A stretch of DNA of 64,000 nt from Chrysemys picta bellii. Its lineage: Eukaryota. Both the position numbers and the translations under genes were made by a program. Positions within the stretch are counted from its first letter, which is position 1. Each line of letters starts with the position of its first letter. A model generated the notes under the pieces. That model was given only the letters and a program-made list of their open reading frames with translations. It was not told the origin of the DNA and did no database searches. Where the stretch lies: the NCBI RefSeq assembly GCF_011386835.1, contig NC_088802.1:9238001-9302000 (forward strand), written 5' to 3'. Positions 1 through 64,000 of the stretch are shown piece after piece.

Positions 1-340
1 GACACTGGAGGTGAGGGAGGAAGAGTTCAGTGGCACAGAACAGCGTGACCGTGTTTCTGTAGAGGTGTCATTCCCTAAGGTGTAAGTGAATCACGGACTG
101 ACAGGGGTTAGTAAGACATTTCTCAGCTGTCCATGAGGTGAGTGTTGACACGTCCCCTGAAGATGGGCCAGTGTTGTAGGGGGGCTGAAAGTACTCGTGT
201 GGGATCCAGCCTGGGGACTGGTACGTTCCTGTTAGATGTCTTTGTTCTGCGCTCCTGCCCAGCATGTGGAACGCACCCTGAGGTTGGGTCCCCCTTGACA
301 CCCTTTGATTGACTTCTCAACCTGGCACAGAAAAATATGT

Positions 341-511
341 TAATGACCTGCCTGGCCCCTCCATGGGCTTGTCAGCGTCATTGTGCCACAAACAGCAAGT
401 GTCTTTAATGAGACCCAGAGTCCCCTCTCGACGCATCAGCTGCAAGTGGGAGCCAACATGCTAACAATGCCCGTTGCGCTGCACCCCGATGCCTAATGAG
501 GTGCCCTGGGG
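341..511 (+). promoter_or_regulatory. Candidate OR promoter/enhancer, copy A: three TAATGA homeodomain sites plus an O/E (EBF)-like site
   Basis: TAATGA at 341, 406 (CTTTAATGA) and 494; CCCTGGGG at 504-511. Homeodomain plus O/E sites are the established signature of vertebrate OR promoters. Confidence 0.45.
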
Positions 512-759
512 CGACAGCACCCAGCCCCTGGGCCCTAGCTCCTCAGGGGCGGTCAGCACCAGGCAGCTCCCAGACCTTCGTCTGCTTCAGGGAGGTGCTG
601 GGTCTCTCTGCACGGAGCTGCCATGGAACTGATTGAGGTGACAAAGCGGAGAGTCCAGGCTCACCAGCTAAGGGCGGGGACAGAAAGGAGAGAGGCTTGA
701 CTGAGATCAGAGAAATGACCCATTGGGGCAAGTGTCCTGCCCTCTGCCTATGCCAGACA

Positions 760-870
760 GATCAATGGCCAGCGAGTCCAGTTACCCCATGTCTCCCTGC
801 CCTAGCTCACTGGCCAGCTAGTCCAGTACACCATACCCCCCTGCCCCAAATTACTGGCCAGCTAATCCTT
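760..870 (+). repeat. Imperfect ~44-bp tandem repeat (core agatcactggccagc), 3 units here
   Basis: Cores at ~760, 803 and 850; 5 units in cassette B (11680-11880) and 2 in cassette C (22915-22980). Confidence 0.7.
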
Positions 871-1050
871 TTCCTCCGCAAAGAATGAGGCCATTGGCCC
901 TTTTAGCCCCGTAGTCCACTCCCTCCACCCCCCGCCAAATTCACCAGCTCACAAACCCCTCCCCACAATAACAGATCATATTTCCTCTCCACTCCCTGCT
1001 GGAGAGCACTTGATGAAGGAATATGCAAATATTCTGCTCTCCCTTGCACA

Positions 1051-1130
1051 CATGGGGAAACTGAGGCTCAGCGCACAGATGATACTTCCCAAAGTTAGTG
1101 GCGGAAGTAGGAATAGAACTGAGTGCCCCT
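1051..1130 (+). mobile_element. MIR/CORE-SINE-like fragment
   Basis: atggggaaactgaggctcag core; similar fragments at ~12061, 23166, 36594, 37735, 42441 and on the minus strand at ~40610 and 47722. Confidence 0.6.
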
Positions 1131-1182
1131 CATTGCCAGTCCAGTGGCCAAACCACTAGGCCACGCTGCCTTGCAGAAGGAA

Positions 1183-1846
1183 GGAAATGTTTGTTGGACT
1201 CAGGCCCGGACTAGCCAATGTGTACTAGGTGCACTTTCATGGGGCCCCTGCAATTCCATGGACCAGGTCGCAACCCACCCCATGTCGCCTCTGTCACAAT
1301 GGAGGGTTTGGCGCGGGGTCGTGCGAGTGAGGGCTGGGTGGTGGGAGGGAGCGGATTTGAGTGGCCAGGGTCTGGACAAGCTGCCTTTCTTCCGGATGGG
1401 AGCCGACTGCTGAGCCAGGGATGTTCCGGTGTGTCCCCAGGAGGGGCCCGGTGGAGGTGGGTAAGGTGCTGAGAGTGAGTTTTGGGGTGAGTTGGGGAGG
1501 AAATGTTTATTGGACTCAGACCTGGACTAGCCAATGTGCACTAGCTGCACTTGCATGGGGCCCCTGCAATTCCATGCACCAGGTCGCAACATCACTCACT
1601 CAAATTTGGCCCGTCCAACCCACCCCGCGTCGCCTCTGTCACAATGGAGGGTTGGGCGCGGGGTCGTGCGAGTGAGGGCTGGGTGGTGGGAGGGAGCGGA
1701 GTCGGGTGGCCAAGGTCAGGACAAGTTGATTTCTTTCGGGATGGGAGCCGACTGCTGAGCCAGGGGGTGCGCTGGTGAGTGGCCAGGAAGGGCCCTGTGG
1801 AGGTGGGTAAGGTGCTGCTGGTGAGTTTTGGGGTGGGTTGGGGAGG
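1183..1846 (+). repeat. Local ~316-bp tandem duplication found only in cassette A
   Basis: ggaaatgttt(g/a)ttggactcag starts at 1183 and again at 1499; single copy in cassettes B (~12192) and C (~23298). Confidence 0.85.
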
Positions 1847-3199
1847 TGCGGGGGCAGGGCTGGGGGTGACGGGAATTCTGGGAGTTGGGATGAGTTGGGG
1901 AGAATGGGGGTGTTGGGGAGAAGGGGTTGGGGGCTGGGATTTTGCAGACTGTGCCCAGGGGCACTGAGGTGTGGGGGGCTGCGGCGAGCCGGGTGTATGT
2001 CAGGGCTGCCGGGATATGTGTGGGGAAGGAGGGGAGTTTGGAGGGTATGTCTGAGGGGAGGGATATGTGTTGGGTGGGATGGGAGGGACATCCGGGGGTC
2101 TGTGTGGGGTGGGGGCCTTTTGCTGTCTAGTTTATGGAAGGTGGGGGGACCCTCAAATTTCACAGTGCACAGAGCCCCTATAGTCTTTAATCCAGGCCTG
2201 CCTGGACTCCAACCCAAACAGCCCTTAGCTGAGTTTCAGCTTATTCTCACTTTCCCCGGACTCCACACACATATTCCTCTTCCACTGCTGGTAGTTTTCA
2301 CACACCTCTAAATGGTCCTCCAGGTTCCCATACATGTTAGCAAAGGGAATTCTGGGTTCCTGTGGTGCCTTGACCCCACCCACCCACTTCTGTGCCTGAT
2401 ATTAAGTCACCGAGTATTGCTCAGAACTAAAGATAACCCAGGAGTCCTGCCTCTCAGCTCCCTGCTCTAACTCACTCTGCTCCCAGAGGTGGGAAGAGAA
2501 CCCAGGTGTCCGGGGGGTCGCAGCTGTGACTTCCAGACGTCACTGCCGTGCACTAACCCCAGCATCCTGCCCTCAGCGCTAACTCGCTCTGAGAACTGTC
2601 TCAGCTCGATTCACCCCATGGGAAGGGACAATCCCTGCCCCATGGCTCTGTGGGCCACAGTGCTTGGGCTGGGGTCACAACGCCAGCGATGGGTCTGAGG
2701 GCTGGGAGACGAGACCTGGTGTCTAGGGGAGCCCTCGGAACAGATGGGGCTGTGACTAGAGCGGGGGTTGTGGCCCCAATCCTGGTGCAGTGCTCAGGGG
2801 CTGGGATCACTCCTCCCCAGGCCACTCTCCCCTAGACGGCGTTGCTGGAGCAGTCTTTCGACCAATTGGGTGTACGGGGCCCTAGGGCATCGCAAACCAC
2901 ACCAGCCCCTTGGGAGGCTTCAGGGAGTCACATCTCCCGCTCCCTTCCCTGCCTTCTCCCTCCCCTTCACCCACGGCCCCATGCACCCAGGGACAGCTAT
3001 CATGAGCTGCACAAGTAGGAGCCTCCCACAGTCACAGAGACACAGGGCCCTTCTCAGCTGTGCTTCGGAGCTGGGGCAGCCCAGGCGTCGTGTGACACCA
3101 GGGGTGGGGTAGGTCAGGGAGCAGGGACACATCCTGGGGATCCTACCTCCTTCCAGCCATCCACTGTACTTCTCCAGATCTCTCCAGCTCTCTGGGTCT

Positions 3200-3545
3200 C
3201 TCCCCAACTCACTGTCCTTCTGCTCATCTCTTTCTCTCCTTCTCTATCCTTCTATCCATCTACCTCTCTGTCCTCCAGCCTTCTATCCATCCATCTCTCT
3301 GCAGATCTCTCTGCTCTTCTATCCATCTCTTTATTGCTCCTTTTATCCATCCTTCTCTCTGTCTTTCTTTCTGTCCTAACAATTCACCTCTCTCTCCCTC
3401 TCTCTCTCATCCATCCACTCCTCTCTCGGACTCTCCCTCTCTTTTCGCATCTGTGCACATCTGGCATCCATCAGTCCATCCACACTCTCTCTCCATTCCT
3501 CTCCCTCTATCCATCTCTCTGTCTCCTCCCCATCTCTGGGATTTC
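3200..3545 (+). repeat. Pyrimidine-rich low-complexity tract (TCTC/TCTA/TCCA)
   Basis: Seen directly; homologous tracts at ~13640-13900 and ~25030-25340. Confidence 0.8.
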
Positions 3546-4027
3546 TTTCGATCTATCACTGTGGTCTCTGGGCTTCTAGGAGACCCTGCCAGCTGAGAGA
3601 CGCTCCCTCCCAGCCTGGGACAACCTGCCTCCAGGTACTTCACTCACACACCGAGCGGGCTTGGTTCCTGGGATGGGGGTGTTACCCTGTGACCATGCAA
3701 CACTGGCTCTGAGCGTCCAGTTTGCCACATTCCCTTCCTTTTGAGACCCACCCCAGGGCCCCAGCAGTGTGTGTGTGGGGTGCAACACTTGCAGCCTCTG
3801 GGCTTCCAGAGCCAGCTGTGGATGGCAGGGGGCAAACTTAGCTGGTCTCCCTGACCCCAGAGCATCCTTAGACATTCAGCTCCACAGCTCGGGGCTGCCT
3901 CGTCCCAGGGACTGGGGGCTCAGTGCAGGGGAGCAGGGACTCCAGACTCTGCCCTGGCATCGGAGCATCTGAGCCGCCCGGAGCTGCCCGGGCAGGAGGA
4001 ACCTGGGGAGAGCAGAGCCGGAGGTGA

Positions 4028-4033
4028 ATGGAG
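4028..4033 (+). CDS. Predicted first coding stub (Met-Glu) of OR copy A
   Basis: TGA ATG GAG|gtgagt: in-frame stop directly before the ATG and a consensus 5' splice site at 4034-4039; phase 0 matches the acceptor at 6564/6565. Confidence 0.65.
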
Positions 4034-4847
4034 GTGAGTCTGGGGTTTTTCCACCACTCGTTCATGCTTACTACTGGGGAGGGTCCAGGAGCTGGGGAGC
4101 ATGTGGGCTGGTTAGATTTCTTAGCTCTGTCCGATGGGTCTGATAAAACTTCCCTGCCTCCCAGGGGTGATGTGAGGAGAAACCCACTAGAGATTGTTAG
4201 GTGCTGAGATATTGTGGTGCTGGGGGGCAGACAAGTGTCATCGATTGGTAGATTTGATTAGGGTTGGAATCCAGGGTCCCTAACCCACAAACATGCAGGG
4301 ATAACTTTGCACAGGTGAGTAGTTAATCACCTGGGCGAGGGTCTGCAGGACGGTGTTTGTAAAGTGCCGTGTAAACCTGTTGTCCTGTGAGGGCCCTGAT
4401 CCTGCAAAGATCTACGCACGTGCTTAACATAAGCCCACGGGCAACCTCACTGTAAGTGGTTTGGGTAAAGGAGATTAGGGCCGGTAGGAAGCATGGGCCA
4501 CATTTACAAAGGGATTTAGGTGCCCGCAAGTGCAGATGAGTGCTAGGTGCCTAACTCCTATAGGGCCCAAAGGAGTTAGAAAATCTTTTGGAAAATCCCA
4601 CTTGTTGCCTATCTGCATATTTAGCCCAATATGAGTCCATAATCCCCCTGAATAGCAGTGGGATTTGGGTGCATCATTCCTTAAAGTTGCTTTGGAAGCC
4701 CCCGCTCTTACTGCTCGTAGGATCAGGGTCTACCTTATCATTAGTGGTACTGGGATTATTTTATTCTCGCCCTGAGTGTTTAGATCATGGTCCCTGTCAA
4801 TCGCAGAGAGAAGTACATAAACATAAGAAATTCACGTTAAAGTGGCA

Positions 4848-4990
4848 GTAGAATCCTAGAGGAGTAGGGCTTGAGGGTATCTCCAGAGGTCATCTGGGTC
4901 ATACCCCCACACTGAGGCAGGAATAAGATTACCTAGACCATACTTGACCAGTATTTGTCCAACCTCTTCTTAAAACCCTCCCAGAATGGC
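4848..4990 (-). mobile_element. CR1 LINE 3' end fragment
   Basis: agaatcctagaggagtagggcttgagggtatctccagaggtcatct resembles a reverse-strand CR1 3' UTR; a further CR1-like piece resumes at ~5995-6120. Confidence 0.65.
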
Positions 4991-4991
4991 A

Positions 4992-5949
4992 TGGCATTCC
5001 GGGCTGCAATCCAGACTAATGAGGGGTTGGGTCACCCCTGCCCTGCTACCTTGGCTGCCTCACAATCTTTTGTTGTTGTAGCTTCCAACCTGGGTCGCTC
5101 ACAAGCAGCCTGACAGCATTCAGATCACACCCTGAGTGTCTGTGTATAGCCACAGCCCTGACCCCAGCAGCCTGTCTGCAAACACTGCTAACTGTTCTCT
5201 GGCTTCCTGCAGCCTTGGTTACCACTTGCAGGATGACCACAAGAAATTCCCAGGTCCAAATTCCCGCCGAAGACTTTGGTTCTGCACTGCCCGGCCCCTT
5301 CCTGGACAGCTCAGATATTGTAGGTCCTTTGCCTCTCTAAGGAGATCAATATCCAACAGTTTGCTACTTTAAATGGAGTTACGCCCACAATTCAGTTTAA
5401 ATGCAGTTTGGATTATGGACTAAAACATGTTTAACTATGAAGAGACAGGTTTCAAGTGAGTAAAAGTATAAGACATACAAGTCAGAAATGGTTACAGGAG
5501 AAGTAAAGGGAAAACACTTCCTAGTACTAAAATTAACAAACTAGATTTGGCTCAAGGTGAATTCCCTTTCACATGTTCCCAGTAACATTGCTGAGCCAAT
5601 TCTCAGAACAAGATCTGCTCCCAAAGTCCAAACATTGTTTCTTTTGTCTTCTTAGGGGAAAGAGAGCGAGAGATGGATAGGGAGAGATCCCTTGGGGTTT
5701 TTCTCCCCCTCACTTTTATAGTCCAGTCACCCTTTGATATGCATTTTCTTGAGGGTTCTGCCTAGCTAAAGTTCATTCCTGCTGCAAGGGCGGAGACAAA
5801 GAGTCTAATGGTGAAGTAGATGCCATGCTGTTGTTTGCTTCAATGCAGATCGGGTTGTTCCTGCTCCACTTCCTTGCCAAAGACTGGCCACTTGATAAGT
5901 CATTGCCCATCGCCTTTGATGATACCTGGCCAGACTCCTTTGTGTTTAA
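4992..5949. mobile_element. ~1 kb interspersed element (LTR-like) interrupting the CR1 fragment
   Basis: Splits two CR1 pieces and is present in all three cassettes (15702-16669; 26537-27490). Class assignment comes from recalled similarity only. Confidence 0.4.
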
Positions 5950-5994
5950 GAAACTGATTTACCCAGACTTGTCTGGTAAATGTATTTCCGACCT

Positions 5995-6120
5995 AATGGA
6001 CATGGAGAACAATTGATCACCATCCTCTTTATGACAAATTTTCACATAGTTGAAGACTGTTACCAGGTTCCCCTTCAGCCTTCTCTCCTCTAGACTAACC
6101 ATACCCAGTTCTTTCACCCA
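5995..6120 (-). mobile_element. CR1 LINE fragment
   Basis: ggacatggagaacaattgatcaccatcctcttta...cagccttctctcctctagactaa is typical reverse-strand CR1 ORF2 end sequence. Confidence 0.6.
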
Positions 6121-6564
6121 TAAGAGGGGCAGAGGACAGTTAGCGCTGCAAATTTGGGATCATAGTTAGGAGCCCCAGTTGCGACCAGGATTTGTACAAA
6201 TACAGAATAAAAGGAACAAAACAAAACAGCCTCTGTCCCAAAGACCTTATAATCTAAGCATCCATTTATCTGTCACATCCTATTGCTCCCACCAACTGCC
6301 ACAATCCAGTTTTCTAGGACACTTTAATTCCCTTATGTATGGATCCTCCTTTGTCACTAAGTGTCACAGAACCACTTTTCTGCGACAAAGCATTTCCCTG
6401 GCAGAAGGATCCTACCTGCCACCCAACTGGCCCAGATTTTCGATGACAAAGTCACAAGCAGGCGTGGTTCATTCAGAGCAAATGGGGCTGCCCTTGAATG
6501 TGTCTCCTTTGTGTATGGCTGTTGGGGCTCCTTTCATCCTTATCTTTGTCCCTTCTCGCTGCAG

Positions 6565-7509
6565 GAGGAAAGAGGGAACGGGAGCTCTCGGTGGGAGTTC
6601 ATCCTAATGGGGATCTCTGACCAACCACACCTGGAGATGCTGCTTTTTGTGGTCTTCCTGGTCTTGTACGTCCTGAACCTGGTGGGGAACCTGGCCATCA
6701 TTGTGGTCTTGTGGCTGGAACCCTGTCTCCACACCCCTATGTATTTCTTCCTCAGCAACCTCTCTTTCCTGGACCTTTGCTACACCACCAGCACCGTTCC
6801 TCAGATGCTGGTGAACATGTGCAGCACCCACAAGTCCATCACCTGGGCCGGTTGCGTGGCCCAGCTCTACGTCTCCCTCTCGCTGGGCTGCACCGAGTGC
6901 CTCCTGCTGGCCGTCATGGCCTACGACCGCTACGCCGCCATCTGCCAGCCACTGCGCTACACAATTGTCATGAGCCGCCGCCTCTGCATGCAGATGGCGG
7001 CCACTGTCTGGTTGAGCGGCTTCAGCAACTCCATGCTGCAGACCATCCTGACCGTGCGGCTGCCCCGGTGTGGGCGGAACCGGGTCAACCACTTCTTCTG
7101 CGAGATGCCGGCCCTGCTCAAACTGGCCTGTGTCGACACCTCCAGTACCGAGGCCGAGGCTTTTGCTGTCAGTGTGATCTTCCTGCTGGTGCCGCTGGGC
7201 CTCATCCTGGTCTCCTACAGCTACATCGTCATCGCCGTGCTGAGGATTCGCTCGGCCCAGGGCAGGCTCAAGGCCTTCAACACCTGCGCCTCCCACCTGG
7301 CCGTGGTGTCGCTCTTCTATGGCACGGCCATTTTCACGTATCTACAGCCTCCATCCAGCTACTCCCAGGACCGGAGCAACATGGTCTCCCTCTTCTATGG
7401 CGTCATCGCCCCCATGCTGAACTCGCTGATCTACACGCTGAGGAACAAGGATGTGCACGGGGCCCTAAGGAGGGTGCTGGGGAGGCTATTCGGGAATAAG
7501 AGGACATGA
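6565..7509 (+). CDS. Olfactory receptor, class II, family-2-like, copy A main exon (314 aa; 316 aa with the spliced Met-Glu)
   Basis: Motifs GN (TM1), LHTPMYFFLSNLS, MAYDRYAAIC, FFCEMP, KAFNTCASHL, PMLNSLIYTLRN; NGS sequon; polypyrimidine tract plus cag acceptor ending at 6564. Confidence 0.93.
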   Translation, partial: EERGNGSSRWEFILMGISDQPHLEMLLFVVFLVLYVLNLVGNLAIIVVLWLEPCLHTPMYFFLSNLSFLDLCYTTSTVPQMLVNMCSTHKSITWAGCVAQLYVSLSLGCTECLLLAVMAYDRYAAICQPLRYTIVMSRRLCMQMAATVWLSGFSNSMLQTILTVRLPRCGRNRVNHFFCEMPALLKLACVDTSSTEAEAFAVSVIFLLVPLGLILVSYSYIVIAVLRIRSAQGRLKAFNTCASHLAVVSLFYGTAIFTYLQPPSSYSQDRSNMVSLFYGVIAPMLNSLIYTLRNKDVHGALRRVLGRLFGNKRT

Positions 7510-8994
7510 GCCAGAGAAATGAGTCGGGACTGGCTGACTTGGTTCTCTATGGGGCAGCAGCTCCGATCCAGCCTCAGGCCAGGGGGACTGGCAATGGACG
7601 ATGGAGCCTTTCCCATCTAGGAGGCCTGCATTTTAAGGTCTCTGTTCATGTCTGCACATGGCGCTGGGGCTGGGAAACCAGAGGTCACTCACCAGGAGCC
7701 CCAGAAGGCAGAAGAGCATGTAAAGGCCTGGTGGGCAGCGTTGGGCACCTGGCTCTGAATGGAAGAGTGGGAGCGACGTGGGCATTTGAGAGTCATCTCT
7801 CTGCACCAGATCCAGCCAGCACAGACCACATCCCTGCCCCCCCAATATAAAATACCTCAGATTCTCTCTTATTGAATATTGATCTAACCCCCCCACCCAC
7901 CAATGTTACCCCTTTTCTATTTAATTCTCTGGTATGGATCGTCTGGGAGCTTCTTCCCCCTTCTCAAGTTAAACTGCAGCTACTTCGGCATTTGGAGGGA
8001 AACAGCTGGCACCGATCATTGCTCCAAATTGTGGATGGGATCAATGAAGGTGTTAAACTCATTAGAATGAACTTTCCCCTCAGATTTTGCCTCTTTTCTC
8101 TTTAATGACCAAATATTGATCTAAAATCTCCTCAGATTTTGCCTTTTTTTCTCTAATTACCAAATATTGATCTAAAATCCCCTGATATTTTCTCTTTATT
8201 GACTATCGATAGAAATTTCCCTCCATTTTCCGACTCCTCAAGTCAGGCACTGTTCCTGCTAAATTATGGAATATTGATCTACAATCCCCCCAGATTTGGC
8301 CATTTTTCTCTTTAATTGCTGAATATGGGGAAATAAACTCTCTCACTTTGGGGTCTTTCCCCCCCCCTCCCATTTTAAATTGCCGCCACATCTGTTTTTG
8401 GAGGGAACCAGCTGACTTGAGTTCTCGTCCCACATGCTGGATGAAGAAAAGGAGGATGTTAGATGTGGGGGTTCCCCCCTCCATTTTATGCTGCATGAAA
8501 TTCTCCTGGTCTTGGGAAGAAGTGATTAGGCCAAATCTTTACCCCATGGGGTGAATGACTGCGGGAAGGAGGTTAAACATCTCAATGAACAACTTTCCCC
8601 TTGTGTAGGAGAATCAAATTCTTTTCTCTTGTGGAAATCAAAACCAGTGTGTTTGCTGATTCGAGTGACTTGTGCAATTCTGAACATACATCGAGGCTAG
8701 AAACCTTCACCCCTCCAGCTGGTAATTGACCTGACAGAGGCTGTCCATCACAGTTGGCCACACGAACGCTATCTCTGAGCTGTCCATCTTCAGCTTCCGC
8801 CCACTCCCAGTTGCCACGAAATCTTCATATTCAGGGTCCAGCCTCCCCTCCCGTCTCTCCTGCTAAAGCGGAAAACCCAAAGGGACTGTGGAGTTGTAGT
8901 GTGGGCAGCAATGCGTCTTGGGAAAGGGGGCATAGATATGAAAGAGCTGCGTCCTTCTCAGCAAGACAGAGACCAGGGAAGCGATGAGATTAAG

Positions 8995-9115
8995 TCCTGG
9001 TCTATCATGGAGGATAGGTCCATCAATCGCTATTAGCCAAGATGGCCAGGAACGCAACCCCAACCATGCTTTGAGCGTCCCTAGCCTTTGATTGTCAGAA
9101 GCTGGGAGTGAACAA
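8995..9115 (+). mobile_element. CR1 3' UTR fragment, truncated in cassette A
   Basis: tctatcatggaggataggtccatcaatcgctattagccaagatggcc; continues to the ttcttatg tail only in cassettes B and C. Confidence 0.55.
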
Positions 9116-9694
9116 CAGAGAATGGGAGTCTGGGTGGATCCCTGGCTCTAGGCAAAAAAAAATATTTTGTTTGTATGTAATTAATTATAAAGCAATGAAT
9201 GATAATAAAATAATGACTGCAATCAAACAATGATGACCATAAAATAAAATAAAACATCCATGGTCAGGCAGACTGAGCGAGACAGCGCCACGAGGCGCTA
9301 GCGGAGCCACAAAGGGGCAGCTGGGCATGGAACCATCTTTGCATCCCTTGGGATCTGTAGCATCTTCCGTGCCCACATGGACCTTTCTGCTCTCTGCCCA
9401 CTTCCACCTTTCCCAACTCTCCTGCCTTCTCCCACCCCAAAGAAACAACCTGCCCTCCCCAATCCATACAAGTCCCCTGCCCTCCTCCAACCCCACACGT
9501 ATCCCAGCAGCCCTGACATACACATGGCTCGCCGCAGCCCCCAACACCTCAGTCCCCCTGGGCTAGATAGATAGAGAGATAGTATTAGGATTTAGACAGA
9601 TAGGTAGTGACTTCGTTTATTTTTAAGTTTGGAAAGTGCCCAGTTTTCTGCCCAGCACAGACACCTAAATGGAACAGAAGGCTAAGATATAGAC

Positions 9695-22668: not shown

Positions 22669-25600
22669 CAACAGCACCCAGCCCCTGGGCCCTAGCTCCT
22701 CATGGGCGGTCGGCACCAGGCAGTTCCCAGATCTTCCTCTGCTTCAGGCAGGGGCTGGGTCTCTCTGCACGGAGCTGCCACGGAACTGATTGAGGTGACA
22801 CAGCGGAGAGTCCAGGTTCACCAGCTAAGGGCGGGGACAGAAAGGAGACAGGCTTGACTGAGATCAGAGAAATAGCCCCACGGGGCAAGTGTCCTGCCCT
22901 CTGCCTATGCCAGACAGATCACTGGCCAGCGAGTCCAGTTACCTCATGTCTCCCTGCCCCAGATCACTGGCCAGCTAATCCTTTTCCTCTGCAACGAATG
23001 AGGCCATTGACCCTTTTAGCCCTGTAGTCCACTCCCTCCACCCTCCACACAAATTCACAGGCTCACAAACCCCTCCCCACAATAACAGATCAGATTTCCT
23101 CTCCACTCCCTGCCAGAGAGCACCTGATGAAGGAATATGCAAATATTCTGCTCTCCTTTCCACACATGGGGAAACTGAGGCTCAGCGCACAGATGATACT
23201 TGCCCAAAGTCAGTGGTGGAAATAGGAATAGAACTGAGTGGCCCTCATTCCCAGTATAGTGGCCAAACCAGTAGACCACATTGCCTTGCAGAAAGAAGGA
23301 AACGTTTATTGGACTCAGTCCTGGACTAGCCAATGTGCACTAGCTGCACTTGCATGGGGCCCCTGCAATTCCATGCACCAGGTCGCAACATCACTCACTC
23401 AAATTTGGCCCGTCCAACCCACCCCGCATCACCTCTGTCACAATGGAGGGTTTGGTGCGGGATCGTGCGAGTGAGGGCTGGGTGGTGGGAGGGAGCGGAT
23501 TTGGGTGGCCAGGGTCGAGAGAAGCTGATTTCATTCGGGATGGGAGCCGACTGCTGAGCCAGGGGGTGCGCTGGTGAGTGGCTAGGAAGGGCCCAGTGGT
23601 GGTGGGTGAGGTGCTGCTGGTGAGTTTTGCGGTGAGTTGGGGAGGTGCGGGGGCAGGGCTGTGGGTGACGGGAATGCTGGGAGTTGGGATGAGTTGGGGA
23701 GAATGGGGGTGTTGGGGAGAAGGGGTTGGGGGTTGGCATTTTGCAGACTGTACCCAGGGGGACTGAGGTGTGGGGGGCTGCAGCGAGCCGGGTGTATGTC
23801 AGGGCTGCTGGGATATGTATGGGGAAGGAGGGGAATTTGGGGGTATGTCTGAGGGGAGGGACATGTGTTGGGTGGGATGGGAGGGACATCCGGGGGTCTG
23901 TGTGGGATGGGGGCCTTTTGCTGTCTAGTTTATGGAAGGTGGGGGGACTCTCAAATTCCACAGTGCACAGAGCCCCTATAGTCTTTAATCCAGGCCTGCC
24001 TGGACTCCAACCCAAACAGACCTTAGTTGAGGTTCAGCCTATTCTCACTTTCCCCGGACTCCACACACACATTCCTCTTCCACTGCTGGTAGTTTTCACA
24101 CACCTCTAAATGCTTAGCAAAGGGAATTCTGGGTGCCTTAGGGTGCCTTGACCCCACCCACCCACTGCTGTGCCTGATATTAAGTCACCGAGTATTGCTC
24201 GGAAACAAAGAGAACGCAGGAGTCCTGCCTCCCTGCTCCCTTGTCTAATCCACTCCCCTCCCAGAGGTGGAAAGAGAACCCAGGCATCCGGGGGGTCTCA
24301 GCTGTGACTTCCAGAGGTCACTGCCATGCACTAACCCCAGCATCCAGCCCTCAGCGCTGACTCGCTCTGAGAACTGTCTCAGCTCGACTCACCCCATGGG
24401 AAGGGACAATCTCTGCTGCATGACTCTGTGGACCACAGGGCTTGGGCTGGGGTCACAACGCCAGCGATGGGTCTGAGGGCTGGGAGACGAGACCTGGTGT
24501 CTAGGGGAGCCCTGGGGACAGATGGGGCTGTGACTAGCGCGGGGGTTGTGGCCCCAATCCTGGTGCATTACTCAGGGGCTGGGGTCACTCCTCCCCAGGC
24601 CAATCTCCCCTAGATGGCTTGGCTGGAGCAGTCTCCTGGACAATTGGGTGCCCAGGGCCCTGGGGTATCACAAACCGCACCAGCCAAGTCCCAGCCCCTT
24701 GGGAGGCTTCAGGGAGTCACATCTCCCACCTCCTTCCCGGCTCCAAAGTCCATAAAGGCCCTGCCTGCTCCCTCCCCTTCACATACGGCCCCATGCACTC
24801 AGGGACAGCTAGCATCAGCTGCACAAGGAGGAACCTCCCACAGTCACAGAGACACAGGACCCTTCTCAGCTGTGCTTCAGAGCTGGGGCAGCCCAGGCGT
24901 CGTGTGACACCAGGGCTGGGGTAGGTGAGGGAGCAGGGACACAGCCTGGGATCCTACCTCCTTCCAGCCATCCACTGTACTTCTCCAGATCTATCCAGCT
25001 CTCTGGGTCTCTCCCCAACTCGCTATCCTTCTGATTGTCCGCCTCTCTTTCTCTCCGTCTCTATCCTTCTATCCATCTACCTCTCCACCCTCCAGCCTTC
25101 TATCCATCCACCTCTCTGCAGATCTCTCTGCTCTTCTATCCATCTCTTTATTGCTCCTTTTATCCATCCTTCTCTCTGTCTCTCTTTCTGTCCTAACAAT
25201 TCACCTCTCATCCATCCTCTCCTCTCTCGGACTCTCCCTCTCTTTTCCTGTCCGTGCACGTCTGGCATCCATCAGTCCATCCACACTCTCTCTCCATTTC
25301 TCTCCCTCTATCCATCTCTCTGTCTCCTCCCCATCTCTGGGATTTCTTTCGATCTATCACTGTGGTCTCTGGGCTTCTAGGAGACCCTGCCAGTTGAGAG
25401 ACGCTCCCTCCCAGCCTGGGGCAACCTGCCACAAGGTATTTCACTCACACACCAAGCGGGCTTGTTTCCTGGGATGACGGGGTACCCTGTGACCATGCAA
25501 CACTGGCTCTGAGCATCCAGTCTGCCACATTCTACTCCTTTTGAGACCCACCCCAAGGCTCCGGCACTGTGGGGGGTGGCACCACCTGCAGCCTGTGCGC

Positions 25601-25838
25601 TTCCAGAGCCGGATGTGGATGGTGCTGACCCACGACAGGGGGCAAACTTAGCTGGTCTCCCTGACCCCAGAACATCCTTAGACATTCAGCTCCACAGCTC
25701 GGGGCTGCCTCATCCCAGGGACTGGGGGGCTCAGCGCAGGGGAGCAGAGACTCCAGACTCTGCCCTGGCATCGGAGCATCTGAGCCGCCCGGAGCTGCCC
25801 GGACAGGAGGAACCTGGGGAGAGCAGAGCCGGAGGTGA

Positions 25839-25844
25839 ATGGAG
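25839..25844 (+). CDS. Predicted first coding stub (Met-Glu) of OR copy C
   Basis: TGA ATG GAG|gtgagt identical to copy A; phase 0 with the acceptor ending at 28119. Confidence 0.65.
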
Positions 25845-28119
25845 GTGAGTCCGGGTTTTTTTCCACCACTCGTTCATGCTTATTACTGGGGAGGGGCCAG
25901 GAGCTGGGGAGCATGTGGGCTGGTTAGATTTCTTAGCTCTGTGCGATGGGTCTGATAAAACTTCCCTGCCTCCCAGGGGTGATGTGAGGATAAACCCACT
26001 AGAGATTGTTGGGTGCTGAGATATTGTGGTGCTGGGGGGCAGACAAGTGCCATCGATTGGTAGATTTGATTAGCGTTGGAATCCAGGGTCCCTAACCCAC
26101 AAACATGCAGGGAGAACTTTGCACAGGTGAGTAGTTAATCACCTGGGTGAGGGTCTGCAGGACGGTGTTTGTAAAGTGCCGTGTAAACCTGTTGTCCCGT
26201 GAGGGGCCCTGATCCTGCAAAGATCTACGCACGTGCTTAACATAAGCCCACGGGCAACCCCACTGTAAGTGGTTTGGGTAAAGGAGATTAGGGCCAGTAG
26301 GAAGCATGGGCCACATTTACAAAGGGATTTAGGTGCCTGCAAGTGCAGATGAGTGCTAGGTGCCTAACTCCTATTGGGACCAAAGGAATTAGAAAATCTT
26401 TTGGAAAATCCCACTTGTTGCCTATCTGCATATTTAGCCCTATATGAGTCCATAATCTCCCTGAATATCAGTGGGGTTTGGGTGCATCATTCCTTAAAGC
26501 TGCTTTGGAAACCCCAGCTCTAACTGCTCATAGGATTCCGGGCTGCAATCCAGATTAATGAGGGGTTGGGTCACTCCTGCCCTGCTACCTTGGCTGCCTC
26601 ACAATGTTTTGTTCTTGTAGCTTCCAACCTGGGTCGCTCACAAGCAGCCTGACAGCATGCAGGTCACACCCTGAGTGTCTGTGTATAGCCACAGCCCTGA
26701 TCCAGCAACTCTGACCCCAGCAGCCTGTCCGCAAACACCAGCCACACTGTGGCTTCCTGGAGCCTTGGTTACCACTTGCAGGGTGACCACAACAAACTCC
26801 CAGTCCCAAATTCCCCCCCAAGACTTGGGTTCTGCACTGCCCGGCCTCTTCCTGGACAGTTCAGATATTGTAGGTCCGTTGCCTCTCTACGGAGATCAAT
26901 ATCCAACAGTTTGCTACTTTAAATGGAGTTACCCCCACAATTCAGTTTAAATGCAGTTTGGATTATGTTTATTTAACTACGAAGAGACAGGTTTCATGTG
27001 AGTACAAGTATAAGACATTCAAGTCAGAAATGGTTACAGGAGAAGTAAAGGGAAAACACTTCCTAGTACTAAAATTAACAAACTAGACTTGGCTCCAGGT
27101 GAAATCCCTTCCACATGTTCCCAGTAACATTGCTGAGCCAATTCTTAGACCAGGATCTGCTCCCAAAGTCCAAACGCTGTTTCTTTTGTCTTCTTAGGGG
27201 AAAGAGAGCGAGAGATGGATAGGGAGAGATCCCTTGGAGTGTTTCTCCTCCTCACTTTTATAGTCCAGTCACCCTTTGATATGCATTTTCTTGAGGGTTC
27301 TGCCTAGCTAAAGTTCATTCCTGCTGCAAGGGCGGAGACAAGGAGTCTAATGGTGAAGGAGATGCCATGCTGTTGTTTGCTTCAATGCAGATCGGGTTGT
27401 TCCTGCCCCACTTCCTTGCCAAAGACTGGCCACTTGATAAGTGATTGCCCATCGCCTTTGATGACACCTGGCCAGACTCCTTTGTGTTTAAGAAACTGAT
27501 TTACCCAGACTTGTCTGGTAAACGTATTTCCGACCTAATGGACATGGAGAACAATTGATCACCATCCTCTTTATGACAAAGTTTCACATAGTTGAAGACT
27601 GTTACCAGGTCCCCCTTCAACCTTCTCTCCTCTAGACTAACCATACCCAGTTCTTTCACCCATAAGAGGGGCAGAGGACAGTTAGCGCTGCAAATTTGGG
27701 TTCATAGTTAGGAGCCCCAGTCGTGACCAGGATCTGTACAAATACAGAATAAAAGGAACAAAACAAAGCAGCCTCTGTCCCAAAGACCTTATAATCTAAG
27801 CATCTATTTATCTATCACATTCTATTGCTCCCATCAACTGCCACAGATCCAGTTTTCTAGGACACTTTAATTCCCTGATATATGGATCTTCCTTCGTCAC
27901 TAACTGCTGCAGAACCACTTTTCTGCGACAAAGTATTTCCCTGGCAGAAGGATCCTACCTGCCACCCAATTGGCCCAGATTTTCAATGACAAAGTCACAA
28001 GCGGGCGTGGTTCATTCAGAGCAAATGGGGTTGCCCATAAATGTGCCCTTGAATGTGTCTCCTTTGTGTATGGCTGTTGGGGCTCCTTTCATCCTTATCT
28101 TTGTCCCTTCTCGCTGCAG

Positions 28120-29064
28120 GAGGAAAGAGGGAATGGGAGTTCCCAGTTCGAGTTCATCCTATTGGGGGTCTCTGACCAACCACGCCTGGAGATGCTGCTT
28201 TTCGTGGTGTTCCTGGTCTTGTACATCCTGAACCTGGTGGGGAACCTGACCATCATTGTGGTCTTGTGGCTGGAACCCTGTCTCCACACCCCTATGTATT
28301 TCTTCCTCAGCAACCTCTCTTTCCTGGACCTTTGCTACACCACCAGCACCATTCCTCAGATGCTGGTGAACTTCCGCAGCACCCACAAGTCCATCACCTG
28401 GGCCGGCTGCGTGGCCCAGCTCTACGTCTTCCTCTCGCTGGGCTGCACCGAGTGCCTCCTCCTGGTCGTCATGGCCTACGACCGCTACGTCGCCATCTGC
28501 CAGCCGCTGCGCTACACAATCGTCATGAGCCGCCGCCTCTGCATGCAGATGGCGGCCACTGTCTGGTTGAGCGGCTTCGGCAACTCCATCCTGCAGACCA
28601 TCCTGACTGTGCGGCTGCCCCGGTGTGGGAGGAACCGGATCGACCACTTCTTCTGCGAGGTTCCGGCCCTGCTCAAACTGGCCTGTGTTGACACCTCCGC
28701 TAACGAGGCCGAGGCTTTTGCTGTCAGTGTGATCTTCCTGCTGGTGCCGCTGGGCCTCATCCTAGTCTCCTACAGCTACATCGTCGCCGCTGTGCTTAGG
28801 ATTCGCTCGGCCCAGGGCAGGCTCAAGGCCTTCAACACCTGTGCCTCCCACCTGGCCGTGGTGTCGCTCTTCTACGGCACGGCCATTTTCATGTATCTAC
28901 AACCTCCGTCCAGCTACTCCCAGGACCGGGGCAAGATGGTCTCCCTCTTCTATGGCATCATCGCCCCCATGCTGAACTCGCTGATCTACACCCTGAGGAA
29001 CAAGGATGTGCACGGGGCCCTAAGGAGGGTGCTGGGGAGGTTATTCGGGAGTAAGAGGACATGA
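28120..29064 (+). CDS. Olfactory receptor, class II, family-2-like, copy C main exon (314 aa; 316 aa spliced)
   Basis: Same OR motifs as copy A (MAYDRYVAIC, KAFNTCASHL, PMLNSLIYTLRN); uninterrupted frame; acceptor ctgcag at 28114-28119. Confidence 0.93.
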   Translation, partial: EERGNGSSQFEFILLGVSDQPRLEMLLFVVFLVLYILNLVGNLTIIVVLWLEPCLHTPMYFFLSNLSFLDLCYTTSTIPQMLVNFRSTHKSITWAGCVAQLYVFLSLGCTECLLLVVMAYDRYVAICQPLRYTIVMSRRLCMQMAATVWLSGFGNSILQTILTVRLPRCGRNRIDHFFCEVPALLKLACVDTSANEAEAFAVSVIFLLVPLGLILVSYSYIVAAVLRIRSAQGRLKAFNTCASHLAVVSLFYGTAIFMYLQPPSSYSQDRGKMVSLFYGIIAPMLNSLIYTLRNKDVHGALRRVLGRLFGSKRT

Positions 29065-32000
29065 GCCAGATAAATGAATTGTGACTGGTTGGCTTGGTTG
29101 TCTATGGGGCAGCAGTTCTGATCCAGCCTCAGGCCAGGGGGACTGGCTGGCTCAGGGGGCCAGGCAATGGACAATGGAGCCTTTCCCATCTAGGAGGTCT
29201 GCATTTTAATCTGTCTGTTCATGTCCACACATGGCGCTGGGACTGGGAAACCAGAGGTCACTCACCATGAGCCCCAGAAGGCAGAAGAGCATTTCAAGGC
29301 CTGGTGGACAGTGTTGAGCACCTGGCTCTGAATGGAGGAGATGGAGTGATGTGGGCATCTCTCTGCACCAGATCCAGCCAGCACAGACCATACCCCTGCC
29401 CCTCCCCCATATAATATACCTCAGATTCTCTTTTATTCAATATTGATCTAAAAAAAACCCTCCAATGTTGCCCCTTCTCTGTTTAATTCTCTGATATGGA
29501 TAGTCTGGGGGTTTCTTCCCCATTCTCATGTTAAACTGCAGCTACTTCGGCATTTGGAGGGAAAAAACTGATGCCGATCATTGCTCGAAATTGTGGATGG
29601 GGTTAATGAAGGTATTAAACTCATTTGAATCAACTTTCCCTTCAGATTTTTCCTCTTTTCTCTCAATTACCAAATAGTGATCTAAAATCCCCTCAGATTT
29701 TCTCTTTATTGACTATTGATAGAAATTTCTCTCAATTTATGGACTCCTCAAGTTGGGCACCTTTCCCACTAAATTATAGAATATTGATCTAAAATCCCCC
29801 CAGATTTGGCCATTTTTTTTTTCTTTAATTGCTGAATACTGGGAAAGAAACTCTCCCACTTTAGGGTCTTTTTCCCACCTCCCATTTTAAGTTGAAGCCA
29901 CATCTGCTTTTGGAGGGAACCAGCTGGCTTGAGTTCTTGACCCACATGGTGGATGAAGAAAAGGAGGATGTTAACCCCCCTCTGATCTACTTTCTTCTCA
30001 GATTTGACCCCTTTACTCACTCAGTCTCAAACAGAGATCTCGCACCCTCTCAAATGTTTTCCCTTTTCTCTCAGCTGTTGAAGGTTCATATGAAATGGCT
30101 GCAGATTTGGGGGTTCCTCCCCTCCATTTTATGCTGCAAGAAATTCTCCTGGTCTTGGGAAGAAGTGATTAGGCCAAATCATTACCCCATGGGGTGAATG
30201 ACTGGGGGAAGGAGTTTAAACATCCCAATGAACAAATTTCCCCTCCTTTAGGAGAATCAAATTCTTTTCTCTTTTGGAAATCAAAACCAGTGTGTTTGCT
30301 GATTTGAGTGACTTGCGCAATTCTTAACATACATCAAGGCTAAAAATCTTCACCTCTCCAGCTGGTAACTGACCTGACAGAGGCTGTCCATCACAGTTGC
30401 CCACATGAGCACCATCTCTGAGCTGTCCATCCTCAGTTTCCACCCAATCCCAATTGCCATGAAATCTTCATATTCTGGTTCCAACCTCCCCTCCCGTCTC
30501 TCCTGCTAAAGCGGAAAGCCCAAAGGGACTGTGGAGTTGTAGCGTGGGCAGCAATGCATCTTGGGAAAGTGGGCATAGATATTAAAGAGCTGTGTCCTTT
30601 CCAGGAAGCCAGAGACCAGGGAAGCGATGAGATTAAGTCCTGGTCTATCATGGCGGATAGGTCCATCAATCGCTATTAGCCAAGATGGCCAGCGATGCAA
30701 CCCCAACCATGCTTTGAATGTCCCTAGCCTTTGATTGCCAGAAGCTGTGAATGGACAACAGGGAATGGATCACTTGATGATTGCCCTGTTCTGTTCATTC
30801 CCTCTGAACCACCTGACATTGGCCACTGATAAAAGACAAGATACTGGGCTAGGTGGACTATTGGTCTGACCCAGTATGGGCATTGTTATGTTCTTATGTA
30901 CTAAAAATTAGATTGACCTAGCTACATTGCTCAGGGATGTGAAAATGTTTTTGCCCTGAGCACTGTAGTTAGCTCAACCTAACCCCCGGTGTAGACACAT
31001 CTAGGCCGAAGAAAGAATTCTTCTGTCAACCTAGCTACCGCCTCTCAGAGAAGTGAATTAATGACATCAATGGAAAAACCCCTTCCATCGATGTAGGAAG
31101 ATTCTACAGAGACCAGCTCTGTGCCAGGGATGACTACTAATCTCTGAGTCTTGTGGAGCAGTATCTTAGAGCATGGGAATTTGTGACTCTTTCTTGTTGC
31201 GATGACTTTTAATATTTGCCTGAATAATCTTCTTTAAACAGCAGCTCCGGAGAAAATAAAGTCCCTGCCCAAGAAAGAGCTTCGCAAAGGATGTTTACCT
31301 GATGTGTAACCTTGTACTATTTCTTAAAAGTCTTGAGGATCATTTGGGTTGAAAGGGGCTGTACATCATTCTCATCGGCTCCATTCAAGATGTGGCAGGG
31401 AGGCGGCAATGTCCAGTGGTTAGAGAGGGTCTGCTGATGAAGGGAAGGTAGAAGAAGGGAATTTGAAGCCAGTGGGAGTCTGGACTCCTGGCTTCTGTTC
31501 TCAGCTCTGGGAAGGGAATGGAGTCTAGTGGGTCAGCGCAGAGAGGAGCCTGGGAGCCTGGGTCTATCCCTGGCACTAGACAAAAAAAATGATTTTGTTT
31601 CTATGTAATTAATTATAAAGCAATGAATGATAATAAAATAATGACTGCAATAAATCAATGATGACCATAAAATAAAAATAAAACATACGTGGGCAGGCAG
31701 ACTGAGCGAGACAGCGACACGAGGCGCTAGCGGATCCACAAGGGGGCAGCTGGAGAGATTGTCAATATCGCTGCAGTTTAACAGGTGTATCACCAGGCTT
31801 GGCAGAATTCCAGTTTTATGTTTTTATAATTTCAATGTTTATTTTAGGCATTTTTTAATGTTATCGATTTACATCGTTGCAGTTGTGGGAATTAATCAGG
31901 ATAAGCAACAAGGGGATTAGACAATAATTATTTAATGAGTTAATAGGCGTTGAGATTCAAAAACGTTAAAGCTTTATCAGCGTTAAAACATATTGTCCCC

Positions 32001-32234
32001 ATCACATGTCTAAATATACAATGGAAATATCCGTATATCAAACTGGAATAAATTCTCAAGCAGGCTTTTTCTTGGGTTGCCTGTCTGTTAATGTTGATTA
32101 CTACTGATGTGGAAATGTTTTTTTGGGGCTGCGTGTGTGCACGGTGAAATCGACGTTTACTGATCAAAACTTAATCCTTCCAAGTCCAATGTATAATAGG
32201 GAGGGTTCATTTGGCTCCCAACTAATGCCACATA

Positions 32235-32429
32235 CAGATACCCCCAACTTACGCAATCGTTCCGTTCCGGAAAGCCTTGCGTAACTTGAATTTTTCATAA
32301 GTTGGAAACCTATACCCATACGTTACGCAAAAATTTCCGCAACTCGAAAATCCTATTTCTGGCTTATGGAACTTTTTCCGTAAGTGCAAATTTGTGTAAG
32401 TTGGGTCTTGCTAACGCTGTGAACGTCTG
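32235..32429. mobile_element. TcMar (Tigger-like) MITE
   Basis: TA|cagatacccccaacttacgca ... tgtgtaagttgggt...cgtctg|TA; imperfect TIRs with TA flanks. Confidence 0.6.
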
Positions 32430-32588
32430 TACCTCCACACATGTGTGGACATGTGTGCACATGGGTGCAGGCAGGGATATAGGCCAGATGTTTAATTTTT
32501 CTCCAGTACAGACAGGAACATCTGTGGGAGATCCAGGGGTCTGGGAACAATGGGGGGTGGGCTAAGGAGACTGGAAGCAAGGGGTCAA

Positions 32589-32780
32589 GTATCAGGGGGT
32601 AGCCGTGTTAGTCTGTATCTACAAAAACAACAAGGAGTCTGGTGGCACCTTAAAGACTAACAGATTTATTTGGGCATAAGCTTTCGTGAGTAAAAACCTC
32701 ACTTCTTGCATCCGAAGAAAGCTTATGCCCAAATAAATCTGTTAGTCTTTAAGGTGCCACCAGACTCCTTGTTGTTTTTG
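32589..32780. mobile_element. Penelope-like terminal repeat fragment arranged as a perfect 64-bp inverted repeat
   Basis: 32622-32685 is the exact reverse complement of 32717-32780, with a 31-nt loop. Family assignment from recalled similarity (gtagccgtgttagtctgtat...gtggcacctt). Confidence 0.65.
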
Positions 32781-33479
32781 GAAGCAAGGGGTTGACCCAA
32801 GGGGGAGGGCCAGGAAGAAAGGGGCGGGGCCAGGAAATAGGGAGAGACTACAAGAGGGCGTGGCCAAGGAGGGGTAGAGGTGAGAGGGCCATGAAACAGG
32901 GGGCGGGCCAAGAGGTTGGAAGCAGGAGGAGGGGCCATGGGAGCTGGGAAGGAGAAATGGGGAGGAACCATTATTCAGTCCCTTAGGTTCGCAGTGAGCC
33001 TCACCCCACACCCCCGCTGGGGCCTAGTTTGGTTTCTCCCTCCCGATCCCACAGCCCAACAGAAAAGGTTCTCTTCAGCCCTCCTCCCTCGGGCCGTACC
33101 ACAGCCCCCAGTAGAGGGGTATCTGGAGGAAAGATACCAACTCTCAGCGCTTCGCCCTCCCGGCCACACCAACGTGATAGGCACAGCGGGGGAAGAGGTG
33201 TAATAGCACTGCAAGAGGGAAGATGGAATCCTCCTCTTCCTCCCTGCAGGACTATTCAGCCCCCCCCCCTTGTGGGATTGGATTGTTCCAGACCCCTCCC
33301 CAGGTGGGGAATTGGGCGCGTCCATTCCGTCTATTGGGGGAGACATTGATAGTTACATCAAATCCGTCTGAGAAAGGTGTTTGGGGGGTGAATCCCAGAG
33401 AGAGAAAGGGGAGCGTTATGGGATGGAGCCTCAGCCTGGGGGTAATTTTAACCACAATGGAAGGAGGGTTCTCGTTCCC

Positions 33480-33930
33480 CCCGCTTCCGAGCCGAATGGT
33501 TTGCTCCGCAGGAAACCCAGATCCGGCTGCGCCGCCACGGTCGAGCCGTTGGGGTGGGCGGAGGGGGCGGGGTTTCGCATGTGGGCATGTCCAGTAAATG
33601 GGGGGGGTCTTACTGGGGGCGTGGCCCGAGGAAAATTCGGAAGGGGGCTTGACTCCCCGCCGGGCGAGGGGGAAGGAAGGAAGGGGGCGTGGTCAGCCTA
33701 AAACGTGGGGCGGGGCTAGGCTGGGGCGACGCTGGGCGGGTCGAGCGGTTGCTATGGGTTCGCTTCCGGCGCTGGCAGGCGGAAGTGGCTGGAACCTGGT
33801 GGTGATGCTGCTGTTGCTGAGGCGGCTCTGGGTCAGTGGGGAACGGGCGGGGGGTGGGAGGCAGGAGCAGCCTCGCGTCCCCGCGTGTTTCCAGGCGGAG
33901 CGGGAAGGAGCTGTCCCCATGTCGCCAGGC
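33480..33930 (+). promoter_or_regulatory. CpG-island housekeeping-type promoter and first exon, probably of MGAT1
   Basis: High CpG density; GC boxes (33564, ~33707); RFX-like GTTGCTATGG 33748; ETS sites CTTCCGG 33763 and GCGGAAGTG 33779; candidate donor G|gtcagt at 33832. The link to MGAT1 is inferred. Confidence 0.6.
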
Positions 33931-33942
33931 GGGGGGGTGGGA

Positions 33943-34250
33943 GGAGCTGCCCCCCATATCTCCAGGCGGGAGGAGTAAGGAGCTGCCCCCCATAGCCTCA
34001 GGAGGGGGGAGGAGCTGCCCCCCATATCTCCAGGTGGGAGGAGTAAGGAGCTGCCCCCCATAGCCTCAGGAGGGGGGAGGAGCTGCCCCCCATATCTCCA
34101 GGCGGGGGGGGTGGGAGGAGCTGCCCCCCATAGCCCCAGGAGGGGGGAGGAGCTGCCCCCCATATCTCCAGGCGGGAGGAGTAAGGAGCTGCCCCCCATA
34201 GCCTCAGGAGGGGGGAGGAGCTGTCCCCCATATCTCCAGGCGGGGGGACA
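33943..34250 (+). repeat. G-rich minisatellite, 68-bp higher-order unit made of 36- and 32-bp monomers
   Basis: ggagctgccccccatatctcc-type units start at 33943, 34011, 34079, 34149 and 34217. Confidence 0.92.
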
Positions 34251-35988
34251 GCTCCTCCCCACCCCATATCTCCAGGGCGGGTGGGCAGAGATGGACTGGG
34301 TAACTCAAGGATGAATAAATATACTATTATGTGGGGGGAAGAGAGAGGTTTCCAATGGGGTGAAGGTGCCGTCGGGCTGGAGCTCTGTATTAGGGTGATG
34401 TCCCATGGGATTGGAGGGGTTGTTGGGGTGAACATCCTTTGGGAGCAGCGTGAGGGAAAAGATTCTGCAGGGTGGACAGGGCAGAGTGAATGTACTGTGG
34501 GGCATGTACAGGAGGTGAGACCACATGGAAATCCCACAGGAGCAGTGGGGAAGCGGCATATTGGGTGGATGTGAGTAGAGAGGGGACATTGGTCAGATAT
34601 AGTACAGGAGGGTAGGTGGAGACAACATACCATGGGAGCAGTGGGGGAGGGACACCTTTGGAGAGGGGGGATATTGGGCAAACATCTCACAAGAGAGGAA
34701 GTGAAGATTTTGGGAGGATATATGATTGGAGCATAGTTGGGGAGGCATTATTGGGTGGATATACCACAAGAGAGGAAATGGAGCTATCCATAGGAGCAGA
34801 GTGTGGGTGGGATAATAGGTGGATATATTCCAGGAGAGGAGGAGGTTGATGTGACTGTAATAGGATTGAAGGGCCCTGGCTGTGTGATAGATGCTGTTAA
34901 CATTGGGACTACAGAGCAGGAAATTTAACCTTGTCCTGAGAAGCAGGTTTTTGTGTGAGGGGGCAGAGCCAGGGAAGCAGGTCTCAGTGATACTCATCCT
35001 CTGTTACCCGTCCTGAGTAGTAGGGGAATAAAGGCAATATGGAGGCTGATCCTGTTGGCATTAATACTAAAGAGCGGGGGTGGAAGCCAGGGTCTAATAC
35101 ACTTGTGTGTCTGTTACACAGAGCCAAGAAGGAATTGAAAGGAGACGAGGATGGCACTCCGTACCCACCTCCCGGATACGAGACTAGCTGGCTGGGATCT
35201 GGCAGGACTTTAGGAGATGGGACACCAGGGCTTTGGTTTGTCCCTGAAACTGATGGTGCGCCAACTTGTGCCTGGGGAGTGAGAGCTCACCAGGAGACAC
35301 GGATGAGCAGAGAGCTGCCGGACGGTAACAGCGATGAGGCGACGTGACCTGTGGGCAAGCTGCAGCAGCACTGATCGGGAGCGGTGAAAACCAGACTCTT
35401 GTATACGCTGCCACCCTCCTCCCCAGAGACCCGAGGGGCTGTAATGGCTTGATTCTCTGGGAGTCTTGAAAGACACTTGAGGAGAGACGGGGAGTTATTT
35501 CAAGGCTTGGAGAGACCAGTACAGAACTCGTCCGCTCCTTTCAGTGGGGGAAGCTTGGGGTGTGTTTATTAGCTTTGAACCAGGATAGGGGGAGCTGTGT
35601 GGCCCATTCAGGAGGTGGAGAGGCCCTTTCCTGCTGTTCCTCCTGCATTGAGTCCTCAAGTGAGGTCCTGAAAGGGGGAGGGGGGAGCCCAGATACCCCC
35701 CTCCCCCAGGAGAGAACCAGAGGCCAGGAGTCCACCAGAAACACTGAGCCGACACCAATCAGGTGAGATTTATTTATGATGTGCCTTTCAAAATTGGGAG
35801 AGAAGCTAGGCTTTCCTGCTGTTCTTTCCATTGTCCTCTTGTTTCTGTTGCCCACTGAAAGACGGTTTCCTTCTGCCTTGAGTCCATTCTGCAGAGGAAG
35901 TGACTGGGAAAAGAGAATGCATGTTGGAGGGTAAAGAAATCGCATTGGATGGTTAATCGGTGGAACTCATTGGCACAGGATTTTGAGG

Positions 35989-36164
35989 TACACCTCTACC
36001 CTGTTATAACGCTGTCCTCGGGAGCCAAAAAATCTTACTGTGTTATAGGTGAAACCGCATTATATCGAACTTGCTTTGATCCACTGGAGTGCGCAGCCTC
36101 ACCCCCCCGGAGCACTGCTTTACCGCATTATATCCGAATTTGTGTTATATCGGGTAGAGGTGTA
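35989..36164. mobile_element. TcMar-type MITE
   Basis: Perfect terminal inverted match TACACCTCTACCC/GGGTAGAGGTGTA, including TA flanks. Confidence 0.8.
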
Positions 36165-38053
36165 GTTCAGTATGAGGCCAATAGCTTGGTAAACTAAAAG
36201 GCTGGGACTCTTCTGTGAATACATATAGTGCCTCTGGGATAGGGCTACAACGGTTATGGTTCGAGGTGTAAGATGATCAATAGCTGTGGGTTACCAACCA
36301 ACATCCTTCCTGCCATGGGATCACACTGTGTGTGATGCCTTTGGAGCATCTGGTGCTGGCTGGCATGTGACAGTGGAACAGATGCTTCTGTTCCCTTTGA
36401 GATGGTCCCATTGAGGTGATAGAGGGGTTGGATGCTGGATTAGATTGGGACCAGTGGTCTGATCTGGCATGGTAGGGTGTGGATACTGGATTAGATAATA
36501 ACAATAACACCTGCCTCTTACCTAGCGCTTTTCATCAGGAGATCTCAAAACGCTTTACAAAGGAGGTCAGGATCGTTATGTCCATTTTACTGATGGGGAA
36601 ACTGAGGCACAGAGCAGTGAGGTGATTTGCACTCAGGAGGCCAGTTGCAGAACTGGGAATGGAGTAGGTGGATTACTGGAGTCCACAGGCCCAGTGGTCT
36701 GATCTGGTGGGGGTAGGATGGGGTGGGGCATACCAGGCTAGATGGGGCTTATCCAGCATGGCAGGGAGGTCCAGTTCCTACATTCTTGATCGCCGATGAG
36801 CCGCCGATTGTCCCATCAGTGGCACCCTGAGCCCTGATACTGGTCCCTTGCCTTCTAATGGTGACCACCTCCCCCATCCCTTCTTCATAGGTTGCTTGAT
36901 GCATAACTGGGTGACTTGGAGCAGCGCTCTCTCTGGGCTTTGCCTCCCCAGAGGGTCCAGCAGCACTTTGGGACCAATGCTTTGATGACCACATTGGGGT
37001 GGAATCCTCTGCAGTATCTGCCCCTTTCCAGCAAGGCGGGAGTTAAACCCGAGTATTGCTCCCAAGAGGCGATGGTTTTTTCATCAGATGTGCTGGGCTG
37101 AGGGGCATCTGTACTCCTGAGCTGGCAGAAGAGCAAGCGACTCCCGCCCACTCCCACCTTCTCCCTGCCACCGGTGTGTCTGGGCCTTCTAGTGCTGAGA
37201 GGGAAGTTAAAGGCGACTCTTTCAGTTCTTAGCCTCCTTGTTACACTGAAAATCATTCTCATCTGACCTGCAGAGTCCTGCTAGGAACGCAGCTGAGAAC
37301 GCACGTACTTGGTTTATGCACAGACCAGCTGAGAGTCATTTTCAGTGCAACTGGTGCCCTAGAAGGGAAAAGCCAGGTATCCCATTCCCTGCCCTCTCTG
37401 AGCCAGCCAGTGCCCCTGACCTGGGGTGTGACTGGAACCAGCTCCTCCTAGAGGGGAAAGGCCCCATATCCCATTCCCCAATGCCCCTGAGCCCCCTGTA
37501 ATAAGAATGCCCAACTGCTATGAGCGAGACAAGGTGGGCGAGGTAATAACTTTTCTTGGATCAGTTTCTGTTAGTGAGAGCGCCAAGGTTTTGAGCTCCA
37601 CAGAGCTCTTCTTTCATATTTTGGGAGCAACATGGCTACAGCAACACTGCAAATAACGGTGATTTTAGCGCTTATCAGGAGATCTCAGCACTTTTACAAA
37701 GGAAGGCTGTATCGTTATTCCCTATTTTACAGTTGGGAAAACTGAGGCATAGAGCAGGGAAGGGACTTACCCAAGTCCAGAAGGCCCCATTCCCTGAGCC
37801 TGCCAATCCTCTTCGACCTGGGGGTCTCTTCGAAGTAAAAATCCCTGTAATCCCATTCTCTGAGCCAGCCCCTCAGTGACGTGGGGTTGGATTGAATTTG
37901 ACCCTGCTGGAGTATTTGTAACAAGGGATGGCTGTAGGCTCCAGAACTCTGGTACCAGTCCCGCTTATAAACATCCTTTTGGTGTTCTCTGTTTAGAGAC
38001 AACGATCATTGGCAGGCAGGCTGGGGGCTGATGGGTGTTTACAGCTGTTAGGA

Positions 38054-38240
38054 GGGAGGGATAGCTCAGTGGTTTGAGCATTGGCCTGCTAAATGCAGGG
38101 TTGTGAGTTCAATCCTTGAGGGAGCCATTTAGGGATCTGAAGCAAAAAAAAAAAAAAAATAGTTGGGGATTGGTCCTGCTTTGAGCAGGGGGTTGGACTA
38201 GATGACCTCCTGAGGTCCCTTTCAACCCTGATATTCTATG
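38054..38240 (+). mobile_element. tRNA-derived Pol III SINE with CR1 3' tail (turtle PolIII/SINE type)
   Basis: A box tagctcagtgg, B box gagttcaatcc, A-rich linker, then ggttggactagatgacctcctgaggtccctttcaaccctgatattctatg. Confidence 0.88.
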
Positions 38241-38639
38241 TGTATACCCCAGTGTCCTATCTCTTCCCAATACCAGAAAAAAGCCAAGACGGTTTTTTTT
38301 TTTTTGTTTGTTCTGGACTGCAAACTTGAACGCAACCCATCTTCAGCGAGCGAGTGACAGCACTTTCCTGTACGCTGCTAGTTAGCCAGCAGCTAGATAT
38401 TGTCTTTGCTCTTGGGTCCATCTTTATCCCATGCTCAATCCCTGTCCCTCATCTCCCCTCTATCTGGCTCTGGGGCCCCAAGCTTTAACAGGGCCCAAAG
38501 GTGCTCAGTGCAACTGAAAATGAAGTTGCTGTGCCCTGATATGGTGTGTTTTGGTCGGGGGGACCTATTTTCATTTACATCAACACATTTCTTCAGTGTT
38601 AACACTACTGCTTATGTCAGTGTCCCCAGCACATTAGTA

Positions 38640-38885
38640 AGGGTTTGTCTACACTGCAGTCATAGGGTGTGGAGTGGACAGACCTGAGCGAGCCTTGATC
38701 TAACTAGTTCGGGTCCCGGAGTGAGATAGCTGCACAAGTAACTACCCAGGGTTCCAGATGGGCTTGTGTAGTCAGTGCTGGCACTGCTTCGCGGCTCTGG
38801 TACCTGAGCGTAGCTAAACTAAAGTGAGCTCAAGTACGTCTACATGAGCTGCAATCGCACCCTGCGATTGAAGTGTAGACGTACA
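38640..38885. mobile_element. MITE with gtctacact/agtgtagac ends (PIF-Harbinger-like)
   Basis: tgtctacact at ~38646 and agtgtagacgtac at ~38872 are inverted. Confidence 0.5.
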
Positions 38886-41800
38886 GAGGCAGCTACCTAA
38901 GGTGTCTTACAAAAGGAGGTGGACAGATCAGACAGCATAAAGTTAACCTGTGAAGGAAAAACAAGTTGGTTGAATTTAATTTTAAAGAAATGGCAGGTCT
39001 AGACTGTTCGTAATTCAGGTGATTCTTTTGTGCCTCCCTGAAAATCCAACCTCTGCACAGTTTCAACCAATTATAGGATTCTTTTCCACTTCATGTATTT
39101 TTGTTTTGTGTTTGTACAGCCCCTAGCACGCTGGGGTCCTGATCCATGACTGAGGTACTATGATAATAGAAATTACTACTACTAGCAATTATTGTTTGTT
39201 ATGTTGTGCGCTGTTAAACAGCTGCCAGGCCACACCTCAGAGGTGGCTGCACTTCAGCACGGGGTGAAATGTTTTGTGTATCAGTTACAATCCTTTGGGT
39301 TCTCTCGCTGAGGAGCCCGATGTAGCTGCTTAGTCAGCTCCGTCCTTTAGGATGACGGGCCCTATATAAACGCCAGTTTGTTTATTTCTATTAGGGTAGC
39401 GCCTGGAGGGCCCATTGTGCTGGGTTCTGCACATACACAGAGCGTGAGCGCTCGGAAGGCTTGTGGGGGAAACGGGCTTGGCAAGATACAGGGCCTTGCC
39501 CAAGCTCCGAGAGTCAGTGGCAGAACTGAGAATTGAACTCCGGAGTCCCAGCCTTAACCACACAGGCTCTTTTACGGCGTTCAGTCACTCTCGACTGGGA
39601 TGTTCCTTGTGCTCTCTGAGCACTTTGGCAGCTAGACGCTAAACACGCTTAGCATATCACGACCGCGGCAAGGACAATTCGCTTAAATTATTATCTCAAA
39701 AGGCTTGAGTGAGTTCTTGTTCCTCCATCTGTTATTTTAAAGGGAGACGCTTTCAGCCGAGGTTGGCTAATAAATGGAGGCAGTGAGATGGAGAGGGGGG
39801 CCGGGGGGGAGGCTCTCCCAGATGATGGGAACTGTAGAGGGGAAGGTGCTTGTGTCCACAGGGGGGGCGATCGTGGGAAAGGGCAGGGAGGAGGTGGATG
39901 CTAGCTGAAGAGAGTAAAGAGACTAGATCTGCTGCTCCCCCATACCGCCCTTCCCCTCTCTTCCCCCCCCCCCACCCGGTGCTCTGGCTCCCCTCACACA
40001 CACACACACACAGCTCTACTGGGGCCCCTCAATCCTGACTCTCAGCCCCCCTGCTATTCCAGCACTGGGCTCCCCTCTCCGGTACTACAAATCCATGGTG
40101 GTCCTGTACTTGGGGAGGCGGGTGGGGGATGAATCTGAATTGAATCTTGACATGGATGGGAAGCCAGAGCAGGGGTTGCTGTGAGACACACGGCCAGTCT
40201 GCAGTTCCTGGTCCTATGTGCAGTTCTCGGTTTTTGTGGCAGAGCTGGGGGGAGGGCAGCCAAGGGCTGGGATAGTAGGGAGCTGCAGTCAGGATTGAGG
40301 GGCATTAGTAGAGTTGTGTGTGGGAGAGTCCAAGGCTGGGATACTCCAGAATTGGAGACGTTCTCAGCCCCCAACCCAGTGATGGTGCTGCTCTCTAAAC
40401 TAGAGGTGGCTGCATTTCAGAGGTGGCATGGGTGAGAGAAGCTAGTGTGTTAGAGCAGTGGGGACTGGGAGTCAGGACTCCTGGGTTCTGGGAGGGGAGT
40501 GGGGTCTAGTGGCTAGTGTGAGGGGCAGGAGTCAGGGATTGGAGTTGAGACCTGTGTTTCTAATCCTGTCAGTCTTCCTGTGGGACCTTGGTCAAGTCAC
40601 GGACTCTCCGTGCCTCAGTTTCCCCCTCCATACAATGCATGGTAGTGCAACGTTCCTGCCTTAGTAAAGTGCTTTGAGATCAAGGGATGAAAAGTGTGAT
40701 TGATTACACAGTCCTATCATCACTAGGGGCCAGAGTGCAGCTGCCCTTCCCCATCTTCTGAGACTGGGAGGCTGACTGATGACAAACTCACCCGCATCTC
40801 TTCTCTGTAACCAGTTAGTGACATAGTCAACTCTGGAAGTGGCTTTTGTCTGCATGCCACGTGGCGGATCCTTGGTTAGCAGCCCTGGCAGGAATCCTGG
40901 CAAGGGTTGGCACCTGGTTATCTTGGTGCGATCAGCTGGCCACTCTTACTTGGGTACGTAGACCAGTTCACACCCCGAAGCTGCTGGTATAACCAGGTAG
41001 GCCGGTTCTCCTTCCTCCGAGCTCTGTAGGACATCCCAGAGTGCATCACTCCATGCGCCTCCAGCGGGCTGAAGCACCGTGGGATAGCTGACTAGATTTC
41101 AGAATGCACCAGTACACTGGCGGGCAATTCCCTGCCAAACCCAGACGTGTGCCTGGTTAGGCTGTAATATAGTCTTCTGTGGCTAGGTCCCAAGGGTGCA
41201 TGGCGGGAGTCCAGTCTCTCTCATACACTGGTCAGAAGATAGGAACTACCAACATCTTGGGAGATGCTTTTGCTGCTGGATCCCTTGTCTCCCCTCTGTC
41301 CTGGGCTAGGGGTGTATCTCTGTCACTGGGCTCCCCAGGAAGAAAGACAGCGGGTGGCACGGAAGGCGCTTGGTTATCGGGTTCCCCTGGGCAGCCACAG
41401 AAGAGATTTCTCTCCCTGGATTGCGCTGGCTTATCTGAGCCTTGCCCCTGCCAATGTGCCACAGCCCAGTGCCCATTTAGGGGCAGATGAGTGTTCAGTC
41501 TCTGTAAGCCCCTGACTACCTCTCCCCATTTCGTATGCGACGGACCCGTCTGCTCTGAATTAGCTTGAGACCCACCAACTCGCTTCATGCAGGGTAGACT
41601 GGATGGAAATGACTTTTAGTCACTGCTGATCTGTGGCTAGATTGGAACCCGCCTGCCCTAAGGGGAGGACATCTGAGCCAGTCAGCCAGTCCTACCTGGT
41701 CTTGGTTTGGAGTTATATCACAGCTAGTGCCCCCTAGTGGAGAAGGGTCCATGTCCCAGGCCCCACCTGCTTGAGCCAGCCATTCCCCCTGCCCTGGGGC

Positions 41801-44800
41801 CAGATCTGAGCCAACATCCTCTAGAGAGGAAAGGCCCTGTATCCCATCCCTGCCTCCCTGTGCCAACCCTGGGGCCGGATTGGAGCTGGGACCTCAGAGA
41901 GGCAATGCCCTGTATCCTGTTCCCTGAGCTAGCCAATCCCCATGATTCTTCCCCTTCGCTCTGTGAGTATTGGCTGTTGGTTTGGCAACAGGCGGGACCC
42001 AGCTGGAACCGATCAGGGCCATCTGCGTGCTTGAAGTGTGTGTGAGCGGGGTTGTTTTCACTGCCCTCCACCAGGATTAGCCCTACCCTGGTGTAAGAGC
42101 AGAGGTTGGGCTCCTGATTGTTTGTCTTGCCCAGAAGCTTATTCTCATTAGGGACTGACCTAGATTCGGACGAGTGTAACGGAGAGGAGAGGCCGGGAGA
42201 AGTTCAGGCCTCCAGCTTGCCATGTGCAGGGCTGGGCCGCGGTGACATCCCATCCCTCCTTTGGGGACCCTGTGTCTGTCACTGTCAACCACTGGGGCGT
42301 GACTACCTTATGCCAGCTGTTGAGGCTTCCCCTTAATTGGGAGATGCTGGGCTGGGCAACTCCTGCCTAGCTCCTGGTCATCTGTGTTCTTGAGTGTCCC
42401 CACCCCTCTTCCTCCAGGAGTACTTAATGGTTTTATTAGATGGGGAAACTGAGGCACAGATTTGCGCCGTGACCGGTCCAGGATTCCAGTGGATGAATGG
42501 CAGAGCCACAAATCGAGCCTGGGCGGCCTGACTCCCAGCCCCCCTGCTCTAACCACTAGACCCAACTCCCTTTCCAGAACTGGGACTAGAACCCAGGAGT
42601 CCTGCGTCCTGCTCCAACCACTAGACTCCGCTCCTAGAGCTGGCAGCAGAACCCAGGGGTGCTAATCCCCTCAACCGGCTCCTCCTATGCTGGGGGCGGG
42701 GGGAGCGATCAGCACAGAAGTGGGCTGGATGGGTTGCTAAGTTATTGTGGGGGGCCAGGGGATCTGCAGGAGCAAGTGGCCTTGGCTTTAACCCTTAGTG
42801 ACCCGACCCCATGCACTTACAATATCTTTCCCTTCCCGGTCTGAATCTCGCCCCGTCCCTTTGGGTTGCTGACCTGATTGGCGCACAGGAGACGCCTTTC
42901 CCCTTATCCTGGGACCTGCTGTGCTGGCTGGTTTCCTGTTTGCCTCCTGTGCACCCCCTGCACCCCTCCCCCCCTTCACAGAGAAGCCCCTCCCATCCTC
43001 TACTGCTCTGTGATGGCTGCCGGCTGTTTCCCATTAGAGAACAGGCAGCGGAGGAGGGGAGGACAGACTGTTCCTCACATCTCCGTGTGTTTACGTCTGG
43101 CTCTGATCTACCTTTGGAAGTGAAGTAGATCTGCAGATGGCAGGGCTCTGAGCCCTCCCCGTGGTGGGCAGAGACCAGGGCTAGCTCCCCATGCACGAAC
43201 CACCAGCCCAATGGGGTTTGCCCTATAAGTGCCCCCCACGGGAGGTGGATAGGGGGCGGACAGGGAGGCCAAGGGCTTGAGGCGGCCAAAAAGCTACTGG
43301 GTGGGGATCGAACCAGTCCTGTGTATCTAAGGGTCCGTGTCTACTAACCCCCTGAGTTACCTCTGCAGTGATCAGGCGTGAGCAGCCCCATGGCAAAGCC
43401 CTACCCAGGTTACCGCTCTGATTCCTTCCCTGTGAATTGTGGGAGAACTTGTCCGCCCTTCTGGGCGCACTGGGGAATTGTGGGAAAGCGTTGGAGGACT
43501 ATCAGCGCTTGAATGGTTGTAGCCTGTGTCCTCACTGCAAAGTCAGCAGGCTGAGTGGAAATGGATCCAACACTCTAACCCACCCCCCCCTCCCTCCCTC
43601 CCACCAGGCCTGGTTAGTTCCTGGGTAGGAGCCTGGGCTAACTGCCGTGAAAAGAGACCCTGAAAGCGTGAAGCTCTACTGCCCGAGCTAAAGAACCTTA
43701 TTAGCATGGAAGCAACAGCGGCGTCCTAAATCTCTATGTGGTCCGGCCACAGGAGGGGGCTAGAGAGCCCGTCTGCCTGCCCGGGTTACCCCAACCTGGG
43801 GGCTAGTGGTTGTGAACGGAACCCGGTTCCATTGGGGAATCGGGCTGAGAGTCTCCAGCTCGGCATCCCTCTCTTCACGGGTGCATGCTGGGAAGCGAGC
43901 AGCCGTGGCATAAACCCCGAGAGAGCTCCAGTGGAGGAGAGAGACGGCGACCCACCTAGCAGGGGTGCGTCCGTCCCGCCTCATCAGTGTCTTGAGCCAG
44001 TCCTGGCGCCGATGCGTAGGGCAGAGTGGAATCCGGCTGGCTTTTTCATCCGCTGTGCTGGCGGGATCAGGCCTGCCGATCCAAACGATAAAGGCTTGTC
44101 TCTCTCTCCCTGCAATTTCCCGTTTCTCCCCTGCTCCTGTAGCATTCACATGCCCCACACCAGAGGTGGCTGCATAGCAACCACACAGCAAGATGGCACG
44201 GGGATTGCTCCCTCTGCACTGAAACACAGCCACCTCTGGACTAGGCATAGCAGCTGCTGCGCAGCCACACGTGAGCAAGACAAGAGGACAGGAAGTGAAA
44301 TCCCCAGTTGAACCAGTGGGAGAGCTTTAGAGAGGCAGCTGGAGTTGAGATTCAGTTGGGGCGCTGGAGGAAACGGCTTAATTGTTGGGCGCCGTTGGCG
44401 AACGATCACAAGTGATCAGGGCCTGTTTGCACCATCTCATGTGAAAAGAGAGAGCCCCCTGGCTGCACCACACCGGGTCACAGCGGATGGCACTGCCCAA
44501 GAGGGGAGGGGCGCTCCCCTAGTGAGACGCCCCCCACCTCTCTAGGTGCCCTCTGCAGGCCCTAGATCGCCCTAGAGATCTCCCATCCAAATGCTGACCT
44601 GGCCTGGCTCTGTTTGCTTGAAATCTCCGCTCTGAGGTGGAACAGCTATAAAAAATTTTTGCCCGTTAATAAATGGGGCAGATACACCTCCAATTTCCCA
44701 CAGGGAACGCGCGCTTGTGTGTGTGTGTGAGATCAAGAAGGGTGTTGATGCAGGTCTCTTCCCTCCATCCATCCCCCCTTCCTGTGACTGTAACTGTCTC

Positions 44801-47800
44801 CCCCTGGCTTTTTCCCTTGTGCTGTGATGGGAGGGAATCTGTCTTGGCCTGGGAAGGCCCGGGGTTGTGGGCACAGCACATATGCCTGCTGAGATCCCTG
44901 GCTGGAGTCTGAACCCTGTGTTGTAATTCCTCCAGACTCCTGGGGTGGGTGAGTTGAGGACACAGCAGCTTGAATTCCTGGCTGCTTTCAAAGGCTGGGG
45001 GGGGGGATATTCTATTTAATTCCTTGTAAGGCCCATTTCCTGACCCCCCCCCCTCCCCTGAGCCAGCCATTCGCCCTCCAAGCTGGGGCTGGCTCCCCCA
45101 AAAGGGGAAACGTCCCCTTCCGCAACCCCTGGTGAGCCAGTCCTTCACATTGGAGCTGGATCAGAGCTGGTGCCCCCTAGATTAGAAAGACCCCCTCTCC
45201 CCCCGTCCCCCAACCTGGGGTCAGATCTGATCAGCTCCCTTTACCTCCTGAACCTCTGTCTCTGATTCCAAGGGGAGCAGCTGCCAAAAGAACAGTTAAT
45301 GGTTAACTCCCCTCTGTATGCAAACGTGGCATTAGAGATTAACTCAGTGGGGCTGTCTGGTGTTCAGGCTAATCAGCTGCAGGAAAGGGCTCTTTCCCCA
45401 GGCCGGCTCCCAAAGCTTCATCAGCAAAGTCTGATCCTTGGCCTGTGACCCACTCTCCAATTTCTCACCCTGTCCCTGCTAGGCTCTGGGTCAGATTCTG
45501 CTGTGTTACCCCGCTGTGTAAGTGTGGAGTTCCCCTGCTGCTCTCAGTTCAGGCTGGGGTCACTGAAAGCAGGATCTGGCCCTGCCTCCATTGAGGGCAG
45601 TGGGCTAGCTTCTGATCTACCCAGGGGCAACAACGGAGATCAGGATCTGGCCTCCTTCACCTCTCTCTTCCTGTCTCCTCTCTGCAAAGATCCTGTCAGC
45701 CTTTAATTCTCCTGTTCACCTTTCGGCTAAATATGGGTGTGTGAGGCTTAAACTCTCCCTCCCTTTCAGAGTTGGGGGGGGCCTGACTTCCTGATCGAGA
45801 GGGCCGCCCCATAGCAACCTCTGACCCTGCCTTCCTTCCTCCTCTCCTAGCCTATATGGGAGGGCCACATTTCCTGGTACCGCTGAGGGGAGTGAAACCA
45901 GCCCAGCCGAGCCAGCGAGAACTGTGTCGAAACTGCTGTGCGTTAAAACTTCAACAGGACACGGCTCGGTATGGTGCTGTCCCCTCTGCTCTGTACCATT
46001 GCCCAGAGCGGATCTGTTTGCTGTTTCTCCCCCCATCCCGCCCCCCCCTGCGGCTGGAAATCAGATACTGGCAGAGAGAGAGAGAGAAGCGATTAGAGAG
46101 GAGAGTTCATAATGCTGGACTTGGGTCATTTGCCTTGTTGAACAGCGACTGGTACAGAGAGAGGCAAGAGGTTGACACAGCCAGAGTCTATAACAAGTGG
46201 GGTCCTCGAGCCGGACGCGTGCCCGGACAGAGGGGAGACTGTCTCCTGAGCTAGAGCCTTGAAGCCAGGCTTGACATTCAGCTGAGGACCGAGAGGGGGT
46301 GAGTGTGAAATCGACACAGCATCTGGAACCCAGAAGCCCGCCTGCCTTGTTATCCGGAGAGACAAGGGGTGTGGAGGGAAGCAGAACCCCTCTCCGAGAG
46401 CTTGTCGTGATGGCGAGATAACAGCTACTCTGGTAGGAGGAGAACTTTTTATGGCTGAAACTTTTGCCCTTTCCAGGGAAGGGGAACAAAGAAACTTTTT
46501 AGAGACTGATCTAAAGCACTCATGACCTTCTATAAGCTATAATTTGTGATCAGGTGGGTGAGACCACGTCTGCTTCCGTGTGATTGTGATCATGTCAGCT
46601 GAGATCAGGGCTGCATTGTGCCAGTTGCTGCCTAGACACACACGGAGAGACAGTCCCTGCCCTGGGGAGTTTTCAGACAAGGCAGGAGGGTGGGGGACAG
46701 AATTATATCTCCAATATGCTTTCCAGGAAGAAGGAATATTTAGTGTGTGTTCTCTCCTGTCTCCTTGGCTGGTGTTTCCTTCCCATCCCAGGAGGGTTGG
46801 ACAGTGCGAGGAAAATCTTTCTAGGCTCTGGAAAGCAGCCTGGCAAGGCAAGGGTCTGGAGGCCCTGGTGACAATATGGTCGATCCGTGGGTTTGTGTGG
46901 TGCTGTGGTGTGCTGTTCAAACAGCATTCCTGAGTCTGCCTGGTTCTGTATGACGCCCACCACGGTAATTGTGCCGAGTCCCAAGGCCGCAGCACATACG
47001 GGCAGTGTTATATTCTGGGTCGGCCGCTGCCGACTTATATGTGGCTGTTTTGTACTGAGTGGCTGGGGAAGCTAAAGCAGTGGGGAGGTGTTATCTGAAT
47101 CCACTAGTGTTTGAGGGATGTCCATTTGTGTTATGCAGGAAGTCAGATGAGATGATCAGAATGAACCCTTCTGGCCGGAAGCAGAGGGGTTCTTATCAGG
47201 GTTAATGCTGGCCATGCCAGTGCTACCGGTTGGAGGAAACAGCGGTTGGAGGAAACAGCACCAGCGGCAATGCAAAATCCCCCAAGAGGCCGGCGTTTCT
47301 GTAGTTCCTCTGGCTTTTCCCCGGCTCAGCAGGTTTCCGATCTAGCTTGGGGGCTGGTTTCCAGGAGAGTTGGTTTCTGGGTGGGGCTGGTTTCTGATCT
47401 AGTTTGAACCTCCGTTCTTGCTGCTTAAAATTTGTTACAAGGTGGTCGGGCAAACTCTGTCCTTATCCCAGCGTGGATGTGGGGGTTGCTCTCTCTTGAG
47501 GGGGGAAGTTCCTTGTCGGTAGCCTGGCCTAGTATGGGGTGAGAGGTTGAACCCCGTAGATCCGGCGGATTTGAGGAATGTGGGGTGTCGGACAAGGGGG
47601 AATGCTCCAGAAGGGAGACGGACAACCACAGGATCAGCCCAGGAGTTGTCAAGAAACTGGCCTGGGTGCAGTTCCCAGCTCTGCCACAAGCTCCCCGTGT
47701 GACTGTGGACAAGTCTCCGTACCTCAGTTTCCCCATCTGTAAAACAAGGAGATAATCCTTCCTTTGTTCCTTGGGGCAGGGACCGTCTCGCTCTGTATGC

Positions 47801-50096
47801 ACAGCCCCTAGCACAAGCGGGCCACAATACACCGGTTATTAATTTGTATTGTCTAAGAGCCCAGGCCCCTGTTGTGCTAGGCACCGTGCAGACAGAACAG
47901 AAGGGCAGACCCTACCTCAAACAGTCTAAGGGTAAGACAAGAGACCACCAGCTGGATCCAGATAGTGGGGGGCCATGACCACCAGTGGTCTCCGAGGCCT
48001 CATGGCAAAGCCTTGGCCCCTGCAGCGTTGGATCTGTTTTCTTTAACCACCCCACTCCCTTTCCTGGCTCTACACTTGATTTGCATAAACGGCAAAGGGG
48101 GAATGTGTGTTGTTTTGACCCAGCGTCAGTTAGTCAATGTGGCTTTGATTTCAGCAAGCCCTTCCCGTCAGGGCGGGAGGAGGAGGGCTGGGCTGGGCTG
48201 GGCTGCCAGTGCTGGCAGCCCACCCTTGAGGACTCATTACCCCCCTTAACCCTTTGAGTGCTAGGTGGGGAGGGGATGATGCCGGAGACTCACCCATCCC
48301 TGCACCCTGTGCTGAGACCCCTCCTTATTTTCCTCCCTCCACCCTGGCTCTGCTGACCCAGTGCTTGCTCTTGCCCACCGTGAGCAGGGTCCGGATCCCA
48401 GAATGGGGAGGGGTTGGAAATTGGTAGCAGGAGGGGAAGGTTTCTGGGATTGAGTCGTGTGGGGAGGGAATTTAGGGAGGGCTTTTGGCATTAGTGAAGA
48501 CTGAGAATAGCAGGATGGGTTGCTGCTCTCTGGCTTTACTCCCTCCAGCCTGTGGGACTCCCAGATGTGACTTTTGTTGAACAATGGAGGCAGCTGGAGG
48601 GGAAGTGAGAGAACCCACAGGAAAGCCAATGAGATTTTCCTGTCCTGGGGCTGCCCCCAAAAACCCTGGCTTCCGCTGATGCTTAGAACTGAGACTCTGA
48701 CCTTCCAGGGTTGCCACGTATCCCCTGGTGCTTTCCTTGGGAGTTGGGGCCTAAATCCCAGAGGCCTGGCCAAATCCCAGCTGGGGGGAGGTGTTCCTTG
48801 ATTCTGAAATGGTGCTCCCTTGCAGCGCACCACCCTGCTGTTTTCCCTTCCCCTCATGTCCTAAGCTAGAGAATGGTGTCCTGTTGCGGCTGTGTTCCTC
48901 CCCAGAGGCAGCTGCATTTCAGTGAGCGACTGATCTAATTCCTCTCTGTGGCTTGTAAAAGCTGGCGTGCTCTGAGATGCCTGGCAGGGCTCTTCACACA
49001 AGGGGCCTGCACTGAAAGAGCGGGCGGGAGCCAGACTTTGGGGTGGAGGAGGAGGAGGACAAAGAGACAGCCAAGCCAGGCCAGCCCATCCGCATATCAG
49101 CCGCCTCTTCAACCTATTGCCTCTGGCCTGTGGTCAGACTAGTTCGGTCACAGCCCTTAGGCCGTCACCTCTTGGTAAGTGCTTTTGAAACTGGCTTCCT
49201 TAGCCAGGTAAGTATTTGATTGTGGTGAGCTGGGTGAGTGGTCACAAGAAGTGGAGGAGATTGGACCTGCTGGGCAGGGGATCTGCTGCTGCTGGGTGGC
49301 TGGAGTAGACTTCTCTGAGCTCCCGTTACCTCTCCCTTTGCTCTGGCAAAGAGCGGCCCCTGTGTTGACCATGAGCTACCTACGTCCCAGCTCTCAAATC
49401 TAAAGTGAGTGGTAGGAGGCTGGGACTGGCTGCAGACAGGGAGCATCTCTGGCTGCGCCGGTGTTGGCGAGGGGGGTGGCAGAACGGGATGTCCTTGGCT
49501 TCATGAGGAGCTGCCAGTGGGATGTCTCCTGTGGCCAGAGCAGCGGTTAAAAGGTTAAGCCAAGCAGGGCCTTGGCCGAGAGGCCCATCGCTGCCTCTTG
49601 AGGTTGTGAAATCACAGTGGGAGTGACCCAGAAGTCAGGCCGGGTACCCACAATGCACAGCTCTCCCTTCCCCTGGCTCTGCGCCTAACCCAATTCCCGA
49701 GCCACGGGCCGTTCTGCTGAGGCTTTCCCGCTTGTTGCCAAATACCCAACGTGACGTTTTAGCTCTTTAACAAACGAGCCTCAGCCCCGCAAAGCAGTTA
49801 ACCAGGCCTGGGGTTGGGTGACAAGGCCAGGGGCCGGCCCAGCATAACATGCTCCTTTGCCCCACAGCACAGCCAGAGGGGGCTCTGTGCCGCTGCAGCG
49901 GGGGAGCTGCCCTGGTTCTTTCCTCAGCAACCTGGGCGGAGGAGGGGGGGCTCTGAGATGCCCACCCTAACCGGGCTCAGTGTCCCCTCCCGCTCTGGCA
50001 TTCGAGGAGCCATTCCTCCTCAGCCTGACCATAGAGTGCGCTGTGGGGGGCTATTCTGCCTAACCTGGAACATGTTCCATCCCCTTAGCCAGGCCA

Positions 50097-50325
50097 TAGG
50101 GGGCGCTGTGCTGTCCACCCTCATTGGGTCACTGTACCTCCCTCATTCTGGCACTAGGGGGCGCTGTGCCTAGGATGCGCTGCATCACCCTCTGGGCCTG
50201 CCCTAGGGGGCGCTGTGCCTAACCTGGGATGCACTCTGTCATCCTCTGGGCCTGCGCTAGGGGGCGCTGTGCCTAACCTGGGATGCACTCTGTCACCCTC
50301 TGGGCCTGCACTAGGGGGCGCTGTG
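50097..50325 (+). repeat. ~54-bp minisatellite, each unit with TAGGGGGCGCTGTG (CTCF-like core)
   Basis: Motif at 50097, 50155, 50204, 50258 and 50312. Confidence 0.85.
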
Positions 50326-52019
50326 CTGCTGTCCCTAGCCTGGCACATGCTCTCTGTCTCCACAGCTTGGCACTATGGGCTGCTTGGCCTGGATAATCCA
50401 GTCCCCTCTGCTGTGTTCCTAGTTGGGCTGTTTAACCCCATGGCTGGCACATTAGCAACTGAATGGCCCAATGTCCGAGGACCTGGTCCCCCTTCTGCTT
50501 CCGCCTCCTGCATTCCCTGGGGGTGGAATTTAGCCCTGCGCCCCCCCACTGCTAGCTAGGAGCCAGACTAGTGTCCTGCTCGCTCGCCCTCCTGCACCCG
50601 TGCTGGGCTAATGCGAGGAGAAGTTTTGCTCTGTCCTGAAACTCAACAGCTCTGTCTGGGAGCCACACCGGGAGCAGTAGCATGCAGAGGAAGGGGAGCT
50701 GGTTTTCTTGCCCTTCCATGGACCTGCTTTCCCCACCTCCCTTACTGCCCTGCAGCTCCCTGGGATAAACCGCCCAGGGAAGGAGCCCAGCTGCTGGGCC
50801 GTCTGAAGATCTCGGAGGATTTAGAAAGAGCCTTTTCTCTGCACTGTCAGCGGCTCCCAAACCCGCCGGCTCAATCCTCCCGTGCCCTGGCCAGCCAGGT
50901 GGAAAAAATGCAACTTGCCGCTCCAGCTCGCGTGTCTGAGCCCAGCCGCTGCTTTAGAACAACTGTTAGCTTGTCTGAGAGGGACGCAGGGCCAGCCGTT
51001 GTGCTGGAGCGGGCCTCTCCGGCGTGAGATCGCCGGCCATCAGACCAGCGGGCCCTCTTGCCGCGCTGAAATCATCAGTGGGGCCCATCTATCCTAGTGT
51101 CTTCTTCACACACACCCTCTCTGTGCTAGATCAGACCCCAGGGCTGGAGATGCTTCAAACCAGGACCGGGTAGAGCCTGGGATTTTCTGTTCTTCAGCCT
51201 CTGCGTCATGGTTTCTCCCCTCCCCCCCCCCATCCCCCCGCCAAAATATTCCCAGCTGGCCTCACCCTATGCCTCTGCCCCCATCCCTTACGCCTCTGGG
51301 ATTCCGTGGGGCGCAGCCTAGTCTACCCCTCCCCAAGGATCCAAGGTGTGTGCGCCAGTGAATCCAACCGATGGACAGGCTTAAGCAGCAGTGGTGCGAA
51401 TCTCCGCCCGAGTCCTGCCAAGCAGAGACAGATGGACACCCCGGTTCTTCCTCCCCAGGGGCCCTCCTTCCAACTGGCCCTGGATCACAGCCGCCTGACT
51501 TTCCTGGCTCGGCAGCCAGATCTCGCCACCGTCATCCCAAGTCAATACCGATCAGTGAGCTCGGCTGGTCAAACAAGCCTTGTGTGTCTTGCCCTTGCGC
51601 CCCGGGCTAGGAGCCAAGCGGTGCAGGGTTGGGCTGGGGCGCTTGTTTGGATGGGAGACCTCTGAGGAAGTCCCCCCCCCCCCCCCTCCGGGGGATGTGG
51701 CTCAACAGATGGTGCTGGTCCCTCTAAGTCAGTGCTGACCCCAATGCCCCAGTGTGGCACTAGGGGTCACTGGGCTGCAAGCAGCCGGCTTGAGGTGCAA
51801 GCCAGTGCGGTGCTGGGGGCGCTGTGCTGCAGGGAATGGGGTGGGGGCGCTGTCCCCTCGCAGACAGCGCTGGCCCTAGAGTTAATTCCAGATGCAAAAT
51901 GTAATGTGGGTAATGATTTTTTTCCCTCGCTAAATCCCTCCCTGCTCTCGTTCTGAGCTATGGGATTCTCCTTCGCTTCCTGTCCCAGTCAGTTGCTGGG
52001 CAGCTGTTAAATGACTGCT

Positions 52020-52290
52020 CCACCCCACCCCAGAGGGGGCTGCATTTCAGCGCTGGGCGAGTGACCCCCATGCTGCATCGCTGAGAGGTTGTTCCCCAGC
52101 TGCTCCACCCCAGAGGTGGCTGCATTTCAGCGCTGGGCGAGTGACCCCCCGTGCTGCATCGCTGTGAGGTTGTTCCCCAGCTGCCCCACCCCAGAGGTGG
52201 CTGCGTTTCAGTGCTGGGGTGAACAGTCCCTGTGCGGCGCTGCTGCACGGCTGCTAAACAACTGCCCCGCCCCACCCCAGAGGTGGCTGC
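52020..52290 (+). repeat. Locally reiterated caccccagaggtggctgc motif from an interspersed repeat
   Basis: Four copies at ~52027, 52106, 52188 and 52273; single copies at ~39238, 40400 and 44157. Confidence 0.65.
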
Positions 52291-53238
52291 ACTACGGAGA
52301 GGGATGGCTGCCTACCCAAACAGTAGTTTAGCCACATGCTGCCCAAATGGCCCTGAAGCAGGGAGTCGACCGTACGGTCGCCCTCCCCACTTGGGTTTGC
52401 AGCAGCCTGGTGGCGTGTGAACATGGCTGAGCCCAGCCTGTCGCCGTGTTAAATATAGGGCCGGGGCTCTCACCGGGGGGATTAATGAAGCTCCTGATGC
52501 AGCTACTAAGCAAGGGTGGGATTACGGGCTTAAGCCGGTGCTATGCGCAGTTCCCGCCCGTGGGACCAGCGGGGTCCGAGCTGAGGTTCGTGCAGCAGCT
52601 CTTGGGGAGGGAGGGGCCTGCCAGGGCATCTCTGCACACCAGCCACTGGGTGGGGAGGAGAGGGGATCTCTGATCCGGTGTGTCTCCAGTCTTGGGCTTC
52701 ATCAGCCGGTACACTCAGCTTCCCCTCCCAATGCACCCTCCTCCCCAGGCGCGGCGGGGGATTACCCTTTCTGCTCACACCTGGGGTTCCCAGGCCCTCC
52801 CCGCCCTGCAACTCCCCCACTCCACCCTATCTGGGAGGGGGCGTTTCTGCTGCTTGGCCTAAGGCCCCCCATCCTGTAGGACAACCAATTCCTGGAGTCA
52901 GGACGTGCAGGGGGAGCGTTGGCCTCTGCCCCTCCAGACAGCCGAGCCGATCGCGAATTAGCTCAGCTAAAGGATAACCATGGGGCAGGGAAGATCTTTG
53001 GTGCAGGTAGTTGAAGGGGCTGATGCCGAAGGAGGGGAGAGAGGGGCCCGGGGGTATCCCTGGGAGCAATGGGGGGACATGAAGAATGGGGCAATATCGA
53101 GTAAATGTCAGTGAAAGAATCTGGAGGGGAAGATGTATCCGGATGGGGAAATCGGCTCCCTGAGGGACGGGCTGGGGGCCCCTTTGCTGGGGACTTGTAA
53201 AACCAGGAATGGACGGAGCCCTGGAGAATAGGCTGTAG

Positions 53239-53606
53239 GGGCTGGGCCCTGATGGGGCATCTCCATCTCACTAGGGGCTGGGCTGGATGGGTTGTCTCCA
53301 TCTCACATGGGGATAGGCCCTGATGGGGCGTCTCCATCTCACTGGGGGCTGGGCCCTGATGGGGCGTCTCCATCTCACTGGGGGCTGGGCCCTGATGGGG
53401 CTTCTCCATCTCACTGGGGGATGGGCCCTGATGGGGCGTCTCCATCTCACTGGGGGATGGGCTGGATGGAGTGTCTCCATCTCACATGGGGATAGGCCCT
53501 GATGGGGCATCTCCATCTCACTGGGGGATGGGCTGGGTGGGCCCTGATGGGGCATCTCCATCTCACAGGGGGATGGGCCCTGATGGGGTGTCTCCATGTC
53601 ACTGGG
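53239..53606 (+). repeat. ~39-bp minisatellite (gggccctgatggggcgtctccatctcactggggg), about 9 units
   Basis: Seen directly; produces the repetitive METPHQGP ORF on the minus strand. Confidence 0.9.
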
Positions 53607-53794
53607 AAGAGGCTGTAGGGAACGATCCCACCCTGGCTCCCCAAGTGGCGCTGAACCTGATGGCCACCCGATGGAGCTGCTCCTCTGTCCTTACTGGCTG
53701 GAGGCCTGGAGGATAGTCTGGAGGGAGCAATCCAGCCCGGGGTCCCAGGTGGGGCTTGACCAGTGGCAATCGTGACCCATTGCCGATATGCACT

Positions 53795-53828
53795 TGTACT
53801 TCACTGACTCCACTTTCTGCCCCCCCAG
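53795..53828 (+). other. Branch point and 3' splice acceptor of the MGAT1 coding exon
   Basis: cactgac branch-like motif, tract ctccactttctgccccccc, ag at 53827-53828; 71 nt before the ATG. Confidence 0.7.
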
Positions 53829-53899
53829 GTCCATGGCCGTGGAGTGACACCTGAGGGATCGAGAGCACAAGCGAGCGGGGGGGCCTCTGTCTGTGAAGG

Positions 53900-55261
53900 A
53901 TGCTGAAGAAGAGCAGCCTGGTTCTCTGGGGCGTGGTGCTGTTTGTGGCCTGGAACGCCCTGCTCCTTTTCTTCCTGTGGACCCGGCCCCCAGCCTTCGA
54001 CGACCACAGCCACTTGACCGAGGAGGTCATCCGGCTGGCCCAGGACGCAGAGCTGGAGCTGGAGAACCAGAAGGACCTGCTGCGGCAGATCCACCGGTAT
54101 AGCGCCCTCTGGAGCAAGAAGAGGAAGAAGGCGGAGGAGACGGGTCGGCTCCCGCCGCCCGCCGCCGCCTCCAACACTGGGGCTTTGCCCACCACAGAGG
54201 CCGCCCCGCGCCGGTCCCAGGCCTCCCCGGATGCGGTCCTGCCCGTGGTGGTGATCGCCTGTGACCGCAGCACGGTCCGTCGGTGCCTCGACAAGCTGCT
54301 GCACTACCGGCCGTCCCGGGAGCGCTTCCCCATCATCGTGAGCCAGGACTGCGGGCACGAGGAGACGGCCCGGGTCATCGCCTCCTACGGCGAGGCCGTC
54401 ATGCACATCAAGCAGCCGGACCTGAGCGACATCCCGGTGCCCACGGACCACCGCAAGTTCCAGGGCTACTACAAGATCGCCCGACACTACCGCTGGGCCC
54501 TGAGCCAGGTTTTCCGCACCTTCCAGTACCAGGCGGCCATTGTGGTAGAGGATGACCTGGAAGTGGCTCCAGATTTCTTCGAGTACTTCCAGGCGGCCTT
54601 CCCGCTCCTGCTGGCTGACCCCAGCCTCTGGTGTGTCTCGGCCTGGAATGACAATGGCAAGGAGCAGATGGTGGAGGCTGGCCGGCCGGAGCTGCTCTAC
54701 CGTACAGACTTCTTCCCCGGCCTGGGTTGGCTGCTGCTGTCGGAGCTGTGGGACGAGCTGGAGCCCAAGTGGCCCAGAGCCTTCTGGGACGACTGGCTGA
54801 GGCAGCCGGAGCAGCGGCGCAGCCGCTCCTGCATTAGGCCCGAGGTCTCCCGCACCATGACCTTCGGCCGCAAGGGCGTGAGCCACGGGCAGTTCTTCGA
54901 CCAGTACCTGAAGTTCATCAAGCTCAACGACCGCTTCGTGCCTTTCACCCAGCTGGACCTCTCCTACCTCAAGAAGGAGGAGTATGAGCGCTCGTTCCTG
55001 CCCAAGGTCTACGACGCCCCAGAGCTGCGGGTGGAGGAGCTGCAGGGCAACCAGCGTCGGGAACTGGGCACCGTCCGCGTGCAGTACAGCAGCCGCGACT
55101 CCTTCAAGGCCTTCGCCAAGGCCCTGGGCGTTATGGATGATCTCAAGTCGGGGGTGCCCCGTGCCGGCTACCGCGGCATCGTCAGCTTTCTTTACCGCGG
55201 CCGGCGGGTCTACCTGGCGCCCCCTTCTGACTGGACGGGCTATGACCCCAGTTGGAGTTAG
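53900..55261 (+). CDS. MGAT1: Alpha-1,3-mannosyl-glycoprotein 2-beta-N-acetylglucosaminyltransferase (GlcNAc-T I, GT13), 453 aa, single coding exon
   Basis: MLKK..LVLWG..LFVAWNALLL type II anchor; VIACDR, IIVSQDCG, YYKIARHYRWAL, EDD metal-binding motif, SAWNDNG, RTDFFPGLGW, FWDDW, GVSHGQFF, YDPSWS end. Confidence 0.98.
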   Translation: MLKKSSLVLWGVVLFVAWNALLLFFLWTRPPAFDDHSHLTEEVIRLAQDAELELENQKDLLRQIHRYSALWSKKRKKAEETGRLPPPAAASNTGALPTTEAAPRRSQASPDAVLPVVVIACDRSTVRRCLDKLLHYRPSRERFPIIVSQDCGHEETARVIASYGEAVMHIKQPDLSDIPVPTDHRKFQGYYKIARHYRWALSQVFRTFQYQAAIVVEDDLEVAPDFFEYFQAAFPLLLADPSLWCVSAWNDNGKEQMVEAGRPELLYRTDFFPGLGWLLLSELWDELEPKWPRAFWDDWLRQPEQRRSRSCIRPEVSRTMTFGRKGVSHGQFFDQYLKFIKLNDRFVPFTQLDLSYLKKEEYERSFLPKVYDAPELRVEELQGNQRRELGTVRVQYSSRDSFKAFAKALGVMDDLKSGVPRAGYRGIVSFLYRGRRVYLAPPSDWTGYDPSWS

Positions 55262-57959
55262 CACCGTCTCTCACCGGACATTGACCCTTGAGCATGTTGG
55301 ACCCATAAAGATCATGGAGCGGGTGGGCGGGGTGTGTGTGTGTGGGGCAGGGACTCAGACCTTGTATTTTTGTTTTCTGAGTGGCATTCGAGTGCATTCC
55401 GGGGTGGGGCAGGGTGTGTGTGTGTGTGTGTGTTTGTGCACTTAATACGGGGGGAGGGGAGGGGGCAGGATTATTGTGATGCCCCGATGTGGGGGGGCAG
55501 GGGACTGGGATGGGGCATGCTGAGGCTTTCCCCACTGCCCTCCCCCTCTGCACCCCCAGTGCCTATCCCCTTTCTGACATTGTGATCTCCCCTCTACCGT
55601 GTCCCTGGTGGTTTCTCCAGAGTGGGTGGGTGGGGTCAGAGCCAATGCTGAACCGAACTGATCGACCAGTGGCTACTTTCCCAGCCTCTGTGAGCTGCGG
55701 GGGAAGAATGGAGAGAGGGGGTTGACCACCTCATCCAGGGAGGGCCTAATGGTGATGCCAGGACCTGCTTAGGACCTTTGGCAGTTCCCACCTCGCCATC
55801 CTTAGTTGGGGGCAGAGTGGGAGTGGGCAGGGGTCACCTCTGGCTATAGCTGGAAGGGAACATTGGAGATGACGGGGCACCCTTGATGGTCCTCAAGGGC
55901 CCATCGTTAGCTGTAGGGGAGTTGTGCAGGGGCAGGGAGCTTTATGTCAATGATGACCTCTTTGGTGTCTCCATCGGACCATCTCTAGCATGGTTGGAGC
56001 ATCAGAACCTTCTTGTCCTTTGACCTGTGCAGTGGTCCCCAAGCAGCCCTCTAGGTCACAGGTGTGTGAGGAGTTGTCCTGGCTTCTCTCTATCCAGCAA
56101 CCTTACGTCTCCCCAACGTTCCTCTGTTTGCAGTGGGTGTTCCACCACGGCAGTCCCTTCACTGTCCTTCATTGCCGCTTTTCTACACTGTGCACGGAGG
56201 AAGCTTGTTACGGAGCTGGGGCTCTGCAATCTGGCTCGTGTCACTCTCTCTGGCGAGGAAGGGAGAGACCCGAGCTTGCAGCCTGCCTTAATCCTCAGCG
56301 GGGGCCTCCATCCTTTCCCGGGTTGAAGTTCGGTTCAAAGTTGGCTCAGTCCCTGCCTGATGGTGGCTGATTCCCCTGCTGCCATGGTTGAGAGGACCAT
56401 TGATGTAGCAGTGGGGAGAGACATGAGATAGCACCATGGAGGAGAACCCCAGGGGTGGTGGGACACAAGAAAAGGGGCTCTCTGATAACGAGCCCTGCCT
56501 TATCTAGGGGGGTAGAGCCCCCTCTCCAGTCTCTTAGAGGTGCTGCTAAGCTGTTGAAGAGCCAGTTTGGGGAGGGAGAGTTACAGTTCAGACCTCATTT
56601 GGCCAAAACATAGACCACACCAAAGGGTAACTTTTCCCCCACTGTATTATTTTGCTGTATTGTCCTGTTTTTGTTTTAAATCCCCTTATATCTTCCCCAG
56701 TCTGGGAGGTGAGCCAGGGGAGGAGGGATACCAAACCGCCCATTGGCATCCTACATCACCCATGAAATTGCTTGGTGCCCTAGGGCAAGTTTGGCAAAGG
56801 ATGGGTGGGCGCAGAAGCTTCCTGCCATCCAGTCCCTGTTGGTGAGGTCAGGCAGAGAGGAGCTCCCATGTCAACAGCCAAGGAGGAGATGGTCATTCCA
56901 AGAGAGTATTAAAGGGTCTGCAAATGTACTGTCTCCAAAGTGCCCCTTCCCTCCCAGCTCTGGTCGGCAATATCCAGAGCGCCTGAGGCTTCCTCAGAGT
57001 AGGGGTGCTTCAGTGTGTATGTAACTTTCCTCCCCTCCTTGGGCCAGGATGGGGGGAATCTATCTGAAGATAGAATCTCTGGGAGTGGGAGGTCCATTTG
57101 TAGGTAGGATCTTCAATGGGATCCAGCCAGCTCTTCGGGGAGCCCTCCAGGTTGGGTCGGATCCCCGCCATTCTCCTGGGCAGGAACTGGGAGCTGGGCA
57201 GGCTCTTCCATCCCGCCTTGCCTGCGGCAATTCAAGTGAGCCCAACCCCATTCCATTTGCTCTGGGCTGTGCCACCCTCACCACACGTGGCTCTGAGGTA
57301 GGGCTTGCTGCCCCGTGCTGCCGAGAGGCCTTAGACTCTGGTTGACTTCAAGGTGAGGAAGACGGTCCAGCGAAACGAAGCCCCTGACTACGTTGTGGCC
57401 GATGGAGCTCCCCTCGCGAACCCTCCCTGCTCCTGGCCGAAGCAGTGTGAGGTTGTGGTGGAGGGAGTTTTCCCTCTGTGGGTTTGCAAGAGAGGAGTAG
57501 ATACAACCAGCTGTGGTGCTCTTACCCTCTTGGAGAGGATCCCATCCCCGCTCCCCTACCCCCAAACACTGAGGGTGCCTGGGCAGCCAGCTGCTCTGTT
57601 CAGCCTTGGACGGAGCGGGGTCTGCACTGAGGGGAGTTGGGATGGAAGCCCACCCTTTGTTCAAGGAGGTTGATTTAAATCAGTTTCCTTTTCTATAGCG
57701 GTTGCTCCCCCTACCATGGGGGTTGGGATTACTCCATGATTACCCTCTCTGCCTGCTGCCCCCTTCCCCGTGGAGGGGGGTGGTGAGAGGTTGAACCACA
57801 TGCCTGGACCAGTCTTGAAGCCATTCCTAGTGGAAGGGGCGGAGGAGAGGAGGGAATTTTGAGCAGGGGGGCTAGGGTGGAGAGGGGGAGAGAGGCTGTT
57901 TTTATGTCCAAATGTCATTCTGCGAAAGCAAACTTTAAGGTGCAGAAACTATTTTCCAG

Positions 57960-57970
57960 AATAAAATAAA
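57960..57970 (+). other. Probable MGAT1 polyadenylation signal (overlapping AATAAA pair)
   Basis: AATAAAATAAA in an A/T-rich patch ~2.7 kb after the stop codon. Confidence 0.5.
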
Positions 57971-58451
57971 AGCCAGACCTTTTTCGGCTCGACACGTCAT
58001 TGCTCTCCATCTCCCTGGAATTTGCTTGGCCCTAGTTTGAATGTGCCAAGCACCAGCCCTTCCTACAGTCATTCTTCACTGACTGCCCCCTGAAATGGGG
58101 CAAATAAGAGGAGCACAGGCAATGCACGGCCAACGGGAATACTCTATTGAGACAGACAAGTGTTAGTTATTGTTTGTGTCGAGTAGTGCCTGGGAGCCTC
58201 TCTCCTGGCTCAGGACTCTGCGGTGCTAGGTGCTGCACAAACACAAAGCAAAGGAATGCTCCCTGCTCCAGGAACTGATTCCCCTTCCCGCCCTCGGCCC
58301 CTCCCGCATGGAATCCTTGAAGGGCTTAGAACAAATTGTATTGTTGTCGTTTACCTCTTAAATGAGGCCAACGTTCCCAGATGTAACTCCTGCTCCCTCC
58401 CTGTACCCCTGATGTTAGGACTATTTGTTTTACAGTAGCACATGGAGGCTA

Positions 58452-58720
58452 CAGCTGAGATCAGGGCCCCGTTGTGCCGGGCGCTGCCCAGACACACAGC
58501 GAGAGACGGTCCCTGCCCCAGCTGAGATCAGGGCCCCATTGTGCTGGGCGCTGCCCAGACACACAGCGAGAGACGGTCCCTGCCCCAGCTGAGATCAGGG
58601 CCCTGTTGTGCCCGGCACTGCACAGACACACAGGGAGAGACAGTCCCTGCCCCAGCTGAGATCAGGGCCCTGTTGTGCCCGGCGCTGCACAGACACACAG
58701 GAAGAGACAGTCCCTGCCCC
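58452..58720 (+). repeat. 67-bp x4 tandem repeat amplified from an L2/MIR-like element
   Basis: cagctgagatcagggccc starts at 58452, 58519, 58586 and 58653. Confidence 0.9.
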
Positions 58721-59424
58721 CAAATTAGGCAAGCCAGCCGAAGGAAGGGTGGTGGTTGTCCCAAGTTTGCTGATGTACAGAACGATGGAGTGATTTGCAC
58801 AAGGAGCCAGAAGTTGAACCCAGCCATCCTGAGCCCCCGTCTGGGGCCCGAATCACAGGCCCCTTCATTTCTTCCCCCTTCTCCTACTGGTTCCAGGGCC
58901 AGTGCCCCCAGGGCAGGGGAGTGCCATGGGACTTGGCACGTCTGGCCTTTGCTCCCATCTCCTATGGCTCCGCAGGGCAGGAGCCGCCCAGGGCCATGGG
59001 CAGCAGGCACAAGGAAGGCTGAGAGCAGGGCCCTGGGAGATCTTTAACCCTCATGTTTCAGGGGCGCAGCTTGAGCTGGGAGCCTGGGTTCCACACCGGG
59101 AACAGAGGGGAGAATCTCGCACTCTTGGAGCATTAGAGGCAGAGCCCAGCCCTGGGGGAAGGGCCGCTCCTGCCTGTGACACAAGAGGTGGTCGCTGTGT
59201 GTGGAAGGAAACATAGATGTCATTGCTGGAGGGGAGCAGGGAGCAGCCCCTAACCCCAATGAGGTTCATTTGCAGCCAGCCTCTGGCACCATCAGCCCCG
59301 TGGTGACAAGTGTCTCCAGATCTGCTTCCTGCCCCAGCGGCTATGCTCTCCCTCGTCCTTTGAAGAACCAGAGAATCAGTCTATATACAGCCCCCTAGGC
59401 CATGCAAAGTCAGTCCATATAAAG

Positions 59425-60155
59425 TAGGGCAGTCAATAGCAGTTAACTCGAGCGATTAATTTGTTTTGCATTATCTCGATTAAAAAATTACTTTCAATTA
59501 ATCAGTTTTAATCGCACTGTTAAACAATCATCGCAATAATACCAATTGAAATGTATTATAAATATTTTGGGATGTTTTTCTACATTTTCAAATATATTGA
59601 TTTCAATTACAACACAGAATACAAAGTGTCCAGTGCTCACTGTATCTGATTACAAATATTTGCACTGTCGAAAAGATAAGCGACAGAAATAGTATGTTTC
59701 GATTCACCTCGTGCAAGCACTGCAGTGCGATCTCTTTATCGTGAAAGTGCAACTTACAAATGTAGAATTATTTTTCACATGACCGCACTCAAAAACAAAA
59801 CAATGTAAAACTTTAGCGCCTACAAGTCCACTCAGTCCTACTTCTTGTTCAGCCAATCGCCAAGACAAACAAGTTTGTTTATATACACGGGAGATAAGGC
59901 TGCCCGCTTCTTGTTTGCAGCGTCACTTGAAAGTAAGAACAGGTGTTCGCATGGCACTTTTGTAGCCGGCATTGCAAGGTATTTATGTGCCAGATGCACT
60001 AAACATTCACATATCCCTTCATAAGGTCCAAAAATCTTTATAACACATTTCCATTGGGATTCTATGATTGCTTAACAGTACGAGTAAAACGGCGATGAAT
60101 TTTTGAAATCTCACGATTAATCGTGATTATCTTTTTTAATTGTTTGACAGCCGTA
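59425..60155. mobile_element. hAT non-autonomous element
   Basis: TIR tagggcagtcaa/ttgacagccgta; perfect 8-bp TSD ATATAAAG (59417-59424, 60156-60163). Confidence 0.88.
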
Positions 60156-60566
60156 ATATAAAGCGTAGCAGCCCTCAGCCACTGAGTCAGTCCATATGAA
60201 ACTTCCAACTTCCTAGTCCTTAGGTTCTGCTGCCACCTTGTGGCCATTCCCAGTCATTCTAGGACCTCAAATCCTCATTTGTCTTTTCTCTTCCATTCTC
60301 CTTCCCCCCTTTCCCCCCATCACAACAGTTTGAAACATGGGCGATGGGTGAACCACCTTCGGGGAGGCTAGCCCGCTGGCCCCGCCCCTTCCACCTACCC
60401 TGGGAGAGGAGCTGGGGTGCTCGAGATTAGCCCCTGGACCGTCTCCCTGCCCCCCGGGGCGCGCTGCCCAGGGCAGCCGGAGGGTCTGGGGTTCCCCACA
60501 GCAGCCCAGGCTTCCTGGGCAGCTCTTACTGCAGCCCAGCTGTCTGGCTTGACCAGGGATTGGGGC

Positions 60567-60690
60567 TAGGGTGGCCAGACAGCAAGTGTGAAAAATCAGG
60601 ACAGGGGGTGGGGGGTAATAGGAGCCTATATAAGAAAAAGACCCCAAAATCGGGACTGTCCCTATAAAATCAGGACATCTGGTCACCCTA
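60567..60690. mobile_element. hAT MITE with TAGGGTGACCAG-type ends
   Basis: tagggtggccag/ctggtcacccta; flanks attggggc/cgtggggc; inverted relative of 61815-61937. Confidence 0.8.
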
Positions 60691-61641
60691 CGTGGGGCCT
60701 GGGGGGTGGACAGAGGAGGAGCAGGGCCTCGTGGGGGGGGGGGTGCTAAGGTCCACCTCAGCCCCGCCCACAGGGAACTGGCTGGCACCGTCCCTGAGCA
60801 CGTGGGGAGCAGAGCCACGGGGAAGCCGCGACAAATGCTGTCCCGGAGTCATTCAACCCAGGACCGGGACTTGAACTCTGTATTTCAGGACTGACCTTCA
60901 CCCAGTTCAGGACCGACGTCCATGCTCACGGCAGGTCCCCTATCTTAGGGGTGAGGGAAGGGTAAGTGGAGTCTCCATCTGAGCAGCCCGGGGGAGGCGT
61001 ATTCATGTGCGCTGTGGGACGACTTTTCAATGATCATGCATGCATTGGCAGAGGAACAGAGTCGGGTTGCCACCTTGGGCTACTAAAACCTGGGACACGC
61101 AGGCCCCCACACCAGGCCCAGCCCCTCACCCCCCACAGCCACCAGCACTCAAGCTCCAGCCCCTCCTACTGTTGCCCCGAGTCCCAGGCCCCCTTGGGCC
61201 ACTTGCCCCCTCATAAAGGTGGGGGGCCCAGGGGCAGTCTGGCCCTGTACTTCCCCAGCCTTCTGGCTACCACCCTCACCCGCATGGGCAGCCTTGGAAG
61301 GATTCGATTTTTACGGGTAAACATTGAATCGCCGCATGCACAACCCGAGGCAAAAATATTTCCTTCGCTAACCATCGAAATTTACGGACAGGCAAAGTAA
61401 GAAAAATTCTGCTTGAGAACCTCTGAGTTTGCTTTAAGGCTCCTGACTATGAAGGCTTTACCACGGACGGCTGACTGTTTGTGTTTTAACGCTTAGACAG
61501 CTTGAATGACAATTTAAATGGATGAACATTTGAAAAAGCCTTAAAATCCAGAATTTTGCACAAGAGTGAATGTTTAAATATATAAACTGCAGACCTAGAT
61601 CGGGATAACTACATCTCTCCGGGGTGTGAAAAACCCACAGT

Positions 61642-62324
61642 CAGTGGCGGATTACCCAATGGGCCCATGGGGCCTGTGCCCAGGGGTCCCGGCCAATTGG
61701 GGGGCCCAGAAAAATGGGCACCCCAGCAGAAATCCACTGCAGGGCAGGGGAAGCCTGGAACTCTGGCAGAAGCTGTGGGGTGGGCAGGGGAAGCCCCGGG
61801 GCCCCAGCAGAAGCTAGGGTGACCAGATGTCCCGATTTTATAGGGACAGTCCTGATTTTGGGGTCTTTTTCTTATATAGGCTCCTATTCCCCCCACCCCC
61901 TGTCCCGATTTTTCACACTTGCTGTCTGGTCACCCTAGCAGAAGCACTGGGAGGCCAGGGTGGGCAAAATCCCAGTGCCCCGACCCCAGGCCTTGGCAGA
62001 AGCGCGGGGTGCTGGGGGAAGCCCCAGTACCTGGACCCCAGCTCCGGCCCCGGGACTGGAGAAGCTCTGGCTCCCTGCTGTGGCCTCAGGGCTGGGGGAG
62101 CTCTCGCTCCCTGCTGTGGCCCCCGGGCCCTGGTGCGGGGGGGACAGAGCTTCTCCGGTCTTGGGACTGCAGTGGGGTGGGGGGCAGAAAGGAGCCAACA
62201 GGTTGCGGGGCCGCAGTGGGTGGGTGGGGGGCTGAAAAAGGGGCAGGGGCACAGGCAGAAGGGGTGGGAAGGGGCCCCCCACTTGCTCTGGCCCAGGGCC
62301 CCGGGAAACCTTAATCCATCTCTG
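61642..62324. mobile_element. hAT-like element hosting a nested MITE
   Basis: Imperfect TIR cagtggcggatta/taatccatctctg; TSD cccacagt/cccacagc. Confidence 0.6.
61815..61937. mobile_element. Nested hAT MITE
   Basis: Perfect TIR tagggtgaccag/ctggtcacccta; perfect TSD GCAGAAGC. Confidence 0.92.
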
Positions 62325-63685
62325 CCCACAGCAGAAAATACCCCTGGAGAATGTAGGTGAGCACTGCTTAGAATTAAGATGATGATGCTATTGGGCAGAG
62401 CGGAGGGGTGGGGAGGGGGTGCTAAGAAAACAGGCCTTTATTTTTTGAAGTACAATGTTTGCAACCCTGCCTAGGGCTTGCCTCTGCTTTATTCTTTCCC
62501 AGCCGCCACCAGAGGGCCCTGGCTGTGGGGATGGGAGGGCCCCGCTTTCTGTCTCTCTCCCTTTAATACTATTGAGCTTCCTGGGTCAGACCCATGCGCC
62601 GGGTTGCTGCCTCCTCCATTGTGATCTGGGAGCCTGCACCCAGCAGCGGCTGCTAAGCGGGGAGAGACCTTCAGCCAGGTCCCCCCCTGTGCCCAGCCCG
62701 GGTGGGGACTTTCTCCGGTGCCTGGAACCAGCCCCTGAGCCGGATCCTGCAGGTGATGGGGAGACCTGGGGGAAAGGGCTGGGGCCGGGCAGGAAAGTGA
62801 CTCTGCCCTGGGGGCTGGACCTAGGGGTGCTGCTGCCGCACCCCCTGGCTTGAAGGGGTTCCCATCATATCCAGGGTTTACAGCCCCCCACTGTACAGAT
62901 TGTTCCCACACCCCTGGGACCCGCTGCCCTTGGGGACCATGTCCCCCTTTGCTTCTGCGCTTTTCTAGCATTGGGCTCAGAGACTCTATTACTGGGGGGT
63001 GGTTAGTCCCAGTGGTGGGGCTGGGTTGGCCCTGGGATAAAGTGACCCCGAGTTTTCCCAGCCTGGCAGAGCCGGGGTAGCCAGTTCTACATAGATATTT
63101 TTGGTCAAGGTCCAGATTTCTTGGTCGAGGCGTCATTAAAGTCCAGAGTCCCATTTTTTCACACCACAATCACCAGAGACTGATGAAGGTCTCCTGGGGA
63201 TGCCGGGCCAGAGCATTGTGGGGGGGCGGTGCCAGAACCGTGGCCTGCCCCACCCTTCCACCTGCGGCCCTGCCCACAGCCCCACCCTGTTCGGCCCCTT
63301 CCCCGTGGTCCCGCCCCCCCCCCCACTCGATCTTTACCCCCTCTCCCCGCTGTGGTGCTGAGACCAGAGAAGCTCTTCCCGTTTCGGGGCCGCAGCGGGG
63401 GAAGGTTTTTCCAGGGCCCCCAAATTGGCTGGGGAGGGGGTCGGGATTCCTGTCCCTGGACCCTGCTGAGGGTGCCAGCTCCGTACCAGCCTCTGGCTAG
63501 TGGGTGTGTGATAACCGGGAAGGCCCCTGCTCTCCTCCATCCGCTGGGGGGACAAGGAGCTCCCACCTTCTCCCCACCCTGAAGCTTCCCGGCAGCTCTG
63601 CGCAGGGTGAGGGTGGGATTCTGTTACTCAGTGCCCCCCCCCAACCCCCTAGAGCTTCCATTTTATCGTCCTTCCTCCCCCATGA

Positions 63686-63961
<276 letters not shown>

Positions 63962-64000
63962 TGATCCATTAAATTTCGGGGGACTGGGTCCCATAATCCC

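What the first reader, a model, noticed from the sequence alone, without database searches (positions are those of the whole stretch)
4025..6600. Olfactory receptors whose start codon sits on a 6-nt coding stub across a 2.3-2.8 kb intron
Seen: the OR main exons have no in-frame ATG before the NGS sequon (the long ORF-track starts in copies A, B and C are GTG, GTG and TTG). Each begins right after a polypyrimidine-cag acceptor with GAG GAA AGA GGG AAY. Upstream, all three cassettes keep TGA ATG GAG|gtgagt (4025, 14416, 25836). Phase-0 joining gives MEEERGNGSS..EFIL, a normal OR N-terminus, and 316 aa in copies A and C. Known: vertebrate OR coding regions are usually intronless. Inference: this is an OR subfamily with an intron inside the CDS, which single-exon OR pipelines would call startless pseudogenes or give false N-termini.
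Basis: partly seen in the sequence, partly recalled or inferred. Interest (0 to 1): 0.78.

Follow-up and report, generated by a model that had tools for sequence, protein, structure and literature searches.

The report
Turtle smell receptors with split start
Three tandem painted-turtle olfactory receptor genes very probably take their start codon from a two-codon piece of an exon 2.3-2.8 kb upstream, a layout kept since the turtle-alligator ancestor; split receptor genes are already known in mammals, so this mainly corrects gene models.

Summary
TGA-ATG-GAG|GTGAGT sits at 4025, 14416 and 25836. A pyrimidine-rich CAG|GAGGAAAGAGGGAAY acceptor sits at 6562, 17243 and 28117. The main exons have no in-frame ATG before the NGS sequon, and joining in phase 0 gives 316 codons in copies A and C.

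Agreement among the three copies proves little, because they are ~11 kb tandem duplicates ~91% identical even in the intron. The real support is comparative:
- The same exon with ATGGAG|GT lies 5-9 kb upstream of relatives in Emydura, Carettochelys and two alligator loci; a third has GC at the donor. A turtle profile finds it as the only hit in a 22 kb alligator locus (E=3e-23).
- It is the only phase-0 ATG...|GTRAG candidate shared by all seven loci.
- The main exons (dN/dS 0.2-0.45) and their first 26 codons are under purifying selection.
- The internal Met is Lys in three relatives.

NCBI's model for copy A uses another start (MGL..., ATG at 2744) that Carettochelys lacks. RNA data were contigs only. 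One RNA-like contig ends 5 nt from the acceptor; no junction was seen.

This is a new member of a known kind (Barnes 2020). One alligator model already uses the stub. This scan reached the same verdict on neighbouring DNA (s1-312469).

The parts
3872..4033 (+). Copy A upstream exon (5' limit not determined); no ATG in any frame in the 200 nt before the stub
   Evidence: Alignable to Emydura, Carettochelys and alligator; no upstream ATG
4025..4027 (+). Copy A in-frame TGA directly before the start codon
4028..4033 (+). Copy A coding stub ATG GAG (Met-Glu)
   Evidence: invariant in 7 loci
4034..6564 (+). Copy A intron, 2531 nt, GTGAGT...CAG, phase 0
   Evidence: 80% pyrimidine in the 20 nt before CAG
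6565..7509 (+). Copy A main exon coding part, 314 codons plus TGA; class II OR (7tm_4)
   Evidence: exact-match RNA-like contigs at 6918-7068 and 7269-7431 in run X3
14419..14424 (+). Copy B coding stub ATG GAG
14425..17245 (+). Copy B intron, 2821 nt
17246..18124 (+). Copy B main exon, 292 codons, C-terminus lost (no TM7) in this assembly
   Evidence: a B-like but intact RNA-like contig exists in run X4
25839..25844 (+). Copy C coding stub ATG GAG
25845..28119 (+). Copy C intron, 2275 nt
28120..29064 (+). Copy C main exon coding part, 314 codons plus stop
2744..2751 (+). Rival first coding piece used by the NCBI model of copy A (ATGGGGCT|gtgact, joined to an acceptor at 6573)
   Evidence: ATG absent at the homologous place in Carettochelys

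Best explanation
Copies A and C, and copy B in its intact form, are functional class II olfactory receptor genes. Their ordinary 5' intron has come to lie inside the coding region. The upstream exon ends with ATG GAG, the intron (GTGAGT...pyrimidine tract-CAG) is removed in phase 0, and translation of the spliced mRNA gives MEEERGNGSS...EFIL, 316 residues. Only spliced mRNA carries a start codon in front of the receptor frame. The layout arose by a shift of the start codon into the upstream exon, not by insertion of an intron. Close relatives with an in-exon ATG keep the acceptor at the same place, a few bases before their ATG. Shown here: the sequence features, their conservation, and purifying selection on the N-terminal codons. 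Inferred: that the junction 4033/6565 is the one used and that the stub ATG initiates translation.
For: Features present. The homologous exon with ATGGAG|GTGAGT was found in Emydura (L003:308), Carettochelys (L005:3830) and alligator (L002:8001, L007:2693); alligator L008 has ATGGAG|GC. The 13-nt run AATGGAGGTGAGT is the longest invariant stretch in the 7-locus alignment. An nhmmer profile of the turtle exon gives a single hit in the 22-kb alligator locus, at the stub (E=3.2e-23), while blastn aligned only the main exon and one 71-nt piece to that locus. The NCBI alligator model P0059 is ME|NERGNGSS and uses this stub. Among all phase-0 ATG...|GTRAG candidates in about 5-11 kb upstream, the stub is the only one shared by all 7 loci. 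Main exons have exactly 314 codons in five turtle loci, with dN/dS 0.2-0.45. The first 26 codons have dN 0.09-0.2 against dS 0.13-1.5. There is no ATG in any frame within 200 nt upstream of the stub. A complementary case is Pelodiscus P0036, which has an in-exon ATG 3 nt after the homologous CAG, while its weak (nhmmer E=0.09) exon-1 counterpart reads AGACAG|gc, without ATG. In run X4, a 2459-nt contig at depth 19.5 (37 Mb run) ends 5 nt from the acceptor, and the intron contig beside it has depth 3.6.
Against: No RNA read or contig shows the 4033/6565 junction, and X4 has no contig on the upstream exon. Contigs of runs X1 and X2 read straight across the acceptor, but their depth is the same over intron and exon, and X1 carries an antisense spliced form, so they may be DNA or antisense pre-mRNA. 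Turtle introns are themselves 75-80% conserved, so turtle-turtle conservation of three bases is weak evidence; the weight rests on alligator. The Kozak context in turtles is mediocre (T at -3). NCBI models A, Z and Malaclemys with a different start.
Confidence: 0.8

Rival explanations
1. The NCBI model is right. Translation starts at ATG 2744 (ATGGGGCT|gtgact), a 3.8-kb intron ends at an acceptor at 6573, and the product is MGLGNGSS..., 314 residues.
For: P0003, P0004 and P0005 carry this N-terminus. The gene range equals 2744-7509. The ATG is present in A, B, C and Z.
Against: The donor GCT|GTGACT is poor (C at +5). The acceptor follows purine-rich GGAGGAAAG, with 55% pyrimidine against 80% for the other acceptor, and lies 8 nt after a strong CAG. 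The ATG is GCC at the homologous place in Carettochelys. The model would discard the conserved codons EER. The X4 contig includes 6560-6572, joined to the exon.
Confidence: 0.05
2. The upstream exon is purely untranslated and the receptor starts at an internal Met (LEML, or FILMG in copy A), giving an N-terminally truncated protein; or the genes are startless pseudogenes.
For: There is no in-exon ATG before the sequon. Copy B is truncated in this assembly.
Against: The first 26 codons evolve under purifying selection and keep the N-glycosylation sequon. The LEML Met is Lys in Carettochelys and two alligator paralogues. ORFs of exactly 314 codons are kept across more than 200 My with dN/dS 0.2-0.45.
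Confidence: 0.04
3. Other, lineage-specific upstream exons supply alternative start codons, so the stub is one of several first coding exons. An example is the MSPKSQ exon modelled in Carettochelys.
For: The Carettochelys model joins ATG...CAA|GTAAGT, 1.9 kb upstream, to the same conserved acceptor. Barnes 2020 describes ORs with alternative N-terminal isoforms.
Against: That exon has no alignable counterpart in Chrysemys. In cassette A only three phase-0 candidates exist and none but the stub is shared.
Confidence: 0.1

Closest known systems
Mammalian 'split OR genes' (Barnes et al. 2020, BMC Genomics 21:196, PMC7055050)
   Same: A full ORF appears only when an upstream exon supplies the initiator Met. 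The intron lies in the extracellular N-terminus. Intron sizes are 2-4 kb. First parts of 1-3 codons are listed (e.g. Olfr94/OR2I1P with the intron after residue 2, 2.4-3.0 kb; Olfr1331/1333; Olfr735/OR4Q3). Such loci were formerly called pseudogenes.
   Different: Here the case is in reptiles and is conserved between turtles and a crocodilian. The mammalian cases have RNA-seq junction support, which is missing here. Orthology to any mammalian split OR was not tested.
Alligator mississippiensis RefSeq model 'olfactory receptor 2C1' (P0059)
   Same: It has the same stub ATGGAG|GTGAGT, the same phase-0 acceptor, and the N-terminus ME|NERGNGSS.
   Different: Its intron is 5.0 kb and its product has 347 residues with a longer C-terminus.
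Ordinary single-coding-exon relatives (Pelodiscus P0036, Python P0085, Galemys P0008)
   Same: They belong to the same OR family. The Pelodiscus gene has the acceptor at the homologous place.
   Different: Their ATG lies inside the main exon. The weak (nhmmer E=0.09) Pelodiscus exon-1 counterpart has no ATG.

Membership tests
Vertebrate class II olfactory receptor (Pfam 7tm_4) | Match to the 7tm_4 / 7tm_1 profiles over seven TM segments | tested here: met
   E=5e-50 (A) and 4e-54 (C) over profile positions 1-277 of 280. Copy B matches positions 1-230 only.
Vertebrate class II olfactory receptor (Pfam 7tm_4) | N-terminal NxS/T sequon and the MAYDRY and KAFxTCxSHL motifs | tested here: met
   NGS, MAYDRYAAIC, KAFNTCASHL and PMLNSLIY are read in the translations.
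Split OR gene in the sense of Barnes et al. 2020 | An intact full-length ORF only when two exons are joined | tested here: met
   There is no in-frame ATG in the main exon before the sequon. The stub plus 314 codons gives 316.
Split OR gene in the sense of Barnes et al. 2020 | Initiator Met and splice junction conserved in orthologues | tested here: met
   Emydura, Carettochelys and alligator.
Split OR gene in the sense of Barnes et al. 2020 | RNA-seq reads across the junction | tested here: inconclusive
   Only contigs were on hand. An RNA-like contig ends 5 nt from the acceptor, but no joint 4033/6565 was seen.
Split OR gene in the sense of Barnes et al. 2020 | Expression in olfactory neurons at the level of intact ORs | not testable with these tools
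   No olfactory-epithelium run was identified. Run ids are coded and the tissue is unknown.

The most novel reading that the evidence does not exclude
The two-codon start exon is an obligate feature of this OR lineage that has been kept for at least the ~250 My since the turtle-crocodilian ancestor. The start codon has toggled between exon 1 and the main exon in sister clades. If the quick tree is right, the split state is ancestral to a clade that also holds squamate and turtle genes with an in-exon ATG. The split might even be homologous to the mammalian two-codon split of Olfr94/OR2I1P, which would make it amniote-wide.
Probability: 0.15. Interest if true: 0.5.

Novelty: new member of a known kind. 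Interest (0 to 1): 0.3.

Why it matters
Olfactory receptor repertoires of reptiles are counted with single-exon ORF pipelines; for example, Policarpo et al. 2024 (PMC10869828) extract ORFs of at least 750 bp around tblastn hits. Such pipelines will either drop these genes, give them a wrong start, or count them only by luck of an upstream GTG-free ORF. NCBI's own models give homologous genes five different N-termini. [quoted passage not shown] It adds nothing new in principle beyond what is known from mammals.

Tried and rejected
1. Conservation among copies A, B and C as evidence. Rejected, because whole cassettes are ~91% identical, introns included.
2. The NCBI start at 2744. Rejected because of weak splice sites and no ATG in Carettochelys.
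3. Inferring 'ab initio model' from the gene range starting at the ATG. Withdrawn, because every locus returned by the tool starts at its ATG, so the range is probably the CDS only.
4. X1 and X2 read-through contigs as a refutation. Not accepted, because depth is uniform over intron and exon and an antisense GT-AG joint is present.
5. Assigning the X4 contig to the upstream copy Z. Rejected, because only 19 of 39 variants match. It is B-like (25 of 26) but intact.
6. A mammalian counterpart of the stub. The Galemys relative encodes MEENNGSS in one exon, and the exon-1 profile finds nothing in that locus.
7. A literature search for reptile split ORs found no paper.
8. Exons were searched by reference, apart.

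Full report
WHAT IS THERE

The window is Chrysemys picta bellii CM062329.1, about 9.238-9.302 Mb. This follows from the locus returned for the 100% identical NCBI protein P0003. Three olfactory receptor (OR) main exons lie at 6565-7509 (copy A), 17246-18124 (copy B) and 28120-29064 (copy C). All match Pfam 7tm_4. MGAT1 is a single ORF at 53900-55261.

- TGA-ATG-GAG|GTGAGT is at 4025, 14416 and 25836.
- The acceptor is at 6562, 17243 and 28117.
- The introns are 2531, 2821 and 2275 nt.
- The long ORFs start with GTG, GTG and TTG and have no in-frame ATG.
- A and C have 314 codons from acceptor to stop, so the joined model has 316.
- Copy B has 292 codons and no TM7. It lacks the stretch that is 7406-7895 in A.

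WHY THE THREE COPIES ARE NOT INDEPENDENT

A self-comparison shows ~11 kb tandem units that are 88-95% identical everywhere. Introns are at ~91.5% and coding exons at 92-94%. The stub being identical in A, B and C is what recent duplication gives.

COMPARATIVE TEST

I fetched loci of relatives returned by the protein search of the main exon alone. The results by species are:
- Emydura (a pleurodire): a clearly homologous exon ends in TGA-ATGGAG|GTGAGT, 5.5 kb upstream of a main exon that begins CAG|GAGGAAAGAGAGAAC.
- Carettochelys: the same, 7 kb upstream.
- Alligator, locus L002: the NCBI model of P0059 is itself ATGGAG|GTGAGT joined over 5.0 kb to CAG|AATGAAAGAGGAAAT, giving ME|NERGNGSS.
- Alligator, locus L007: a second paralogue has the stub 8.8 kb upstream.
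- Alligator, locus L008: a third paralogue has ATGGAG|GC.
- A fourth Chrysemys copy (Z, in L004) lies outside the window, 22-26 kb upstream, and has the same layout.

In a seven-locus alignment, AATGGAGGTGAGT is the longest invariant run. As an unanchored test, I ran a profile of the six turtle sequences with nhmmer against the whole 22-kb alligator locus. It gave one hit, at the stub, with E=3.2e-23. For L007 the value was E=1.4e-20. By blastn, only the main exon and one 71-nt piece aligned to that alligator locus. The exon is therefore a conserved island. Among turtles the whole intron is 75-80% identical, so turtle-turtle conservation is weaker evidence.

I also listed every ATG followed by an open phase-0 frame of at most 40 codons and then GTRAG, upstream of each acceptor. 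Cassette A has three such candidates. The stub is the only one present in all seven loci.

THE N-TERMINUS IS TRANSLATED

Pairwise dN/dS over the main exons is 0.18-0.63, mostly 0.2-0.45. In the first 26 codons alone, dN is 0.09-0.2 and dS is 0.13-1.5. There are many synonymous changes and the sequon is kept. The internal Met of 'LEML' is Lys in Carettochelys and in two alligator paralogues, so it cannot be the conserved start. No ATG in any frame lies in the 200 nt before the stub in A, B or C.

RIVAL MODEL FROM NCBI

P0003 (copy A), P0004 (Malaclemys) and P0005 (copy Z) begin MGLGNGSS. The gene range shows that this comes from ATGGGGCT|gtgact at 2744, joined to an acceptor at 6573. Several points count against it:
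- The donor has C at +5.
- The acceptor follows a purine run and lies 8 nt after the strong CAG. It has 55% pyrimidine against 80%.
- Carettochelys has GCC in place of the ATG.

Other NCBI models of homologous genes use yet other starts:
- Emydura: MND, which would need a GC donor.
- Carettochelys: the MSPKSQ exon.
- Alligator P0068: MEGS, with an inner acceptor.
- Alligator P0072: MWTQ.

That is five different first exons for one gene family, against one conserved stub.

HOW IT AROSE

Pelodiscus P0036 is a single-exon relative. Its upstream sequence is homologous to the pyrimidine tract and CAG of copy A, and its ATG lies 3 nt after that CAG. Its weak (nhmmer E=0.09) counterpart of the upstream exon reads AGACAG|gc, with no ATG. 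Python P0085 and Galemys P0008 are also single-exon. The intron is therefore the ordinary 5' intron of OR genes, and it is the start codon that moved. This agrees with Barnes et al., who found that the split introns do not differ from the last 5' intron of other ORs.

A quick tree places a mammalian 2B2 clade outside. Inside it come the alligator clade, the turtle split clade (support 99), and a clade of squamate plus turtle genes that holds the three checked in-exon-ATG genes. The deep branches are short and the order is not secure.

RNA

Only Logan contigs could be laid, and one call was allowed.
- Run X3 holds two exact pieces of the main exon of A and nothing from its intron apart from repeats.
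- Run X4 (37 Mb) holds a 2459-nt contig at depth 19.5. It begins at 6560, 5 nt before the acceptor, and runs about 1 kb past 8000. The intron contig next to it has depth 3.6.
- By its variants, the X4 contig is B-like (25 of 26) and is not copy Z (19 of 39). It is intact where B has its deletion.

This fits an exon boundary at the predicted acceptor. It speaks against the 6573 acceptor. It shows neither the donor nor the junction. X4 has no contig on the upstream exon.

Runs X1 and X2 read across the acceptor, but with equal depth over intron and exon. X1 also holds a joint from 5990 to 7691. After a 2-nt shift, this is a GTGAGT...AG intron on the minus strand. These runs therefore do not refute splicing.

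WHAT IS KNOWN

Barnes et al. 2020 (PMC7055050) list 13 human and 41 mouse split ORs. Most have the intron in the N-terminus. Several have 1-3 codons on the first exon, among them Olfr94/OR2I1P, with the intron after residue 2 and a span of 2.4-3.0 kb. OR2V1 is listed there on human chromosome 5; from my own knowledge it lies near MGAT1. It has a split isoform with the intron at residue 24. I found no paper on reptile split ORs. An earlier follow-up of this scan reached the same verdict on the ORs 22 kb upstream (s1-312469).

LIMITS

No human sequence was fetched or compared; only gene names from a paper's table were read.

VERDICT

My confidence in the stub start is 0.8. The finding is a new member of a known kind, and its interest is 0.3.

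Noticed in passing
window 5993-7692, minus strand: A contig of run X1 joins 5990 to 7691. After a 2-nt shift the skipped part is GTGAGT...AG on the minus strand, with a fair pyrimidine tract. This points to a spliced antisense transcript whose intron encloses the whole OR main exon of copy A. The contig is 91-96% like the window, so it comes from a relative or a paralogue.
   Followed up: partly
window 17246-18124 (copy B): Copy B lacks the equivalent of A 7406-7895 and so lacks TM7. Yet run X4 holds a B-like contig (25 of 26 B variants) that is intact across that stretch, at depth 19.5 in a 37-Mb run. The deletion may be polymorphic, an assembly fault, or there may be another B-like copy.
   Followed up: partly
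window 3866-3885 and 4040-4110: Non-coding blocks beside the stub are conserved as far as alligator. One is CTTAGACATTCAG about 160 nt upstream, which could be an acceptor (TTAG|A) or a promoter element. The other is about 80 nt of intron just after the donor.
   Followed up: no
window 5997-6036: A 40-nt piece inside the intron is covered at depth 14-147 in all four runs, with loose ends on both sides. It is a fragment of a high-copy, transcribed repeat.
   Followed up: no
window 53238-53606 and 53900-55261: MGAT1 is a single 453-codon ORF (Pfam GNT-I, E=3e-185). A 36-nt tandem array of about 10 copies lies about 300 nt upstream of its ATG. The 487-codon minus-strand ORF over it is the usual antisense artefact of GC-rich coding DNA.
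   Followed up: no
window 33939-34248; 58452-58720: Tandem arrays of 68/138-nt units (94% matches) and of 67-nt units (4 copies, 94%).
   Followed up: no
L005:3773-3835 (Carettochelys): In Carettochelys the upstream exon has no TGA before the stub, and an in-frame ATG lies 19 codons further up. A longer N-terminus is therefore possible there if transcription starts far enough upstream.
   Followed up: no
L010:9001 (Galemys): A mammalian relative encodes MEENNGSS in a single exon. This is close to the spliced reptile N-terminus MEEERGNGSS. It may be coincidence or an old N-terminus.
   Followed up: no
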